From: Candidatus Eiseniibacteriota bacterium
GTDB lineage: Bacteria; Eisenbacteria; RBG-16-71-46
Length of the DNA stretch: 64,000 nt
Assembly: GCA_031364845.1 (NCBI GenBank)
Contig: JANLWX010000019.1
Coordinates: 3,508-67,507 of the forward strand
Direction of reading: 5' to 3'
Shown: positions 1-64,000 of the stretch, piece after piece
Layout: the number at the start of each line of letters is the position of its first letter
Numbering within the stretch: the first letter of the stretch is position 1
Notes under the pieces: model-generated
Databases searched by the model: none
What the model was told of the DNA's origin: nothing
Seen by the model: only the letters and a program-made list of their open reading frames with translations
Made by a program: the position numbers and the translations under genes

Positions 1-666
1 GAGGAACCGGCTCGTCCACCAGCGCGCGTACACGATCAGCCCGCTGCGCGGATCGACCGTCGGCTCCTCCGCTCCGTTGCGCTCGGAGGTGATGCGCAGC
101 AGCCGCGTGCCGTCGGCGCGTACGACGAACAAGTTGCTCGCCGGCATGCCGGCTTCGGCGATCTGCGGATAGCGCGTGCTCGCGAACACGATGCGATCGT
201 CGGGGAGCCACACTGGATCGAAGTCGTCGTAACGCTCGAAGTGCCGCGCATCGGCGCCGAAGCGCGCGACATCGAGCGCGCGATCGGTGCGGGTCACGGG
301 CGTGAGGCCGCGTCCGTCGGCGCCGACGATCCAGATGCGCCACGCGCTATCGCGCGCCGCGGTAGCGGCGAACGCAATGCGCCGTCCGTCGTAGGACACC
401 GCCGGATCCGAGACGTCGAAGAACCTGCCGCGCGGCAGCAGCGCCGTGATCCGGCCGCTGATGCTGCGCACCATGAGCCGCCCGCCGACGATGGCGGTGC
501 GATGGAGCGGCCCCACGCCGGGCACCGCACCCGGCGCATCCGCGATCGGCGAGCGCGAGACGAACACGATCGGCGGTGCCGCCGTCACGCGCCCGATGCG
601 AAGCGGTGCGAGCGCGGAACCGACCGTCCCCGCGATCAGCACCGCGAGCGCGAATCTCGCGATCAT
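1..666 (-). CDS. Secreted TolB-like / hydrazine-synthase-alpha-like beta-propeller protein (3' end runs off the window; absent from the ORF track)
   Basis: ATG at 666 overlaps the stop of the upstream gene (AAATGA). Manual translation stays open to base 1: MIARFALAVLIAG (signal peptide)...FDVSDPAVSYDGRRIAFA...WRIWIVGADG...DDFDPVWLPDDRIVFASTR...NLFVVRADG...RITSERNGAEEPTVDPRSGLIVYARWW. These are PD40/TolB-type repeats. Confidence 0.8.
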   Translation of the reverse strand, partial: MIARFALAVLIAGTVGSALAPLRIGRVTAAPPIVFVSRSPIADAPGAVPGVGPLHRTAIVGGRLMVRSISGRITALLPRGRFFDVSDPAVSYDGRRIAFAATAARDSAWRIWIVGADGRGLTPVTRTDRALDVARFGADARHFERYDDFDPVWLPDDRIVFASTRYPQIAEAGMPASNLFVVRADGTRLLRITSERNGAEEPTVDPRSGLIVYARWWTSRFL

Positions 667-2234
667 TTCACGAGCGGCACGCGGTGCTCGAAGGTCCGGC
701 CGTCCACGACCAGGCGCGCGAAATAGATCCCCGACCCCACGGCGCGTCCTCCCTGATCGAGTCCGTTCCACGACGCGCGGTAGCGTCCCGCGTTGTCCTG
801 GCGCGCCGTCACGAGCGCTCGCACCATCCGCCCGCGCACATCGTGGATCACGAGCGAGACGTGCGACCGCGCGGCCAGCGACCAGCTGAACTCGACGCGT
901 CCGCTCGAAGGCGACGGATACGGTTTCGCAAACGACACCGAGGGCACGGGCGTTTCGACCGAAACCGACTCGCCGCCCATGATCCGGCGGATCTCACCGG
1001 GCCCCGAAAACGGCGTCGCGAACTGGCGGCAGTAGTAGAGCGCTCCATCCTTGCCGAGCGCGTAGTCCGAGACCGCGACGAAGTTCGAGCCCCAGAACTC
1101 GGCCGACGGCTGGCCCGCGACCGGTGCGGCGATGGTCCACGTCGATCCGTCGCGCTCAAGCCGGCGCATGAATCCGTCGTAGTAGTCGCTCGCGAACGCG
1201 TCACCCTCATAGGCCACCGGGAACGCGAACGCCGCGCCCGCAAGCCGCCGGTAGATGCCGGCGCTCATCACCGACGCCGCACCCGTCTCCGAATGGCTCA
1301 TCACGTGGATCGGACCCGTCAGCGGCCCGACGATCGGGGCACCCGCGTTGTTGACCGCGTTGCCTTCCATGCGCGGCCAGCCAAAATTGCGCCCGCCGCT
1401 CGAGGTCTCGTCCACCTCTTCCCACGTGGTCTCGCCGACGTCCGCGATCAGCACGCGACCGGTCGGCGGATCGATCTGGAACCGGAACGGATTGCGCAGG
1501 CCCCACGCCCAGACCAGCTTCGCATTCGGACTGCCGGTCGCAGAGAACGGATTGCCGGCGGCCGCGATCTGCGCGCGCGTCGCGGTGCCGGCGCCCGGCG
1601 GAAGCTGCGAGACATCGAGGCGCAGGATCACGCCGCGCAACGAGGTCGTGTCCTGAGCGGCAGCGCTGTTCGCATCGTCGCCGAGGCTCACATAGAGCAT
1701 GCCGTCGGGACCGAAGCGCACCGTGCCACCATTGTGATTGATCGCGTTGTCCGGAATGTCGGTGATCAGATCATGGCGGCTGAGCGTGTCGAGGAAGATC
1801 TTCCCGGCGGGATCCGACAACGCCCCGGTCGCGGTGAAGCGCGAGATGCGGATCTTATTCCCGGTGTGCGTCGAGTGCGTGTAGAGGTAAGGACGTGCCG
1901 GCCAGTCCGGATCGACCGCGATGCCGAGCAACCCGCGCTCGAAGGCGGCCGAATTGACCGAGGGCACGGTTCCCACGGTGTCGACCGCAACCGGCGGTCC
2001 CATACGGATCGACTTGATGCGCGCGGAGCGCTGCTCGATCACGAGCAGGCGGCCATCGGGCAAGAACGCGATCCCGACCGGCTGCGAGAGGCCGGCAGCG
2101 ACCAGTTGGTCGGTGAATCCGGTGGGGACCGTGGCCTGAGCCGCGGCGCACACGGGCAGGACGCAGACAAAGCCGAAAACGCTGAGCAGGCGGGCGAACG
2201 CGTGGGGGGCGCGGGTCATAGCACGAATATTCAT
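663..2234 (-). CDS. PQQ-dependent sugar dehydrogenase (GSDH family) with C-terminal FlgD-Ig/CTD-like domain
   Basis: Signal peptide; motifs ERGLLGIAVDP, NHNGGTVRFGPDGMLY, GLRNPFRF, DVGETTWEEVD, GGRNFGWP; tail WNGLDQGG...GIYFARL. GGGAGA RBS before ATG 2234. Confidence 0.9.
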   Translation of the reverse strand: MNIRAMTRAPHAFARLLSVFGFVCVLPVCAAAQATVPTGFTDQLVAAGLSQPVGIAFLPDGRLLVIEQRSARIKSIRMGPPVAVDTVGTVPSVNSAAFERGLLGIAVDPDWPARPYLYTHSTHTGNKIRISRFTATGALSDPAGKIFLDTLSRHDLITDIPDNAINHNGGTVRFGPDGMLYVSLGDDANSAAAQDTTSLRGVILRLDVSQLPPGAGTATRAQIAAAGNPFSATGSPNAKLVWAWGLRNPFRFQIDPPTGRVLIADVGETTWEEVDETSSGGRNFGWPRMEGNAVNNAGAPIVGPLTGPIHVMSHSETGAASVMSAGIYRRLAGAAFAFPVAYEGDAFASDYYDGFMRRLERDGSTWTIAAPVAGQPSAEFWGSNFVAVSDYALGKDGALYYCRQFATPFSGPGEIRRIMGGESVSVETPVPSVSFAKPYPSPSSGRVEFSWSLAARSHVSLVIHDVRGRMVRALVTARQDNAGRYRASWNGLDQGGRAVGSGIYFARLVVDGRTFEHRVPLVK

Positions 2235-2579
2235 CGGATCTCCCGGCGCAGGATGGTTGCGGTTCGGCCTGTGCACAAGGGTACGACAGACCATAGGGTT
2301 GCGTCACCGTCGCCGGTCCCGGAGCCTTCGAAATCGTCTGGTTTCGGACCGATCCATCCACTGCCGGAGCGGACTTCGAGCATCATCACTAAACTCGAAA
2401 TCCTCCCGCTCCTGGCATCAGTCATCCGATGTCCGTCCTTCTCCGTAGGGGAATCGACAGCGCAACCGGGACATCGGTTCCGGTTCCGTTGTCCGATCCG
2501 CCCCCGGCCTGCTGATGCCGGCCGGGCCCCTCTCGGAACTGGTCGCAGCAGTCGCGATCGCAGGAAAGGAACCACCATC

Positions 2580-4289
2580 ATGACACCGAGGAATCTGTTC
2601 TCCTCAACGCTTGCGGCACTGTTCGTGGCCGGCGCGCTCGGCGCGTCGCTCGCGACGGCTTCGAGTCACCGCGAAGCCCCGGCGATCTCCAAGGATCCGA
2701 CCGCGGACAACACCGACGTCTACGCCTTCCGCAGCCCCGACAAGCCGAATACCGTGACGATGATCAGCAACTGGCTCCCGCTGCTCGAGCCGGCCGGCGG
2801 ACCGAACTTCTTCTCGTTCGACGACAAGGCCGTCTACACCATCATCGTCGACAACGCCGGTGATGCGCAGGATCACATCGTCTACGAATTCCGCTTCAAG
2901 ACCCACGTGCGCAACGGCAACACGTTCCTCTACAACACCGGCGCCGTGACCTCGCCGTCCGATCCCGATCTGAATGTCTATCAGACGTACTCGGTCAAGA
3001 AGATCGTCAACGGAAGCAGCACCACGATCGGCTCCGATCTGCTGACGCAGCCGAACCGCGTCGGACCCAAGTCGACGCCGAACATCAACGAGCTCGGCGA
3101 AGACGCCGTGCATAAGCTGTCGGACGGTTCGTATGTGTTCGCCGGCGAGCGCGACGATCCGTTCTTCGTGGATCTCGGCGGCGTGTTCGACCTGCTCACG
3201 ATCCGCAAGCTTCCGGGCGATCTCGGACAGGGCGTCGACGGTCTGCGCGGATTCAACACGCTGTCGATCGCGATCCAGGTGCCGATCGAGAAGCTCACGA
3301 AGGACGCCAAGAGCGCGAGCGCGACGGGCTTTCCGATCCTCGGCATCTATTCAACCACCGAGCGCGACGGCAAGCGCGTGTCGCGGCTCGGCGCCCCGCT
3401 CGTGAACGAGGTTGTGATTCCGCTCAAGGACAAGGACAAGTGGAACGCGAGCGATCCTGCCGATGACGGCCAGTTCCTGAGCTACGTCACGAACCCGGAA
3501 CTCGCGGGCCTGCTGAATGCGCTGTACGGCATCAGCGTTCCCCCGGCTCCCCGCAATGACCTGGTCGCGGTGTTCCTGACCGGTGTCGCCGGCCTGACCC
3601 AGCCTGCGGGCGGCACGCCGAACGAGATGCTGCGGCTCAACGTCTCGATTCCTCCGAGCAGCAACCCCAGCCGTCTCGGTGTGCTGGGCGGCGACCTCGC
3701 CGGATTCCCCAACGGCCGCCGGCTCGCGGACGACGTGACCGACATCGAGCTGCGCGCGGTCGCGGGTGTGCTCGTCAGCGGATACAACATCGCCCCGAAC
3801 AATCGTCTTGGTGACGGTGTCGACTTCAACGATCGCGCGTTCCTGAGGGAGTTCCCCTACGTCGCGCGTCCGTTCGATCCGGTGGCGCACAATCACCATC
3901 GCACCGAGCCCGCAAGCGGACCCGGCCCGGCGGCCGAGCGTCTCGACTCAGGACGTGCCGACGGCGAGAACACGATCATGGTCGAGTCCGAAGACTTCGT
4001 GGAAGGCGCCGATGAGGACTCGCCGCTCCAGATCCGCAGCTCGCAGCCGGCGAAGCGCGCGCTGCTGCGCTACACGCTGGCCCGTGAAGCGGCCGTGACA
4101 CTGCGCATCTTCGACGTCCAGGGTCGCAACGTGAAGACGCTGGTCGACGAGCGCAATCAGCCGGGCGCGATCGACGTCCAGTGGGACGGCTCCGATGACT
4201 TCGGCTCGTTCGCCGGCAACGGAGTCTTCTTTGCCCGTTACTCGGTCGACGGCAAGCTCGTGAACACGAAGAAGCTCGTGGTTCGCTGA
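2580..4289 (+). CDS. DUF4331-family secreted protein, copy 1, with FlgD-Ig/CTD-like tail
   Basis: Signal peptide followed by SSHREAP, DNTDVYAFRSP, AGERDDPFFVDL, RLGAPLVNEV, GFPNGRRLADDVTDI. AGGA RBS before ATG 2580. The ORF-track start at 576 is an antisense shadow extension. Confidence 0.9.
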   Translation: MTPRNLFSSTLAALFVAGALGASLATASSHREAPAISKDPTADNTDVYAFRSPDKPNTVTMISNWLPLLEPAGGPNFFSFDDKAVYTIIVDNAGDAQDHIVYEFRFKTHVRNGNTFLYNTGAVTSPSDPDLNVYQTYSVKKIVNGSSTTIGSDLLTQPNRVGPKSTPNINELGEDAVHKLSDGSYVFAGERDDPFFVDLGGVFDLLTIRKLPGDLGQGVDGLRGFNTLSIAIQVPIEKLTKDAKSASATGFPILGIYSTTERDGKRVSRLGAPLVNEVVIPLKDKDKWNASDPADDGQFLSYVTNPELAGLLNALYGISVPPAPRNDLVAVFLTGVAGLTQPAGGTPNEMLRLNVSIPPSSNPSRLGVLGGDLAGFPNGRRLADDVTDIELRAVAGVLVSGYNIAPNNRLGDGVDFNDRAFLREFPYVARPFDPVAHNHHRTEPASGPGPAAERLDSGRADGENTIMVESEDFVEGADEDSPLQIRSSQPAKRALLRYTLAREAAVTLRIFDVQGRNVKTLVDERNQPGAIDVQWDGSDDFGSFAGNGVFFARYSVDGKLVNTKKLVVR

Positions 4290-4313
4290 TAACGTTCATA
4301 TATTTGAAGTCCT

Positions 4314-4358
4314 GCGACGGCCCGGTCGGAAACTCGACCGGGCCGTTCGCGTTTCTCT
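4314..4358 (+). terminator. Rho-independent terminator
   Basis: Stem cggcccggtcg / cgaccgggccg with a 6-nt loop, followed by gtttctctt, just after the stop at 4289. Confidence 0.75.
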
Positions 4359-4413
4359 TCACGAAAAAAATAGTCGGCCAAATCCAGAGAATCTAGCTTC
4401 GAGAACCTTCCCG

Positions 4414-4429
4414 AGGCACGCGCAGTGCT
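4414..4429 (+). promoter_or_regulatory. Possible sigma54 (-24/-12) promoter for DUF4331 copy 2
   Basis: AGGCACGCGCAGTGCT has GG(4415) and GC(4427) at the canonical 12-nt offset, with two mismatches to TGGCACG-N4-TTGC. Confidence 0.35.
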
Positions 4430-4715
4430 TGTGTGAAATGACGACGTGCATTCGTCGCGAGCATTCCGTGCTGATCGCCAATGAATCTCAACATTCGGCG
4501 AACCCAGCGAGCTTCCAGATCGAGTACTCGCTACAAAAGAATGGCCGTTTTGACGAAGCAACGGGCCCGATGGTTCTCCCTCCAGCGCCGAGCCTCACGG
4601 ATTTCAACAGCACGCATTTTGGTTCCGCTCCTCGCCGTTTGCGTGCACCAAACACAGCAGGGGCACCCCTCAGTCGCATCGCGAACCGATCGCGGCAGAA
4701 AAGGACACAGTGATC

Positions 4716-6464
4716 ATGGCTGGGAAGAAGAACATGCTGCTCTCCTCGTTGCTCCTGACAGGACTGTTCGGAGCGTCGTTCGCATTCGCCTCGAGCCACC
4801 GCGAGGCTCCCGGAATCGCGAAGGATCCGACCGCCGACAACACCGATGTCTACGCGTTTCGCAGCCCGGACAAGCCGAGCACGGCGACCCTGATCGCCAA
4901 CTGGCTGCCGATCGCCGAGCCGGCAGGCGGTCCGAACTTCTTCCAGTTCGACGACAAGGCGGTCTATCAGATCCACGTCGACAATGAAGTCAACGGACGC
5001 CACATCGTCTACGAATTCTATTTCAAGACCGGCATCCGCAACCCAAAGACGTTCCTCTACAACACGGGCGCGGTCACGTCTCCTACCGACTCCGACCTCA
5101 ATCTCTACCAGACGTACTCCGTCAAGAAGGTCGTTGACGGTAACAACGGCGAATGGATCGGCCGTGACCTGCGCACCCAGCCCAACCGGGTCGGGCCCAA
5201 GTCGACTCCGAGCATCAACGACCTCGCCACCAAGTCCATCTACGACCTCTCCGACGGCAGCAAGGTGTTCGCAGGCGAGCGTGACGATCCGTTCTTCGTC
5301 GATACGGGTGCCTTGTTCGACCTGCTCACGATCCGCAAGCTGCCGGGTGACCAGGGTGAAGGTGTGGACGGACTGCGCGGCTTCAATGTGCTGACGATCG
5401 CGCTTCAGGTTCCGATCAAGGATCTGGCGATGAGCAGCAGCGGCGACGGCGATGACGACGACGATGGCAACATCAAGGTCGGGGCGGACAGTCACATCGA
5501 CGCCAACTATCCGATCATCGGCGTCTATGCCAGCACCGAGCGCGCCGGCAAGCGCGTTTCACGTCTCGGCAGCCCGCTGGTCAACGAAGTCGTAATCCCG
5601 CTCGGCGACAAGGACAAGTGGAACATGAGCGATCCGAAGGACGACGCGCAGTTCCTCAAGTACGTCACGGATCCCGAGCCGGCGCGCCTGCTCAAGGCGC
5701 TCTACAACATCAACGTCCCGCCGACGCCGCGCAACGATCTGGTTGCGGTGTTCCTCACGGGCGTCAAGGATCTGAACCAGCCGAAGAATGGAACCCCGAG
5801 CGAAATGCTGCGGCTCAATCTCAAGATCGAGCCGAGCAGCAATCCGAGCCGTCTTGGTGTGCTGGCCGGTGACCTCGCCGGTTTCCCGAACGGCCGCCGG
5901 CTCGCGGATGACGTGACGGACATCGAGCTGCGCGCGCTGGCGGGCGTGCTCGTGCCGGGTTACAACGTCGCCCCGAACAATCGTCTGGGTGACGGCGTCG
6001 ATTTCAACGAGCGCGCGTTCCTGACCAAGTTCCCGTATGTCGCGTTCCCGCACGACGGGTTTGCGCACAATCACCATCGCACCGAGCCCGCGAGCAGCGC
6101 GGGGCCGGCTGCAGCGCGCATGGGATCAGGGGAAGCCGCGGAGGAACTCTCGATCGTCGTCGAAGAAGACGACTTCGTGGCGGGCATGGAAGTCGAGCCG
6201 CTGCAGGTTCGCGGCGAAATGCCGGCCAAGCGGGCGCTGCTGCGCTACGCCCTGCCGCGTGACGCGAACGTGACGCTGCGCATCTTCGATGTGCAGGGTC
6301 GCAACGTTAAGACGCTGGTCGACGAACACAGCAAGGCCGGAGCGGTCGACGTTCAGTGGGACGGATCCGATGACTTCGGAGCCACCGCCGGCAAGGGCGT
6401 GTTCTTCGCCCGCTACTCGGTGGACGGCAAGCTCGTCAACACGAAGAAGCTCGTCATTCGGTAG
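4716..6464 (+). CDS. DUF4331-family secreted protein, copy 2, with FlgD-Ig/CTD-like tail
   Basis: Same motifs as copy 1 (SSHREAP, GFPNGRRLADDVTDI), with long identical blocks and an extra acidic insert SSSGDGDDDDDG. Start is ATG 4716 (GTG 4710 is an alternative). Confidence 0.9.
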   Translation: MAGKKNMLLSSLLLTGLFGASFAFASSHREAPGIAKDPTADNTDVYAFRSPDKPSTATLIANWLPIAEPAGGPNFFQFDDKAVYQIHVDNEVNGRHIVYEFYFKTGIRNPKTFLYNTGAVTSPTDSDLNLYQTYSVKKVVDGNNGEWIGRDLRTQPNRVGPKSTPSINDLATKSIYDLSDGSKVFAGERDDPFFVDTGALFDLLTIRKLPGDQGEGVDGLRGFNVLTIALQVPIKDLAMSSSGDGDDDDDGNIKVGADSHIDANYPIIGVYASTERAGKRVSRLGSPLVNEVVIPLGDKDKWNMSDPKDDAQFLKYVTDPEPARLLKALYNINVPPTPRNDLVAVFLTGVKDLNQPKNGTPSEMLRLNLKIEPSSNPSRLGVLAGDLAGFPNGRRLADDVTDIELRALAGVLVPGYNVAPNNRLGDGVDFNERAFLTKFPYVAFPHDGFAHNHHRTEPASSAGPAAARMGSGEAAEELSIVVEEDDFVAGMEVEPLQVRGEMPAKRALLRYALPRDANVTLRIFDVQGRNVKTLVDEHSKAGAVDVQWDGSDDFGATAGKGVFFARYSVDGKLVNTKKLVIR

Positions 6465-6483
6465 TCTCGAACCACAAATTGAA

Positions 6484-6520
6484 AGCGGCCCGGTCGATGG
6501 ATGACCGGGCCGCTCTTTTG
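6484..6520 (+). terminator. Rho-independent terminator
   Basis: agcggcccggtc-gatggat-gaccgggccgct followed by ctttt; shares its stem core with the 4314 terminator. Confidence 0.8.
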
Positions 6521-6613
6521 TGAGCATTGCGGCCTGCCTCGCGGTTGCGCGTGCCGGCGCGCGGGACCTGGATTGGTTGCGCCTGCGTTCACTCACACCG
6601 ATACTCCGCCGCC

Positions 6614-7882
6614 ATGCACAGTGGACTCTCGGTCCGGATGATCATCGGACTGGTCGCGGGCGTGGTGTTGGGCGTCGCGGCGCATGTCGCCTTCGGCGGC
6701 GCGCCCGCGCTCGAGGCGTTCATCCGCTACGTGACCGAGCCCGTGGGCAAGATCTTCCTGCGCCTGCTGTTCGTGCTCGTGATCCCGCTGATCGTCTCGG
6801 CACTTGGACTCGGCGTCGCGGGGCTCGGCGACATCCGCCGCCTCGGCCGCATCGGCGCGAAGACGCTCGCCTACACGGTCGTCGTCTCGGCGATCGCGGT
6901 GCTGATCGGCGTGGTGCTCGTGAACACGATTCGTCCGGGTGCGGGAATCTCGCCCGAGTTGAAGCAGCAGCTCCAATTGCGCGCTTCGGCCGCGCCCGCC
7001 GCCGCTCCGTCCGCGGGTGCTACCGGGATCGACTTCGTGGTGGGCCTCGTCCCGCAGAATGCGATCAAGGCGATGGCCGACGGCGACATGCTCGCGGTGA
7101 TGGTGTTCGCGCTCCTGATCGGCATCGGCCTGGCCCTCACGCGCACCGAGCCCGCGCGGCGGTTCGAAGAGGCGCTGCAGGGACTCTACGACGTCGTGAT
7201 GCGCCTGCTCGGGCTGGTCCTGCTCGCCGCACCGTTCGCGGTCGCGTGCCTGCTGTTCACGCTCACGGCGCGGCTCGGCTACCTAGTGCTGCTCCAGCTC
7301 GGCGCGTACGTTTTTGTCGTGCTGCTGGCGCTCGCGATCCAGCAGTTCGTCGTCTACTCGATCTCGGTGGCGTGGCTCGGGCGCATGAACCCGCTCGTGT
7401 TCTTCAAGGCGATCCGCGAAGCGATGCTGACCGCGTTCTCGACCGCCTCGAGCAATGCGACACTTCCGACCTCTCTGTGGGTCGCCGAAGAGCACTTGAA
7501 GCTGCCGCGCCACGTGAGCCGCTTCGTGCTCACGATCGGATCGACCGCCAACCAGAACGGGACCGCGCTGTTCGAAGGCGTCACCGTGCTGTTCCTCGCC
7601 CAGTTCTACGGGATCGAGCTGCAGTTCTCACAGCAGCTCACCGTGGTCTTCATCTGCATCCTCGGCGGCATCGGCACCGCGGGCGTTCCGGCCGGATCGA
7701 TCCCGGTCGTCGTGATGATCCTGGGGCTGGTCGGTATTCCGGCCGAAGGCATCGGCATGATCTTGGGCGTCGACCGCTTCCTCGACATGTGCCGGACCAC
7801 ACTCAACGTCACGGGCGATCTCGCCGCGGCGGTCGTGGTCTCGCGCGGCGAAGGGGAATTCGTGGAGATGGAAGGGATGTAA
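6614..7882 (+). CDS. Dicarboxylate/amino acid:cation symporter (DAACS, GltP-like)
   Basis: Motifs AFSTASSNATLP, GSTANQNGTALFE, GIGTAGVPAGS, ILGVDRFLDMCRTTLNVTGD; multiple TM helices. Confidence 0.95.
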   Translation: MHSGLSVRMIIGLVAGVVLGVAAHVAFGGAPALEAFIRYVTEPVGKIFLRLLFVLVIPLIVSALGLGVAGLGDIRRLGRIGAKTLAYTVVVSAIAVLIGVVLVNTIRPGAGISPELKQQLQLRASAAPAAAPSAGATGIDFVVGLVPQNAIKAMADGDMLAVMVFALLIGIGLALTRTEPARRFEEALQGLYDVVMRLLGLVLLAAPFAVACLLFTLTARLGYLVLLQLGAYVFVVLLALAIQQFVVYSISVAWLGRMNPLVFFKAIREAMLTAFSTASSNATLPTSLWVAEEHLKLPRHVSRFVLTIGSTANQNGTALFEGVTVLFLAQFYGIELQFSQQLTVVFICILGGIGTAGVPAGSIPVVVMILGLVGIPAEGIGMILGVDRFLDMCRTTLNVTGDLAAAVVVSRGEGEFVEMEGM

Positions 7883-8133
7883 CCGGCTTCGCCTTCGGCC
7901 ACGTCGCCGCAGCGCAAAGGGCGAGATCGTGTTTCGCTCCTCCTGTTCCTACAATAATCTTCTGCAGTTACGGCGATCTAGACACGCACTCGACCGGTCC
8001 AACCCTTCCGCCAGCCTGCTATCTCCTATGTGGCGCCGCGCTTGTAAGAATCATCGGCGAACTCACATCTCGGGCATGGTCTCTGCTGGATGGGATGACG
8101 GTGCCGCCCCGTAACTCTTCCGAGAGGACCCCC

Positions 8134-9255
8134 ATGAACTTCATCAGACTCAGTTCCGTCGCCGCGAGCATTCTGGCTGCCGCATTCCTGGCCGGCTGTA
8201 CGGCGGCAGATCGAGACAAAGCAGGCCCACGGCCGGCTTCGGCGTCGACTACTGAAGACCAGGGCACGGTCGAAAAGATCATCGCAAACTGGCCCGAGCG
8301 CCCACGACTTGGGGCGGTACAGATGATCGCCAAGTATGGAGCGCCCCAGGAGATCACCGCGGAACGGTTGATCTGGAACAATCCTGGCCCCTTCAAGAGA
8401 ATCATGGTGATGAACCTCGAGACACCGCACGACTTCCCCCTGCCGCACGTCGACTACATGGAACACACGATCAACTACAACGTGCCGCAGAACAAAGTCG
8501 GCGACCTGATCGCGTTCGATGCGAGCAGCACGATCAATCGCACCGTGGGCGAGCTCTCGGCGCGCTGTGATCTCGAAGGCCACAATGTGCTGACGCTCAA
8601 TCTCGATCACGACATCGTCACTGGCAAGAAGACCGTGGCAGAGGCTCGCAAGGCATTTGGTGAGATTGTGGGGCAGGACGTAACGGGCAAACATCCGGCG
8701 TACGTCGAAGGGCTTCAATTCAAGACCATGACCGCGACCGCTTTTGCAGACAAGCCGGTGATTCCGGGCTCGCCCTTACGCGCCGGCGATCCTGCCGCGA
8801 ATGGGGACGGAGGTGACGCCGAGATTCTGGCGAGCGTTTTCGCCATCGACCTCAATGAAGTCAACGCCGCCGCAGAAGCTCAGAGGAAGAAGATGAGCCA
8901 ACCCGTCCTCGACTTCGCGAAAATGCTTCACGAAGCGCACGGCACGAACATGACCAAGACCATGGAGCTCGGTCAGCAGATGGGTTCGAGCCCGGCCATC
9001 ACGGCAACCGTGGAAGGCATGCAGAAGAAGGGCGCGGGTGAACTCGCAGCGTTGGTTATGTTGGACGGCGAGGAATTCGAGCGCGCCTACCTGACCGCGA
9101 TGGTCAAGGGTCATGAAGAGGCCTTGAGCATGATCGACGGCCAGCTCTTGAAGACGGTGAAGAACGGCAAGCTCCGGGAGCATCTAACCGCGACCCGTGC
9201 ACATGTCGCCCACCACCTAGAGAAGGCCAAGGAACTTCAAGGCGGCCGAAGCTAA
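8134..9255 (+). CDS. Lipoprotein: uncharacterised N-terminal domain fused to a DUF4142 (ferritin-like) domain
   Basis: GAGGA RBS; lipobox LAGC. N domain KYGAPQE...HDFPLPHVDYMEH...ELSARCD. C domain has the DUF4142 pattern (EVNAAAEA, FAKMLHEAH, FERAYLTAMVKGHEE, HVAHHLEKA). Confidence 0.75.
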   Translation: MNFIRLSSVAASILAAAFLAGCTAADRDKAGPRPASASTTEDQGTVEKIIANWPERPRLGAVQMIAKYGAPQEITAERLIWNNPGPFKRIMVMNLETPHDFPLPHVDYMEHTINYNVPQNKVGDLIAFDASSTINRTVGELSARCDLEGHNVLTLNLDHDIVTGKKTVAEARKAFGEIVGQDVTGKHPAYVEGLQFKTMTATAFADKPVIPGSPLRAGDPAANGDGGDAEILASVFAIDLNEVNAAAEAQRKKMSQPVLDFAKMLHEAHGTNMTKTMELGQQMGSSPAITATVEGMQKKGAGELAALVMLDGEEFERAYLTAMVKGHEEALSMIDGQLLKTVKNGKLREHLTATRAHVAHHLEKAKELQGGRS

Positions 9256-9335
9256 ACGGTCCCGGGCGAATGCCTTGATCCTTAATTACACAGCATCTAA
9301 CGCAGGTCCGGGGCTCGCTCTGGGCCTGCGTTGTT

Positions 9336-10373
9336 TTATGTAGTCCCCGTGCGGCTCCCGTTGCCGTAGCGCCCCACCGCCAGTTCGACGATCTCGCCGA
9401 TGAGATCCGAGTACGAGCGCCCCGACTTTTCCGCCGCCATCGAGAACTCGGCAGACGGCAGCAGATAAGGATTCGGATTCACCTCGAGCACGTGCACCGT
9501 GCCGTCGGTCGCGACCCGGAAGTCGATGCGCCCGTAGTCGCGCAGCTCGAGTGACTGGAATGCTTGAATCGCCGTGTCCTTGAGCTTGGCAGTCAGTTCC
9601 TCGCTCAGGTTCTTGGGCAGGAACGCGTGCGTCTGCTCGTACGCAGCGGTGCCTTCTTCCCACTTCACTTCGGTGCCGGCGATCTTGGGCGTGCCCTTGG
9701 GCAGCTTCGACAGATCCAGCTCGACGACCGGGAGCGCTTCGGGGCGCTCGTTGCCCATCACGCCGACGTAGAACTCGCGTCCCTCGATGTACTCCTCGAT
9801 CAGCGCCGGCGTGTCGAACTGCTGATGGATGTAATCGATGCGCTCCATCAGCTCCTTGATCGATCCGCACACCGCGCCGAAATGGATTCCGATCGAGCCA
9901 TCTTCGCGCGCGGGCTTCACGATCACCGGAAATTGGATGTCGTGCGAGTGCTCGGTGCGTCCGCGCCACACGGTCGCGAAGTACGGCGTGTGAATGCCGT
10001 GGAAGGCGAAGATCTTCTTCGCGAGCGCCTTGTCCTGGGCGAGATAGAGGCCGTGCGCGCCGGTGCCGGTGTAGCGGCGGTTGAGCAACTCCATGTAGGC
10101 GGCGACGTTGGTGTCGTAACTGTCGTTGCCGCCGAACGACTCGACCAGATTGAAGATCAGGTCGGTCTCGGAGTTCGCGAGCTCGATCAGACTCTCCGCG
10201 GTGCCGTCGAGACGCACGAACACCGGGTTGTGCCCGTTCTTCTTGAGTGCCTCGTAGACTTCCTGGACGTCCTCGTCGGGCGACTGGCGCTTCGGCCGTG
10301 CCTTCTCGCCGTTGCGATCCTCGTCCTCGTTCCACCAGTAGTCGTAGAGCACGCCGATGCGGAGCTTGGCCAT
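9336..10373 (-). CDS. D-Ala-D-Ala-ligase-like ATP-grasp enzyme (non-canonical)
   Basis: Motifs LIFNLVE, RYTG, DKALAK, FPVIVKPAREDGSIGI, LIEEYIEGRE, YGRIDFR, VLEVNPNP. Lacks the Ddl N-terminal GGxSxE motif. Confidence 0.85.
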   Translation of the reverse strand: MAKLRIGVLYDYWWNEDEDRNGEKARPKRQSPDEDVQEVYEALKKNGHNPVFVRLDGTAESLIELANSETDLIFNLVESFGGNDSYDTNVAAYMELLNRRYTGTGAHGLYLAQDKALAKKIFAFHGIHTPYFATVWRGRTEHSHDIQFPVIVKPAREDGSIGIHFGAVCGSIKELMERIDYIHQQFDTPALIEEYIEGREFYVGVMGNERPEALPVVELDLSKLPKGTPKIAGTEVKWEEGTAAYEQTHAFLPKNLSEELTAKLKDTAIQAFQSLELRDYGRIDFRVATDGTVHVLEVNPNPYLLPSAEFSMAAEKSGRSYSDLIGEIVELAVGRYGNGSRTGTT

Positions 10374-10422
10374 TCCGCTTCCCTCCCCTGGGAACTCGCG
10401 GGCCCCTTCCGTGGGCCCCGGG

Positions 10423-11442
10423 TCAGCTCAGGACGAACCTGCCGCGTGTCAGATAGTTCATCGCCAGCGTGGTGCCGTACGCGGTCAACTCCACGAGGTA
10501 CGTGCCTTCCTTGCCTACTTCCGCCTGCAGATTCAGATCCCGGCACGTGCGGATGATGCGCTCGACCAGTGACCGCACCACCGGACGCTTCACACCGGTC
10601 CAATAGGTGATCTTGTCCGTCATCACGGCACGATGTTCTTCGAGCACATCCGCGGCCGGCCGGATGTTCTTTCGCCGCCTGCCGGGCAGCAGGAACAGAT
10701 CGGTCAGATCGGTTTCGAGCGCCACGTTCACGCCCGCGCCGTTCTGGCGGATCATCCGCTTGTAGAATTGTTCGACCGTCACCTTCATGTCTTCGACGGT
10801 GATGTCGAAGTCGCCGGTCGAAACGACGGGATCCTGATCACGCACCTTGCGCACGACGGCGTCAACATAACGCAGCTTACGCAGTGCTGGCCAGAGCTTG
10901 TATTTGTGACGCCAGTTCGATCGCGGCGTCATCCACACCGCGAACGTCTCGGCGAAGTCCTCGTCGGGATGCTTCTGCGCGTACCAACCCGCCATGTGCC
11001 GCACGTACTTGCGGCTGAACGGCAGCGGCCGGTAGTGATCGCGGTAGCGGCGATTGTAGGGGCCGAACAGCTTGCGCCATTCGGGAGTCGCGTACAGCCG
11101 ATAGGCATAGTTGAACGCGTGTCCCGCTTCGTGACGCAGGTACATCATGATCTCGCGCTCGTCCTCGAGATCGTTCATCTCGCGTTCGAGTCGCGCGAGT
11201 TTCGGATCGCCGAGATAGAACGGAATGCCGATCACCGGCTGCCCGTCGGGACATCCCCATTCATCCGACAGGTAGCACACCGGATGAAAGCGTCTCAGTC
11301 CTTTGCGGTCGAGTTCGCGATACAACTGATGCACGTAGCGCTCGACGGGCGAGCCTTCGAGCCGCAGCCCGAGCTGACTGATGCGCTTGCCGAGCAGCTC
11401 CTTGAAGTCGGGCTGGTTCTTTTCGAAGTCGAACATGGACAT
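10423..11442 (-). CDS. Putative zinc-binding metallopeptidase (HExxH)
   Basis: YLRHEAGHA zinc motif and YAQKHPDEDFAETFAVW; directly upstream of the ATP-grasp gene on the same strand. Confidence 0.85.
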   Translation of the reverse strand: MSMFDFEKNQPDFKELLGKRISQLGLRLEGSPVERYVHQLYRELDRKGLRRFHPVCYLSDEWGCPDGQPVIGIPFYLGDPKLARLEREMNDLEDEREIMMYLRHEAGHAFNYAYRLYATPEWRKLFGPYNRRYRDHYRPLPFSRKYVRHMAGWYAQKHPDEDFAETFAVWMTPRSNWRHKYKLWPALRKLRYVDAVVRKVRDQDPVVSTGDFDITVEDMKVTVEQFYKRMIRQNGAGVNVALETDLTDLFLLPGRRRKNIRPAADVLEEHRAVMTDKITYWTGVKRPVVRSLVERIIRTCRDLNLQAEVGKEGTYLVELTAYGTTLAMNYLTRGRFVLS

Positions 11443-11582
11443 GGTCGGGAGACGTCCTGCGAGTGGAAGAAGAGTGGGCTGAGGATGCTACGGGGCCGCT
11501 GCCGCGGGCACAAGCCCGGCGTGTGAATTCAGTGTGCGGGGCGCGGTTTGTCGGCCGGTGGCGCGACCGGTAACCTCCGGCA

Positions 11583-12320
11583 ATGACCTCCCGCCCGCTG
11601 CTCGCCCTGATCCTCGCCCTCGCGGCGGGCTTTGCGCTGCCTCCTCGGGGGGCGAGCGCCCGCGTGATGCTCGACTCCCTCCCACCCGACTCGGTCCGGG
11701 CCGCGGCGCCCGATTCCGCGGCGGACCCGCCGGCCGCAACACCCCGGGTCCGGCCGCGCTCGATGACGCCGACCTGAAGCGGCTGACCCGGCGAAGGCGC
11801 GCCGCTCCGTGGGGGCGGCCTCGACACTCCGCGCACGCTGTCGTTGCGCTGGATCGACACCGACCTCGAGCGCCCGCGCTGGCGGGCAACGGCGAGCGTG
11901 CGGGTGGTTCCCACGCTCCAGCTGGGTGTGGAGTGGAACCCGGTGGCCGAGGAGGTGGGCCCGATCGCGACCTGGTTCCTCTCGACCGAGACCGACCGGC
12001 GACCGGCCGTGTTCGTCGGGACCAGTTCCGACCGGATCGGCTCCCCGCCGCACACGCAGTCCTATTACCTGACGGTTGCCAAGAGCTTCGTCACGGTTCC
12101 GGTCGCGCCCTACGCCACGCTCAACTGGTCCGAATGGGACGACGCCATCAACGTTCCGTTCGGCATGCACGTCAGGCTTGGCTCAAACTTGTCACTGCAA
12201 CCGATGTACGACGGCCACCGCTCGCATATCCTTGGTACTTGGTCGAACAGCCGCGTGAGCGCGACGGTGATCTGGGCATGGTTCGAGACCATCGGATTCG
12301 CGGGTTCTGTCGGATTCTGA
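11583..12320 (+). CDS. Putative selenoprotein: outer-membrane beta-barrel with N-terminal U-x-x-U motif (two in-frame TGA at 11775 and 11784; 245 aa)
   Basis: Track ORFs 11583..11777 and 11844..12320 share one frame. Reading TGA as Sec gives signal peptide MTSRPLLALILALAAGFALPPRGASA, a Pro/Ala linker, MTPT-U65-SG-U68-PGEG, then about 12 amphipathic beta-strands ending in GFAGSVGF (terminal Phe). A SECIS-like hairpin follows the TGAs. Confidence 0.75.
11792..11823 (+). promoter_or_regulatory. Candidate bacterial SECIS element
   Basis: Upper stem gccgctcc(11801-08)/ggggcggc(11812-19) with apical loop GUG; lower stem cga/tcg. The loop starts 22 nt after the second UGA and 31 nt after the first. 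Confidence 0.65.
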
Positions 12321-12333
12321 GCGAGGAGACACG

Positions 12334-13029
12334 ATGAAGCGGTGGCTCGTGATGGCAGTGGCATTGGGCACTCTGGGGTTGGCGCCGGCCACGGTTCACG
12401 CCGGGAGCCCCGGGCTCACGGTGACCGTGGACGACGCGCCCAAGCGCGCGGTGTGCCTCGTGTGCCGCGTGAAAGAAGGCTCGACGCACGAAGAGCCTGT
12501 AAAGGCCGTCCGCATCCGCGACGGAAAGACCTATGCCTTCTGCCAGCAGGCCTGCGCCGAGGCGTTCGACGCCGATCCCGCCGCCTACCTGCCGCCCTCG
12601 CTTCCGCGCCCCGCGCCCGCCGTCAAAGCCGCGGACCTCAAAGGCACCGCGCTCGATTGGGAGCAGTACCGCGGGAAGATCGTCCTCATCGACTTCTGGG
12701 CGACCTGGTGCGCGCCGTGCCGCAAGTCGATGCCCGAGCTTCAGAAGCTGCACGACCAGTATTCGAGGGAAGGCTTCACGGTGCTCGGCCTGTCGATCGA
12801 CGAAGGCGGCCCGGCCAAGGTGAAGAAGTTCATGGCGGCAAAAAAGTACACCTATCCCATTGCGCTCGACTCCGAGAAGACCCCGACCTGGGAAGCCTAC
12901 GGAGTGAAGGGCATCCCTTCGGCGTACCTCGTGAATCGCGACGGGAAGGTCGTCGCCGAGTGGCGCGGTGCCGTCGATCCGGCGCAGATCGAAGCCGAGT
13001 TGAAGAAGCTGCTGGCCGAGGTGAACTGA
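12334..13029 (+). CDS. Periplasmic YHS/TRASH domain + TlpA-family thioredoxin fusion
   Basis: GAGGAG RBS 13 nt after the previous stop; signal peptide; CLVC...GKTYAFCQQACAEAFDADPAAY (YHS); VLIDFWATWCAPC...YGVKGIPSAYLVNRDG (TlpA). Confidence 0.9.
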   Translation: MKRWLVMAVALGTLGLAPATVHAGSPGLTVTVDDAPKRAVCLVCRVKEGSTHEEPVKAVRIRDGKTYAFCQQACAEAFDADPAAYLPPSLPRPAPAVKAADLKGTALDWEQYRGKIVLIDFWATWCAPCRKSMPELQKLHDQYSREGFTVLGLSIDEGGPAKVKKFMAAKKYTYPIALDSEKTPTWEAYGVKGIPSAYLVNRDGKVVAEWRGAVDPAQIEAELKKLLAEVN

Positions 13030-13213
13030 CCCAGCCGGTCAAGTTGTCGCAAAGAACCGCTCCCCGAATGAACTTGCGTGGTATAACACACATCTACATC
13101 CACGCAGCGCTTGGAGAGGCTGCAAACCCGTCGGGACTCCCCTCCCGCCGCCGATTTCATGACCGGCTCGCAGATGCGGACCGGCGTTCTACTCAGCCAA
13201 GGAGCGTTCGCCC

Positions 13214-13870
13214 ATGATTCGCACGATTCGCGCGTCGGTACTCACGATTTCGGCCATCGCACTTGCCGCCGCTGCGGCGACCGCGGCGCCGGTCGCCTAT
13301 AAGATCGACAAGTCCCACTCCGATGTCGGCTTCAAGGTTCGTCACTTCTTCTCGAAGACCCCGGGACGCTTCAGCGACTTCTCGGGCATGATCAATCTCG
13401 ACGAGAAGAACCCGTCGGCCTCGTCGGTCGATGTGACGATCCAGACCGCCAGCATCCAGACCAACAACGAACGCCGCGACAATCACCTGCGCAGCGACGA
13501 CTTCTTCAACGCCGAGAAGTTTCCGACGATCACGTTCAAGAGCACGAAGATCACCCCCGTCGAGGGCAACAAGTTCAAGGTCGACGGCGATCTCACGATC
13601 CGTGACGTCACGAAGCCGGTGACGCTCGACGCGGAACTGGTCGGCATGGGCGCTGTGGGACAGTCGGGCACGCGCGCGGGATTCCAGGCGACCACCTCGG
13701 TCAATCGCAAGGACTACGGCGTGCTGTGGAACAAGACGCTCGACAACGGCGGCACGATGCTCGACGACATCGTCTACATCAATCTCGACGTCGAAGCGGT
13801 GAAGGACGAGCCGAAGAAGGATGCGCCTCCGGCAGCTCCGAAGGACGAGAAGACGACGGACAAGAAGTAA
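13214..13870 (+). CDS. yceI: YceI-family periplasmic protein
   Basis: Signal peptide; YKIDKSHSDVGFKVRH, RRDNHLRSDDFF, FPTITFKST, GDLTIRDVTKPV. Confidence 0.92.
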   Translation: MIRTIRASVLTISAIALAAAAATAAPVAYKIDKSHSDVGFKVRHFFSKTPGRFSDFSGMINLDEKNPSASSVDVTIQTASIQTNNERRDNHLRSDDFFNAEKFPTITFKSTKITPVEGNKFKVDGDLTIRDVTKPVTLDAELVGMGAVGQSGTRAGFQATTSVNRKDYGVLWNKTLDNGGTMLDDIVYINLDVEAVKDEPKKDAPPAAPKDEKTTDKK

Positions 13871-13910
13871 CCGTCGGACCCAGGGCGGCATTCGCCGCCG
13901 GATACACGAA

Positions 13911-13952
13911 CGCCCTGCCGATCTCGGACGATCGGCAGGGCGATTCTGTTTT
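13911..13952. terminator. Terminator hairpin between convergent yceI and TPR genes
   Basis: cgccctgccgatc-tcggac-gatcggcagggcg (13-bp perfect stem) followed by attctgtttt. Confidence 0.75.
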
Positions 13953-13969
13953 GGCGTGCAGCGTTTGCT

Positions 13970-14605
13970 TCAGGGTTTCGAAGCGGCCGAATCCGCGGCC
14001 GCGGGCACCGCGGTTGCGCCCGCTTCGGTCGCCGCCGCCGGCACCGGCGTCTCGGCCGGATTCGCTGCGCGCCAGGTTTCGATCGCGGCCAGCAGCTCCG
14101 CCGCTTCGCCGGTCGCCTTCAGCCGCTCGAGAATCGCGTGCTGCTCGAGTGCCTTGTCGAGCTGCTTCATCTCGAGATAGGTCTCGCCGAGATACTCACG
14201 CGCCGGAGCGTAGTCGAAGCGCAGCCCCAGGCACTTCTTATAGGCCGCGACCGCATCGTCGTGCTTGCCGAGCCGGCGTGAGGCGTAGCCGACGAGGTTC
14301 CACGCCTCGTGATAGGACGAATCCGTCTCGACCGCTCGCTCCGCACGTTCGAGCGCCTTGCGATAGCGCTTCTCGGCGTTCTTGTCCTTCTTCTCGGCCG
14401 CGTCCTTCTTGGCCCGGGCGATCTCGTTGTAGGCGTCGCCATAGTCGCGTTCGGCCAGCTGGCGAGGCGTCATCGTCGCGGCGGAGGTGGCCGCCGAACC
14501 CGTCGGCTGTTTCGGCTCGGGCGAAGTGGAGCCTCCCATGTTCGCGAGCGCGGGAGCCGCGAGAACGAGTGTGGCCACCACGGCAACAACTTGCTTCGAT
14601 CGCAT
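13970..14605 (-). CDS. Secreted tetratricopeptide-repeat protein
   Basis: GAGAGG RBS; signal peptide MRSKQVVAVVATLVLAAPALA; TPR motifs AWNLVGYASRRLG and AREYLGETYL. Confidence 0.85.
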   Translation of the reverse strand: MRSKQVVAVVATLVLAAPALANMGGSTSPEPKQPTGSAATSAATMTPRQLAERDYGDAYNEIARAKKDAAEKKDKNAEKRYRKALERAERAVETDSSYHEAWNLVGYASRRLGKHDDAVAAYKKCLGLRFDYAPAREYLGETYLEMKQLDKALEQHAILERLKATGEAAELLAAIETWRAANPAETPVPAAATEAGATAVPAAADSAASKP

Positions 14606-14753
14606 GTCGAACCTCTCGAATGATGATGGCGTTTCCAGGTCGGATTTCGGCCGGGGCGGCCGCCCGGTCTTTCGCGGAGCGGACCTGCGAACCCGCGCAC
14701 GATCCGCGAGATCAGGTGCCCAGTGCCATGCGGCATGATAGCCTATCTGCCGC

Positions 14754-16001
14754 ATGAATCCTCTCCGCATCGCATCGTCGGTCCTGCTCGGAGCGCTGCT
14801 CCTCGGCTCTGCGTCGTGTTCGCAAAGGTCCCCGTTGTCGCCGCCTGTTCAGGCCGCGCGGGCCACGTCAGCCGCCACGGTGGGTGTCACGTTTTACGTC
14901 GCGGCTCCCTCAAACACCCCGGCCGGAGACTCGGTCTTCATCGCCGGCGACTTCCAGGGATGGAACCCGCGCAACCCCGCCTACGCGCTGACGAAGCAGC
15001 TCAACGGGCGCTGGACCATCACGCTCCCGTTGCCCGCCGGATCTCCGATCCAGTTCAAGTTCACGCGCGGCGGCTGGGACCGGGTGGAAAAAGGTCCGAA
15101 CGGAGAAGAGATCTCGAACCGCACCCTCACGCCCGACGGTGTGAGCACCTACGACTTCACGGTCGCGCGCTGGGCCGACACCGGAAGCCCGGGAACCATC
15201 GTGGGTCACGTCGAGTCGTTCACCTACGTCGCGTTCCTCGGCGGCCGGAGGATCTGGGTCTACCTGCCGCCCGATTATGCGAGCAGCACCAAGCACTACC
15301 CGGTGCTCTACATGCACGACGGCCAGAACCTGTTCGACGTGCGCACCAGTTTCTCCGGCGAATGGCAGGTCGACGAAGCGTGCGAGCAGCTGATCGCTTC
15401 GGGCGAGATCAATCCGGTGATCGTGATCGGCATCGAGAACGGCGGCGCCAACCGGATCAACGAATACACGCCGTGGCCCTCGGCCGGATACGGAGGTGGC
15501 GGGGGCAACGCGTATCTCACCGCGATCCGCGACCTGCTCAAGCCCGAAGTCGATCGCCGCTATCGCACGCTGGTCGGCGAGAGCAACACGTTCATGGCGG
15601 GCTCGTCGCTCGGCGGACTGATCAGCGCCTACGCCGGCTACCAGTACTCCGGAACGTTCCGCCGTGTGGCGTGTGTATCGCCGTCGCTGTGGTGGGACAA
15701 CCGCCACATGATCGCCGACGCTGCAGCGCAGGGCCGCCCTGACATCGCGCGCTGGTATCAGGACATGGGCACGCTCGAAAGCGGCACGATGCAGGATTCA
15801 AATGGCAACGGCGTCGATGATTCGATCGACGAACTGCGCGCGATGCGTGACGTGCTGATCGGGCAGGGACTCGAAGTGAACGTCGATCTCAAGTCGCTCG
15901 AAGCCGCGGGCCACCGCCACAACGAGAGCTACTGGGCGCAGCGCGTGCCCGCGATGCTGAGGTTCCTGGTCGGAAGATCGATTACCGCCAGCGTCCCTTA
16001 G
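14754..16001 (+). CDS. CBM20-like domain + alpha/beta hydrolase (putative esterase), probable lipoprotein
   Basis: Signal with SASC; SVFIAGDFQGWNP...IQFKFTRGGW (CBM20-like); YPVLYMHDGQNLF, GSSLGG nucleophile elbow, GHRHNE. Confidence 0.85.
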   Translation: MNPLRIASSVLLGALLLGSASCSQRSPLSPPVQAARATSAATVGVTFYVAAPSNTPAGDSVFIAGDFQGWNPRNPAYALTKQLNGRWTITLPLPAGSPIQFKFTRGGWDRVEKGPNGEEISNRTLTPDGVSTYDFTVARWADTGSPGTIVGHVESFTYVAFLGGRRIWVYLPPDYASSTKHYPVLYMHDGQNLFDVRTSFSGEWQVDEACEQLIASGEINPVIVIGIENGGANRINEYTPWPSAGYGGGGGNAYLTAIRDLLKPEVDRRYRTLVGESNTFMAGSSLGGLISAYAGYQYSGTFRRVACVSPSLWWDNRHMIADAAAQGRPDIARWYQDMGTLESGTMQDSNGNGVDDSIDELRAMRDVLIGQGLEVNVDLKSLEAAGHRHNESYWAQRVPAMLRFLVGRSITASVP

Positions 16002-16008
16002 TTTTGCC

Positions 16009-16863
16009 TCACAGCCCGTCGTACTTGGAGTACCCGCGTTCGTTCCAGTAATCGCGCGGTTCGCTCGCCGTGTACTCGATGTGCGTCAGCGCCTTGATGT
16101 TCTTGAGGCCAAGCTTGACCGGCGCCAGCAGCCGCAGCGGCGCGCCGTGTGCGAGCGTCAACGGATGTCCGCCCTGATGCGTGGCGAGCAGCGTCTGCGG
16201 ATGGCGCGCGGTCTCGAGATCGATCGAGACGAAGTACTCCTCGGGCCGTCCCCTTCCATCGAGACTGACCGCCGAGCGCATCGACGCCCATCGCGCGCCG
16301 GCCGCGGGCGGATACGCGTGGAGGAAGTCGGCGAAGCGGATCCCACCCCACCACGCGATCGCGCTCCATCCTTCGACGCACACGAGCCGCGTGACCTGGC
16401 CATGCAGCGGGAAGCGCTGGAGCAGATCGTCCACCGAGAATTGCATCGCGGTACCGGTCGCGAGCCCCGACACGTTCAACGACCACGCGGCGAGCATCTC
16501 GGGGCCGGGCGTGCGTCCGTGGTAGTTGTTCGGGAGCTTCGTGACTTCGGAGCGATCGTAGGTGCGCACGCGGCGATTCTTGGAGTACAGCGCCTCGGAG
16601 ACGTCGTCGTCGAACGTGAGCGCGCGATCGAGCACCGCCTCGCGGCGCCCAGCCGTCAGCCCGACCCGCGCCGCCAGCGTGTCGAGGCGCCCGCGCAGCA
16701 TGCCCGGCACGAAGCGCGCCTTGTGGCGATCGGGCAACAGCCACCACGCGGCGGTGGCGCTCGCGACCGTGCCGAGTGCCAGCAGCAGGAAGTCGCGCCG
16801 CGACTGCGCGACAAGTTTTCGACGCGGGACTTCGACTATCGGAGACTCGCGATCGTCATTCAT
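16009..16863 (-). CDS. Molybdopterin-dependent oxidoreductase (MsrP/YedY, sulfite-oxidase fold)
   Basis: Twin-Arg motif SRRDFLL; RLVCVEGWS Mo-ligand Cys; HGAPLRLLAPVKLGLKNIK; YWNERGY. Confidence 0.9.
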   Translation of the reverse strand: MNDDRESPIVEVPRRKLVAQSRRDFLLLALGTVASATAAWWLLPDRHKARFVPGMLRGRLDTLAARVGLTAGRREAVLDRALTFDDDVSEALYSKNRRVRTYDRSEVTKLPNNYHGRTPGPEMLAAWSLNVSGLATGTAMQFSVDDLLQRFPLHGQVTRLVCVEGWSAIAWWGGIRFADFLHAYPPAAGARWASMRSAVSLDGRGRPEEYFVSIDLETARHPQTLLATHQGGHPLTLAHGAPLRLLAPVKLGLKNIKALTHIEYTASEPRDYWNERGYSKYDGL

Positions 16864-17647
16864 GCGGATCTCCTTTCACACGCCTCGACCATCCGACCAC
16901 CATCGAGCGGAACGTGTCCCAGCCATCGGCGATCACGAGGATCACGTGGGGCACGACGAACGACGCGAGCACGAGCATGCACACGAAGTGAACGACGCGC
17001 GCGCCGTCGTAGTTCACGAACAAACGCTCGAGCCATCCGAGCTGGACGGGCTTGTGCATCGCCCACCCCGACAGCACCGCGAGTGCCCCGGCGAGCGGAA
17101 TCGAGAAGTACGCGGCGCGCTGGAGTGCGTTGTACTTGCCGTGCACGGGCGGATGGGGCCATGGTCGCCTCGAGATCGCCATCGGAATCACACCCGCGTA
17201 GAAGCGCAGCATCGCCATGGCGCCGGCGACGTCGGATGGCCGCGGCATCAGCGCGCGCCAGCCGCCACCGACCACGAGCCCCGCGACATAGACCAGCCCG
17301 TTCAGCATGAACAGATAGGCGAGCGCCCAGTGAAGCCGCAGCGCATTCGCGAGACGGCCGCCGCCGATGCCGAAGTGGTCGTAGATCCACATGCGCGGAT
17401 CGCCATCGCTGCGGAGAGCGCCCGCGATCGCGCGGCCCAGGTCGACGAGATAATCGCGGCTCCCGGTCACGGGATCGCGGGCGTGAGTGAATACCGGAGC
17501 TGCCCAGTAGATCGACAGGCCGGTCGCGATCAGGCCGAACAGCAGCGGCAGGTTGATCCAGTGGGACAGGCGAACGAGCGCGTGGTGCTTGCGCACGACA
17601 CGGACGCGATCACGGGCATGGACAGCGGCGGCGGCACGAACGGCCAT
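16856..17647 (-). CDS. Cytochrome b/b6-domain membrane protein, partner of the Mo enzyme
   Basis: HHALVRLSHWIN, LRLHW, KYNALQRAAY, ARVVHF and VVPHV heme His residues; overlaps the next gene; GGAGA RBS. Confidence 0.9.
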   Translation of the reverse strand: MAVRAAAAVHARDRVRVVRKHHALVRLSHWINLPLLFGLIATGLSIYWAAPVFTHARDPVTGSRDYLVDLGRAIAGALRSDGDPRMWIYDHFGIGGGRLANALRLHWALAYLFMLNGLVYVAGLVVGGGWRALMPRPSDVAGAMAMLRFYAGVIPMAISRRPWPHPPVHGKYNALQRAAYFSIPLAGALAVLSGWAMHKPVQLGWLERLFVNYDGARVVHFVCMLVLASFVVPHVILVIADGWDTFRSMVVGWSRRVKGDPHE

Positions 17648-17849
17648 TCGTCGGTCTCCGGATGGATGAGCAACGCGGGCGGAACAATGCTCCTACGCGA
17701 ACGGGTGCGCAAAGTGACCCGCACGAGCGTTGAAATCGCCGGGACCGCGATCCGCCGCGCTCGTGGCCGCTTGACCGTTACCTGAAACGATCCCGACCGC
17801 TCAGGTGGTCTGATCGGTCACGACGGTAGCGGCGGGTGCGAACGGCGGC

Positions 17850-17874
17850 GCAACCTTCGAAGCATCCACGCGTA
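17850..17874 (+). promoter_or_regulatory. Possible ECF-sigma promoter upstream of the STAS gene
   Basis: GCAAC-N16-CGTA, about 40 nt upstream of ATG 17915. Confidence 0.3.
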
Positions 17875-17914
17875 TCAAGACCATCCGCGAAGGCCGAAGA
17901 AAGGAACCCGAACG

Positions 17915-18211
17915 ATGACGTGGAAAGAGCAGAACGACACGGTGATCCTCACCCCGCACGGCAATCTGCACGAAGGTGAGGAGTGCGATGCCCTCGAACG
18001 CGGTCTCGAGAGTCTCCTCGAACGCGGAGCGCACGAAGTGGTCGTCGATCTGGCGGAAACCGGGCATCTGTCCGCGCACTCGATCGGAATCCTTGCGCGC
18101 GCACAGAGCCTGATGCGCTCGCGCGGTCATCATCTCGCGCTGCGGGGTGTTCATGACGACCAGCGGTGGGTGCTCCAGGTCACGCGGACCGGCGAAGTGC
18201 TCGGTATTTGA
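17915..18211 (+). CDS. STAS-domain anti-sigma-factor antagonist
   Basis: AAGGA RBS; VILTPHGNL...VVVDLAETGHLSAHSIGIL...VLQVT. Confidence 0.85.
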   Translation: MTWKEQNDTVILTPHGNLHEGEECDALERGLESLLERGAHEVVVDLAETGHLSAHSIGILARAQSLMRSRGHHLALRGVHDDQRWVLQVTRTGEVLGI

Positions 18212-18222
18212 CGTCCGCGAGT

Positions 18223-18405
18223 TCACCCCCCGCGAGCGCGGTATGCCAGATAGACGCACGCGACGATCAGAATCAAGAGAGCCAGCCGGGCCATGCCCAT
18301 CATGCGCGTGCGCGCGAGGTGCTGGGTACCTTTGGGTTTGATTCCCGTAACCGCTGCCAGCGCGGTGATCACCACCGCGATTCCGAGCCACATGAGCCAC
18401 GTCAT
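18223..18405 (-). CDS. Small two-TM membrane protein (60 aa)
   Basis: GGAGGG RBS; MTWLMWLGIAVVITALAAVTGIKPKGTQHLARTRMMGMARLALLILIVACVYLAY; start overlaps the upstream stop. Confidence 0.7.
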   Translation of the reverse strand: MTWLMWLGIAVVITALAAVTGIKPKGTQHLARTRMMGMARLALLILIVACVYLAYRARGG

Positions 18406-19739
18406 CTCGATCCCTCCGACCCTGCCGTGCGCAGGTCTTCTGGTAGCCGCGGCGAAGCGAGCAGTGTGCGGTACAACTCCCAGCGCCGCGCGGAATGTGC
18501 GGCGTCGCCACCATTCTTCTCCAGCCAGTCGAGCACCATCGATCGTCCGAGCCGGTAGTTGATCACGTAGCTCCCATAGCGTTCGGCGAAGCGGAGATCC
18601 TTGTCGGCGCGCTCGGGCGTTCGAACGGCGTACTCCATGAGCCACTGCTGCGCCTGGTCGCGAGTCATCGTCCCGTCGATCCAGCGGCGCGCGCCTTCGA
18701 CGCCGGTCATGGATAGTCTCTGCATGGCGTCGGAAATCTTCGCGAAGCGATCGTAGGCGCTGGTGTCGATTCCCGCCAGCGGGCACAGGACGTTCTTCGT
18801 GAAGCGATCGAGCTCGGCGCCCGGAAATGCGACATCAGTGCCTATCACAGCGGTGCCCTCGGCGATCAGCGACTGAGGCGCCATGAGCGGGTAGATCGTG
18901 AACTCCTTCCATCCGCGCTCGCGCACGAGCGCCTGTTCCAGCAGCACGCCGTAGACGTGATGACCTGGGTAGCCTTCGTGGCACGCGAGGTCCAGCGCCC
19001 GATCGATGTAGCTCGGGAAGTCGATGTTCACCTGAATCAGGCTGCGGTATCCGCCCTGATACCAGTTGTAGCCGCCCCACGGCTGGCCCTTCACGAACTC
19101 GACGACGAACGATTCGGAATCCGGCAGCGTGATGTGTTCGATCGTGCGGCGGCGCGCTTCCGCGATCGCGACCGCGAAGACCGTGTCGAGCTTCGCCGCG
19201 GGAATCTTGAACGCTTCACGATAGAGCTCCCAGCGCTCGACGAGCGGACCGCTGCCCGGCAGCAGTGAGTCGAGCGTGGCGAGCGCGGGCCGGAACACCG
19301 AGTCGACGAGCGACGGCGCGACCGCGTCGTAGAGCGCCTGCGACTCCTGATCGAACGAGAACTTCTCACCGTTCAGCATGCGCGCGCGGAACGCGAGCGC
19401 CTGGAGTTGCCGGCGCAGGAAACGTTGGCGCAGCACGGTGAGCTCGTCAGCGCCGCGCGCCGCCGGAGTCTCGAGGCGCGCGACGAGCGAATGGGTCGTG
19501 GAGATGATTCGCGGGAGCGGTATCGAGTCGCGATCCGCCGCGGCTTTCCATTCCGGCGGACCATAGAACGCGTCGACGTAATCAGGGTCGTGCTTCGCCA
19601 TGGCGAGCACCATGCGAGCGTAGCGTTCGCCCAAAGCATCCAGTTCCGCAGGCGTCAGCGCGGCCGGTCGTGAAGCACAGGAGGCAACGACAGCGGCAAC
19701 GAACATCAGGCTCAGCAATCGCAATACACGGTGAAACAC
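18402..19739 (-). CDS. Lipoprotein with DUF885-like metallopeptidase motif
   Basis: GGAGG before GTG 19739 (ATG 19754 is an alternative); lipobox VASC; ACHEGYPGHH and EG motifs. Confidence 0.75.
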   Translation of the reverse strand: MFHRVLRLLSLMFVAAVVASCASRPAALTPAELDALGERYARMVLAMAKHDPDYVDAFYGPPEWKAAADRDSIPLPRIISTTHSLVARLETPAARGADELTVLRQRFLRRQLQALAFRARMLNGEKFSFDQESQALYDAVAPSLVDSVFRPALATLDSLLPGSGPLVERWELYREAFKIPAAKLDTVFAVAIAEARRRTIEHITLPDSESFVVEFVKGQPWGGYNWYQGGYRSLIQVNIDFPSYIDRALDLACHEGYPGHHVYGVLLEQALVRERGWKEFTIYPLMAPQSLIAEGTAVIGTDVAFPGAELDRFTKNVLCPLAGIDTSAYDRFAKISDAMQRLSMTGVEGARRWIDGTMTRDQAQQWLMEYAVRTPERADKDLRFAERYGSYVINYRLGRSMVLDWLEKNGGDAAHSARRWELYRTLLASPRLPEDLRTAGSEGSR

Positions 19740-19750
19740 GAATCCTCCGG

Positions 19751-20199
19751 TCATGCTCCGCGCAAGGCCGCGATTCGCGGGTCGCGGCTTCCGGGACTGT
19801 CGAGGCTGAACGACCGTGCATCGCCGAGGTCGTCGCGAACGAGTCGTCGCCGAACACTTCGCGCTCGAGATCGCGCGCATCGAGCAGGCTGCGATGATCT
19901 TGGCGCAGCAGCACCATCGCATCGATCCCACTCACGAGCGCGATCTGATACCTCTACGTAGGTGCAACCGCGCGCCGCGGGCAGTTCATGGATCTGGAGC
20001 GACGCGGCCGCGGCATCCGCCTGGGCGCGGCCGATGCCCGCGCGGGCAAACAGCGTGAGATAGGGACCGACGCCGCCCACCGAGCGCGACCAGCCGCTGC
20101 GCTCGAGAACTTCCGCGGCGGACCGGCTCATGAGCGATCCGTCCAGTTCTGGCGATGCCACCACCAGGCCCGCAGCTTCTCCGCCAACGCCGGTTTCAT
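19751..20199 (-). pseudogene. Decayed AlkZ/YcaQ-like winged-helix DNA glycosylase gene (frameshift plus two apparent internal deletions)
   Basis: GGGAGA RBS + ATG 20199 gives MKPALAEKLRAWWWHRQ. After a frameshift near 20148: LDGSL...GWSRSVGGVGPYLTLFARAG...IHELPAARGCTYV. Another frame gives YQIALVSGIDAMVLLRQDHRSLLD. The end is LGDARSFSLDSPGSRDPRIAALRGA*. Family assignment is from memory of the motifs. Confidence 0.55.
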
Positions 20200-20373
20200 G
20201 GTTCGCGATCTCCCGTGATGGCGAAAAGTGCCTTGCAGTCGCAGACGCCGAGACTATAACTTGCTCGTACTTCGCTGGCATCCGGGCGTTTTCCACCGGG
20301 CCGGCAACGACTCCAGCGCGTTCGAATTGCATCTTGCCTCCGGTCATCCGGAGATCAGCCGAAAGGATCGAAC

Positions 20374-20832
20374 ATGCGTGGCCTGCCCCCGCTTGTTGCC
20401 CCACTGCTCGTCGCATTCTCACTGATCATCGGGTCCGGCGTCGCGTCGAATCCAAAGACGGCGGGCGATCCGTTTCGAGCCGGATCTCCGATCACCGTGC
20501 GAAAACCGGTTCGCATTCAGCGGCTCGCGAAGCATCCGGAGAAGTTCCAGGGCAAGGTGCTGAGGCTGGAAGGCACGGTCAAGGATGTCTGCCAGGGCCG
20601 CGGTTGCTGGGTCGACATCGAGGATGCGAACGGCGTGACCTTCATGGCGAAGAGCCTCGACGAATCTGTGTTGCTGCCCAAGGATTGCGCGGGGCGCAAG
20701 GTGATCGTCCAGGGTATCGTCACCGCACTTCCGCACGCGCACGACGAGGCGACCGAGGAAGGCCACTCCTGTCCCGCCCCGCGTTTCGTGCTGGCGACGC
20801 AGGGCGTGGAGTTGATCGCGGAACGGAGATAG
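20374..20832 (+). CDS. DUF4920-domain secreted protein (OB-fold-like)
   Basis: Signal peptide; GKVLRLEGTVKDVCQGRGCWV...LPKDCAGRKVIVQG. Confidence 0.8.
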   Translation: MRGLPPLVAPLLVAFSLIIGSGVASNPKTAGDPFRAGSPITVRKPVRIQRLAKHPEKFQGKVLRLEGTVKDVCQGRGCWVDIEDANGVTFMAKSLDESVLLPKDCAGRKVIVQGIVTALPHAHDEATEEGHSCPAPRFVLATQGVELIAERR

Positions 20833-21082
20833 CCGCGCGCGAAACCCGCGACTCGGCGGCGCGATCATCATCGAGACGGTGATCGCGCCGCGTTCGCGAA
20901 GGCCGTGTTTCGAACCCGGTTTCTATCTCTTCGAGAATCGATCCGTCGCCGCCAACAGCGCGCGTGAGTTGGGCGGCTCGAAGGCACTGTGGCCGCTGTC
21001 CGGCGTCATGATGAAGTCCGCCTCGGGCGACGCGCGGTGCAGATCCCATGCGCTGGTCGGCGGGCACAGGACATCGTAGCGG
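20755..21082 (+). repeat. Left copy of composite direct repeat (DUF4920 3' 78 nt + spacer + pip 3' 160 nt)
   Basis: 20755-20832 matches 25324-25401 (7 mismatches by manual count); 20923-21082 matches 25477-25636 (6 mismatches). Confidence 0.95.
20923..21082 (-). pseudogene. Orphan 3' fragment of proline iminopeptidase
   Basis: Encodes RYDVLCPPTSAWDLHRASPEADFIMTPDSGHSAFEPPNSRALLAATDRFSKR*, with no 5' part. Confidence 0.9.
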
Positions 21083-21342
21083 ATCGAAGAACCGCCGAGT
21101 GGAACATCCTCTTTGGTTCCGTCAGGACGAGACGGCGAGCCGTCGTGGGCGGGGCGAGTGGTTTCACGGTCGTTCCGTAGATCGGGTCCCGCCTTCCTCA
21201 GTAGCTGCGCGAGGTCGAACCCTAAGGAAAATGCTCCAACCGCCGGGATTCTTTCCGTAGACGCCTCTCAACTTTGTCGCCAGGGCGGAGCGGCTGTTCG
21301 GGCTATAATCGCGTGACAAAACCCGTCCGGAAGGAGTCCTTC

Positions 21343-23292
21343 ATGCTGAGATCCTCCACCCGCTGGTCCGTCCTGATGGCGGCAGTACTCCTCTTCGCCC
21401 CGGATCGAGCTGTTTTCGGCCAGACCCCTGCGCAGGATGGCCAATGGTCACCGCTCTTCAACCTGCCCCTCATCGCGATCCATTCGAGCCTCCTCCCGAC
21501 AGGCCACATCCTGCTGTTCTCGGCCGAACACGGGGTTCCGGGCATACACGCATGGGTCCTCGATCCCCAAACGTTGGCACTCACCAACGTGCCGCCTCCG
21601 GCTGGATGGAACCTCGATTGTGCAGGGCACAGTTTCCTTCCAGATGGACGTTTGCTCGTCGCGGGAGGCACGCTTCAGTTCAACCCGCTCCTGGGCTCGA
21701 AGCGCGCTGCCATTTTCGACCCGTATACATTGGCATGGATCCCGGTCGCGGACATGGCCGACGGCCGCTGGTATCCGACCAATGTCACGCTCCCCGACGG
21801 CCGCATCGTGACCATGTCCGGAGTCGACGGCACCTCGGGCGCGCTCAACACGGACATCGAGCGTTGGGATCCCAACGGTAGCTCGAACTGGGAGCTGATC
21901 GGGCAGAGACTGATGCCCGACTACCCGAACTTGCACGTGATGCCGAGCGGGGTGGTTTTCCGCTCGGGGCCTGACTCGCAAACGGAGACTTACAATCCCG
22001 CCACACTCGTGTGGACGCCGGTGGCCACGACCAACGCGCCAGCACGCTACGAAGCGCCCTCGGTTCTGCTTCCACCGACGTTGAATCGAGTGATGCTCAT
22101 GGGTGGCTATGTCGAGACCAGCGGTACGCCGACCAATTCGGTCGAAACGATCGATCTGTCCGCCCCGACGCCGACATGGGTCATCGGCCCGCACATGCTG
22201 ACTCGTCGCATCCAGCACAACGCGGTACTGCTTCCGGACACCAAAGTGCTGGTCGTAGGAGGCAGAAGGAACACCGCTGGCGGAGTCGGTGATTCGGTGA
22301 TGGCCCCGGAGATCTTCGATCCGGCCACGTCCGTGTGGGATGCCGTCGCGTCCCACCGCGTCGCGCGAATGTACCACTCCACGGCGCTCCTGCTTCCCGA
22401 CGGGCGTGTCTTGTCGGCCGGTGGCGATTACCACCCTTCAGGCGAGATCTACTCACCGCCTTACTTATTTGCCGGGCCGCGCCCGGTCATCAACTCCGCC
22501 CCGGCGGCCATCGCCTACGGCGACACGTTCCCAGTCACCTTCGCCAGCGGAACAGGACCGTTCACGATTTCGTTGATCGCGCCTTCGGCCGTGACGCATT
22601 CGAACAACATGAGCCAGAGATATGTACGCCTCATCCAAGTCGCGGAGGAGGGGACCGTCGATGTTCCGGCACCCGCCAACGCGAACCTGGCGCCGCCGGG
22701 TTTCTACATGCTCTTCGTCACTGACGCGACCGGCGTTCCCTCGGTGTCGCGCATGGTCAGGATTCTCATCCGCTTCGGCGACTTCAACCAGGACAACGAC
22801 GTCGATCCCGCGGACCTCGACTCCTTCGAGATCTGCTTCACCGGTCCGAACGCAGGACCTCCCGGCCGCAACTGCGAGTCCGGCGACTTCGATGCGGATG
22901 GCGACATCGACTGCGCCGATTGGAGTCTCTTTGTCGAGGCGTGGACCGCTCCGGGCGAACCTGCGCCGCCGGCAGAGTGCCGGTCGACCGGAGTTGGATC
23001 GCAGGGATTCAGTGGCCTGGTTCAACTTCGTGCACCTTGGCCGAATCCTTCTCGCGACTTCGTCGACATCGGGTGCTCGTTACCTTCGGAATCGACGATG
23101 CGGCTCACCGTGCACGACGTGACCGGCAGGTTGCTCGCTGTGCTGGTGAACGGACGCCGGGCAGCGGGTGAGGTCACGCAGCGCTGGAAGCCGACAGATC
23201 GAAGCGGCCGACCGTTGCCCGCCGGGGTGTACTTCGCGCGCTTGGCGGCATCAGGGAAAGCCGTGTCCCGGTTGTTCGTCGTAACCGAATAG
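21343..23292 (+). CDS. Galactose-oxidase-like (AA5-type) kelch copper radical oxidase with dockerin/EF-hand-like repeats and FlgD-Ig/CTD-like tail
   Basis: AAGGAG RBS; TATAAT at 21304; signal peptide; NLDCAGH, RWYPT, RMYHST, VTHS; DFNQDNDVD and DFDADGDID repeats; tail GVYFARL. Confidence 0.88.
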   Translation: MLRSSTRWSVLMAAVLLFAPDRAVFGQTPAQDGQWSPLFNLPLIAIHSSLLPTGHILLFSAEHGVPGIHAWVLDPQTLALTNVPPPAGWNLDCAGHSFLPDGRLLVAGGTLQFNPLLGSKRAAIFDPYTLAWIPVADMADGRWYPTNVTLPDGRIVTMSGVDGTSGALNTDIERWDPNGSSNWELIGQRLMPDYPNLHVMPSGVVFRSGPDSQTETYNPATLVWTPVATTNAPARYEAPSVLLPPTLNRVMLMGGYVETSGTPTNSVETIDLSAPTPTWVIGPHMLTRRIQHNAVLLPDTKVLVVGGRRNTAGGVGDSVMAPEIFDPATSVWDAVASHRVARMYHSTALLLPDGRVLSAGGDYHPSGEIYSPPYLFAGPRPVINSAPAAIAYGDTFPVTFASGTGPFTISLIAPSAVTHSNNMSQRYVRLIQVAEEGTVDVPAPANANLAPPGFYMLFVTDATGVPSVSRMVRILIRFGDFNQDNDVDPADLDSFEICFTGPNAGPPGRNCESGDFDADGDIDCADWSLFVEAWTAPGEPAPPAECRSTGVGSQGFSGLVQLRAPWPNPSRDFVDIGCSLPSESTMRLTVHDVTGRLLAVLVNGRRAAGEVTQRWKPTDRSGRPLPAGVYFARLAASGKAVSRLFVVTE

Positions 23293-23317
23293 GATGGGTC
23301 GCGTGAGGATATTGCCG

Positions 23318-25309
23318 ATGCTCAAGACCATCGCTGCCCATGGTCTCGTCTTCTTCCTGGCGGCTTCTGCCACGCAGGCGGCCACCGTCCGCGGCACGGT
23401 CGCGGGATGGGACAGCCCGATGCTCGCCGGCGCCAGGGTCACTCTCATCAACCCCGACACCTCGACCGTGCTCGAAAACCGCAGCACGATCGACGGCACC
23501 TACCGATTCGAAAACGTGTCCGCAGGCACGTGGCTCATTGGCGCCTCGCGGCTGGGCTATGCCTACCGAGAATCTCTGCGCGTCGTCGGTGTCGCCGAGG
23601 TCGTCACTGACTTCCTGCTCGGGCGGGACGACCATCCCGGTCGCTGGACCACGATCGGGAATACGGACCCCGAGAATCTCTATGCCACGAACTCCGCCAG
23701 CCTGCTCCCGGACGGCCGCATCTTCTTCTGTCACGACACGAGAGATCCCGTACTCTTCGACCCGGTCACGCGCGTGAAGTCCTTTCCGCCCGGCTCATCG
23801 TCGATTCAGGGCTGCCACATTCCTTCGCTCTTGCCGGACGGCCGGCTGATCTTCATCGGCGGTCAAGACACCGGCGATTTCCGCGACGCGACGCGCATGG
23901 TCAAGGCGTTCGATCCAGCGAACAGCACCTGGGAGGTGCTGCCGCTCCTCAACGAGCAGCGCTGGTACCCCGGCATGGCTCGCCTCGGCGATGGGCGCTT
24001 CTTGGTCATGGGCGGAGGACAGCGCCCCAACGCGCAACGCACCGAGACTTGCGAAATCTACGATCCTCGTAATCGGACGTGGACCGTCGCAGCCTCCATG
24101 TCCAATTCGGCGGAGTACACGCCAGCGGTGCTCTTACGCAATGGGAAGGTCCTGCGGACATGGTGGCCACCGCAGCTCTACGACTCCGCCCTCAACCGGT
24201 GGGACGATACCAGCCCCATGGTCCAGACGAATCGTTTCTGGCCCGGGCACTCCGACCACTCGCTCTTCCGGCTGGCCGATGGTCGAGCCTGTGCGGTGGG
24301 AATCTATCGAGGCACCCTCATGTCGCCGAGCATGATCGAGTTCTATGATCCGGCGGCGGGAACTTGGTCACTCGGTGCGAATGCCAGCGTGACTCGTTCT
24401 CAACCTGAGGCGGTGCTCCTGCCGACGGGTCAGATCCTCGTTGCCGGCGGAAAACTCGAGGACACAGCCCACGGCATTCCGACCAACTCCTATGGCCAAA
24501 CGAAACTGACCGATCTGTTCGACGCCGCAACCAATAGCTGGCGTCGCTGCGCCGACACGGCTTGGTTCCGAGAATATCACGCGACCACATTGCTCATTCC
24601 GGACGGTCGCGTAATTACCTCTGCTGGAACCGGCGGCCCGGCAAATCCAGGCGTGAGCAACGACATCGAGGCATTCGAGCCGCCTTATCTGTTTCGAGGA
24701 GTTCGTCCCCTGATCGGTGCGCTCTCCACCACCAGCCTCCCCCATGGCGGCAGCTTCAATCTGACCGTGAGCCGCACCGATGGCGTGACCGGCGTCGTTC
24801 TCGTGGGCATGGGAGCGGTGACCCATTATGTCGATGGGGGTCTGCCACTCATTGTGCCCCTCTCGTTCACGCAGCAGGGCAGTTCCGTCACTGCCGCGGT
24901 TCCTGCGGACTTGTATGCGGCTCCGACGGGGCATTACATGCTCTTCGCCCTGGTCGACGACATCCCTTCAAAGGGTCGGGTAGTGACGATCACCGATTCC
25001 ACCACGGTAGGCGTCTCACCTCAGGTGCCTGACGGGCAACTCACGGCCAGCGTCCAGCCGAACCCTTTCCGCACGTCGGTTCAGTTTCGCTGGTTTCAGC
25101 CCCAGCCGGGATATGCAACCGTGCAGATCCAGGATGTTGCTGGCCGGACGATTTTAGTGAGGACTGTAGATAGAAGCGCCGGTTGGCAAGCCCTCGACTG
25201 GGACGGCCGGAGCAAAGGCAACGCCCCGTCAACAGCCGGCGTCTACTTTGTGCGCGTCGATGCTGGAAGTCTCAGTTGGAGTAATCGTTTCGTCCGTATC
25301 GACTACTAG
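23318..25309 (+). CDS. Galactose-oxidase-like kelch protein with N-terminal carboxypeptidase-regulatory-like Ig domain and FlgD-Ig/CTD-like tail
   Basis: GAGGA RBS before ATG 23318 (23294 is an alternative); signal peptide; IQGCH, RWYPG, REYHAT, VTHY; tail WDGRSKG...GVYFVRV. Confidence 0.85.
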   Translation: MLKTIAAHGLVFFLAASATQAATVRGTVAGWDSPMLAGARVTLINPDTSTVLENRSTIDGTYRFENVSAGTWLIGASRLGYAYRESLRVVGVAEVVTDFLLGRDDHPGRWTTIGNTDPENLYATNSASLLPDGRIFFCHDTRDPVLFDPVTRVKSFPPGSSSIQGCHIPSLLPDGRLIFIGGQDTGDFRDATRMVKAFDPANSTWEVLPLLNEQRWYPGMARLGDGRFLVMGGGQRPNAQRTETCEIYDPRNRTWTVAASMSNSAEYTPAVLLRNGKVLRTWWPPQLYDSALNRWDDTSPMVQTNRFWPGHSDHSLFRLADGRACAVGIYRGTLMSPSMIEFYDPAAGTWSLGANASVTRSQPEAVLLPTGQILVAGGKLEDTAHGIPTNSYGQTKLTDLFDAATNSWRRCADTAWFREYHATTLLIPDGRVITSAGTGGPANPGVSNDIEAFEPPYLFRGVRPLIGALSTTSLPHGGSFNLTVSRTDGVTGVVLVGMGAVTHYVDGGLPLIVPLSFTQQGSSVTAAVPADLYAAPTGHYMLFALVDDIPSKGRVVTITDSTTVGVSPQVPDGQLTASVQPNPFRTSVQFRWFQPQPGYATVQIQDVAGRTILVRTVDRSAGWQALDWDGRSKGNAPSTAGVYFVRVDAGSLSWSNRFVRIDY

Positions 25310-25323
25310 CCGGGTCTATTCAT

Positions 25324-25636
25324 GAGGAAGGCCATTCCTGTCCCGCACCGCGTTTCGTGCTCGCGACGCAGGGCGTCGAGTTGATCGCGGAGCGGAAGTA
25401 GCCCCGCGCATCGCCGGCGGCTCGGGTCGCGTGGATTGCCACGCGTCGCATCCGCGATTGCGCAGAGCCCCGGCCCCTATCTTCCCGAGAATCGATCCGT
25501 CGCCGCCACCAGCGCGCGTGAGTTGGGCGGCTCGAAGGCACTGTGGCCGCTGTCCGGCGTCATGATGAAGTCCGCCTCGGGCCACGCGCGGTGCAGATCC
25601 CATGCGCTGGTCGGCGGGCACACGACATCGTAGCGG
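25324..25636 (+). repeat. Right copy of composite direct repeat (orphan DUF4920 3' tail + spacer + 3' end of intact pip)
   Basis: 25324-25401 encodes EEGHSCPAPRFVLATQGVELIAERK* with no upstream gene body. Confidence 0.95.
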
Positions 25637-26451
25637 CCCTGCACGATGACCGCGGGATTGTGACGGATGCGCTCCACATCGCGCAGCAGTTGGTCTTCGG
25701 TTTCGAGAAAGCCTTTGTTCACGAAGTAGTGCGCCTCGATGCGCGCCATGGCGAGCGCCGTCGAATCCTCCTCCATGTTCGCGACCAGCGATGAATCCGG
25801 GATCAGCTTGGACGTGGCACCCTCCCATGAACTCCACCGGCGCGCCGCCTCGATCTGGACGGCCCGATCCGGACTGATCAGACGCCGGTGATACGCCGTC
25901 ATGAGATCGCCGCGCTCTGCCGGCGGGATGTGCTCGACGAATCGTTCCCACAGATCGGGATAGATGAACGACGTGCCGCCGCGTTCGTAGAACCACTTCA
26001 GTTCGTGCGGACGCACGAGGAAGATCCCACGCAGCACGATCTCGGTGACGCGATCGGGATGGCGCTGCGAATAGGCGAGCGCCAGCGTCGAACCCCAACT
26101 CCCGCCGAACACCAACCAGCGGTCGATGCCGAGCGTTTCGCGCAGGCGCTCGATGTCCGCGACCAGATCCCAGGTCGTGTTCGCTTCGAGGCTCGCGTGC
26201 GGCGTGCTCTTGCCGCAACCACGCTGATCGAACAGCACGATGCGATAGGCCTCGGGATCGAAGAACCGCCGATGCATCGAGTTGGTCGCGCCACCCGGGC
26301 CGCCGTGCAGGAACACCGCCGGCTTTCCATCGGGATTGCCGCTTTCTTCGTAATAGAGATCGTGGCCGCCGGATACCGGCAGCCGTCCGGTTCGATTCGG
26401 CTCGATCGGCGGGTAGAGCCAGGTCAACGGATCTTTGATCGGACGCGGCAT
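25477..26451 (-). CDS. pip: Proline iminopeptidase
   Basis: GAGGAG RBS; HGGPG, DQRGCGKSTP, FGGSWGSTL, QGRYDVVCP, DSGHS. Confidence 0.95.
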   Translation of the reverse strand: MPRPIKDPLTWLYPPIEPNRTGRLPVSGGHDLYYEESGNPDGKPAVFLHGGPGGATNSMHRRFFDPEAYRIVLFDQRGCGKSTPHASLEANTTWDLVADIERLRETLGIDRWLVFGGSWGSTLALAYSQRHPDRVTEIVLRGIFLVRPHELKWFYERGGTSFIYPDLWERFVEHIPPAERGDLMTAYHRRLISPDRAVQIEAARRWSSWEGATSKLIPDSSLVANMEEDSTALAMARIEAHYFVNKGFLETEDQLLRDVERIRHNPAVIVQGRYDVVCPPTSAWDLHRAWPEADFIMTPDSGHSAFEPPNSRALVAATDRFSGR

Positions 26452-26480
26452 GCGGCGCTCCTCGTAAATGGGCGTGCGAA

Positions 26481-26999
26481 CTACGGGCCGATGGGACTTC
26501 GCGCGGCCGATTCCTCGAATTTCGCACGGTGTTCGTATGCGCCAGCATCCCACGTCAGCCCCCACGCGGCGAGCGCGGTGGCACGGTGACGCAGGACGAA
26601 CGCGCGATCGTTCGCCGTTGGCGCCAGAACTTCGGCGCGATCGAATCGCCCTGAGGCCTCGGTCACGAACGCCACGCGCTCCGGTGTCGAACGAACACTG
26701 GGAATCAGCATCCCGCGGCGAGGCATGGTCGCGACCGCGGCGTTCATCAGCGCGGCAGCATAGTCGGCGTGGATCTGCCACAGGTCGGGACGCTGCGCGA
26801 GTGCCGCGCGAAAGTAGGGCAGCGCGTCATGCGGGCGATCGCTCCTCACCAACTCGACACCCTCGAGATAGGACGCTTTCGCATCGATCGTCGCGACCGG
26901 ATCCGACGTGTGAATGCGATCGGGCGACGGCTGCGACCCGCACGACGTCACGATCACGGCCGACCCTGCCGCCAGCGCGAGCCGTGCAGCCCGGTTCAT
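26481..26999 (-). CDS. TPR-like lipoprotein
   Basis: Lipobox VTSC; helical repeat ALPYFRAALAQRPDLWQIHADYAAALMN; start overlaps the upstream stop. Confidence 0.7.
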   Translation of the reverse strand: MNRAARLALAAGSAVIVTSCGSQPSPDRIHTSDPVATIDAKASYLEGVELVRSDRPHDALPYFRAALAQRPDLWQIHADYAAALMNAAVATMPRRGMLIPSVRSTPERVAFVTEASGRFDRAEVLAPTANDRAFVLRHRATALAAWGLTWDAGAYEHRAKFEESAARSPIGP

Positions 27000-29032
27000 A
27001 CTCCGAACGCTTCAGCCACCCATTCCAGGCCGAGTTCGCTCGGCGGTCCCATGTATCCGAGCAGCGCACTCGCCGCGACCACCGCGGGGCTCGCGAGATA
27101 ACCCTCGCCGCCCACGCCCATGCGGTTCGTCCAGTTGCGATTGAAGCTCGTGATCGCACGCTGGCCGGCGGTCAGCGCATCCGGGCCCTGACCGAAACAC
27201 GGGCCGCACCACGACTCGCGGATCAGCCCGCCTACGCTGCGGAAGACGCTCGCGATCGATTCGCCGTCGAGTCGCGGATCCGGCGTTTCGATCTGGCGCT
27301 TCACGCCGCCCGAACCCGGAAAGATGATGAACGGACGCGCGGCCTTCGTGATCCCGCGCGCGCGCGCCGCGTGCAGCACAAGTGCCGCGCTCAGGAGATC
27401 GTCGTAACCACCGTTGGTGCACGATCCGATCATCGCCTTGTCGAACGTGAGACGTTCGCGCGCGACTTCATCGGCGCCGAACGCATTGCCGGGGCTGAAG
27501 GGCTTGGCGATCATCGGCGCGACTTCGGCCAGCTCGAAGGTCTCGTCGATCTCGTAGTGCGCATCGGCGCCGGGCGCGATCCGCGGATACGGAAGCGCGG
27601 TCATGCCCTTGGCGCGGAACCACGCTTCGGTGATCTCGTCGGCGGCGAAGATCCCGTTCATCGCCTCGGCCTCGGCCATCATGTTGCACATCGTGTTGCG
27701 GAACGAGATCGGAAGCTGCTTCGCGGCGTCGACGAATTCCACCGACATGCCCTGCGATTGTTTCGCACCCCAGCGGCGCAGCAGCGCGAGCACGATGTCC
27801 TTCCCCGTCACCCACGGCTGCAATTCGCCACGGAAGATCACGCGTCGCTGCTTGGGTACGGTGAAGTAGATGTAGCCGGTCGACCACCCGAATCCGAGCG
27901 TGGTGGATCCGACGCCGATGCCGACCGCGCCGTAGGCGCCGTACGCGCGCGAATGCGAGTCGGCGCCGGGGATGAACTGTCCCGGCATCACGAGTCCCTG
28001 CTCGGGAAAATAGAAGTGAAAGATGCCGTCGCCCGGCGTCGCGTAGTACGGGCGCTGAATGTCGTGGAGTTCTGCGAACGCGCGACCGATCGAAGTCTGC
28101 TTGTCGTCGGCGTCGACGCCGGTGAACACGAAATGATCGTTCGCGATTGCGAGCTGGCGCGGAAGGATCGCGGCACCGCCGGTGATCTGATTGAACGTGT
28201 GGATCGAGAACGGCGCGGTGCCGTCCGAAGCGGGCAGCAGGTCGGCGTAGACGCGCACCGTGGCGCCGGGTTCGATCCGCGCCTGCTTGTCGACGCGATG
28301 CGCCCACAGGATCTGCTCCGTGGTCGTCAGCTTGCGCGCGGTCGCGGCATCCGGCCACACGATCTCGGGAACGCGGGCGACCGACTCGCGGAACTCGCGG
28401 CGTCCGATCGCGAAGATGCCGCCGCTCTGGCGGATCTCGTCCTCCTTGGGCGTCAGCGGAATCGGCGTGTAGGTGCGCTGCCGCGTTTCGTTCGTGAGCG
28501 TGCGCGATGCCGGATCGAACGCGAAGCGATCCCCTTCCTGGGCGTCCGCAACCGCCTCGGGACTCTGCACGACATGCAGCCCGAGATTGAACGCGTTGCG
28601 CCGGAAGATGTCGCCCATGTTGTTTCCGGCGACGACCACCATCTCGAGCCCCGCTTCGTCGCCGACGCCTTTGAGTCCGGCCGGCGTCATCTCGCGCGAG
28701 CTGCCGATCGCGAACCGGTCGCCCGCGATCACGAACGTCTCGCCACGGTGCACACGCGCGCGGAAGTCGGGCATCAGGTAGCGGAATGAACCGGCCTTCC
28801 AGCGCACATCGAGCGTTTCGAGACTTTCGGAAACGCAGTCGGCGGCAGGCGTGATCTGATCGGTGTCGATCGCGTCCAGCTTCTTCCCGGGCACCTTCGG
28901 ATCCCAGAAGATCAGCGCCGATCCGCGAATGACCCGCGCTTCAGCGGCGCCGGAAGTGTCGGCCGCGCGCGGGCCGGGCAGAGTTTCGAGGGTCACGCCG
29001 GGCTTGAGGCGCGCAGGTTTGAGCGTATGCAT
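26996..29032 (-). CDS. Aconitase-family dehydratase, fused small (LeuD-like) + large (LeuC-like) subunits
   Basis: N-terminal swivel domain (IDTDQITP, GSSRE); then GIFH, GADSHS, IGSCTNG and WCGPC (three Fe-S Cys), NRNWTNRMG, LASPAVVAASA. Confidence 0.88.
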   Translation of the reverse strand: MHTLKPARLKPGVTLETLPGPRAADTSGAAEARVIRGSALIFWDPKVPGKKLDAIDTDQITPAADCVSESLETLDVRWKAGSFRYLMPDFRARVHRGETFVIAGDRFAIGSSREMTPAGLKGVGDEAGLEMVVVAGNNMGDIFRRNAFNLGLHVVQSPEAVADAQEGDRFAFDPASRTLTNETRQRTYTPIPLTPKEDEIRQSGGIFAIGRREFRESVARVPEIVWPDAATARKLTTTEQILWAHRVDKQARIEPGATVRVYADLLPASDGTAPFSIHTFNQITGGAAILPRQLAIANDHFVFTGVDADDKQTSIGRAFAELHDIQRPYYATPGDGIFHFYFPEQGLVMPGQFIPGADSHSRAYGAYGAVGIGVGSTTLGFGWSTGYIYFTVPKQRRVIFRGELQPWVTGKDIVLALLRRWGAKQSQGMSVEFVDAAKQLPISFRNTMCNMMAEAEAMNGIFAADEITEAWFRAKGMTALPYPRIAPGADAHYEIDETFELAEVAPMIAKPFSPGNAFGADEVARERLTFDKAMIGSCTNGGYDDLLSAALVLHAARARGITKAARPFIIFPGSGGVKRQIETPDPRLDGESIASVFRSVGGLIRESWCGPCFGQGPDALTAGQRAITSFNRNWTNRMGVGGEGYLASPAVVAASALLGYMGPPSELGLEWVAEAFGV

Positions 29033-29104
29033 GGGGGCTCCTCGCAGGTGGAGTTCGCCCTGATGCTACTGCCCCCGCATCAGACGTCGCAACTTCCCGG
29101 CGGC

Positions 29105-29602
29105 CTAGTATTCGCGGGTGGAGATCGCCTTAGGTGACGCCGCGTGCACGCGTGTTTCTCGAATGCAGGCCTTGTTCACGATCGCCACACCGAGCCGTGT
29201 GCGCAGCGGGAAGAAATCGTCCGGACAGTTGAGGAAGTCGGAGGCGCGATTCATGCCCTCGGGAAGTTCCATCTGGATCATGCCGTCGATCGCGCGTCCG
29301 TCGTTGAACGTGACCTCGACCGATTCCTCGCGGCTCACGACATAGCTGCGCGGGCACACGAGATCCGCTTCCACGTCGGCAGCGGCCAGCACCCACTCGA
29401 TGTTGAGGCGCGTGATGAGCAATACCGTGTGGGGCAGTTCGAACGGGATCACGCGCTGGGGTGAGTTGAGCAGTTCGAGAATCGTCTCCGTCCCCTGTCG
29501 CGTGCGCGAATGGGGGCTGAGCGCGACCCGCCCGTCGAGCGGATCCTGTCCGGGAAGGCATATCCGGACGGATGCCCGGTATTTGGCGACGTATTCCGGC
29601 AT
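29105..29602 (-). CDS. Hypothetical protein with two tandem small beta domains (DUF6812-like)
   Basis: Internal repeat: LDG...ILELLNSPQRVIPF...LITRLNIEWV versus IDG...ASDFLNCPDDFFPL...IVNKACIRET. Divergent from pilT. Confidence 0.65.
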   Translation of the reverse strand: MPEYVAKYRASVRICLPGQDPLDGRVALSPHSRTRQGTETILELLNSPQRVIPFELPHTVLLITRLNIEWVLAAADVEADLVCPRSYVVSREESVEVTFNDGRAIDGMIQMELPEGMNRASDFLNCPDDFFPLRTRLGVAIVNKACIRETRVHAASPKAISTREY

Positions 29603-29870
29603 CGATGCTCCTCGAGAAGGCTACCGGTGTTATCGGACGCCGGGCGCGTCCGGTTGAGCGGGAACACGTGCCGGCAACGGCCGCTCAACGGCGCACAACC
29701 TGCGTTACCTCAATGCCCGCGGCCCGGCGGCCCACGCTGCCGAGACCCTTGATTGTCCGGCCCCCGCGGCCGATAACATTCATGATCTCCCACGCCTTCC
29801 TCCGGAGCGGCCCCGGAGTCCTCACCTGCTGCGGCCGCAACGTCTTGTTCGTTCCCGGAGAACCCCGCAC

Positions 29871-30956
<1,086 letters not shown>

Positions 30957-30957
30957 G

Positions 30958-32301
30958 ATGGTGAGGGATCCCGGGTCGCTCGCCGGCGAACTCGGACTCA
31001 TCAGCCTGTTCGACATCGGGCAGCTGTTGCTGCTGAACCGCGCGACCGGCGTGATGACCGTGACCTCCGAAGGACGCCGTGGCTCGCTGTGGTTTCGCGA
31101 CGGCCAGCTCGTGAACGCCATCGACGAGAAGCAGCACGACGGCGAGGACGCCGCGTTCGCGGTGTTCGCGTGGCGGCGCGGGCGCTTCGACTTTCACGGC
31201 GGCCCGCTGCCGGGTGCCGCGACCATCGAAGGCGGCACCGAAGCAATCATGCTCGAAGCGGCGCGCCGCATCGACGAAGCCGGCCCCGAAGCTGGCGAAG
31301 GCGGCGTCGGAAGCGAAACCGCGAAGCTCGTCGAGCACCAGAGCAAGTTCGATCTGCTGCGCGAGGAATTCACACGCGTCACGCGCGATGCGTCGTCGGA
31401 AGCGCGCGGAGCTCCGGCCAGCGAAGAGGCGTGGCTCGACGCGCTCGTTTTGCCCGGCGATCGGTTGCTGGTGCGAGAGGGAGCACCGGCGCGCATCTGC
31501 TCGGGAAACGCGTGGCGACCGATCGGACCGGAGATCCCAGTCGAAGAGACGACCTATCGCGCGTTCAAGGCGCGCATGCACGCCGCGACCACGTTGCGCG
31601 TTGCCGGTGCACCGATGCCGCTTCCGGGCGTGAACGCGCCTGCGACCGCGGCCGTGAACGCCGCGCGCGTTCGGCATCGCGGACGCACGCTGCTGCTCGA
31701 GATCGTGGCGGGCGAGACCGAGTGCCTGTGGCTCGCCATCGCCGCGCCACCGAACCCGGCGCAGGTGCGCGGTCCGTTCGAGCTGATCGATGCCGTGTGC
31801 TCGGCACCGGGCCTGCTGCTCGCCGCCGCACCCGACTCCGCCGCGGCGCACACCCTGCTCTCGTCGCTCGTCGCGCGACTGAGTGACACGCGCGGGATCA
31901 CGACGCTGATCGTGACCGACGATCCGTCACTCGCGCCGAATGAATCGGCGGGCGTCGTGATCACGTCTTCGTTCGCAACGCTGGATGCTGCCGTGGGCAC
32001 GACGCGCCCCCATGCCCTCGCCATCGATGCGCGCGGCGCGTTCGACGGCCGGTTGCTCGCCGCGTGCGCATCGGTGCCGATCGTGCTCTGCGCCGTGGTC
32101 GCCGCCGACGCCGAAAGTGTGATCGCCCGCTGGCTGCTGCGCTTTCCAGCATCCGAAACCGCACGCGCCCGCGTGCTGGTCGCCTCGATGCCGGTGGCGA
32201 TCGTGCTCGCGGATGCCACTGCCCACGCCGAGGGAACCACGACGTTCACCGTGCAGCGCGTGACGCGTACCGGCCGTCCGGCGGATCAGCCGGTTTCCTA
32301 G
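30958..32301 (+). CDS. DUF4388 domain fused to a degenerate PilT-like (pseudo-ATPase) domain
   Basis: N-terminal [15 protein letters not shown]...[13 protein letters not shown]...WRRGRFDF (DUF4388). The C-terminal part is collinear with PilT but lacks the Walker motifs. Starts 1 nt after the pilT stop. Confidence 0.7.
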
Positions 32302-32444
32302 CAGCGCACGGAGGGCAAGCCTGCCCCCGGCAATCGGGCCTCGAAATCCCGTCCGAGTCGATTCGGCGCCTTCGCGCATCCAAGGGTCCTCGCGGTGTTT
32401 CCCACCTGTGCCCGGCCCAACCGGGACCCTCCCTAGGACTTCGA

Positions 32445-33479
32445 ATGCGACCTCAGTTGCGCCTCATCTCTTCCGGCGACTTCGCCTCGCTTCCCGAACC
32501 CGAACCGATCGCCCCGGCTCCCGCCGACGATGAATTGCTCGACGCCTACTCCAGTGCGGTCACGCGCGTGGTGGAGCAAGTCGGTCCCTCGGTGCTCAAG
32601 ATCGAAGTCCGGCACTCGGCACAGCCGGGCGCGCGCGGGCCGCGCGGCGGCGGAAGCGGATCGGGATTCCTCTTCACGCACGACGGACTGATCCTCACCA
32701 ACAGCCACGTCATCCACAAGGCGCACCGGATCGATGCGATCACGCAGGACGGCCGCACGCTGCCCGCCGATCTGGTGGGCGACGATCCCGACACCGATCT
32801 CGCGGTGTTGCGCGTGACGTCGCCGGACCTGCCCGCGGCCGAGCTCGGCAACTCCGAAGCGCTCAAACCCGGCCAGCTCGTGGTCGCGATCGGCAATCCG
32901 TTCGGCTTCCAGACCACGGTCACGGCCGGCGTCGTGAGCGCGCTCGGACGCACTCTGCGGTCCAGCTCCGGACGCCTGATGGACAACATCATCCAGACCG
33001 ACGCGGCACTCAATCCCGGCAACTCCGGCGGCCCGCTCGTCGATTCGCGCGGCCGCGTGATCGGCGTGAACACCGCGGTGATCCTCCCGGCGCAGGGACT
33101 GTGTTTCGCGATTCCCTCGAACACCGCGCGCTGGGTCGCGAGCATGCTGATCCGCGACGGCCGCATCCGCCGCGCGCACCTCGGCATCGGCGGCCAGCAC
33201 GTGCGCCTGCAGCGCCGCACGTTGCGCGCGCATGGCATCGATTCGGAGCACGCGCTGATGGTGGTGCACGTCGAGTCCGGCAGCCCCGCGCACACGGCGG
33301 GGCTCATGGACGGAGACATCGTCGTGGCATTCGACGGCCGTCCGATTCACGGAGTCGACGACCTGCATCGCGTGCTGACCGACGCGCGCATCGGAGTCGG
33401 AACCGTGCTCACGATCCTGAGACGCGGCGTGAAGCGCGACCTCGAGGTCACGCCGGTCGAGAGTCGGCAACGCTCGTAA
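32445..33479 (+). CDS. S1C (HtrA/DegP-like) serine protease with one PDZ domain
   Basis: [36 protein letters not shown]; no signal peptide. Confidence 0.93.
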
Positions 33480-33526
33480 GATGCGCGAATGCGGGCCGCG
33501 CGGAGTTGCGCGCGGCTCGCGCATCG

Positions 33527-34636
33527 TCACGGTTTCGAGTCCTTGCGCTTGAGCGCTGCGATCATCTGCTGCCAGGCTTCCGGCGTGATGACCTCGCGCG
33601 CAGCAATGGGCGGATCGGAAGCGATGCGTGCGCGGAGCTTCTTCGCGCGCGCTTCCGTCGCCGGGTGCGTGGAGAGGAACTCGAGACCGGCAGAGCCGCT
33701 CCGCTTCTTCCCGAGGCGCTCGAAGAACTCGGGCATCGCGGCCGGATCGATCGCCGCCGCGCGCATCAATGCATAGCCCGTGGCGTCGGCTTCCTCTTCG
33801 ATGCCGCGGCTGTAGGACAGATCGCCGAGACCCTGAGCAAGTTGCGTCGCCAGCGTTCCGCCCGCATCGCCGGCGAGCACCGCCAGCACCACCGCGAGTG
33901 ATGCCCGCTGCAGCAGACCGCGCAGCACGTGGCGTTTCAGCACGTGCTGGATCTCGTGCGCAAGCACGCCCGCGACTTCGTCCGGACCGCCGCTGAACTC
34001 GAGCAGGCCGCGAAACACGACGATCACCCCGCCGGGCGCGGCGAGCGCGTTCACCTCGGGACGATCGACGACCACGACTCGAAACGGATCGGAGGCGCCG
34101 GAAGCCGCGTGCAGCCGATCGACGATCGCGTTCACGGGCGCGGTGATGATCGGATCGTCGATCCGCGCGCCGGGCGGCGCCAGCGATGCGAGCGCGGCAT
34201 CGCCCAGCTCGCGCTCCCAGGCGACCGGCACCTGTCGCGCGGCCAGGGAGGCAAGTGCGGGGATGCCCCACACGTAGGCCGCGACCGCGGCCGCGATCAC
34301 CACAGCCAGCGCCGAGAGCGCGAAGCCTGCCGTGAAGCCGGCCCGCGGCGCGGGCGCATGCGCGGCGAACGACGGCGACGCACGGCGCAGCTCCGAGAGC
34401 AGCGCGGGATCCGGCGCCACGATCACTTCGGAGGCGCCAGGTCCGCGCTCGAGACGCACGGGTTCGCCGCGAACGGCGCGCCCCGCAGGACGGAGAACAT
34501 CGAACGACCAGGTCGCGTGCTCGGCTCCGTCGCGCGTTTCCACGTGCAGGCCACCCGAGGTCACCCACACCGTGGCCGGCGTTCCCATCGGATGGGCGGA
34601 ATCGAAGAGCTGCGCAGCGTAGCGCTGTGCGTTCAT
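33527..34636 (-). CDS. M48-family metallopeptidase
   Basis: VNALAAPGG, VLAHEIQHV, YSRGIEEEAD, FLSTHP; one TM segment after an N-terminal domain. Confidence 0.9.
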   Translation of the reverse strand: MNAQRYAAQLFDSAHPMGTPATVWVTSGGLHVETRDGAEHATWSFDVLRPAGRAVRGEPVRLERGPGASEVIVAPDPALLSELRRASPSFAAHAPAPRAGFTAGFALSALAVVIAAAVAAYVWGIPALASLAARQVPVAWERELGDAALASLAPPGARIDDPIITAPVNAIVDRLHAASGASDPFRVVVVDRPEVNALAAPGGVIVVFRGLLEFSGGPDEVAGVLAHEIQHVLKRHVLRGLLQRASLAVVLAVLAGDAGGTLATQLAQGLGDLSYSRGIEEEADATGYALMRAAAIDPAAMPEFFERLGKKRSGSAGLEFLSTHPATEARAKKLRARIASDPPIAAREVITPEAWQQMIAALKRKDSKP

Positions 34637-34792
34637 GTTGCGTGGCCCGCAGCCCCAAGTTGATGCGTTTCGCGAACGGCCGCCGGCCAAAACGTGCGGA
34701 GTGCATGAAAACAGACCCCGGCAATGCCGCCGGCTTGAGCCTTCGCCAGCCCATGCCGATATCCCCAGCAGACCTCTGAAGGAGGAACGCGT

Positions 34793-35173
34793 ATGTCGAG
34801 CTTGTTCTGGGCTGGCACCTTGATCATGCTGGGGACGAACATTTTCGTGCTCACGTGGATCTTCCGGCGAAAGCTGATGGCGTCGGGCATCGATCTCGGG
34901 CGGCTGAAGGAAGTCTCGATGCTCGTGAGCGAGCGCGCGGGCGAATATCTGCGCGCGAACTGGAGCGGCAATACCGATGAACTCCCGAACGCCCTGCGCG
35001 GACTGATGCCGATCGTCGCCGGCATCGTGAGTGCGAGCGGGCACACGCTCGACGATCGCACGCTCGAGCAATTGCTGAAGATTTCGATCGCCGGCCAGCG
35101 CCTTGCGACTCGAGCCGAGCTGGACCGCGCGTTCGATCGCATGCGCGCCGACGCGAAAGCCGCGGCCGCCTGA
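34793..35173 (+). CDS. Hypothetical membrane-anchored protein
   Basis: AGGAGG RBS; N-terminal TM helix followed by a helical soluble domain. Confidence 0.7.
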   Translation: MSSLFWAGTLIMLGTNIFVLTWIFRRKLMASGIDLGRLKEVSMLVSERAGEYLRANWSGNTDELPNALRGLMPIVAGIVSASGHTLDDRTLEQLLKISIAGQRLATRAELDRAFDRMRADAKAAAA

Positions 35174-35183
35174 CGCCGCGGCG

Positions 35184-35546
35184 TCACTGCATCATCTTCA
35201 TCCCCTGCAGCACGCCCATCAGGTGGCTCTTCATCACCGTGTCCTGAGCCGCGAGATTGAGCACTCCGTCGATCATGGTCTGATCGCGAGCGACCCGGCC
35301 CATCACGTCCTGAGATGCCGCACCGTCCGACAGCACCTTGTCGAGCACCACCGCGCGCGTCGAGTCGCCCGACAACAGGTGATCCATCATCTGGCCCGCC
35401 ATCGACGCATCGCCGGTGATCACATCCATCACCGTCGCCTGCATGGCGGGGTTGCTCCTGAGCTGCTTCGCCATGTCGCCACTGCATCCGGTGAGCAGCG
35501 CAACCACACCGGCGACGACGACAACCTGCGTGATCGAGAACTTCAT
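35184..35546 (-). CDS. Met-rich helical-repeat lipoprotein
   Basis: GGAGG RBS; lipobox LTGC; repeated MD/LD-x-LL-xD pattern. Confidence 0.75.
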   Translation of the reverse strand: MKFSITQVVVVAGVVALLTGCSGDMAKQLRSNPAMQATVMDVITGDASMAGQMMDHLLSGDSTRAVVLDKVLSDGAASQDVMGRVARDQTMIDGVLNLAAQDTVMKSHLMGVLQGMKMMQ

Positions 35547-35634
35547 GAGACCTCCTGGTGGGGGAATGGGTCGGATCGCTTCGTCGATGCCAACGACACG
35601 ATCATGAGCGATGGAAAGCACACCGGCATTCGAA

Positions 35635-37074
35635 TCACGTCCCGGGCGGTGTCTTCGTGTGCCAGTCGGTGCGCGATTGATACAGGCGTCCGAGATCGAT
35701 CAACTCGCGCTCGGAGAATGCCGGTCCCATGAACGCGATCGAAGTCGGCAGGCCGTTCTCGCCGAATCCGCTCGGCACGCACAGCGCGGGCAGGCCACAC
35801 AGGTTTCCGGCCGGGATCAGCGGCGGTCCGCCGCTCACGCCGGGATAGGCATCTTCGAAATTGCGATCGGTGGGATACGCCACGGTCGCGCGGCCCGGCG
35901 AAACGATCGCATCGAAGCGTTCGAACAGGGTCGCGACCGCGCGCTTCATCGGCGCGCGCAGACGCATCGCCTGCAGATAGTCGACGGCCGGGATCATCGT
36001 CGCAGCATAGCCACCATGACGGTCTTTGGGGCAGCGCAGCTCCTTCACGCGGCCGGACTCGATCAGATCGATGAACGCGGTCGCTCCCTCGGCGCCCACG
36101 ATCGCCGACACCGACGGTCCCCACGGGAAGTCCGGCCACTCGACGTCGCGCGTGACGTCGGCAACATCCGCCATTGCCGTGAGCGCGCGCTCGAAGTTGT
36201 CGCGCACCGCCGGCTGCACTTTTTCAACGACGCCCTTCGGCACCGCGAGGCGAAAGCGCTTGTCGCGGGACGCGTCGTCGGCGTGCTGATAGCCTCCGTC
36301 GACCGAAGTCGGATCCAACGCATCGCGCCCGGCGATTGCGGCCAGCACGAAACCGCAATCGTCCGCGCTGCGGCACATGGGTCCGAGCTTGTCGAGAGTC
36401 CAGCACAGCGCCATCGCACCGTGCCGGCTCACGAGTCCGTAGGTCGGACGCAGGCCACTCACGCCGCAATAGGACGCGGGCGTGATGATCGAGCCCGAGG
36501 TTTCGGAACCGATCGCGAACGGAACCAGTCCCGCCGCAACGGCCGAGCCCGGACCGCTCGAGCTGCCGCCGCTCCAGAACTTCGTGTTCCACGGTGTGAG
36601 GCCGGGGCCAGTGAACGACGCATCCGCGTGGTTGTAGCCCATGCCACCGGCGAGCTCGACCATCGCGAGCTTCGCCACCAGGATCGCGCCCGCATCGCGC
36701 AAGCGTTCGACCACCGTCGCGTCGTGGTCGAACACCTGCGATCGATAGGGCGCCGCACCCCACGTGGTCGGCACCCCGCGGGTGGCGAGCAGATCCTTCA
36801 CTCCGAATGGAATCCCGTGCAGCGGACCGCGCGACTTGCCGGCCTTGAGCTCGCGATCGGCCGCGCGCGCGGCGCGCAGCGCGGAGTCGCGCATCAACGT
36901 GACGACCGCGTGATAGCGCGGACCCAGAGTCTGGAGGCGCGAGAGGCTGAGCTCCGTGAGCTGCAGCGATGTCACGCGGCCCGAGCGCAACCGCGCTCCG
37001 AGTTCGCGCAGCGGCAGGAAGGTGAGCGCACTTGCGCCGCGTCGCGGCGTCGAAGCAGTCGCGCGCTCAGGCAT
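35635..37074 (-). CDS. Amidase-signature family enzyme
   Basis: HGIPFGVKDL, GGSSSGPG, IGSETSGSI, GVSGLRPTYG; no signal peptide. Confidence 0.92.
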   Translation of the reverse strand: MPERATASTPRRGASALTFLPLRELGARLRSGRVTSLQLTELSLSRLQTLGPRYHAVVTLMRDSALRAARAADRELKAGKSRGPLHGIPFGVKDLLATRGVPTTWGAAPYRSQVFDHDATVVERLRDAGAILVAKLAMVELAGGMGYNHADASFTGPGLTPWNTKFWSGGSSSGPGSAVAAGLVPFAIGSETSGSIITPASYCGVSGLRPTYGLVSRHGAMALCWTLDKLGPMCRSADDCGFVLAAIAGRDALDPTSVDGGYQHADDASRDKRFRLAVPKGVVEKVQPAVRDNFERALTAMADVADVTRDVEWPDFPWGPSVSAIVGAEGATAFIDLIESGRVKELRCPKDRHGGYAATMIPAVDYLQAMRLRAPMKRAVATLFERFDAIVSPGRATVAYPTDRNFEDAYPGVSGGPPLIPAGNLCGLPALCVPSGFGENGLPTSIAFMGPAFSERELIDLGRLYQSRTDWHTKTPPGT

Positions 37075-37441
37075 GGAACGCGAAGTCCGGTTCGTCGTGA
37101 TTGCCGAGCTTCACCGCCCGCAGCAGTTTGCCGGCCTGCATGCGGCCGTCGAGTTCCTTCGTGATCTGCTCGAGCTGATTCGCGTCGAGATGCTTGCCGT
37201 AGCGTCGCTCGATGATGAGTGCGACCGCGCGAGCGTCCTCGGCGAACTCCGAAGGCGGAGCCGGCGGCGTGGCACCGTCGGTCTTTGCGGGTGCGGCCGG
37301 CTCCGGCTTGAGCGGAGGTTTCTCGACCTTGCGGGCCCGGCCCTGGGCGAGAACGGCCGGAGCGATGAGCGACGTGGACAACCCTGCGGCGCCGACCAGC
37401 ATGAGAAACCGGCGCCGGCTGGTTCGTGACGATCGGGACAT
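37067..37441 (-). CDS. Small Tat-signal protein with GatC/AtzG-like C-terminus (amidase partner)
   Basis: SRRRFL twin-Arg signal; Pro/Ala linker; C-terminus LRAVKLGNHDEPDFAFHA; stop overlaps the amidase start. Confidence 0.7.
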   Translation of the reverse strand: MSRSSRTSRRRFLMLVGAAGLSTSLIAPAVLAQGRARKVEKPPLKPEPAAPAKTDGATPPAPPSEFAEDARAVALIIERRYGKHLDANQLEQITKELDGRMQAGKLLRAVKLGNHDEPDFAFHA

Positions 37442-37715
37442 GCATGACCTCGGCCGGCGGCCTGCGGTTCGAACCCGGAATGGGGCGTCCCGGTCGCCGA
37501 TGGAACGGTAATGTGGCCGATACGCGCGGCGGGATCAATCCGAAAGCCGCGGATCCCGGTGGAGCTGAGCTCGCGGACCTCAGAGGAGCCCGACCGCATT
37601 GCGGGCGCTTCCTCGCAACCTCTCCATAGTTTCGGGTTCCTCACCGGTCGCCCCGTCAGGTACCATTGATGCGGCCTGCGCATCCCTCGAACGACACCCA
37701 TGCAATGGAGTCCCC

Positions 37716-38636
37716 GTGTTCTCCCGGCTTGCCAACGCATTCGCCGTGCTCCTGCTGCTGGCGGGAACCACGATCGCGTTCGCCTCCATCCAATCCTCGC
37801 ACGGCCCCATCGCGTCTTCGACAGGTGCGCCCGCCGTCGGCGGCAAGCCTGACGAGTGGAACTGCACGCTCTGCCACTACGCCGGTGGCGACAATCTCGA
37901 CACGCCGGGCGGTGGCGTCGCGATCCTCGGCGCGCCGGCCGTCTATGCGCCCGGTCAGACCTATCCCATCACCGTTCGCGTGAACAGCGACTCGACTTCG
38001 TATTCCGCGACGCGCAAGTGGGGATTCCAGATCACGGCCGTGCGCGCGAGCGACGGCACCGGAGTGGGAACGTTCGTGCTTCCGAACCCCGACACGCTGC
38101 AGATTTTGATGGGCGAGGCCGGCGACTTCGCCACGCGCCGTTATGTGGAACACACCTCGGTCGGAACGCGGTCCGGGCTCGGCGGCCCGGTGCAGTGGAC
38201 GTTCTCGTGGCAGGCTCCGGCATCTTCAGCCGGCACGGTCTACTTCTTCTGCGCGGCGAACGCCGCCGATGGCACCGGCGATTCCGGAAACGACTACGTG
38301 TACACGGCGCGCGACACTGCGATCGCGCCGAACGTCGGCATCGTGCCGATCGCCTCGCGAACGGTGCTCGCTCCACCCGCACCGAACCCGGCGCGCGGTC
38401 CGGTCACGCTCCGCTACACGCTCGCCGCGCGAAGCCACATCGAGCTGGCGATCTTCGATCTTCAGGGACGAAGCGTGCGGCGCCTCGCATCGGGATGGCG
38501 CGATGCGGGCCCGGCGAACGTTCGCTGGGACGGCTTGCGTGACGACGGCGCACACGTTTCCAACGGAACGTACTTCGTCCGGCTCGCCACGGGCTCTGGT
38601 CCTGCGTTGACGCGTAAAGTCACGATCGAGCGCTGA
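37716..38636 (+). CDS. Secreted Reeler/choice-of-anchor-V-like protein with CxxCH motif and FlgD-Ig/CTD-like tail
   Basis: GGAG RBS + GTG; signal peptide; TGAP...WNCTLCH, WGFQITA, WTFSWQAP, YFFCAANAADG; tail WDGLRDDG...GTYFVRL. Confidence 0.8.
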   Translation: MFSRLANAFAVLLLLAGTTIAFASIQSSHGPIASSTGAPAVGGKPDEWNCTLCHYAGGDNLDTPGGGVAILGAPAVYAPGQTYPITVRVNSDSTSYSATRKWGFQITAVRASDGTGVGTFVLPNPDTLQILMGEAGDFATRRYVEHTSVGTRSGLGGPVQWTFSWQAPASSAGTVYFFCAANAADGTGDSGNDYVYTARDTAIAPNVGIVPIASRTVLAPPAPNPARGPVTLRYTLAARSHIELAIFDLQGRSVRRLASGWRDAGPANVRWDGLRDDGAHVSNGTYFVRLATGSGPALTRKVTIER

Positions 38637-38686
38637 GCGAAACCTCGCGACTTGCCGAGCCGGCACCGGCGCGGCACAGTGCGCTC

Positions 38687-39148
38687 ATGAACTCGCCCGC
38701 CGCTTCGCATTCGTCGGATCCTGAATTCACGCGCGTCCGCGACAGCTTCGCGCGCCAGATCGCGATGGCGACGCTCGGAGCGACGCTGGCGCGCGTCGCC
38801 GATGGCGAAGTCGACATCGCGCTGCCGTTCCGCGCGGATCTCACGCAACAGCACGGGTTCCTGCACGCCGGCATCCTCGCCACGATCCTCGACAGCGCGT
38901 GCGGCTACGCCGCGTTCTCACGGATGCCCGCGGACGCCGCGGTACTCTCGATCGAGTTCAAGATCAACCTGCTCTCTCCTGCCGCCGGAGAGCGCTTCCT
39001 CGCTCGTGGCCGCGTGCTGCGCTCGGGTCGCACGATCACCGTTTGCCAGGCCGATGGATTCGCGATCACCGGCGATTCGGAGAAGCTGATCGCGACCATG
39101 GTGGGAACCATGATGTGCGTCCGCGACAACCCTGCGCTCAGCGGCTGA
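38687..39148 (+). CDS. PaaI-family thioesterase
   Basis: QQHGFLHAG...DSACGYA, EFKINLLSPA, GRTITV. Confidence 0.9.
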   Translation: MNSPAASHSSDPEFTRVRDSFARQIAMATLGATLARVADGEVDIALPFRADLTQQHGFLHAGILATILDSACGYAAFSRMPADAAVLSIEFKINLLSPAAGERFLARGRVLRSGRTITVCQADGFAITGDSEKLIATMVGTMMCVRDNPALSG

Positions 39149-39180
39149 TCGCCGGGTGCTCTTCAATCACAGGAGGATCC

Positions 39181-39660
39181 GTGTTCTTCCTCGCATTGTT
39201 GTTCTCACTCGCCAGCATCTTCGCCACACCTGCCGCGAAGTCCGGTGCCGTGCCCACGTCTCCCGCGCGCTACTGGGCGCTGCGCCTTGCGCCGGGCCAG
39301 GATCCGCGCGCCGAACTCGAACAGTTCGCCGTGCGCGAGGGCCTGCGCGCCGGCTTCATCGCATCATGCGTGGGAAGCGTGTCGTGCGCTTCCGTGCGTT
39401 TCGCAAATCAGCCCGATCCGACCGTGCGCGAAGGACACTTCGAGATCGTCTCGCTCAGCGGCACGCTCGCAAAAGACGGAATGCACGTGCACGCATCGTT
39501 CTCGGACAGCACGGGTGCAACGTTCGGCGGCCACCTGATGAACGGCTCGCGCGTCTATACGACGGTGGAAGTCGTGATCGGCGAACTGGACCGGCTCACG
39601 TTCGCCAGGGAGTCTGATCCGACGTTCGGATATCGGGAGTTGGTGGTTCGGAAGCGCTGA
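39181..39660 (+). CDS. PPC/DUF296-domain protein with N-terminal signal peptide
   Basis: AGGAGG RBS + GTG 39181; LRLAPGQD, SCVGS, FEIVSLSGTL, HVHASFSD...GGHL, TTVEV. Confidence 0.85.
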   Translation: MFFLALLFSLASIFATPAAKSGAVPTSPARYWALRLAPGQDPRAELEQFAVREGLRAGFIASCVGSVSCASVRFANQPDPTVREGHFEIVSLSGTLAKDGMHVHASFSDSTGATFGGHLMNGSRVYTTVEVVIGELDRLTFARESDPTFGYRELVVRKR

Positions 39661-39718
39661 CTCGTGGGTGCAACGCAGGAGCATCGGCCCGATCGGTGAC
39701 GCTGGACCACCGTTGCCG

Positions 39719-40453
39719 TTATTCACCTTCCGCTTTGATCGTCTCCGCCAGCCGGTAGCCGACGCCGGGTTCGGTGAGCAGCAGTTGCGGCCGGGAAGGA
39801 TTACGTTCCAGCTTGTGCCGCAACTGGGCCATGTAGACGCGAAGGTAGTGATGCTGTGAGGTGTAGGACGGTCCCCACACCTCGCGCAGCAGATGGTCGT
39901 GCGTGAGCACTTTGCCCGGATGTTGCGCGAGCGCGGCGAGCAGGCGGTATTCGCGCGGAGTCAGATGCACGTCGCGGCCCGCAATCGACACGACCCGCCT
40001 GCCGCGATCGATCTGCAGTTCCCCGACCACGACGGTCCCTCCCTCGCTGTTGGCACCCGCCTGCGCTTGCCGGCGCAAAGCGGCGCGAATGCGGGCGAGC
40101 AGCTCTCCCATCGCAAACGGCTTGGTGACGTAGTCATCCGCCCCGGCATCGAGCGCGCGGATCTTGTCGCCTTCCTGCCCGCGCGCCGACAGCACGATGA
40201 TCGGCACCGTCGACCACTCGCGAAGGCGCCGCGTGACTTCGAATCCATCCATGTCGGGGAGGCCGATATCGAGCAGCACGACGTCAGGCGGACGCATCGC
40301 GGCCGAAACGATTCCTTCCTCGCCGGTGGCGGCTTCGATGAGCTGAAAGTCCTGTCCAACGAGTGCTGCACGCAGGAAGCGGCGCATCGGCTGCTCGTCC
40401 TCGATGACGAGCAGCAGGACCGGAGGACGGATCGGCTCCTTGGGTTCGGTCAT
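39719..40453 (-). CDS. kdpE: Response regulator KdpE
   Basis: IEDE, LLDIGLPDMDG, GADDYVTKPF, OmpR-type winged HTH, TEPGVGYR. Confidence 0.95.
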   Translation of the reverse strand: MTEPKEPIRPPVLLLVIEDEQPMRRFLRAALVGQDFQLIEAATGEEGIVSAAMRPPDVVLLDIGLPDMDGFEVTRRLREWSTVPIIVLSARGQEGDKIRALDAGADDYVTKPFAMGELLARIRAALRRQAQAGANSEGGTVVVGELQIDRGRRVVSIAGRDVHLTPREYRLLAALAQHPGKVLTHDHLLREVWGPSYTSQHHYLRVYMAQLRHKLERNPSRPQLLLTEPGVGYRLAETIKAEGE

Positions 40454-43218
40454 GAAGTGCCCAGCGGCGCATCGAGAGCCGATGCCGATTCCTCGTCTTC
40501 GACCCGCGGCGGATCACCCGCGATCGGCAATGTGACCGTCATGATGGCTCCCCCGCCGGGCCGATTGGCGGCGGTCAGCGATCCTCCGTGTGCCGCGATG
40601 ATGCCGTGGCAGATCGTGAGCCCGAGCCCCGAGCCGCGCTGGGCGCCGGCGTCCGAGCCCCGATAGAATTTCTCGAACACACGCGTCTCCTCCCCCGGCT
40701 CGAATCCGCGGCCATGGTCGCCGACTTCGATGATCAACGCATCCGGTCGTTCATCCTTCGTCGAATTCCCGTGGAACGGCACGCGCTTGCGCAATCGTGC
40801 GGACAGCTCGATCGGCGTGCTCGATGGTGAATACTTGAGTGCGTTGTCCACCAGATTGAAGAGCACCTGTTCCAGCATCAGTTCGTCGAGTGGAACGAGC
40901 GGCATTTCCGGAGGCAATTGCACGTCGACGACCCGGCTGCCGATGGCGGGCTCGAGCCTCGCCAGCGTGGAACCCACGATCTCCTCCAACGAGTGCCACC
41001 CCCTGTTGACGGTGACTCCACCCGATTCGAGTCGTGTCATGTCGAGCAGATTTCCAACCAGACGATTGAGGCGTCCCGCCTCCTCGAAAATCGTGTCGAG
41101 CAGTTCCCGTCGCTCGGCGGGTGATGACGCGCTCTGCTCCGATCGCAGGCTGCTCGCAGCACCCGTGATCACTGCGAGCGGCGTGCGAAGATCGTGCGAC
41201 ACCGAACTCAACAGCGCATTGCGAAGGCGCTCGGTTTCCACCGCGCTGCGCGCCAGTTCCTCACGAGCCGCGAGTTGGGCACGCTCGAGCGCCAGCGCCG
41301 TTTGGTCGGCGAACGTTTGGAGCAGGCGGAACCGGCTCGGGTCGCGGATCGCGCCAGAATGCCGCGGACTCACGCCGAGGATTCCAAGACTTTCCCGGGT
41401 TCCGGTCAACGGGATGTAGAGCCCGCGCGACGCGGGCAACGTGTCGGTCTCGAGGCCGGCCGGCTGCGCGTGATCGAACGCCCACTGTGCTACACCCAAC
41501 TCGTGACCGGGTCCGCCGAACAGATCCAGGTCGCCCGCCGCAGGCGCCAGCCGGCCCGCTTCTCCGGGCAGCAGCACGGCCACGGCGCAATCGAAGACAT
41601 CGCCCACTCGATGGACGGCTACACCAATGACCTGCTGGGGATCGCTGCTGGCAGACAATTCGCGGCTGAGCTGGAACAATGCCGCGGTCCGCAACTCCCG
41701 CTGTCGGGCCGCGTGGGCCTGGTCTCTGAGCCTCGCAGCGAGGGTCCCGATCACCAGGGCCACAGAGAGCATGACGGCGAACGTCACGCCATACTGTGTG
41801 TCGGAGACGGCGAACGTGAAGTAGGGCGGCACGAAACAGAAGTCGAAGACGGCAACGCTCAGAACCGCGGCAAGGATCGCGGGCCACCGGCCGAATGCCA
41901 CGGCGCTCACGACGACCCCCAGTAGATAGACCATGACCAGGTTCGACTCGTCGAATGCGGGGCGCATCGCCCATGCGGCGAGGCTCGCCACCGCCACGAT
42001 CGCGAGCGCGCCGGCGTAGGAGCGCGGATCGACGCGCGCCGGCTGAGGACGGGGTTCTGGGTCGGCCACGCGAGTGTCTTCGCCTCGGATCACGAACACG
42101 TCGATCTCGCGGCTGTCCCGGACCAGTGCGCTCACGAGCGAGCCTGAGACCGCTTCGAGCCAGCGTGGGCGCGTCGGCTTGCCGACGACGATGCGCGTGA
42201 CGTTGCGTGCCCGCGCAAATGCCAGAAGTTCGTCGCTGACGCGCAGGCCACTCAACATTGCGCACTCGGCCCCGAGTTCCTCGGCCAGTCCCATGACGTC
42301 CACGATGTGATCGCGAATGCCTGCGTTCTCGCGCAGCAGGGCCGGAGTCTCGACGTAGGCGACGATCCACTCGGCGCGCAGCGCGTCGGACATCGTGCGT
42401 GCGGCGCGCACCAGCCTCAGCCCCACACTCGGATCTCCGATCGCAACCAGAATGCGCTCGTTAACCGGCCACGAGCGCACGAGGCCCTCGGCCTTGCGGT
42501 AGATGTCCATCTGCGCATCGACGCGACGGGCGGTGCGGCGCAGGGCGAGCTCGCGCAGGGCGATGAGATTGCCTTTGCGAAAGAAATTGTCCTGCGCCTG
42601 GCGAGCCTGCTCGGGCAAGTAGACTTTGCCCTCGCGCAGTCGCTGCAGCAGGTCGTCCGGGGGGAGATCGACGATCTCGATCTCGTCGGCCCGGTCGATG
42701 ATCGAGTCGGGAACCGTCTCACGCACGGTCACCCCGGTGATCTGGGCGACGATGTCGATCAGGCTCTCGACATGCTGAACGTTGAGCGTGGTGTCGACAT
42801 CGATCCCCGCGGCGAGGAGTTCCTCGACGTCTTGCCAGCGCTTGGCGTGGCGTGATCCGGGCGCATTGGAGTGCGCCAGTTCGTCGAGCAGCAGCAGGCG
42901 GGGCTTGCGGGCGAGTGCCTCGTCAAGATCGAATTCTTCGATCGATGCCGCGCGATGTTCGAGGCGCTTGCGCGGCAGCATCTCGAGACCGTCGAGGAGC
43001 GCGGCGGTCTCTGCACGACCATGCGTTTCCACGATCCCGACCACCACATCGATCCCGGAGCGTTTGCGCTCGTGCGCCTCTTCCAGCATGGCGAACGTCT
43101 TGCCGACACCCGCTGAGGCGCCGAAGAAGATCTTGAGGCGCGCTCGCGCACCCTCCGACTCCTCGTGTCGAATCCGTTTCAGCAGCTCATCGGGATTGGG
43201 GCGCGGCGAATCGGTCAT
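40450..43218 (-). CDS. kdpD: Sensor histidine kinase KdpD
   Basis: GASAGVGKT, DELAHSN, RWQDVEELL, USP domain, 4 TM, GAF, SVSHDLRTPL, NLVDNALKY. Confidence 0.95.
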   Translation of the reverse strand: MTDSPRPNPDELLKRIRHEESEGARARLKIFFGASAGVGKTFAMLEEAHERKRSGIDVVVGIVETHGRAETAALLDGLEMLPRKRLEHRAASIEEFDLDEALARKPRLLLLDELAHSNAPGSRHAKRWQDVEELLAAGIDVDTTLNVQHVESLIDIVAQITGVTVRETVPDSIIDRADEIEIVDLPPDDLLQRLREGKVYLPEQARQAQDNFFRKGNLIALRELALRRTARRVDAQMDIYRKAEGLVRSWPVNERILVAIGDPSVGLRLVRAARTMSDALRAEWIVAYVETPALLRENAGIRDHIVDVMGLAEELGAECAMLSGLRVSDELLAFARARNVTRIVVGKPTRPRWLEAVSGSLVSALVRDSREIDVFVIRGEDTRVADPEPRPQPARVDPRSYAGALAIVAVASLAAWAMRPAFDESNLVMVYLLGVVVSAVAFGRWPAILAAVLSVAVFDFCFVPPYFTFAVSDTQYGVTFAVMLSVALVIGTLAARLRDQAHAARQRELRTAALFQLSRELSASSDPQQVIGVAVHRVGDVFDCAVAVLLPGEAGRLAPAAGDLDLFGGPGHELGVAQWAFDHAQPAGLETDTLPASRGLYIPLTGTRESLGILGVSPRHSGAIRDPSRFRLLQTFADQTALALERAQLAAREELARSAVETERLRNALLSSVSHDLRTPLAVITGAASSLRSEQSASSPAERRELLDTIFEEAGRLNRLVGNLLDMTRLESGGVTVNRGWHSLEEIVGSTLARLEPAIGSRVVDVQLPPEMPLVPLDELMLEQVLFNLVDNALKYSPSSTPIELSARLRKRVPFHGNSTKDERPDALIIEVGDHGRGFEPGEETRVFEKFYRGSDAGAQRGSGLGLTICHGIIAAHGGSLTAANRPGGGAIMTVTLPIAGDPPRVEDEESASALDAPLGTS

Positions 43219-43263
43219 GGGCTCGAGGGCCTGTTCTGCCTTTCAACAGCTTCCGAAGCTCGA

Positions 43264-44345
43264 CTAGTACGTGAGCGCGATCCCCAACGCCCATGTGATC
43301 TGCTCGCGTTCTCCGTCGAAGACGATGCGACTGGAGTGATCATAACGGAGTTCAGGACGGATGATCATGCTGGAGGCCGGGTGATAGTTGAGGGTCGCAG
43401 TGAGACTCTCGATCCGCTGCCATCGAGCGCGGGGTATCCCAACACTCCGGAGGTTCGTGCGCCGTCGGCATCGTCCAACACGTCGCCGCGCGATGCGAGC
43501 GTTCCGGCGCCACCGACCGGAATCGTCCACCAGAGTCCGGCGCCCCAGAATTTTGCCTCAATGCCGTCTTCGGAACCGGCATCGAACTGCGCGGTCACGG
43601 TGGTCGGTCCGAGTAGCGTGGTGGCGAGGATCTCGCCGCCGGTGCGCAGGTCACCATCGTTGCCGGCCCGCTCGGGCCCGGCATACCCGAGCAGTGCGAC
43701 ACTGGTGCCGGACTGCGGTGTCCAGGTCAGGCGGCCCATCACCGTCTTGGCGGTGTTGTTGTCGACTGCAAGGTCCCATCCATTGAACACAGCGAGGCGA
43801 ATGGCCCAGATTGGATTGATGCTCCAACTGGCGTCCACTCCGACGTGCGTGAAGTCTTCGAGGAAGATGAACTGATTGCCCACCGACAGGTTCGGGTTGA
43901 GCGGGCTTTCGATTACTTCGAGTCCCATGATGCTCGCGAACTTGCCCGCGGAGAGCTGCACACTTCCGGAACGCGTGGGCCGGTTCAAGGTGACGAACGC
44001 CTGCACGAGATCGGCTTGTGGGCCGATGTCCAAACCGGCGGCGTGAATGCCTGTCGCCGAAGCTCCATACAGCAACCGGGCCGTGAATCCCGCCATCGCG
44101 CGGTCCAGAGCGATCGGCCGATCGATCCCGATCTCGAACGCATTGAGGCTGAACTGGTCCTGTCGCTGTCCGTACAGACTGCCCACGATGAAGCCGCTCC
44201 GATCCGCGGACGAATGCTGCGCGGAGGTTTCGACGAAGCCCGAGATCCGGGGGCTGTCGCTCGTGAGTTGCGCATTCGCGATCGACCCTGTGATCAGTAT
44301 CAACGCGAACGCGAACACGGCAACATGACTTCGAAGGCGCGGCAT
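43264..44345 (-). pseudogene. Outer-membrane beta-barrel porin in the kdp operon, with a single-base frameshift near 43420 (real or sequencing error)
   Basis: Signal peptide; QFSLNAFEI, GKFASIMGLEVIE, FNGWD. GYPALDG continues as QRIESLTATLNYHP...RPELRYD...LGIALTY* in another frame. Confidence 0.8.
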
Positions 44346-44375
44346 TGTGAGTCCTCCTGGTCTGCCGATCGGGAC

Positions 44376-44963
44376 CTAACGCGCAGCCGGAACCAGGGCG
44401 GAGTCGAGTGCTTGATTGAGCTGGAGCACGTTCACGACCGGCTCGCCGAGCAGCCCCAGGGTTCGCCCGGTCGTGAAACGCTGGACGAGTGCCTGCACGC
44501 GATCGACGGGTACCCCCCGCGCACGCGCGACCCGATGAACCTGATACGCGGCCGCCGCCGGGCTGATATGGGGATCGAGGCCGCTGCCGGAGGCGGTGAC
44601 GAGATCGACGGGCACGGATGCGCCGGCCTCCGGATCGGCGGCCTCGAGCGCAACGATTCGCGCGTGCGCCGCAGCAACGAGCGCCGGATTCAGCGGCCCG
44701 TAGTTCGAGCCGGATGACGCGGCCGCGTTGTACGGAATGGGACCGGTCGCCGACAAGCGACCCCAGAAGTACTTCGGCTCATCGAACGTCTGTCCGATCA
44801 AACGTGAGCCGGTAGAAATTCCGCCCGCCCTGATCAGACTCCCGCCAGCCTGACTCGGAAACAATCCCCGGGCGAGCGCAGTGACGGCGAGCGGATAGAG
44901 GACTCCGGTCACGATCGTCATGAGCAGCAACACCACCAGCGCCGGACGCAGTTCGCTTCGCAT
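44376..44963 (-). CDS. kdpC: K+-transporting ATPase subunit C
   Basis: YPLAVT, GSRLIGQ, YFWGRLS, SGSNYGP, DLVTASGSGLDPHISP. Confidence 0.96.
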   Translation of the reverse strand: MRSELRPALVVLLLMTIVTGVLYPLAVTALARGLFPSQAGGSLIRAGGISTGSRLIGQTFDEPKYFWGRLSATGPIPYNAAASSGSNYGPLNPALVAAAHARIVALEAADPEAGASVPVDLVTASGSGLDPHISPAAAAYQVHRVARARGVPVDRVQALVQRFTTGRTLGLLGEPVVNVLQLNQALDSALVPAAR

Positions 44964-44972
44964 TGTCGGACC

Positions 44973-47042
44973 TCAGACCAGGTGGAGGACGGTGAGCAGC
45001 ATGTCGATCGCCTTGATGCCGGCGAACGGCACGATCAGCCCGCCGACTCCATAGATGAGCACGTTGTTGCGCAGGACTGCTGCGGCACCGAGCGGGCGGT
45101 ACCGCACGCCCCGCAAGGCCAGCGGGATCAGCGCAATGATGATCAGCGCGTTGAAGATCACGGCAGACATGATGGCGCTCGACGGCGATGTCAGCCGCAT
45201 GATGTTGAGCGCATCGAGTGCGGGATAAGTGGTGACGAATACCGCAGGAATGATCGCAAAGTACTTCGCAACGTCGTTCGCGACGCTGAATGTCGTGAGC
45301 GCGCCGCGCGTCATGAGCAACTGTTTGCCGGTTTCGACGATCTCGATCAGCTTGGTCGGGTTCGAGTCGAGATCGACCATGTTCCCGGCTTCCTTGGCCG
45401 CCTGGGTGCCCGAGTTCATTGCAACCGCAACATCCGCCTGCGCCAGGGCCGGAGCGTCGTTGGTGCCGTCGCCCGTCATCGCCACCAACCGGCCTCCCGC
45501 CTGGTGCTCGCGGATCAGCTTGAGCTTGGCTTCCGGCGTTGCCTCGGCGAGAAAGTCGTCCACACCCGCTTCGGCCGCGATCGCGGCTGCGGTCAGAGGA
45601 TTGTCGCCGGTGATCATGATGGTCTTGATCCCCATGCGTCGCAGATGCGCGAAACGATCCTTGATGCCGCCCTTGACGATGTCCTTGAGCCGGATCGCGC
45701 CGAGCACCGTCGCGTTTTCCGCGACCACGAGCGGAGTGGCGCCCTGGCGCGCGATGTGGTCGACCGCCGTTCGAACCTCATGAGGGAATTCGCCGCCCTG
45801 CGCGCGCACGAACGCCTCGATCGCGTCGGTGGCACCCTTGCGGACCATTCGCACACCGAGATCGACACCACTCATGCGCGTCTGCGCGGTGAACGGGACG
45901 AAACGCGCGCCGATCGATTGAATATCACGCTCCCGAATGCCGAACTGCTCCTTGGCCAGCACGACGATGCTGCGGCCTTCGGGTGTTTCATCGGAGAGAG
46001 ATGAGAGTTGAGCCGCGTCGGCGAGTTGCTCGAGGCTGATTCCGGGAGCTGGAACGAATTCTGTGGCCTGGCGGTTCCCGAGCGTGATGGTTCCGGTCTT
46101 GTCGAGCAGCAGCACATCGACGTCACCCGCCGCCTCGACGGCGCGGCCGGACATGGCGACGACATTGTCCTGCGTCAGCCGATCCATCCCGGCGATGCCG
46201 ATTGCGGACAACAGACCGCCGATGGTGGTCGGAATCAGGCACACGAGCAGGGCGCTCAGCGCGGTCACCGTGATCGGCGTGCCGCTGCCTGCGACCGACA
46301 CGCTGTAGAGCGAGAATGGCAGCAAGGTTGCCGTGGCGATCAGGAACACCAGCGTGAGCGCGGCGAGCAGAATGTTGAGCGCGATCTCGTTCGGTGTCTT
46401 CTGGCGCTTTGCGCCTTCGACCATGCTGATCATGCGGTCGAGAAATGTTTCTCCCGGATTCGCCGTGACGCGCAGCACGAGCCAGTCGGAAAGGATTCGC
46501 GTCCCGCCGGTCACCGCACTTCGATCCCCGCCGCTTTCGCGGATCACGGGAGCGCTCTCTCCGGTGATCGCACTCTCGTCCACCGACGCGACACCCTCGA
46601 TGACTTCGGCGTCGCATGGGATGCGGTCGCCCGCGGCGACCACCACATGATCGCCCTTGCGAAGGGTCGTCGCGGGGACGGCCTGGAAAGTCACTCGATC
46701 AGCGGGATCATCGAGCTTCTTTGCGAACACGTCAGCCCGTGCCCGGCGCATCGATTCAGCCTGCGCCTTGCCCCGGCCTTCGGCCATCGCCTCGGCAAAG
46801 TTCGCGAACAGCACGGTGAACCACAGCCAGACCGAGACGCTGAGGATGAAGCTCGCAGGAGCCTCGCCGTGGCCTCCGAGCGCCTGAAACCCGAGGACCG
46901 TGGTCAATGCCGCGGTGACGACGACCACGAACATCACGGGATTGCGCAACTGCACCCGCGGGTCGAGCTTGATGAATGCCTCGAGGGCGGCACGACGCGC
47001 AATTTTCGGTTCGAACAGCGGACGGGCCTCGAGTCTCGACAT
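44973..47042 (-). CDS. kdpB: K+-transporting ATPase subunit B
   Basis: TGES, IPTTIGG, DKTGT, TGDNP, GDGTND; AGGAG RBS before ATG 47042. Confidence 0.97.
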
Positions 47043-47100
47043 CGGTCGCTCCTGCAATGATGATGTGTTCGGTCTTCGTCGTTTTCGTGAACGGTGAGCG

Positions 47101-48843
47101 TCAGCGGGCGCCGAGTTGCAAATGCTCCACGATGGGCCCCAGCGCGAGCGCCGGGAAGAACGCGAGCGCCCCCACGATCAGCACCACACTCAGGAGCAGA
47201 ACGACGAACAACGGCGTATGCGTGGGAAGCGTGCCCGCACCGGCCGCAACTTTCTTCTTCGCGGCCAGCGATCCCGCGATCGCGAGCACCGGCACCGCGA
47301 GCCAGAAGCGACCGATCAGCATCGCGATCCCGAGCAACAGATCGTAGAACGGATGGTTCGCGCCCAGGCCGGCGAAGGCGCTGCCATTGTTGTTCGAGGC
47401 GGAACTCACGGCGTACAGGACTTCGGTGAATCCGTGCGGGCCGGGATTGAAGATGCCGGCCCGACCCGCGGCGGTCATGACCGCGATCGCGGTTCCAAGC
47501 TTGACCGTCAGCGGCGGGATCAGGATGACGAGCGAAGCCATCGTCATCTCGCGCGCTTCGATCTTCTTGCCGAGATACTCCGGGGTCCGTCCCACCATGA
47601 GGCCGGAGATGAATACGGCGGTGAGCGCGAACATCAACATGCCGTAGAGCCCAGAACCGACACCGCCGAAGACGACCTCGCCCAGCTGAATGAGCACCAG
47701 CGGAACGAGCCCGCCCAGCGGCAGGAATGAGTCGTGCATCGAGTTCACGGACCCGTTCGAGGCCGCGGTCGTGGCGGTCGCCCAGATCGCAGAGTTCACC
47801 GGACCGAAACGCGCCTCTTTGCCTTCCATGTTGCCGCCCGGCTGAAGGGCCGTGGCGCGCGAATCGACACCGAGTGCCGTGAGGCGCGGGTTCGCAGACC
47901 GCTCGACCCAAACATTCACGATCATCAAGGCGACGAAGATGATCGCCATGGCGGCGAAAATTGCCCACCCCTGCCGCCGGTCGCCGACCAACTTGCCGAA
48001 CGTGAAACACATCGCCACCGGAATGAGCAGGATCGCGATCAGCTGGAGGAAATTGGAGAGCGGCGTCGGATTCTCGAGCGGATGCGCCGAGTTCGTGTTG
48101 AAGAACCCGCCGCCATTGGTGCCGAGCTGCTTGATCGCGATCTGCGAAGCGGCGGGTCCGACAGCGATCTGTTGTTCGGTGACCGGCTGGTTCTCGGAGT
48201 CCACGGTGGGCTGAGTGAGCGTGACCGCGCGGGTCGCACCGAGCGTCTGGACGACGCCCTGCGAAACCATGGCGAGCGCCAGCACGAGCGACAGCGGCAG
48301 CAGGATGTAGAGCGTCGAGCGCGTCAGGTCGACGTAGAAGTTGCCGATGGTCGCAGCGGAGTGACGAACGAATCCGCGCACCAGGGCTGCCAGCACCGCG
48401 ATGCCGGTCGCCGCCGAAACGAAGTTCTGCACCGTGAGGCCCAGCATCTGGGTCAGATAGCTCATCGTGACTTCGCCGGAATAGCTCTGCCAGTTCGTAT
48501 TGGACACGAAGCTCACGGCGGTGTTGAAGGCGAGGTGTGGTGGGACGCCCGGCAGTCCTGCGGGATTGAGGGGCAACGCGCCTTGCACTCGTTGAAGCAC
48601 ATAGACCACGAGCACGCCGGCGGTGCTGAACACGAGCATGGCAACCGCATAGCGACGCCAGCTCATCTCACTTCGTGGATCCACTCCCGCGATGCGGTAG
48701 ATGCCGCTCTCCAGCCACCCGAGCACCGGCTCGAGCGTTCGGCGACCCTCCAGCACGCGGGCTATGTACAAGCCCAGCGGCCAGCCCGCCGCCACCAGCA
48801 CGCCCACGTACAGCACGACCTGCGTCCACGCGTTCGAATTCAT
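47101..48843 (-). CDS. kdpA: K+-transporting ATPase subunit A
   Basis: [42 protein letters not shown]. Confidence 0.97.
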
Positions 48844-48932
48844 CAGAACTTCTCCGGTCGCAAGAGCGCATAGAGCAGATACACGAACAGCACGATGGTG
48901 ATGACACCCCCGACGACGTAGAGAGTATTCAT
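48843..48932 (-). CDS. kdpF: KdpF small subunit (29 aa; not in the ORF track)
   Basis: MNTLYVVGGVITIVLFVYLLYALLRPEKF*; TGATG overlap with the kdpA start. Confidence 0.92.
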   Translation of the reverse strand: MNTLYVVGGVITIVLFVYLLYALLRPEKF

Positions 48933-48939
48933 GAGCGCA

Positions 48940-49026
48940 TCACCTCGGCTTCTCGTCACGTCCCACCAGCAGGACGAGACTTCCGAAGAACACCACGATC
49001 AGCCCGATCATCATCACGTCCCACAT
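48940..49026 (-). CDS. Second small hydrophobic peptide upstream of kdpF (28 aa)
   Basis: GGAGG RBS; MWDVMMIGLIVVFFGSLVLLVGRDEKPR*; stop lies 7 nt before the kdpF ATG. Confidence 0.7.
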   Translation of the reverse strand: MWDVMMIGLIVVFFGSLVLLVGRDEKPR

Positions 49027-49100
49027 GTGTCCTCCCCTCGTTGCAGGAACGATTGGACACGACGGAGGGCCGGGCGGCGAGTACGGATCGCGGCACCGGG

Positions 49101-49120
49101 CATCAGGAAAGCATCAAGAT
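49101..49120 (-). promoter_or_regulatory. Probable KdpE (OmpR-type) tandem binding site
   Basis: Minus strand ATCTTGATGCTTTCCTGATG contains TCTTGATG/TCCTGATG at an 11-bp period, about 75 nt upstream of the first kdp ORF. Confidence 0.6.
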
Positions 49121-49262
49121 CGGAGGTGGATTGCGGGCGGGATCCTGGATCATCCCGGGAACGGCAGAGCACACGGTCCGTGGAGGCAGTTGAAACGCGC
49201 AACGGGCACGCGGCGAACCGCGCACCCGTGCGATGACCTCGACAATCCTCCGCGAACGGAGC

Positions 49263-51986
49263 CTAAGCGCCTGCCTTCGCCAGATTCCTCAGCACGGTCT
49301 GCAGAATGCCGCCGTTCTTGTAGTAGTCGACCTCGACCAGGCTGTCGAGGCGCGCCACGCACTGGAACATCAGCACCGATCCGTCGTCGCGCTTCGCATG
49401 CACGGTGACGGACATGCGCGGCTCGAGCCCGGTGACGAACCCCAGAATGTCGAACGTCTCGCGGCCGGTGAGCCCGAGCGTCTCGGCCGTCGTTCCGGGC
49501 GCGTACTGCAGCGGCATCACACCCATCCCGACCAGATTCGAGCGATGGATGCGCTCGTAGCTCTCGGCGATCACGGCGCGCACGCCGAGCAGCAGCACGC
49601 CCTTCGCCGCCCAGTCGCGCGAGCTGCCGGAGCCGTACTCCTTGCCCGCCAGCACCACGAGCGGCACGGCTTCTTCGCGGTAGCGCTCGGCGGCATCGAA
49701 GATCGCCATCGTTTCGCTGCTCGGCAGATGCACCGTGACACTGCCTTCGCTGCCGGGCACCAGCAGATTCTTCAGACGGATGTTCGCAAACGTGCCGCGC
49801 ACCATGACAAGGTCGTTGCCGCGCCGCGAGCCGTACGAATTGAAGTCGGACTTGGTCAGTCCGCGGCTCTCAAGCCAGCGTCCGGCCGGGCTGTCCTTCG
49901 CGATGTCGCCGGCAGGTGAGATGTGATCGGTCGTCACCGAATCACCCACGCGCACCAGGCAGCGCGCGCCCTGGATGTCGTGCACCGGCGGCGGCTCGAG
50001 CGTGAAGTTCTGGAAGAACGGCGGCTCGTGGATGTACGTGGACGCCGCGTCCCACTTGTAGAGCTCGCCCTCCGCGACCGGAATCGCGTTCCAGCGCGGG
50101 TTGCCGTCGAACACGTTCGCATACTGCTCGGCGAACTGCTCGGGCTTGAGCGCGCTCAGGATCGTCGAGCGGATCTCTTCGTGCGTCGGCCACACGTCGC
50201 GCAGATAGACCGCCTTGCCATCCTTGCCCTGTCCGAGCGGCTCGGTCGCGAAGTCGATGTCGACCGTTCCCGCGAGCGCATACGCCACGACCAGCGGCGG
50301 CGACGCGAGATAGTTCGCGCGCGTGTACGGATTCACGCGGCCTTCGAAATTGCGATTGCCCGAGAGCACCGCCGCGGCCACGAGATTCTCTGCGGTGATC
50401 GCGTCGGCGACCGGCTGCGGCAGCGGGCCTGAATTGCCGATGCAACTACAACAGCCGTAGCCAACCGTATGAAAGCCAAGCGCCTGCAGCGGCACTGTCA
50501 GCTCGGCCGCATCGAGATACTCGGTCACGACCTTCGATCCCGGCGCGAGGCTCGTCTTCACGTAGCCCGGCACCGTGAGTCCGCGCGCGACCGCCTTCTG
50601 CGCGAGCAGACCCGCAGCCACCATCACGGCGGGATTCGAGGTGTTCGTGCACGACGTGATCGCCGCGATCACGACGGCGCCGTGTCCGAACGTCTCGGAA
50701 GTCCCGTTGGTTCCGATCTTCGCTTTGCTCCCGAGCTCGGACTCGATGAGTCCGTAGCCGCGCTCCTTCACCGGCGCGATCAGCGCGCGGCGGAACGCGG
50801 GCTTCATGTCGGTGAGCACCACGCGGTCCTGAGGCCGCTTGGGACCGGCGAGGCACGGTTCGACGTCGCCGAGATCCAGCTCCAACGTGTCGGTGAACTC
50901 GGGCGCCGGCGCATCGGCGGTGCGGAACAGCTTCTGCTCCTTCGCATACGCTTCGAGTTGCCGCGCACCTTCGGCGCGGTTCGTGCGCTCGAGGTAGCGC
51001 AGCGTTTCGTCGTCGACCGGGAAGAAGCCCATCGTGGCACCGTACTCGGGCGCCATGTTGGCGATGGTCGCGCGATCCGCGAGCGACATCGCGGACAGGC
51101 CCGGCCCGAAGAACTCGACGAACTTCTCGACCACGCCCTTCTTGCGCAGCATCTGAGTGACGGTGAGCACGAGGTCGGTCGCGGTCACGCCTTCGCGCAG
51201 CGCGCCGAACACCTTGAAGCCGATCACCTCGGGCATGACCATGTAGAGCGGCTGGCCCAGCATCACGGCTTCGGCTTCGATGCCACCGACGCCCCAGCCG
51301 ACCACGCCGAGTCCGTTGATCATCGTCGTGTGCGAGTCGGTGCCGACCAGCGTGTCGGGATAGGCGACCATGCCGGTTGCATCGGCGCTCATCATGAGCC
51401 CGCGCGCCAAGTACTCGAGATTCACCTGGTGCACAATGCCGGTCGCGGGCGGAACCACGCGGAAGTTGTGGAACGACTTCTGGCCCCAGCGCAGGAACTC
51501 GTAGCGTTCGCGGTTGCGCTGGAATTCGATCTCGGCGTTCTGCTCGAGCGCGCGCACGTTGCCGAACACGTCGACCTGCACCGAGTGATCGATCACGAGA
51601 TCGACCGGCACCAGCGGATTGATGACCGCCGGGTTGGCGCCGAGACGCTGAACGGCATCGCGCATCGCTGCGAGATCCACGACGCAGGGAACGCCGGTGA
51701 AATCCTGAAGGATCACGCGCGCCGGTTTGAACGGGATCTCGCGCGGCGACAAATCGGGCTTCGCAGTCCAGCGCGCGATGCGCAGCACGTCGTCCTCCAA
51801 GACCTGGAATCCGTCGCAACTGCGCAGGGCGGCTTCGAGCACGATGCGGATCGAGAACGGCAGGCGTTCGAGCGCGATGCCGTGCTGCTCGGCGAACGGG
51901 GCGAGCCGGTAGATGCTCACGGCTCCGGCGCCGGGGAGCATGAAGGAACTGCGGGCGCCGAATGGATCGACTTTGCGGGTATTCAT
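49263..51986 (-). CDS. acnA: Aconitate hydratase A
   Basis: [72 protein letters not shown]. Confidence 0.97.
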
Positions 51987-52257
51987 GTCGCGTCCTTTCC
52001 AGTGGCGACGGCACACAGGGCCGTCGGGTGAAGACGCGGGGACACACAGGGTCCCCTGATTGTCGTGCGGCCGAAGCTCTGGCCACGGGCGAAGAATAGC
52101 ACCGCCGCCCTGCGTGAGGTATCGGCAATTTTGCCGGGTGGTCCGCACTGCAATCTGCACGATCAACGCTCAAGCCCGCCCCGCCCGCCTGCCGATTCCG
52201 GGTCGAACGATCTGCCGTCTTGCCCTTGAGATCCCCTGCCCCGAGAACCGTGTCCGC

Positions 52258-53839
52258 ATGAGCATCATTCCGCTGCATCCGGTCCGCCGTCGGACGGCCG
52301 CCGAAGGCGCACCCGGGCCCGTCACGCCTCCCGGCGACGACACACTCTATCCCCCGATCACGCCGGTGCCGGCGGCGACGGGATTGCGCCTGATGCCGAC
52401 GATCGCGGCACTGCTCGACTGGCGCCAGCCGTATCTGATCCCGCTCGTGTTGCTCGCGCTCTCGCGCATCATCATGGCGTGGCTGCTGCCGATGGCGTCG
52501 GAAGACGCCTACATCACCTACCGCTACGCACGGAACCTCGCCCTCGGCTACGGGCCGGTGTTCAACCCCGGCGAGCGTGTGATGGGTTTCACCTCGCCGC
52601 TGTGGATGGCGTGGAACGCGCTCGGGTGGCTGCTCACGCGCGATCCCGCAATGTGGTCGCGCGCGTGGACGCTGCTCGGCGACGCAGTGACGCTCGGTGG
52701 TCGCGGCATCGATGCTCCGGCATCACGCTTCGCGCGCTTCGGCCTGGTGTTTCGCGTTCGCGTTCGCGACCTGGACCGCGTTCACCGGTGTGGCGATCTC
52801 GGGCATGGAGAACAGCATGATGGTGACGCTGATCGTGCTCTCGGCCGGACTCGCCGAAACCGGCAGCCGCGGCACGGGTGTGGCGCTCGGCGCGCTGGCG
52901 CTTCTGCGCCCCGAAGGCTTCGCGGCGGCGGCGCTCATCGCGCTGCGCGCGCGCGGACGCGATCGCTGGGTCGCACTCGCGATCGCCGGCGCCGGCATTG
53001 CGATGCTGTGGATGTACTTCGGAACGCCGCTGCCGCAGAGCGTGACGGCTAAGGCGCAGATCTATGGAACACCGGGCCCGTGGGCCGGGCGCCACTGGTG
53101 GGAATGGGCGTTCCCATTCGCGCTCGGCCGCTGGCCGTTGATGCCGGACACGCGGTTCCTGTTCCTCGGCACCGTCCTCGCCGCACCCGCCGCCGCGGTC
53201 GGGCTGCGCGTACTGTGGAACCTCCGCACGACCGGACTCGCGTTCGCGATCTATGCGGCGGTCGGCGTGTGGCTCGGCTATGCGCTAATGGGTGTGGCGT
53301 ATTTCTTCTGGTATCTCGTGGTGCCGATTGCGGCGTGGTTCCTTCTGGTCGCCCTCGGACTGCCGCGCATCGTTCGCGGTCGCGCGGTCTATGTGAGCGG
53401 CGCGCTGCTGATGCTCGGCTGCTGGACCGTGGTGTGGGAACTGTACGGAGCGCGCGCCGAGCAGAGCTTCGCCCAGGTCGCCGAACACCTCATCCAGAAC
53501 TCGACGCCGTGGCAGAAGGTGATGCTCGAGCCGATCGGTGTGGTGGGCTACCGCGCGAAGCTGATCGTGATCGATGAAGTCGGACTCGTGAGCCCCAAGG
53601 TCGCCCGGCGCCGCATGAAGGGCGCGGGCTGGATGACCGACGTGATCGCCGCCGAGAAGCCCGAGTGGCTGGTGGTTCGCCGCGGGGTGCTCGAGCAGCT
53701 CGAAGCCTTCGCGGGCGCGGGTGCCCCGGTCCGCAACGCGGGCGAACGTGACGCGCTGCTCAAAGGCTACGGCGTCTCCAAGATCGTCGCCGAGGAGACC
53801 GGCGAAGCCGCGCTCGTCGTGCTGCGCCGCCGCGGCTGA
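52258..53839 (+). pseudogene. GT-C-like polytopic membrane glycosyltransferase with a single-base frameshift near 52696 (real or sequencing error)
   Basis: EDAYITYRYARNLALGYGPVFNPGERVMGFTSPLW; DAVTL continues as VVAASML...SGMEN...LRPEG in the next frame; ends IGVVGY...DEVGLVSP. Confidence 0.75.
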
Positions 53840-53846
53840 CGCGGCG

Positions 53847-54575
53847 TCAATCGCGCGGTGTGACCTTGCGCCGGCGCGACCACACCAGTATCAGCGAGCC
53901 CAGCGACAGGATCGTCGCGAACACGAACCACTGGATCGCATAGCCCAGGTGCATCGCCTCGTCGTGCGGCGCGGGCATGCGGCGCACCGGCATCGCGGGC
54001 AGCGACGAATCCGGCAGCTGCTTCACGTAGAACGCGGCGAGTGCATAGGGCACGCGCACCGCGATCGAATCGCCGTCGAGCCACCGGCCGGACCACAGCG
54101 TCGCGGAGTCCGAGGGCACCGCCATCAACGGCGGCCCGCCGCGGGCGGTGATGAGCGACTCCGCCACGCCGATCACAATGCGTTCGCCGGGCTCGGGATA
54201 GCGCTCGGGATGCGCACGCGCCGCATCGTCGGAGTAGAGCCAGCCGCGCTCGACCAGCACCGCGTGCGACCCGCGTGGAAGCACCAGCGGTGTCACCACG
54301 CTCACGCCGGGCGAGCCGGAATTCGCGCGCCCCGACAGCAGGAACTGATGACGCTCGTCGTAGGTCCCGCGAATCTCGACGCGCCGCCCGCGCACAGAGG
54401 CGACTTCGGTGCGGGGATCATCCACGCGCACCGGCGGCAGCGCGAGCGCGCCGCGCAGAGCGACGTTCATCGCCTGCTTCTCGCGCAGGCGCGAGAGCTG
54501 CCAGAAGCCGAGCCGCACGCACAGCGCCGACATGCCGATCACGAATATGGCGGCGAGGATGTGGCGGAGTTTCAT
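53847..54575 (-). CDS. SURF1-family protein
   Basis: LGFWQLSR, VTPL, VLVERGW, HLGYAIQWF. Confidence 0.92.
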   Translation of the reverse strand: MKLRHILAAIFVIGMSALCVRLGFWQLSRLREKQAMNVALRGALALPPVRVDDPRTEVASVRGRRVEIRGTYDERHQFLLSGRANSGSPGVSVVTPLVLPRGSHAVLVERGWLYSDDAARAHPERYPEPGERIVIGVAESLITARGGPPLMAVPSDSATLWSGRWLDGDSIAVRVPYALAAFYVKQLPDSSLPAMPVRRMPAPHDEAMHLGYAIQWFVFATILSLGSLILVWSRRRKVTPRD

Positions 54576-54667
54576 GGCGAGCGCCGAAAGGACTGGCTCG
54601 ACTGCGAAGTGTGGGCGTTCACGAGCGGAGCCTCAGGAGCCGGCCGGGCGCGTGCACCGCGCGCGGG

Positions 54668-54901
54668 TCATGGCGCGATCTTGGGCGCCGGAAGGTCGAA
54701 GGCGACCGCGAGGGCTTCGAATCCGCACGTTTTGTGCGCCGCGTCGCAGAACGGCTTGTTGTTCGACTGGCCGCAGCGGCACAGCGAGAGCTTGGTGCGC
54801 CCGGAAAGGCCATAGTTGCGGCCCTCCTGATCGACGATCTCGAAGTCGCCCTCGACCCGCAGCGATCCATTGTTCATCACGGTGATCTTGGTTGCCGTCA
54901 T
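54668..54901 (-). CDS. CDGSH iron-sulfur domain protein
   Basis: NGSLRVEG, LCRCGQSNNKPFCDAAH. Confidence 0.92.
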   Translation of the reverse strand: MTATKITVMNNGSLRVEGDFEIVDQEGRNYGLSGRTKLSLCRCGQSNNKPFCDAAHKTCGFEALAVAFDLPAPKIAP

Positions 54902-54981
54902 TCATAGCCTCCATGAGTGCGATGCCTTCGGCGCGCACTGTAACACCTGCCGCGATCGCTTCGCCCGCGCACGGGCGAAGC

Positions 54982-56052
54982 TCAAGGCACGCGCGTCGCG
55001 CGCGGAAGCGTGATCGTGAAGCACTGCCGCCCGGCACCGTGGCTCCAGAACCGCGAGCCGCGCTCGTACTCCGTGACCGCCGCGGTGTCGGGTAGCTCGA
55101 ACGTTGCGCACAACTGATAGCGCAGCGAGTCGATTCCGGCGTAGTCGTAAGGCGCACCGGTCTCGGGATCGCGGATCGAGCGCACCTGCGAGAAGCGGAA
55201 GTCCACGACCTGATCGAGCGTTGCGGGCAACACGCGATTCTCGCGCGCATAGGCATCGATCGCCTCGGCGATCATGTTGAGATCCCCGATGCGCCGCTGG
55301 TCCAGCGACCGGCGCCGCTCCTGCTGCGGCGAGCCGGCAAACCACAGTCCGGCGACGATCGTCAGAAGCGCACCGAGCGCTCCGATGCGCGCGAGCACTC
55401 CGGTCGACGACGCACGCTGCGTCTCGGCCTCTTCGCGTCGCAGGTCGCCGAGGTAGTGGCCGAACACGATCCCCGCGATCGCGAACACCACCGCGACCTT
55501 GATCAGGAAGCGCGCGCCGAGTTCGCCCGCGAGCACGCCCGAGACGAGCGCGATGAGATCGCCGATCAGCACCAGTGCGGCGAGGAACAGCGTGAGGTAG
55601 GTGAGCCACTTGCGGATGCGCGAGCCGCGCTTTTCCGGGTCGCGCGCGATCGCGCGGCCGACCAGGCGCGAGACGAACAGGAAGATCGGGAACGCCGTGA
55701 CGAGCGAGGCGGTGGCGAACCGCGCGCGCGCCGCGAACTGCAGCCGACCACCGGCCGCCATTGCGGCATCCGGCCACCGCCATTCGATCAAGGCGAACAG
55801 CACCGAACCGACGTTGAAGGCGACAACGTAGAGCGTCGCGAACAGCACCAGGTAGAGAAACGCTTCGCGCGCCGAGAGATACGGCCGCCGCTGCGGAACC
55901 GGGAGCGGGAAGTCGGTCTCGGCCCAGCGACCGAGCGCCGACTCGACCTCGTCCGGGCGCCAGCCCGACGCCGCGAGTGCAGCGCGGATGCGATCGCGCG
56001 AAACGCCCTGCGCGAGGGCGTCGCGGATGAAGGTATCGAGCTCGGTTCTCAT
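54982..56052 (-). CDS. DUF5671-domain membrane protein
   Basis: GGAGG RBS; SAREAFLYLVLFATLY, SRIRKWLTYLTLF, RFLIKVAVV, soluble C-terminus DPETGAPYDY...YQLCATF. Confidence 0.8.
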   Translation of the reverse strand: MRTELDTFIRDALAQGVSRDRIRAALAASGWRPDEVESALGRWAETDFPLPVPQRRPYLSAREAFLYLVLFATLYVVAFNVGSVLFALIEWRWPDAAMAAGGRLQFAARARFATASLVTAFPIFLFVSRLVGRAIARDPEKRGSRIRKWLTYLTLFLAALVLIGDLIALVSGVLAGELGARFLIKVAVVFAIAGIVFGHYLGDLRREEAETQRASSTGVLARIGALGALLTIVAGLWFAGSPQQERRRSLDQRRIGDLNMIAEAIDAYARENRVLPATLDQVVDFRFSQVRSIRDPETGAPYDYAGIDSLRYQLCATFELPDTAAVTEYERGSRFWSHGAGRQCFTITLPRATRVP

Positions 56053-56206
56053 GAGGCCTCCCGGGTGGCGCAGCGTCCGCAGGGTGCGCGAGCGGCACGG
56101 CGGGCGCAAATCGCCGCAACCCCCGGTGCGCGCTCCACGTAATCAGGACATTCCCCGGGATGCGCGGGATCACTGCGCCCGGATCACCTCGAAAGGAGCA
56201 ATCGCG

Positions 56207-56509
56207 ATGTTGGAACTGCTGGTGGGTGGCGCCGTGGTCCTTGCGGGTCTGGCGGTGTTCGGCCTGCTGTGGGCGGTCGTGGCGATGATCTGCTGGGCGA
56301 TCGTGCTCCCGTTCAAGCTGCTCGGCTTCGCGTTCAAGAGCCTGGCGTTCCTGCTCGCGCTGCCGTTCATGCTGGTGATCGCGCTGTTCGCCGTGGTGGT
56401 GTTTGGAGTGGGCGCACTCCTGTTCGCGATCCCGGCGCTGCCGGTCATCGTGCTCGCGGCGATCATCTGGTGGTTCGCGAGCCGCGGCCGGAGCGCTCGC
56501 GTGGCTTAG
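56207..56509 (+). CDS. Small hydrophobic membrane protein
   Basis: AAAGGAG RBS; almost entirely hydrophobic 100 aa. Confidence 0.7.
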   Translation: MLELLVGGAVVLAGLAVFGLLWAVVAMICWAIVLPFKLLGFAFKSLAFLLALPFMLVIALFAVVVFGVGALLFAIPALPVIVLAAIIWWFASRGRSARVA

Positions 56510-56553
56510 ACGATTCCTCGCGGCGCCCGAGGCGACTCGGGCGCTTCGGGCAT

Positions 56554-58098
56554 CTACCGGCCGGGCTTCCGCGCGAGAGCCCGCACCGCCTCCAGCTCCG
56601 CATCGCGCCCCGCGGCGATGTCCTCCGCCGTCGGCACCACACAGACATCCGGTGCGATCCCCGCATCCGGCCGCACGCCGTCGGGGAACTGGCCGATCAG
56701 CGGCAGGTCCAGCTCGATCCCCGACTTCGGCAGGCGCAGGAAGAACAACGCGCCGCCGTTGATCCCGCGCTGATTGCCGCCGGTCGGCTGGCCGACCAGC
56801 GTGCCCAGCTTGTTCTGCCGCATCGTCTGCGCGAACTCGAACGTCGCCGAGCTGTTGGTGGCGCCGACCAGCACCCACACGCGTCCTGCGAACTTCGGAA
56901 GCGCGGGCGCGATCATCCCGCCGAAGTCGTCATCGGCATCGCGGCGCAACCGGTAGAAGCGATCGGTCGAGTCGATCGCCGCCGCACCCCAATCCTTGAA
57001 CGACGGATCCCACGTGTCGAGGTACGGCGCGAGGTCTTCGGGGACTTCGCGATAGCGCACGAGGCGGGTGACTTTCTGGCGCGGCACCGGTACTGACGTC
57101 AGATGGCTCACGATCACGTCGCCGACATCGCTGCCGCCTTCGTTACCGCGCAGGTCGATCACGAGATCGGTGGCGCCGCTCGCGACCAGCGTGGCGAAGG
57201 TCTCCTCGAGATACGGCTGCCACTTCCACTCGCTGTTATAGAGCGCCCACGTCGGCATGCGCAGCACGCTCATGCGCTCGTCGAGCGCACGGAACTCCCA
57301 CACCGGCGCATCCTTCGCGGGGCCGGTTTTCTGCGCCGCCTCGACCTTCGCGAGGCGCTCGGCGTACGGAACACGCGGCACGCTGCCGGTCTGCGTGCGG
57401 TTGTCGCCGGGCCGGCGCACGCGCAGCGTGACCGACGCATCGGACGACGGGAAGAACAGCGGCCAGAAGATGTCGAACGCTTCGTAGCGGCTCGTGCCTT
57501 CGACCTGCATCGACGCGACGCGCTTCGCGTCGTTGTTGCCGTCGGCGCGCGCCACCGACATCAGACGCTTGAGGATCAACGTGACCGGAACATCGTTGAT
57601 CGCGAGCACCTCGGCGCCTTCGCGCAGCAGCGGGTCCGAGGTGAACGAGCGGGTCACGATCATGCGGTGGTTCAACCAGCGGAAGTAGAACGGCAGACGC
57701 GGCTGATGGAACAGCGCGGCCTGAGTGGCCTCCGGCTGGTTGAAAAAGTTGGCGTAGGTGTGGCCGCACTTCACCTTGGCCGCGAACACCGAGAGCGCGA
57801 CGTAGGCTTCAGCCAGGGTGCGGTCGCGATCGAACTCGTGCTCGAGCATGAGAAACGCCGCGTCCATCTGCGCCTTCGTGTTGTAGCGCATGAGGCCCGG
57901 ATGGAGCGTCTCGTAGGCGCGCTTCAGGATTGCGACGTCCGCCTTGAGATCCGCGGCCGGGACGATCGATCCCGCGTGGAGCGTGGTCGAAGCCTTGTCC
58001 GCCGGAGCCGCCGCGGTCTTGGTGCGCGACGCCGCCTCGGCGCCCGCCGTGAGCGTCAGGATGAGGACGAGCGACAGGGCGAGACGATACGTTCTCAC
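56554..58098 (-). CDS. S41-family peptidase, secreted
   Basis: GGAGA RBS + GTG 58098; signal peptide; ETLHPGL, KCGHT, LVIDLRGNEGG, NSSATFEF, LVGQPTGG, GIAPD. Confidence 0.88.
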   Translation of the reverse strand: MRTYRLALSLVLILTLTAGAEAASRTKTAAAPADKASTTLHAGSIVPAADLKADVAILKRAYETLHPGLMRYNTKAQMDAAFLMLEHEFDRDRTLAEAYVALSVFAAKVKCGHTYANFFNQPEATQAALFHQPRLPFYFRWLNHRMIVTRSFTSDPLLREGAEVLAINDVPVTLILKRLMSVARADGNNDAKRVASMQVEGTSRYEAFDIFWPLFFPSSDASVTLRVRRPGDNRTQTGSVPRVPYAERLAKVEAAQKTGPAKDAPVWEFRALDERMSVLRMPTWALYNSEWKWQPYLEETFATLVASGATDLVIDLRGNEGGSDVGDVIVSHLTSVPVPRQKVTRLVRYREVPEDLAPYLDTWDPSFKDWGAAAIDSTDRFYRLRRDADDDFGGMIAPALPKFAGRVWVLVGATNSSATFEFAQTMRQNKLGTLVGQPTGGNQRGINGGALFFLRLPKSGIELDLPLIGQFPDGVRPDAGIAPDVCVVPTAEDIAAGRDAELEAVRALARKPGR

Positions 58099-58356
58099 GA
58101 GGTTTCTCCGGGGGAACCGAGCGAACGCCGGCGTCGCGCGTCCATACGTGCGGCAAACACGACAATCGCGGCGGATTATCGGTGAGCGCGACGTGCCGGG
58201 ACAAGCCATCCGGCCTAATCGATCCCGCCTTGCTCCCACCTGCGCCGATGGCGCATTCTGCCGGGGTACTCGCGATGTTATCGGCGTCCCGTCCGGCCCG
58301 GTTGAACGACCCGCCCCCGGATGCTTGGACCTCCCCCACGACCTCAGGAAGTGCCC

Positions 58357-60036
<1,680 letters not shown>

Positions 60037-60172
60037 GAATTTCTTCGCTCGGCGATGACTCCGGCGACACTTCGATTTTCTTCGAGGTGTCGCCGTTCTT
60101 GCGCGTGCGCTTCGCCGGTGTCAGAGTTTCTCCGGTCGCTGCGGTCGCATCCCTGACATTTCGGAGTTTCCC

Positions 60173-62218
60173 ATGCGCGCACGCTTCCTGCCGGTGCTGT
60201 GCTCCGTTGCGCTGACGCTCCTTTCGATAGCGAGTGTGGCGGCAGCAGTGGTACCGGTGCGCGCTCTTCCCGGCGAGCGGTCGGCTTCCATCGCGCGCCT
60301 CGATGGATCGGAGTCCGCACCGGTCACCATCGCTCGCGACTGGCAGCAGGCTCTGTTCGAGCTGCGCCGCGACGATCCGACGCTGCCGGATGGAGTCGCG
60401 CTGCGGGAACGCGCGCTCGCACAGGCGGGACCCGAAGTCGTACCGATCTCGGTGATCCACTTCAGAACGTTCGGCACGATCTTCGTCGCCAGCGCGCTCC
60501 GTGCCCAGACGTATCGCGGTGCTTCGGTGCTCATGACGTTCGATCGCGCGAACTGGTCGGGGTCGGTGCCGATGTACATCGCGATCGACTTCGACGATGG
60601 CGCCGGGTTTCGTGTCGCCGGAGTCGGTGCCCGTATCCCGGTGCACTACTCGACCCTGGGCACGAAAACGTTGCGCCTGCGCGCGGGAGCTTCGGCGGCG
60701 ACGTACATCGAGACGCGCTTCACGTTCCGCGTGCTCGCGTTCGAGACCCCGCTTCCGGACGACACGCTGCAGGTGACGGGCGCCGCGGCGTACGCCGGGG
60801 CGGTCAATCGTGGCGACGCCTACGTCTACCTGGCCCCGGGACATACGCGCATCGTGAAACCGGTGGTCGTGGTCGAAGGCTTCGATCTTGCGAACGATCA
60901 GAACTGGGACGAGCTGTACACGCTGCTCAATCGCCAGCAGTTGCTCGAGCGCATCCGGGTTCGAGGGTTCGATGTGGTCGTGCTCAACTTCGCCGACGCG
61001 ACCGACTATCTGCAGCGCAACGCATTCGTGGTCGCGAGCCTGCTTCGACAACTCCGATCGGAGATCGAACCCGGAACACCAATGACGCTGGTCGGAGCCA
61101 GCACCGGCGGTGTGCTCTCGCGCTATGCGCTGGCGTGGATGGAGGCGAGCGGTATTCCGCATGGCGTTAAGACGTTCATCTCGATGGATTCCCCGCACGC
61201 CGGCGCCAATGTGCCGCTCGGGATCCAGCACTGGTTTCACTTCTTCTCGGACCTCACGTCCGAGGCGGCGTATCTGGTGGACCGTCTCGATCGGCCGGCG
61301 GCGCGGCAGATCCTGCTCTACCACTTGCGGGGAACGGTGGGGTTCACACCGCGCGCCGATGCGCTGCGCGGGCAGTTCCTGTCCGAGATCGATGCGTTGG
61401 GGTGGCCTTCCATTCCGCGGATGGTCGCGATCACGAACGGCAGCGGCATCGGAGCCGGTCAGGGTTTTCTCGGCGGCGATCCGCTGCTGGTCTATCGATA
61501 TCGCTCGTCCGTGCGCAAGGTCGACGGCAATGTGTGGGCGATGCCCAATCAGCGCTCGGGAACGGTGTTCCAAGGCAACGTGAGCGCGCTGGTGACGCTC
61601 GAAAGCCAGACGGTGACATTCACCGGCGCCCAGCCGCTCGACAACGCGCCCGGCGGTTATCGCGGCACGATGCTGCAGATGGACACTACCGCGGTGCCAT
61701 ACGGCGACATCATCGCGGTGCGTCCGCATCATTGCTTCGTGTCGACGGCGAGCGCGGCAGGCATCTCGAGCGCGAACGGGTTCCTGGCGGGTGCCGCGGC
61801 CTCGACTCCGTTCGACTCGGTCTACTGCCCCCTGGAGAACCAGGAGCACGTCCTGATCACCGAGGAGAACGCGAACTGGATCGAGCGCGAGATCGTGGCG
61901 TCGACGAACGTGTCGGTGGGCCTTGCGATCGGCCTGACAGGCCGGGTCGAGCTGGGTCCCATGACGCCGAATCCGTTCACGAGCGCGTCCCGGATCACGT
62001 TCAGCCTTACGGAGCGCGAGCGCGTGCGGCTCACTGTGCACGATCTCAACGGGCGCCGCGTCGCGACGCTCGCCGACGGCGTCTTGCCGGCCGGGGCGCA
62101 CCATGCGGTGTGGCGCGGGGAATCAGAAGACGGACGGCGCTCGCCGGCGGGCGTCTACTTCGTGCGCCTCGAAGCGGCGGGACGTGTGAGCGCGGGACGC
62201 ATCACGCGCCTGGATTAG
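60173..62218 (+). CDS. Secreted alpha/beta hydrolase (lipase-like) with FlgD-Ig/CTD-like tail
   Basis: Signal peptide; KPVVVVEGFD, LVGASTGG, DSPHAGANVPLGIQ, ENQEH; tail WRGESEDG...GVYFVRL. Confidence 0.85.
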   Translation: MRARFLPVLCSVALTLLSIASVAAAVVPVRALPGERSASIARLDGSESAPVTIARDWQQALFELRRDDPTLPDGVALRERALAQAGPEVVPISVIHFRTFGTIFVASALRAQTYRGASVLMTFDRANWSGSVPMYIAIDFDDGAGFRVAGVGARIPVHYSTLGTKTLRLRAGASAATYIETRFTFRVLAFETPLPDDTLQVTGAAAYAGAVNRGDAYVYLAPGHTRIVKPVVVVEGFDLANDQNWDELYTLLNRQQLLERIRVRGFDVVVLNFADATDYLQRNAFVVASLLRQLRSEIEPGTPMTLVGASTGGVLSRYALAWMEASGIPHGVKTFISMDSPHAGANVPLGIQHWFHFFSDLTSEAAYLVDRLDRPAARQILLYHLRGTVGFTPRADALRGQFLSEIDALGWPSIPRMVAITNGSGIGAGQGFLGGDPLLVYRYRSSVRKVDGNVWAMPNQRSGTVFQGNVSALVTLESQTVTFTGAQPLDNAPGGYRGTMLQMDTTAVPYGDIIAVRPHHCFVSTASAAGISSANGFLAGAAASTPFDSVYCPLENQEHVLITEENANWIEREIVASTNVSVGLAIGLTGRVELGPMTPNPFTSASRITFSLTERERVRLTVHDLNGRRVATLADGVLPAGAHHAVWRGESEDGRRSPAGVYFVRLEAAGRVSAGRITRLD

Positions 62219-62237
62219 AAGCCCAGCGCCGGATTCT

Positions 62238-62663
62238 TTATTTGGCTTTCGGATAGCGCGCCTTCGTATCGGCGACCGATCGAGCTACCAACGTCTCCAG
62301 GATCTTGAGATCGATATCCGCCAGGCGCCTGATGTAGATACAGACCTTCCCGGCTTTGTGTTTTCCAAGCTTGGCCATCAAGGCGTCACGACCTTCGAAG
62401 CTCTCCGCGGTGTAGACCACCAGCTCACGTCCCCGCACGGCGAACCCGGCGAGAGCGGAGTCGCCTTCGTGACCGCTCGCGTACTTGTAGTGGTAGCTCC
62501 CGAATCCGACGATGGTTGGTCCCCACATTTTTGGTTCTTGGCGGGTGACCTTTCGCATCAGCGCAATCAGGGTCCGGGCGTCATTCCGTTGCTCGTCGTT
62601 CGCAATGGCCGCGACATGGCTCGCGGCGCTGACTCTTGTGGGTTTGGTCTTGGGTGCCGGCAC
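62238..62663 (-). CDS. DUF1801-domain protein
   Basis: GAGGAGG RBS + GTG; PKMWGPTIVGFGSYHYKYASG, LGKHKAGKVCIYI. Confidence 0.9.
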   Translation of the reverse strand: MPAPKTKPTRVSAASHVAAIANDEQRNDARTLIALMRKVTRQEPKMWGPTIVGFGSYHYKYASGHEGDSALAGFAVRGRELVVYTAESFEGRDALMAKLGKHKAGKVCIYIRRLADIDLKILETLVARSVADTKARYPKAK

Positions 62664-62691
62664 ATGCGCCTCCTCGAGTTGGTCTACCAGG

Positions 62692-63971
62692 TCACGCGCC
62701 GAACGCCGCCATGATCCGCGCCACATGCCGCGCGTGCTTGAGATAGAGATCGATCCGCATGTTCTCATCCGGCGCATGCGCGCGCGTGTCGGGATGTCCC
62801 AGTCCGGCGCACGCGACCGGCACGCCGAGTTCGTGGATGAATGCATGGTTCGGCCCTGAGCCGCCGATCATCGGCACCACCTGCATTGGCACTCCATAGA
62901 TCGGCTCCGCGGTTTCGCTCACGAGCTTCCAGGAACGGATCATCGGGATCGCTGCAAGACATCCTCGGGCATCTGATCGGGCACCAGCCGGAAATCGACT
63001 TTTGCCGATGCCTGCGCGGGCAGCACGGTCTTGGAGCCCGCGCCCTGATAGCCCGACGTGAGGCCGCAGATCGTGCACGTAGGTTCGAACACTTCGGCGA
63101 CGCGCAGGTCGACACCGCCTTCGAGCCCGCGCAGGAACTTCGCGACGCCGTAGCGCTCACGATACTCACCGGCCACCTCGGGCAGCGCGGCCATCAACTC
63201 GCGGTCGCGCGCGGTGGGCTTGCGCACGGAGTCGTAGTGCCCCGGAATTCGAATGCGCTCGTCGCGATCCTTGAGTGTCGCGAGCGCCCACGTGAGCCGC
63301 CACGCGGCGTTCGGGAAGATCGAGCCGCCGAGCCCCGAGTGGATGTCGGTGCTCGCGGTCTCGACCGACAGTTCGACGTAGCAGATGCCGCGCAGGCCGG
63401 CGTACTGCATCGGCACTTCGCGGTGATCGACGCCGCCGAATTCCCACAGGCACGCGTCGGCAGCGAGCCGCTGCTTATGCGCGCGCACGAACGCCGGCAG
63501 ATGGACGCTGCCGACTTCCTCTTCGCCTTCGATCACGAACTTCACGCGGCATGGCAGTTCGCCCCATGCGGCGAGCATCGCGTCGATCGCGAACAGCCGC
63601 GCGACCAGATGTCCCTTGTCGTCGCTCACGCCGCGCCCGAACAACTTGCCGTCGCGGCGTGTCGCTTCGAACGGCGGGCTCGTCCACAGTTCGAGCGGCT
63701 CGGCGGGCTGGACGTCGTAGTGGTTGTAGATGAGGAGCGTCTTCTCGCTCCTGCCCGCGCGCTCGGCGACGATGGCCGGCGCTCCGCCGGTCGGCAGGAT
63801 CTCGGTCGCGAACCCGCGCGCGCGCAGCATGACGGCGACCATTTCGGCGCACGGTTCCATGCCGCGGTTCTGCGCGGCCACGCTCGGCTGCGCGACGAGC
63901 CGCGTGAGTTCGGTGAGGCTTTCGTCGAGATGCTGCTCGAGGTGGCGATCGACCTGAGTGAAATCGGTCAT
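62692..63971 (-). pseudogene. M20/ArgE-DapE family peptidase with an apparent internal deletion (~62951) and frameshift (~62930)
   Basis: YNHYDVQP, GRGVSDDKG, EGEEEVGS, DIHSG, DFRLVPDQ. After DVLQ the sequence jumps to DPDDPFL in another frame, then KLVSETAEP...AHAPDEN in a third frame. Confidence 0.7.
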
Positions 63972-64000
63972 TGAGGATCTCCGGAGCGAACGGTCGAACA

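What the first reader, a model, noticed from the sequence alone, without database searches (positions are those of the whole stretch)
11792..11823. One SECIS-like hairpin positioned to serve both UGA codons
Seen: an 8-bp stem (one G-U pair) gccgctcc/ggggcggc closes a G-first loop GUG, with a short lower stem cga/tcg. The loop starts 22 nt after the second UGA and 31 nt after the first. Established: bacterial SECIS models put a G-containing apical loop roughly 16-37 nt after the UGA. Inference: a single SECIS decodes two UGAs 9 nt apart, an unusual recoding geometry. The GGG-GGC-GGC codon run may be shaped by the RNA structure.
Basis: partly seen in the sequence, partly recalled or inferred. 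Interest (0 to 1): 0.65.

Follow-up and report, generated by a model that had tools for sequence, protein, structure and literature searches.

The report
One SECIS hairpin, two selenocysteine codons
The hairpin is real and conserved: it is the selenocysteine-insertion signal of an unannotated, widespread outer-membrane-type protein whose two in-frame UGA codons (U-x-x-U) sit 14 and 23 nt upstream of it, so databases wrongly cut this protein in two.

Summary
Observation confirmed. Window 11801-11819 forms GCCGCUCC-GUG-GGGGCGGC. It starts 14 nt after UGA2 (11784-86) and 23 nt after UGA1 (11775-77). Both UGAs are in frame in one gene, 11583-12320: signal peptide, T-U-S-G-U-PGEG, then a 12-stranded beta-barrel.

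Thermodynamics in this one sequence is weak evidence. Comparison is decisive:
- 80/80 homologous loci from several phyla keep both TGAs.
- 76/82 sequences keep a 7-8 bp hairpin at the same place with a G-G/U-G loop. Pairing is 94%, with four pairs changed compensatorily.
- Synonymous codon choice is frozen only across the stem.
- Cys homologues (PT-C-A-G-C) lack the hairpin.
- A C-x-x-U variant has a hairpin of different sequence, also 14 nt after its UGA.
- The genome encodes SelA, SelB, a Sec-containing SelD and one tRNA-Sec.
- All four bSECIS model criteria are met for both UGAs.

There is room for only one hairpin, so one SECIS serving both UGAs is the best reading. It is inferred, not shown, for UGA1.

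The geometry has precedent: other U-x-x-U families, and a 2026 paper proposing one SECIS for such motifs. The protein family itself matches no Pfam, NCBIfam or Rfam model. It is a new member of a known kind and a good natural test case.

The parts
11583..12320 (+). Whole gene: 245-codon ORF read through two TGAs. Signal peptide, then a linker with T-U-S-G-U-PGEGAPLRGGG, then a ~160-aa beta-barrel ending SVGF; genuine stop TGA at 12318-12320.
   Evidence: The same architecture with '2 TGA' inside is found in 80/80 loci and 12 relatives. AF2 model: barrel pLDDT >90.
11583..11660 (+). Predicted signal peptide MTSRPLLALILALAAGFALPPRGASA.
   Evidence: Read from the translation. In-frame hydrophobic N-termini stand upstream of the TGAs in most homologous loci. 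The cleavage site is inferred.
11775..11777 (+). UGA1, first Sec codon (U65); the hairpin base is 23 nt and the loop 31 nt downstream.
   Evidence: TGA in 80/80 loci. Aligns with Cys37 of Cys homologue P0135. Kept in independent metagenome contigs.
11784..11786 (+). UGA2, second Sec codon (U68), always followed by C (Pro codon); the hairpin base is 14 nt and the loop 22 nt downstream.
   Evidence: Aligns with Cys40 of P0135. This is the only UGA in the C-x-x-U variant L108, with the same 14-nt spacer.
11787..11800 (+). 14-nt spacer (CCC GGC GAA GGC GC; P-G-E-G-A) between UGA2 and the stem.
   Evidence: Third codon positions vary freely here. Compare 11 nt in fdhA-like and 12 nt in selD of the same genome.
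11801..11819 (+). SECIS-like hairpin. 5' arm 11801-11808, loop GUG 11809-11811, 3' arm 11812-11819. The conserved core is 7 bp (11802-11808 with 11812-11818).
   Evidence: The outer pair 11801-11819 is unpaired in 28/81 sequences.
11792..11794 (+). Not part of the conserved element.
   Evidence: The partner columns 53-55 of A2 are not conserved or complementary in homologues. RNAalifold does not predict it.
12334..13029 (+). Partner gene: secreted YHS domain + TlpA/ResA-like thioredoxin-fold protein (WCAPC).
   Evidence: Pfam/NCBIfam. Directly downstream in 72/80 loci. In Cys-form locus L104 the YHS-like part is fused to the barrel protein and a redoxin follows.

Best explanation
The hairpin at 11801-11819 is the bacterial selenocysteine insertion sequence (SECIS) of a previously unannotated selenoprotein gene (11583-12320). 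The gene carries two Sec codons in a U-x-x-U motif.

Shown:
- The two UGAs, the reading frame across them and the hairpin are conserved together in at least 80 species of several phyla.
- The stem is maintained by compensatory and synonymous-site selection.
- Cys-for-Sec homologues exist at both positions and lack the hairpin.
- The organism has SelA, SelB, SelD and tRNA-Sec.

Inferred mechanism: SelB.GTP.Sec-tRNASec binds the G-G/U-G apical loop. When UGA2 is in the A site the hairpin sits just outside the mRNA entry channel. Its 14-nt spacer compares with 11-12 nt in fdhA and selD of the same genome, so this is canonical decoding.

UGA1 lies 9 nt further upstream, 23 nt from the stem and 31 nt from the loop. 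That is still inside the 16-37 nt range of the bSECIS model. No other hairpin can fit, so the same element must also recode UGA1. This requires a second SelB ternary complex to load within three codons.

The peptide segment A-P-L-R-G-S-G is largely dictated by the RNA.

The product is probably an outer-membrane 12-stranded barrel with a periplasmic N-terminal diselenide/selenolate site. That site would be serviced by the co-transcribed YHS-TlpA thiol:disulfide oxidoreductase (metal or redox relay; function inferred).
For: - Both TGAs are in frame in 80/80 loci, motif PT-U-x-G-U-PGEGAPLRGSG, with 181 codons from U1 to the stop in nearly all. Many of the genes end in TGA, so TGA is still a stop in these genomes.
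- Hairpin census: 76/82 have a 7-8 bp stem 14-15 nt after UGA2, with loop GGG (59) or GUG (17).
- Pairing is 94.1%. Four pairs have double changes: C-G to U-A in four sequences via the synonymous CTT/GGA, C-G to G-C in L057 with amino-acid changes L>V and S>T, and G-C to A-U in L078 and L079. 0/500 shuffles reach the score, and slid controls give 37-70% pairing.
- Codon entropy is 0.31-0.83 bits at P74-S78 against 1.2-2.0 bits at other conserved residues. Leu is never CTG, Arg never CGC, Gly77 almost never GGC.
- Subgroup L026/L048/L055 has a different peptide (APVGG) and its own hairpin at 10-11 nt.
- C-x-x-U variant L108 (46% GC): an unrelated stem sequence GUUCCUCG-GUU-CGGGGAGC, also 14 nt after the UGA.
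- Cys homologues have PT-C-A-G-C-AGEA and no hairpin at the homologous place.
- Sec machinery: SelA, SelB at 340 bits, SelD with an in-frame TGA, and one tRNA-Sec(UCA) next to selD. 44/46 other carrier genomes have a strong tRNA-Sec.
- The bSECIS criteria (PMC13188914) are all met: loop 3 nt, stem 8 bp, G first in the loop followed by U/G, 22 and 31 nt spacing, -14.0 kcal/mol.
- Independent metagenome contigs keep both TGAs.
Against: - There is no direct evidence of Sec insertion at either codon (no proteomics, labelling or reporter).
- In context the window's own sequence prefers other folds, and its MFE is not better than shuffles.
- The two bona fide SECIS elements of this genome sit 11-12 nt after their UGA. 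The 23-nt spacing for UGA1 is therefore atypical here.
- No U-x-x-C variant was found that would show the hairpin working at that distance alone.
- A competing helix (window 11779-11783 with 11801-11805) is 89% pairable, with weak covariation.
- Part of the nucleotide conservation could reflect peptide constraint.
Confidence: 0.8

Rival explanations
1. The hairpin is a SECIS only for UGA2, which has canonical spacing. UGA1 is decoded another way: by inefficient SelB action without proper tethering, by near-cognate read-through (Trp/Cys/Arg), or by a second factor.
For: In-genome SECIS elements sit 11-12 nt after their UGA, and the hairpin is 14 nt after UGA2 but 23 nt after UGA1. The C-x-x-U variant keeps the hairpin at the UGA2 distance. 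No U-x-x-C variant was seen.
Against: UGA1 is invariant in 80/80 loci and in about 46 genomes of the phylum, and it aligns with an invariant Cys in Cys forms. Selection therefore demands a Cys-like residue there, which near-cognate read-through would not supply reliably. The 31 nt to the loop is inside the 16-37 nt range of known bSECIS elements.
Confidence: 0.12
2. One or both UGAs are decoded as Cys by a SECIS-dependent tRNA-ReC (selC*)-type tRNA rather than as Sec.
For: PMC13582414 reports tRNA-ReC-like genes enriched in genomes with UXXU hydrogenases.
Against: This genome, and each of 38 relatives, shows exactly one strong tRNA-Sec match. The weaker matches are ordinary Ser/Leu/Tyr tRNAs. 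The 99-nt 'tRNA-Ala(cgc)' that aragorn calls has a poor fold. A divergent allo-tRNA could still escape RF01852.
Confidence: 0.03
3. The nucleotide conservation reflects only a conserved peptide (PGEGAPLRGSG); the stem is a by-product and not a functional RNA element.
For: The amino-acid motif is nearly invariant. Ser148 elsewhere in the gene also uses only AGY codons.
Against: Synonymous sites are frozen only in the stem codons, and against the genome's usual codon preferences. There are compensatory double changes, one of them with amino-acid replacements on both arms (L057). Three sequences with another peptide, and the C-x-x-U variant, build different hairpins at the same place. Cys forms lose both the peptide and the hairpin.
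Confidence: 0.03
4. No recoding happens. The TGAs are stops, giving two separate ORFs, a pseudogene or an assembly error, and the hairpin is chance or a regulatory or terminator structure.
For: Public gene callers all start the protein after the TGAs, at 155-169 aa. Context folding is not significant.
Against: A signal peptide upstream and a barrel without one downstream share a frame in 80/80 loci. The called starts are inconsistent (M, L or V at different places). Cys homologues are contiguous. Independent assemblies keep the TGAs. There is no U-tract after the hairpin.
Confidence: 0.02

Closest known systems
Bacterial SECIS elements of the bSECISearch consensus type (e.g. E. coli fdhF; fdhA-like and selD of this same genome)
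   Same: Coding-region stem-loop just 3' of an in-frame UGA. Short G+C-rich upper stem, small apical loop with G then G/U. For UGA2 the spacer is of canonical size (14 nt against 11-12 nt).
   Different: Two UGA codons 9 nt apart share it, so for UGA1 the stem is 23 nt away. The loop is only 3 nt (G-K-G), or 5 nt if the closing C-G pair opens. There is no conserved lower stem or bulged U. The sequence is unrelated to the fdhA and selD hairpins.
[quoted passage not shown]
   Same: Two putative Sec codons in a U-x-x-U motif derived from CxxC, one predicted SECIS downstream of both, and related CXXU forms with the same SECIS. The authors raise single-SECIS decoding of both UGAs.
   Different: A different protein (cytoplasmic Ni-binding site against a secreted barrel protein). 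In the carrier genomes examined here U-x-x-U is the only state found, rather than sporadic. No tRNA-ReC candidate is present in this genome.
[quoted passage not shown]
   Same: Two Sec residues replacing a CxxC redox or metal site.
   Different: No sequence relationship: the protein matches no NCBIfam or Pfam family at E<=0.1 / 0.01. It has a beta-barrel fold, not a thioredoxin or HMA fold.
Small 12-stranded outer-membrane barrels (KdgM/NanC porins, FapF barrel)
   Same: The AF2 model has about 12 antiparallel strands, a C-terminal aromatic residue and a signal peptide. Foldseek TM (target-normalised) is 0.63 to KdgM (4fqe/4pr7) and 0.49 to NanC.
   Different: 8-11% identity and no family-level sequence match. 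It has an N-terminal ~55-residue extension carrying the U-x-x-U site.
Outer-membrane selenoproteins already predicted (GSU2204/MtrB-PioB family barrel NF041027; TonB-dependent receptor, deep-Sep)
   Same: Sec in an outer-membrane beta-barrel protein.
   Different: Those have one Sec and belong to unrelated families. This protein has no hit to them.

Membership tests
bacterial SECIS (bSECIS consensus model, as stated in PMC13188914) | 3-9 nt apical loop on a 4-16 bp upper stem | tested here: met
   3-nt loop and 8-bp stem in the window; 7-8 bp in 76/82 homologues.
bacterial SECIS (bSECIS consensus model, as stated in PMC13188914) | G in one of the first two loop positions, usually followed by G or U | tested here: met
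   The loop is GUG here; in the family it is GGG (59) or GUG (17). The middle position is never C or A: Arg76 is CGG/CGT, never CGC.
bacterial SECIS (bSECIS consensus model, as stated in PMC13188914) | [quoted passage not shown] | tested here: met
   22 nt for UGA2 and 31 nt for UGA1.
bacterial SECIS (bSECIS consensus model, as stated in PMC13188914) | MFE <= -7.5 kcal/mol | tested here: met
   -14.0 kcal/mol for the 19-mer. In wider context the fold competes with others.
bacterial SECIS (bSECIS consensus model, as stated in PMC13188914) | Structure conserved with covariation in TGA-containing homologues and lost in Cys homologues | tested here: met
bacterial SECIS (bSECIS consensus model, as stated in PMC13188914) | Binds SelB and directs Sec insertion at the upstream UGA(s) | not testable with these tools
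   Needs EMSA, a reporter, 75Se labelling or MS.
selenoprotein gene | In-frame TGA conserved among homologues, with conserved coding sequence on both sides | tested here: met
   80/80 loci and 12/12 relatives with '2 TGA'.
selenoprotein gene | Homologues with Cys aligned to the TGA position(s) | tested here: met
   P0133, P0135, P0144, P0156, P0162 and P0164 carry PT-C-A-G-C. BLASTP aligns U65/U68 with C37/C40.
selenoprotein gene | Host genome has selA, selB, selD and tRNA-Sec | tested here: met
   44/46 other carrier genomes have tRNA-Sec.
Rfam RNA families | Match at gathering score | tested here: not met
   No Rfam 15 family matches anywhere in the window.
known U-x-x-U selenoprotein families (NF041115, FmdB TIGR02605, Prx-like PF00578) | HMM match of the protein | tested here: not met
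   0 NCBIfam families at E<=0.1 and 0 Pfam families at E<=0.01 for the read-through protein.
KdgM/NanC-type 12-stranded outer-membrane barrels | Fold similarity and family-level sequence match | tested here: inconclusive
   Foldseek probability 1.0 and TMt up to 0.63, but 8-11% identity and no Pfam hit.

The most novel reading that the evidence does not exclude
A single, minimal (7-bp, 3-nt-loop) bacterial SECIS is used twice in quick succession, recoding two UGAs only three codons apart at 23-nt and 14-nt spacings. This arrangement is fixed in a family found in at least 182 species-level genomes. If so, SelB tethering tolerates a 9-nt change of distance, and a second SelB.GTP.Sec-tRNA must reload on the same hairpin within about three elongation cycles. 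The product would be an outer-membrane barrel with a periplasmic diselenide or bis-selenolate site, recycled by a dedicated YHS-TlpA partner. That would be a selenium-based envelope metal/redox relay with no described counterpart.
Probability: 0.6. Interest if true: 0.65.

Novelty: new member of a known kind. Interest (0 to 1): 0.55.

Why it matters
Annotation. Public gene calls cut this protein at the UGAs: 514 clusters of 155-169 aa with no signal peptide, and some read with TGA=W. A whole family, found in at least 182 species-level genomes of Eisenbacteria, Latescibacterota, Acidobacteriota and other phyla, is therefore mis-annotated and is missing from the selenoprotein resources I checked (NCBIfam models and the 2022 and 2026 review tables).

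Mechanism. Whether one bacterial SECIS can serve two closely spaced UGAs is an open question, raised in 2026 for hydrogenases. This family offers an unusually clean natural series in which to test it:
- CxxC forms without the hairpin.
- A CxxU form with a hairpin at 14 nt.
- UxxU forms with the same hairpin.
- A short element of about 60 nt that can be moved into a reporter.

Biology. A Sec pair at the periplasmic end of a small outer-membrane barrel is always paired with a YHS-TlpA reductase. This points to an undescribed selenium-dependent envelope function.

Tried and rejected
- Single-sequence folding with flanks is not informative at about 75% local GC. The MFE differs from the conserved hairpin and is no better than shuffles.
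- A genome-wide scan for in-frame TGA plus ORF continuity plus hairpin gave 299 candidates, which is useless in a 65% GC genome. I used family searches instead to get two bona fide SECIS comparators, selD and fdhA-like.
- The metagenome pattern scan for a U-x-x-C variant used too loose a pattern.
- Phylum-wide pattern scans (206 genomes) gave 3 U-x-x-C-like and several C-x-x-U-like matches. All proved to be chance, with no barrel and extra stops.
- The alternative helix 11779-11783/11801-05 is 89% pairable with weak covariation. It cannot exist while either UGA is in the A site, so it is left unexplained.
- Genome-wide TGA reassignment is rejected. The same genes commonly end in TGA, and Cys rather than Trp or Gly aligns with the TGAs.
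- A tRNA-ReC-type second selC was not found.
- UniRef's 'DUF3570' label on one homologue is not reproduced by the Pfam scan.
- No RNA runs hold this stretch, only DNA metagenomes.

Full report
**1. What is in the sequence.**
Window 11583-12320 (+) is one reading frame interrupted only by TGA at 11775-11777 and 11784-11786. Upstream lies a typical signal peptide, MTSRPLLALILALAAGFALPPRGASA. Downstream lies a 158-residue domain ending SVGF. Read through, the junction is ...SMTPT-U-S-G-U-PGEGAPLRGGGLD...

It has 8 bp, one of them U-G. The loop starts 22 nt after UGA2 and 31 nt after UGA1.

Thermodynamics and chance in this one sequence:
- Alone, the 19-mer folds at -14.0 kcal/mol, z = -3.2, with 0/200 shuffles as good.
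- With 44-81 nt of context the MFE is no better than shuffles (z -0.07 to +1.4) and uses other pairings.
- In this 65% GC window, a qualifying hairpin of 8 bp or more falls in the 22-nt slot behind a given UGA about 2% of the time.

One sequence alone is therefore only suggestive.

**2. Comparative evidence for the gene.**
- A protein search returned 514 clusters, essentially all 155-169 aa and covering only the part after the TGAs. Their called starts are inconsistent and none has a signal peptide.
- DNA of 80 homologous loci came from species-level genomes titled Candidatus Eisenbacteria, Latescibacterota, Thermoanaerobaculia/Acidobacteriota, KSB1, Calditrichia, Krumholzibacteriia, Poribacteria, Gemmatimonadetes and others; 182 genomes matched in all.
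- In 80/80 of these loci both TGAs stand in frame in the motif PT-U-x-G-U-PGEGAPLRGSG, with a hydrophobic N-terminus upstream in most.
- The distance from U1 to the stop is 181 codons in nearly all. Many of these genes, including the window's, end in TGA. TGA therefore remains a stop codon in these organisms.
- Among 41 relatives of the window's genome, 13 carry the gene, each reported with '2 TGA' inside.
- Independent sediment metagenome assemblies keep both TGAs. The two variant positions they show, 11810 U>G and 11814 G>A, are simply the family consensus: a GGG loop and a U-A pair instead of U-G.

**3. Comparative evidence for the hairpin.**
Alignment A2 holds 82 sequences without gaps.
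- 76 of them have a 7-8 bp stem starting 14-15 nt after UGA2, with loop GGG (59) or GUG (17).
- For the 8 pairs, 94.1% of cells are paired, and four pairs show changes on both sides.
- All five measures beat the shuffles; four are never reached in 500 and the fifth is reached in 8. Slid controls give 37-70% pairing.

The compensatory events are instructive:
- CTC/GGG to CTT/GGA (C-G to U-A, both synonymous) in L010, L074, L077 and L079.
- CTC/AGC to GTC/ACC in L057 (C-G to G-C, changing Leu to Val and Ser to Thr).
- CCG/AGC to CCA/AGT (G-C to A-U) in L078 and L079.

The outer pair (11801-11819) is unpaired in 28/81 distinct sequences, so the conserved core is 7 bp.

Codon usage tells the same story:
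- Codon entropy is 0.31-0.83 bits at P74, L75, R76, G77 and S78. At other equally conserved Gly, Pro, Arg, Thr and Ser positions of the gene it is about 1.2-2.0 bits.
- Leu75 is never CTG, Arg76 is never CGC, and Gly77 is almost never GGC. These codons are common at other positions of the same gene.
- The spacer codons (G70, E71, G72) vary freely.

In most homologues the run is GGG-AGC-GGC; the window's GGC replaces a U-A pair with U-G.

**4. Three natural controls.**
- (a) L026, L048 and L055 have another peptide (APVGG) and build their own 7-8 bp hairpin 10-11 nt after UGA2.
- (b) L108 comes from a 46% GC organism and is a C-x-x-U form (TGT ... TGA). It carries GUUCCUCG-GUU-CGGGGAGC, a hairpin of unrelated sequence, again 14 nt after its single UGA.
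- (c) Cys forms exist with PT-C-A-G-C-AGEA: P0133, P0135, P0144, P0156, P0162 and P0164. BLASTP puts U65 and U68 opposite C37 and C40 of P0135. Their DNA has no hairpin at the homologous place, and the peptide there is variable.

Presence with UGA and absence with UGY is the classical signature of a SECIS.

**5. Sec machinery.**
- The window's genome encodes SelA (468 bits) and SelB (340 bits, over cut-off).
- Its SelD itself contains an in-frame TGA.
- It has one tRNA-Sec(UCA) beside selD.
- An fdhA-like gene has the canonical ...CNRT-U-H... site.
- 44 of 46 other genomes carrying the gene have a tRNA-Sec scoring above 64 bits. So do 38/41 relatives, one each.

The two bona fide SECIS elements of this genome serve as yardsticks:
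- fdhA-like: 11-nt spacer, 7-bp stem, GGUCU loop.
- selD: 12-nt spacer, 5-bp stem, GUC loop.

The hairpin studied here is the same kind of object at a 14-nt spacer from UGA2.

**6. Does one element serve both UGAs?**
The criteria of the bSECIS consensus model, as quoted in PMC13188914, are these:
- loop of 3-9 nt and stem of 4-16 bp;
- G in the first two loop positions;
- 16-37 nt from the UGA to the loop;
- MFE <= -7.5 kcal/mol.

All four are met for UGA2 (22 nt) and for UGA1 (31 nt).

Only 6 nt separate the UGAs, and the hairpin fills the remaining part of the permitted window. There is no room for a second element, and none is conserved. UGA1 is as invariant as UGA2 and corresponds to an invariant Cys.

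The most economical reading is that the same hairpin recodes both. This step is inferred. The 23-nt stem distance for UGA1 is about twice that of the in-genome examples. I found no U-x-x-C form that would show the hairpin acting at that distance alone:
- The phylum scan of 206 genomes gave about 46 U-x-x-U carriers and no genuine single-UGA forms.
- The one metagenome scan used too loose a pattern.

A SECIS-dependent Cys-inserting tRNA-ReC, discussed for UXXU hydrogenases in PMC13582414, has no candidate gene here.

**7. What the protein is.**
- AlphaFold2 on a 56-sequence alignment gives a confident barrel of about 12 strands (pLDDT >90 over residues 84-245). The Sec-bearing N-terminal extension has low confidence.
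- Foldseek finds transmembrane barrels: designed TMBs, FapF, KdgM (TMt 0.63) and NanC.
- No Pfam or NCBIfam family matches.
- A gene for a secreted YHS + TlpA/ResA-like thioredoxin-fold protein follows directly in 72/80 loci. Many loci have a further redoxin upstream.
- In Cys forms P0144 and P0164, and in Sec-form locus L063, YHS-like domains are fused to the barrel protein itself.

By the usual topology of even-stranded barrels the N-terminal extension is periplasmic. I therefore propose, as inference, a diselenide/bis-selenolate redox or metal site kept reduced by the TlpA partner.

**8. Comparison with the known.**
- U-x-x-U motifs are listed for a Prx-like family, an NF041115 metal-binding protein and an FmdB-family protein.
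- In September 2026 they were also described for group 4 [NiFeSe] hydrogenases. Those authors explicitly raise decoding of both UGAs by one downstream SECIS.
- Outer-membrane selenoproteins are also on record: the MtrB/PioB-type barrel and a TonB-dependent receptor.

The recoding geometry is therefore not categorically new. What is new is this family. It is absent from Pfam, NCBIfam and Rfam and from the review tables I searched. It shows only the U-x-x-U state in every carrier genome examined, and it has an unusually well-supported minimal SECIS. I class it as a new member of a known kind, with moderate interest as a natural test bed for an open mechanistic question.

Noticed in passing
window 11779-11783 with 11801-11805 (A2 columns 11-15 / 33-37): The codons between the two UGAs (AGC GGC) can pair with the 5' arm of the SECIS stem. 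This alternative helix is 89% pairable across 82 sequences with weak covariation (score 0/500 shuffles, though the pair count is not significant). It excludes the main hairpin and cannot exist while either UGA is in the A site. Its purpose is unknown and it may be GGC-periodicity noise.
   Followed up: partly
L061:1743 and 2931; G081 C18:2435-3142 and 3620-4342; G074 C144: Some genomes carry two tandem or nearby paralogues of the 2-Sec barrel gene, each with both TGAs. The second L061 copy has a weaker 6-bp stem.
   Followed up: no
P0071 (181 aa); P0172, P0205, P0147: Some homologues lack the whole U-x-x-U/CxxC segment: the signal peptide runs almost directly into the barrel. The Sec module is therefore dispensable or lost in some lineages.
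   Followed up: no
P0233, P0138: Public gene calls exist in which these TGAs were read as Trp (table-4-style calling), giving 'APT-W-SG-W-PGEG'. This is a second kind of database mis-annotation of the family.
   Followed up: partly
window 11767-11826: Contig depth in four sediment metagenomes spikes 3-4 fold over just this ~60-nt stretch. Contigs of other organisms align only here, so the UGA-UGA-SECIS segment is conserved at nucleotide level among co-occurring species.
   Followed up: partly
G000 C122:15045-16230 and C88:15336-16460: SelD of this genome is itself a selenoprotein (VACAG-U-ASK), and tRNA-Sec lies immediately beside it. An fdhA-like molybdopterin enzyme has a canonical Sec site with an fdhF-like SECIS (11-nt spacer, GGUCU loop).
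   Followed up: yes
L002:1793-2551 and many other loci: A second TlpA-like redoxin gene (WATWCPPC) often lies just upstream of the barrel gene, giving 136 redoxin ORFs in 79 loci. The window instead has a divergent Zn-peptidase/ATP-grasp pair upstream.
   Followed up: no
L104 (P0144), P0164, L063:~100-445: YHS/TRASH-like metal-binding domains are fused to the N-terminus of the barrel protein in some Cys forms and in one Sec form. These are Rosetta-stone links between the barrel and the YHS-TlpA partner.
   Followed up: partly
G000 C226:987-1085: Aragorn calls a 99-nt 'tRNA-Ala(cgc)' with a mismatched acceptor stem and a long extra arm. RF01852 does not match it. It is probably a false positive but is odd.
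   Followed up: partly
window 13214-13870: A YceI-like gene follows the YHS-TlpA gene here but is found in only 1 of 80 homologous loci, so it is not part of the conserved module.
   Followed up: yes

Follow-up and report, generated by a model that had tools for sequence, protein, structure and literature searches.

Duplicated ends of two convergent genes around a galactose-oxidase-like gene pair in an uncultured Eisenbacteria-like bacterium: a possible insertion with long target duplication

In an uncultured Eisenbacteria-like bacterium, a gene pair of about 4.2 kb (GOX1 and GOX2) lies between two tail-to-tail host genes, DUF4920 and pip, and the 3' ends of both host genes are found on either side of it. 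How did such a cassette enter a convergent junction and leave both genes complete? A sequence-only reading of the window (the whole stretch of DNA analysed, 64,000 nucleotides) had given the order as DUF4920, spacer 1, orphan pip tail, insert, orphan DUF4920 tail, spacer 2 and pip, with both host genes restored. Our analysis bore out this order, and the DUF4920 and pip genes were both intact. The features of the locus are as follows.

20374..20832, plus strand: full DUF4920 gene, 152 aa (Pfam PF16267, E = 1.7e-11)
20755..21082: left block copy, 328 nt, comprising DUF4920 tail, spacer 1 and orphan pip tail (repeat search and alignment)
20833..20922: spacer 1, 90 nt, unique in the genome, with a strong hairpin (14-bp stem, ~20856-20891)
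20923..21082, minus strand: orphan pip 3' fragment, 160 nt, 52 codons and stop, frame intact
21083..25323: insert, 4,241 bp, single-copy in the genome
21096..21149, minus strand: probable internal scrap of a copA-type P-type ATPase gene, 55 nt, frameshifted, at the left edge of the insert
21298..21342, plus strand: conserved region upstream of the cargo, GGGCTATAAT ... GGAAGGAG before the ATG (blastn limits and upstream alignment)
21343..23292, plus strand: GOX1, 649 aa, secreted homologue of galactose-oxidase/GlxA-like copper radical oxidases (Pfam, structure match)
23294..25309, plus strand: GOX2, 671 aa, GOX1 paralogue (~30% identical) with an N-terminal CarboxypepD_reg domain (Pfam)
25324..25636: right block copy, 313 nt, comprising orphan DUF4920 tail, spacer 2 and resident pip tail (alignment)
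25324..25401, plus strand: orphan DUF4920 3' fragment, 25 codons and stop, frame intact
25402..25476: spacer 2, 75 nt, unique in the genome, with a weaker, 7-bp hairpin
25477..26451, minus strand: full pip gene (prolyl aminopeptidase), 324 aa (Pfam Abhydrolase_1/Hydrolase_4)

The duplicated block consisted of the last 26 codons of DUF4920 (20755-20832 in the functional copy), a spacer and the last 53 codons of pip. Exactly two copies were present in the 4.6-Mb genome, both on contig C61, and the second was recovered at E = 1e-93. Spacer 1 folded with z = −3.2 on the plus strand and −4.2 on the minus strand; neither spacer was repeated in the genome as a multi-copy element would be. In relatives, DUF4920 orthologues (78-93% identity) adjoin pip, whose orthologues carry the name proline iminopeptidase in their source records. 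What remains of a gene for an AlkZ-like DNA glycosylase lies further upstream, at 19840..20278 on the minus strand; compared with its intact L110 counterpart it has lost ~581 and ~164 nt in two internal deletions (blastn of the window against L110, whose gene matches PF06224).

Comparison with related genomes, which had been proposed as a check, revealed the DUF4920-pip junction without the cassette. In L019 the syntenic order acn-pip><DUF4920-up509 was uninterrupted (pip 84% identical), and L111 had pip><DUF4920 at 92% identity; in both, the target block was a contiguous single copy. The insert was missing from the syntenic site of L111, L019 and L109. All five relatives' contigs that span the site lacked the cassette (L019, L109, L110, L111, and L146 on the DUF4920 side), and none of the five carried other cargo there. 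Because relatives have an empty DUF4920-pip junction, the locus is a true insertion. The site was found empty, with a palindromic expansion of the spacer, or with DUF4920 lost. L110 lacked DUF4920 through a clean loss, a 74-nt tandem duplication including the pip end occurred among the relatives, and the L146 contig held a 1,072-nt cycle around DUF4920 bounded by pieces of the AlkZ-like gene. The L147 assembly ended at the site and that of L148 was palindromic there. The collections searched held no relative closer than 92-93% protein identity.

The insert had been described as more AT-rich by eye. This was weakly true: its GC content was 62.9% against 66.3% for the genome, within the lowest 6% of 4.2-kb genome tiles, and GC3 was 0.74-0.76 against 0.78-0.84 in the neighbouring genes. 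Its ends showed neither terminal inverted nor terminal direct repeats, and no microhomology was found at either junction; the best end-to-end alignment was 10 nt. The left edge, about 215 nt, was patchwork junk with no conserved att arm. It included the short match to copA (82% over 55 nt to C36:10103-10157, blastn E = 5e-6), which probably corresponds to about codons 349-367 of the genome's own copA. The copA scrap and the low GC point to import of the cassette.

The cargo has an AA5-like architecture, with the Pfam domains Kelch, Glyoxal_oxid_N and GO-like_E_set, that is, a seven-bladed propeller plus an E-set. GOX1 was composed of a Kelch propeller, a GO-like E-set and a C-terminal FlgD_ig-type sorting domain (Pfam). 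Its best match among solved structures was 4unm (E = 5e-55), and fungal galactose oxidases matched at about 1e-28. In the alignment with 4unm, the GOX1 motifs ldCaGH, RWYPT, mYHS and THsn stood opposite the same motifs of the structure, which we take to be the positions of the Cys-Tyr cross-link and of the Tyr/His/His copper ligands. GOX2 was read for such motifs by eye only. GOX2 starts 1 nt past the GOX1 stop, and the pair is kept in L102, L103, L106, L107 and L112-L114. The closest homologues of GOX1 (71-85% identical) were sited in other contexts, and similarity to those loci started in the 21298..21342 region. A scan of that region for consensus promoters gave no match; the region may act as a promoter. 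On other contigs the neighbours of the gene or pair were mer, CusB/OEP, ArsR/ArsC, cupredoxin and copA genes, which are copper, mercury and arsenic resistance contexts. None of 11 other loci with the same cargo had the DUF4920-pip block or any flanking repeat beside it. A close GOX1 orthologue was found in one of 40 related genomes and was missing from the same-genus genome and 38 further relatives. The cargo is accessory in nature.

No integrase had been noticed in the window, and the Pfam searches agreed: PF00589 had 10 matches in the genome and none on contig C61. Pfam scans covered the 42 called ORFs of the window and, within the insert, the larger ORFs in alternative frames; they detected no recombinase and no transposase. 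Neither a tRNA nor an Rfam RNA was found at the site or in the window. A unit bounded by a transposon or IS was rejected, as terminal inverted repeats and a transposase were absent and the duplication was 313-328 nt. Elsewhere in the genome, contig C111 carries an islet flanked by tRNA-Arg without an obvious integrase. The analogy with att sites that had been drawn was unsupported: there was no recombinase and no recurrence at the site, and the cargo occurred elsewhere without such flanks.

The two copies of the block diverged differently in their two halves. The DUF4920 tails differed at 7 of 78 nt; besides the five synonymous codons listed in the sequence-only reading there was an AGA/AAG (R/K) change, and six of the seven differences fell at third codon positions (P = 0.007). 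Each of the two tail alleles was about as distant from the other as from that of a relative with a DUF4920 identity of 93%. According to our reading of the alignments, at least one relative also had the state of the orphan tail at most of these seven sites. The spacers aligned poorly, as described before, over ~24 nt at one end and ~10 nt at the other, and their centres could not be aligned. Since the differences are mostly synonymous and the spacers unalignable, the DUF4920 tails are two natural alleles. The pip tails differed at 6 of 160 nt, again as counted previously; these differences affect four codons and are all non-synonymous, which had gone unnoticed. There were no synonymous differences in 53 codons, and the four replacements (L, S, L, K) were unique to the orphan in an alignment with L109, L110, L111 and L019. 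The orphan has lost a tryptophan kept by all four comparable tails (the window's own pip, L109, L110 and L111). Functional pip orthologues showed 10 synonymous versus 0-2 replacement differences. The replacement changes in the orphan pip tail look like decay. Synonymous differences thus numbered 5 in 26 codons of the DUF4920 half versus 0 in 53 codons of the pip half (Fisher P = 0.003, based on 78 and 159 nt), and the pip half contained exact-match blocks of 73, 39 and 23 nt. In sequence, the block copies are a mosaic of divergence.

The explanation that we favour, and to which we give about an even chance, is an 'insertion with long target duplication' that needed no integrase, after which two strains exchanged DNA once by homologous recombination. 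An accessory cassette, consisting of the two GOX genes, their own upstream region and the ~215 nt of patchwork, would have been joined into the convergent DUF4920/pip junction. The joints would fall within the coding sequence of each gene, 26 codons ahead of the stop in DUF4920 and 53 ahead of it in pip. The intervening ~0.32 kb would have been copied on both sides, which would give both genes complete 3' ends and leave one orphan tail of each. This first event most likely produced two identical copies, presumably in a lineage with the 'right-hand' alleles. The process may have been illegitimate and based on replication or repair, for example a double template switch, or the filling-in of a break with widely staggered ends. 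No strain with the insertion and two identical copies, the predicted parental state, was found. The pip half fits near-identity of the copies at birth; the DUF4920 half and the spacer represent a second allele, which calls for a further exchange or a switch during assembly. The mosaic could be accounted for by a single ordinary event of homologous recombination between an insertion-bearing and a related empty-site chromosome, with a crossover in the orphan pip fragment (~20932-21082). The empty-site lineage would then have supplied the DUF4920 tail and spacer 1, and the insertion-bearing lineage the orphan pip fragment with all that lies to its right. The way in which the duplication first formed, and the placing of the exchange in a cell rather than in the assembler, are what we infer here.

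The sequence-only reading had instead proposed that a circle carrying both gene ends from a related strain integrated at the site. In its simplest form, a circle with the cargo and a related strain's block would enter in one step by a Campbell-type single crossover through the host RecA. Such a crossover with a homologous segment gives exactly the B-X-B order, the exact pip blocks of 73, 39 and 23 nt are enough for homologous pairing, and the 1,072-nt DUF4920 cycle of L146 could mean that circles or B-X-B units occur at the locus. Parts of the proposal held: the insertion is real, both host genes are intact, no integrase is present, and one DUF4920 tail and one spacer are a foreign natural allele from a related lineage. 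The one-step integration did not, as the different divergence patterns of the two halves argue against it. Wherever the crossover fell, divergence between donor and host would be expected along the whole block, whereas the pip half had 0 synonymous differences in 53 codons against about 6 predicted by scaling to L111. Donor and host would need to share a pip allele yet be 9% apart in the adjacent 78 nt, or else gene conversion must have followed; moreover, the first joining of the cargo to the block is left unexplained. We therefore consider one-step entry of a circle unlikely, while the first event itself may have been of Campbell type. A strain-chimeric assembly would produce the same mosaic if the assembler switched, inside the shared pip tail, between an insertion strain with nearly identical copies on both flanks and a co-occurring empty-site strain. 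The genome is a metagenome bin of 233 contigs with 3.7% contamination, the switch would sit in a region with long exact blocks, and relatives' assemblies break or fold back at the same site (L147, L148, L146). We nevertheless judge it improbable, since the novel junctions (pip codon 272/insert and insert/DUF4920 codon 127) lie in unique sequence and no alternative version of the locus was present elsewhere in the bin. With the junctions in unique sequence, the duplication and the orphan tails are real even under a chimeric assembly. A variant, with an empty chromosomal site and a free circle that the assembler built into the contig, meets the objection that a 4.5-kb circle without a replication gene would not persist.

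Two further origins have less in their favour. The cassette might be the att-flanked remnant of a site-specific element, similar to a CIME, moved by a tyrosine or serine recombinase from elsewhere in the genome or from a helper, with an element-borne att region replacing the gene tails as in e14 and phage 21 at icd. Diverged tails with silent differences recall icd/e14-type elements, about nine tyrosine-recombinase loci are present on other contigs, and the C111 islet likewise lacks an integrase. We regard this origin as very unlikely: the insert, the window and the contig contain no recombinase, an element entering between convergent genes would not have to bring both tails with it, the cargo was never accompanied at other loci by the block or a flanking repeat, the five site-spanning contigs of relatives showed no other element, and the left edge of the insert is patchwork rather than an att arm. 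Least credible of all, to the point of being nearly negligible, is an ancestral arrangement, with the cassette deleted in the relatives when the two repeats recombined. Such recombination would leave a clean empty site, and the locus is prone to deletion, as L110 without DUF4920 illustrates. Against this, the cassette was missing in all five spanning contigs and a close GOX1 orthologue from the same-genus genome and the 38 further relatives, the pair lies in unrelated metal-resistance contexts of other lineages, and the copA scrap and low GC indicate import.

The favoured reading, insertion with long target duplication, places the locus beside a published class (Nobusato et al. 2000, Gene 259:99; Furuta et al. 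2010, Nucleic Acids Res 38:2428, PMC2853133). PMC2853133 gives target duplications of 30-420 bp without mobility genes, often across a stop or start codon, and its Table 3 gives left-right repeat identities of 93-99% for three cases. In common with that class, foreign genes of a few kb lie here between direct repeats that match a single-copy sequence at the empty site of a relative, mobility genes are absent, the repeats are unique to the locus in the genome and the target genes are intact. The repeats (328/313 nt) exceed the 30 bp and the insert (4,241 nt) lies below the 20 kb used as limits, and the repeat is neither of IS/REP nor of tRNA-type att origin. The published surveys selected restriction-modification cargo, whose nuclease might introduce the DNA breaks. 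In our case, two secreted Kelch/GO-like E-set oxidase homologues make up the cargo, which includes no nuclease; restriction-modification cargo is a criterion of the surveys and not of the rearrangement itself. The present case also differs in that the block covers the ends of two convergent genes, in that its copies form a mosaic of two alleles, and in its host, an uncultured Eisenbacteria-like lineage.

Other systems resemble the locus in part. The elements e14 and phage 21 are inserted into icd of Escherichia coli, at its 3' end, and elements of this type typically bring replacement tails that have diverged at silent positions. They share with our locus an orphan tail beside a working one, the two differing mainly by silent changes, and a target gene that stays functional. 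They encode an integrase, recombine at a short core and carry the tail of one gene only, whereas here there is no integrase, the duplication takes in two tails and a spacer, and allelic divergence is absent from one half of the block. Cis-mobilizable elements (CIMEs) are att-flanked, integrase-less derivatives of ICEs or IMEs, which retain att sites belonging to a known element family; a related element that arrives at the same site mobilises them. Like them, the cassette lies between direct repeats and has no recombination or transfer genes of its own; unlike them, it shows no evident element family, att core or helper. CIMEs are named in ICEberg 2.0 (PMC6323972) and in a review (PMC5704250). 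Homology-facilitated illegitimate recombination and Campbell-type insertion-duplication (PMC3240628), and transformation-triggered duplications in Streptococcus pneumoniae (PMC3784515), resemble the locus in that host homologous recombination alone integrates DNA with one homologous segment and makes repeat-bounded duplications. These were laboratory crosses with defined substrates, and a one-step Campbell insertion predicts no half-and-half divergence such as that found here. Homology-facilitated illegitimate recombination joins the non-homologous end illegitimately; here neither junction showed microhomology.

In annotation, both orphan tails ought to be labelled pseudogene fragments rather than att sites. 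The finding extends a class known mainly from restriction-modification genes to nuclease-free cargo and to a little-known uncultured phylum; having no nuclease, the cassette speaks against a need for the cargo to cut the DNA itself. The divergence of the copies in one half of the block only can be used as a signature. The locus is also suited to testing the cause of such cassettes, since both an empty and an occupied site are available, together with further rearrangements of this junction in relatives. The 74-nt tandem duplication, the ~1.07-kb DUF4920 cycle and the clean loss of DUF4920 in relatives prompt the reading of the DUF4920/pip junction as a hot spot. A wider proposal, which we think doubtful, is that long target duplication is a general, cargo-independent entry route between convergent genes in the phylum, with the orphan tails as built-in homology arms and the DUF4920/pip junction as such a hot spot. 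If that were true, host recombination alone would spread, excise or circularise the cassette between strains, and this would be a mobile unit without a mobility gene or nuclease of its own. For the cassette itself, the orphan tails may serve as portable homology arms by which host recombination could spread or delete it. The mosaic suggests that the unit, once formed, moves between strains by ordinary homologous recombination with an orphan tail as one arm. Such spread would be a simple, integrase-free route for metal-related accessory genes.

Open reading frame listing, repeat search and pairwise alignment bore out the layout that the sequence-only reading had given. Two copies of a block, each consisting of the DUF4920 tail, a spacer and the tail of pip (prolyl aminopeptidase), surround an insert with two cargo genes, GOX1 and GOX2.

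Features of the DUF4920-pip locus (window coordinates)
20374-20832, + strand: DUF4920 (ORF listing, repeat search, pairwise alignment)
20833-20922: spacer 1 (ORF listing, repeat search, pairwise alignment)
20923-21082, - strand: orphan pip 3' fragment, 52 codons plus stop, frame intact
21083-25323: insert, 4,241 bp
21343-23292: GOX1, with Kelch repeats, a GO-like E-set and a C-terminal FlgD_ig-type domain
23294-25309: GOX2, with Kelch repeats, a GO-like E-set and a C-terminal FlgD_ig-type domain
25324-25401: orphan DUF4920 3' fragment, 25 codons plus stop
25402-25476: spacer 2 (pairwise alignment)
25477-26451, - strand: full pip gene

The left copy of the block was 328 nt long and the right copy 313 nt. 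These were the only two copies in the whole 4.6-Mb, 233-contig genome bin, both on contig C61, that of the window (E = 1e-93 for the second). A genome search found no multi-copy element in either spacer. Each was unique in the genome, which ruled out a REP or MITE as the cause of the spacer difference. The window contained no tRNA, and no Rfam family matched at the site.

Syntenic loci were found by a metagenome scan with pip and by protein searches with pip and DUF4920. In contig L019 (pip 84%, acn 93% identical) the order was acn-pip><DUF4920-up509, with the block single and contiguous. L111 (pip 92%, DUF4920 91%) showed pip><DUF4920 with a spacer of 90 nt. L109 (pip 88%) had the same order, but its spacer was 316 nt long. 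L110 (pip 92%) was without DUF4920. The cassette was absent from all four syntenic contigs, and the DUF4920-pip junction of L019, L111 and L109 upholds the earlier claim that the cassette was inserted; an ancestral cassette repeatedly lost in relatives is unlikely. Exact-match look-ups with the pip and DUF4920 proteins gave no record. GTDB species representatives were too distant for this comparison, the DUF4920-pip adjacency not being kept in other genera, and the sole same-genus genome gave no DUF4920 match and a pip-like match of just 45% identity. The left neighbour gene up509 (18402-19931, - strand, about 500 aa) had no Pfam match and was found solely in close relatives (70-79% identical), in none of eight related species genomes.

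The two halves of the block have diverged in different ways. The DUF4920 tails differed at 7 of 78 nt, comprising five synonymous codons and AGA/AAG (R/K), and six of the seven changes fell on the third base of a codon (P = 0.007 with all positions equally likely). In alignments read by eye, most of the differing states, from either copy, were also seen in relatives. The two tails were 7 nt apart, and each was 5 nt away from the allele of L146, the contig with the closest DUF4920 (93%). The spacer centres (58 and 43 nt) could not be aligned and formed distinct hairpins. Because the changes are at third positions, the states occur in relatives and the spacer centres are unalignable, the DUF4920 half consists of two natural alleles, each of which belonged to a working gene during their divergence. 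The foreign allele proposed in the sequence-only reading was supported for this half by the five synonymous codons, the R/K change and the third-position excess. Outgroup polarisation of the differences gave no answer, as synonymous sites are saturated among the relatives.

The pip tails differed at 6 of 160 nt, within four codons, and all four codon changes were replacements (V>L, W>S, V>L, G>K), each found in the left orphan fragment alone. At both V>L sites and at the W>S site the right copy agreed with L109, L110 and L111, and the W was kept in L019 too. At the G>K site three of these four sequences had G, and L111 differed only in its last residue. Between the resident tail and functional pip orthologues, 10-15 codons differed synonymously and 0-2 by replacement. 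About six synonymous codon differences were expected between the tails (scaled from L111, with the donor distance taken from the DUF4920 tails), and none was observed. Synonymous codon differences numbered 5 of 26 in the DUF4920 half versus 0 of 53 in the pip half (Fisher P = 0.003). Because none was seen where about six were expected, the pip half appears to be a single allele, of which the orphan copy has drifted free of constraint. The changeover between the two regimes was placed from ~20931, in the pip stop region, to 20955. The penultimate pip codon carries a triple change, which may be part of the diverged zone instead of a product of decay.

GOX1 and GOX2 had signal-peptide-like N-termini (translations read by eye), and their FlgD_ig-type C-terminal domain was present on many other proteins of the same genome. 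The top solved-structure match of GOX1 was 4unm (E = 5e-55), which we take to be GlxA, a cuproenzyme of Streptomyces; fungal galactose oxidases ranked behind. Aligned with 4unm, GOX1 showed the motifs ldCaGH, RWYPT, mYHS and THsn, presumably the Cys-Tyr pair and the copper ligands. Both cargo genes were intact and so have presumably been kept by selection. GOX1 homologues at 71-85% identity are known, all in other genomic contexts, usually accompanied by a GOX2-type partner and neighboured by mer, CusB/OEP efflux, ArsR-MIP-ArsC, cupredoxin, DUF305, ChrB or copA genes. The nearest named genomes with such homologues were Candidatus Eisenbacteria MAGs. Among 40 related species genomes, a close GOX1 orthologue was found in one, from another family, and not in the one same-genus genome. 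An intragenomic origin of the cargo was ruled out, since the insert is single-copy in the genome and, with the shared sorting domain set aside, no other GOX-like gene there exceeds 37% identity. The insert's GC content was 62.9% versus 66.3% for the genome, within the lowest 6% of 4.2-kb tiles, and its GC3 was 0.74-0.76.

From ~21298, where a conserved TATAAT-like box and ribosome-binding site lie, the sequence resembled other GOX1 loci, and the 215 nt to the left were context-specific. A probable internal, frameshifted 55-nt scrap of a copA-type ATPase gene lay at 21096-21149, matching the copA of this genome on contig C36 at 82% identity (E = 5e-6). A consensus promoter and terminator scan of the left junction gave no match. 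In the contigs with the closest GOX1 relative (85%), a copA 3'-terminal fragment lay directly upstream of GOX1 on the opposite strand (L099:7519-7854, L100:4880-5216, L101:1-189; residues ~756-861, 74-84% identical to this genome's copA). Given the scrap within the insert and the copA fragment upstream of GOX1 in these contigs, the cargo looks like a piece cut from a copper or metal island through illegitimate joins. The geometry of copA fragment and GOX1 in the three contigs, all of which end just after GOX1, matches that of the orphan pip tail here.

In Pfam scans covering the window's 42 called ORFs and nine alternative-frame ORFs of the insert, no recombinase or transposase was found, in agreement with the earlier statement that no integrase is present. 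In a profile search of the genome, tyrosine-recombinase domains occurred on nine other contigs and not on that of the window. The ends of the insert had no inverted or direct repeat in common, no microhomology was seen at the junctions, and self-comparison of 11 GOX loci elsewhere revealed no flanking repeats. A genome-wide scan for similar short, high-identity direct repeats returned mostly tandem paralogues, and C111 alone looked comparable. There a 145-nt direct repeat (C111:3228-3372 and 6324-6467, 92% identical), comprising the 3' 45 nt of tRNA-Arg(CCT) and ~100 nt downstream of it, surrounds four small genes (203, 270, 160 and 245 aa) without an integrase-sized ORF between the copies.

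The sequence-only reading had explained the locus by integration of a foreign circle, as at an att site. A real insertion, a foreign allele and the lack of an integrase all stand; the one-step model is disfavoured because the copies form a mosaic. One-step Campbell integration of a foreign circle would, for any crossover position, set donor against host over the full block, and does not predict a half without allelic divergence. Duplication in situ followed by drift alone was ruled out by the third-position differences in DUF4920 and by spacers whose divergence far exceeds that of the neutral orphan tails. The simplest history would comprise two steps. An insertion with a target duplication of ~0.32 kb would have produced two identical copies in a lineage bearing the 'right-hand' alleles. 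One homologous exchange would then have taken place between the insertion chromosome and a related empty-site chromosome, either one acting as donor. Its crossover would fall within the orphan pip fragment, the final homology available on that side; the fragment contains exact blocks of 23, 73 and 39 nt. The same sequence as from this exchange would arise if a metagenome assembler had passed from one of two co-occurring strains to the other in the orphan pip fragment. For the duplicating insertion, an illegitimate replication or repair event is favoured on three grounds: sequence at the joints is unique and shows no microhomology, the insert is a patchwork at its left end, and no recombinase was found. 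Such an event could have been either a pair of template switches or the filling-in of a break with widely staggered ends. Set against a roughly estimated synonymous distance of ~0.25-0.3 to relatives at 92% identity, the 3-6 changes in the 160 nt of the orphan pip fragment would put the age of the insertion at about a fifth to a third of that of the split from those relatives.

The DUF4920/pip junction appears to be unstable in relatives as well. In L109 (L109:2452-2798) a 74-nt tandem duplication includes the last 30 nt of pip (28/30 identical), and an imperfect palindrome has 57-nt arms made of a GAAGTCACGCGGCGGG-type motif. L147 breaks off inside an L109-type palindrome and L148 folds back on the same palindrome. 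The contig L146 (L146:1-1105) is 1,105 nt long and begins and ends with the same 33 nt, and on either side of its DUF4920 lie pieces from the 5' part of an AlkZ-like gene (matching L110 1463-1222 and 1723-1431). It forms a 1,072-nt cycle, either a DUF4920 unit between ~0.5-kb direct repeats, in block-cargo-block order, or a small circle. Recombination between such repeats would leave the arrangement of L110 (L110:1200-2477), where an intact AlkZ-like DNA glycosylase gene directly follows pip and DUF4920 is missing. The window itself carries an AlkZ-like remnant with two internal deletions (~581 and 164 nt) at 19840-20278, between up509 and DUF4920. An extra 172-aa ORF (26481-26999, - strand) fills the acn-pip gap and overlaps the acn stop; its N-terminus, ...IVTSCGS, is a possible lipoprotein signal by eye. 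This gap is just ~20-140 nt in L019, L109 and L111, without the ORF, and L110 seems to keep its 3' end. Two distant paralogues of the ORF (32-36% identity) are encoded elsewhere in the genome, and no repeats flanking it were seen.

When compared with known systems, the locus did not fit a site-specific element, a CIME or a transposon. Integration of e14 and phage 21 at icd leaves an orphan tail with silent differences, and such a tail is the sole likeness of the present locus to these elements. Furuta et al. (PMC2853133), following Nobusato et al. 2000, described 'insertion with long target duplication', in which restriction-modification genes lie between direct repeats of 30-420 bp that can be aligned to the empty site of a related genome. 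These insertions have no mobility genes, and their repeats often cross a start or stop codon, which leaves the target gene intact. The authors suggested a life cycle in which the genes insert, are amplified via the repeats and are released, and put forward no mechanism (PMC2853133). These structural features are found at the present locus, which on its sequence we file provisionally under this known but unexplained kind of rearrangement. It differs in that the cargo is without a nuclease, the ends of two convergent genes are duplicated and the copies form a mosaic. This mosaic make-up of the two copies is the main new result.
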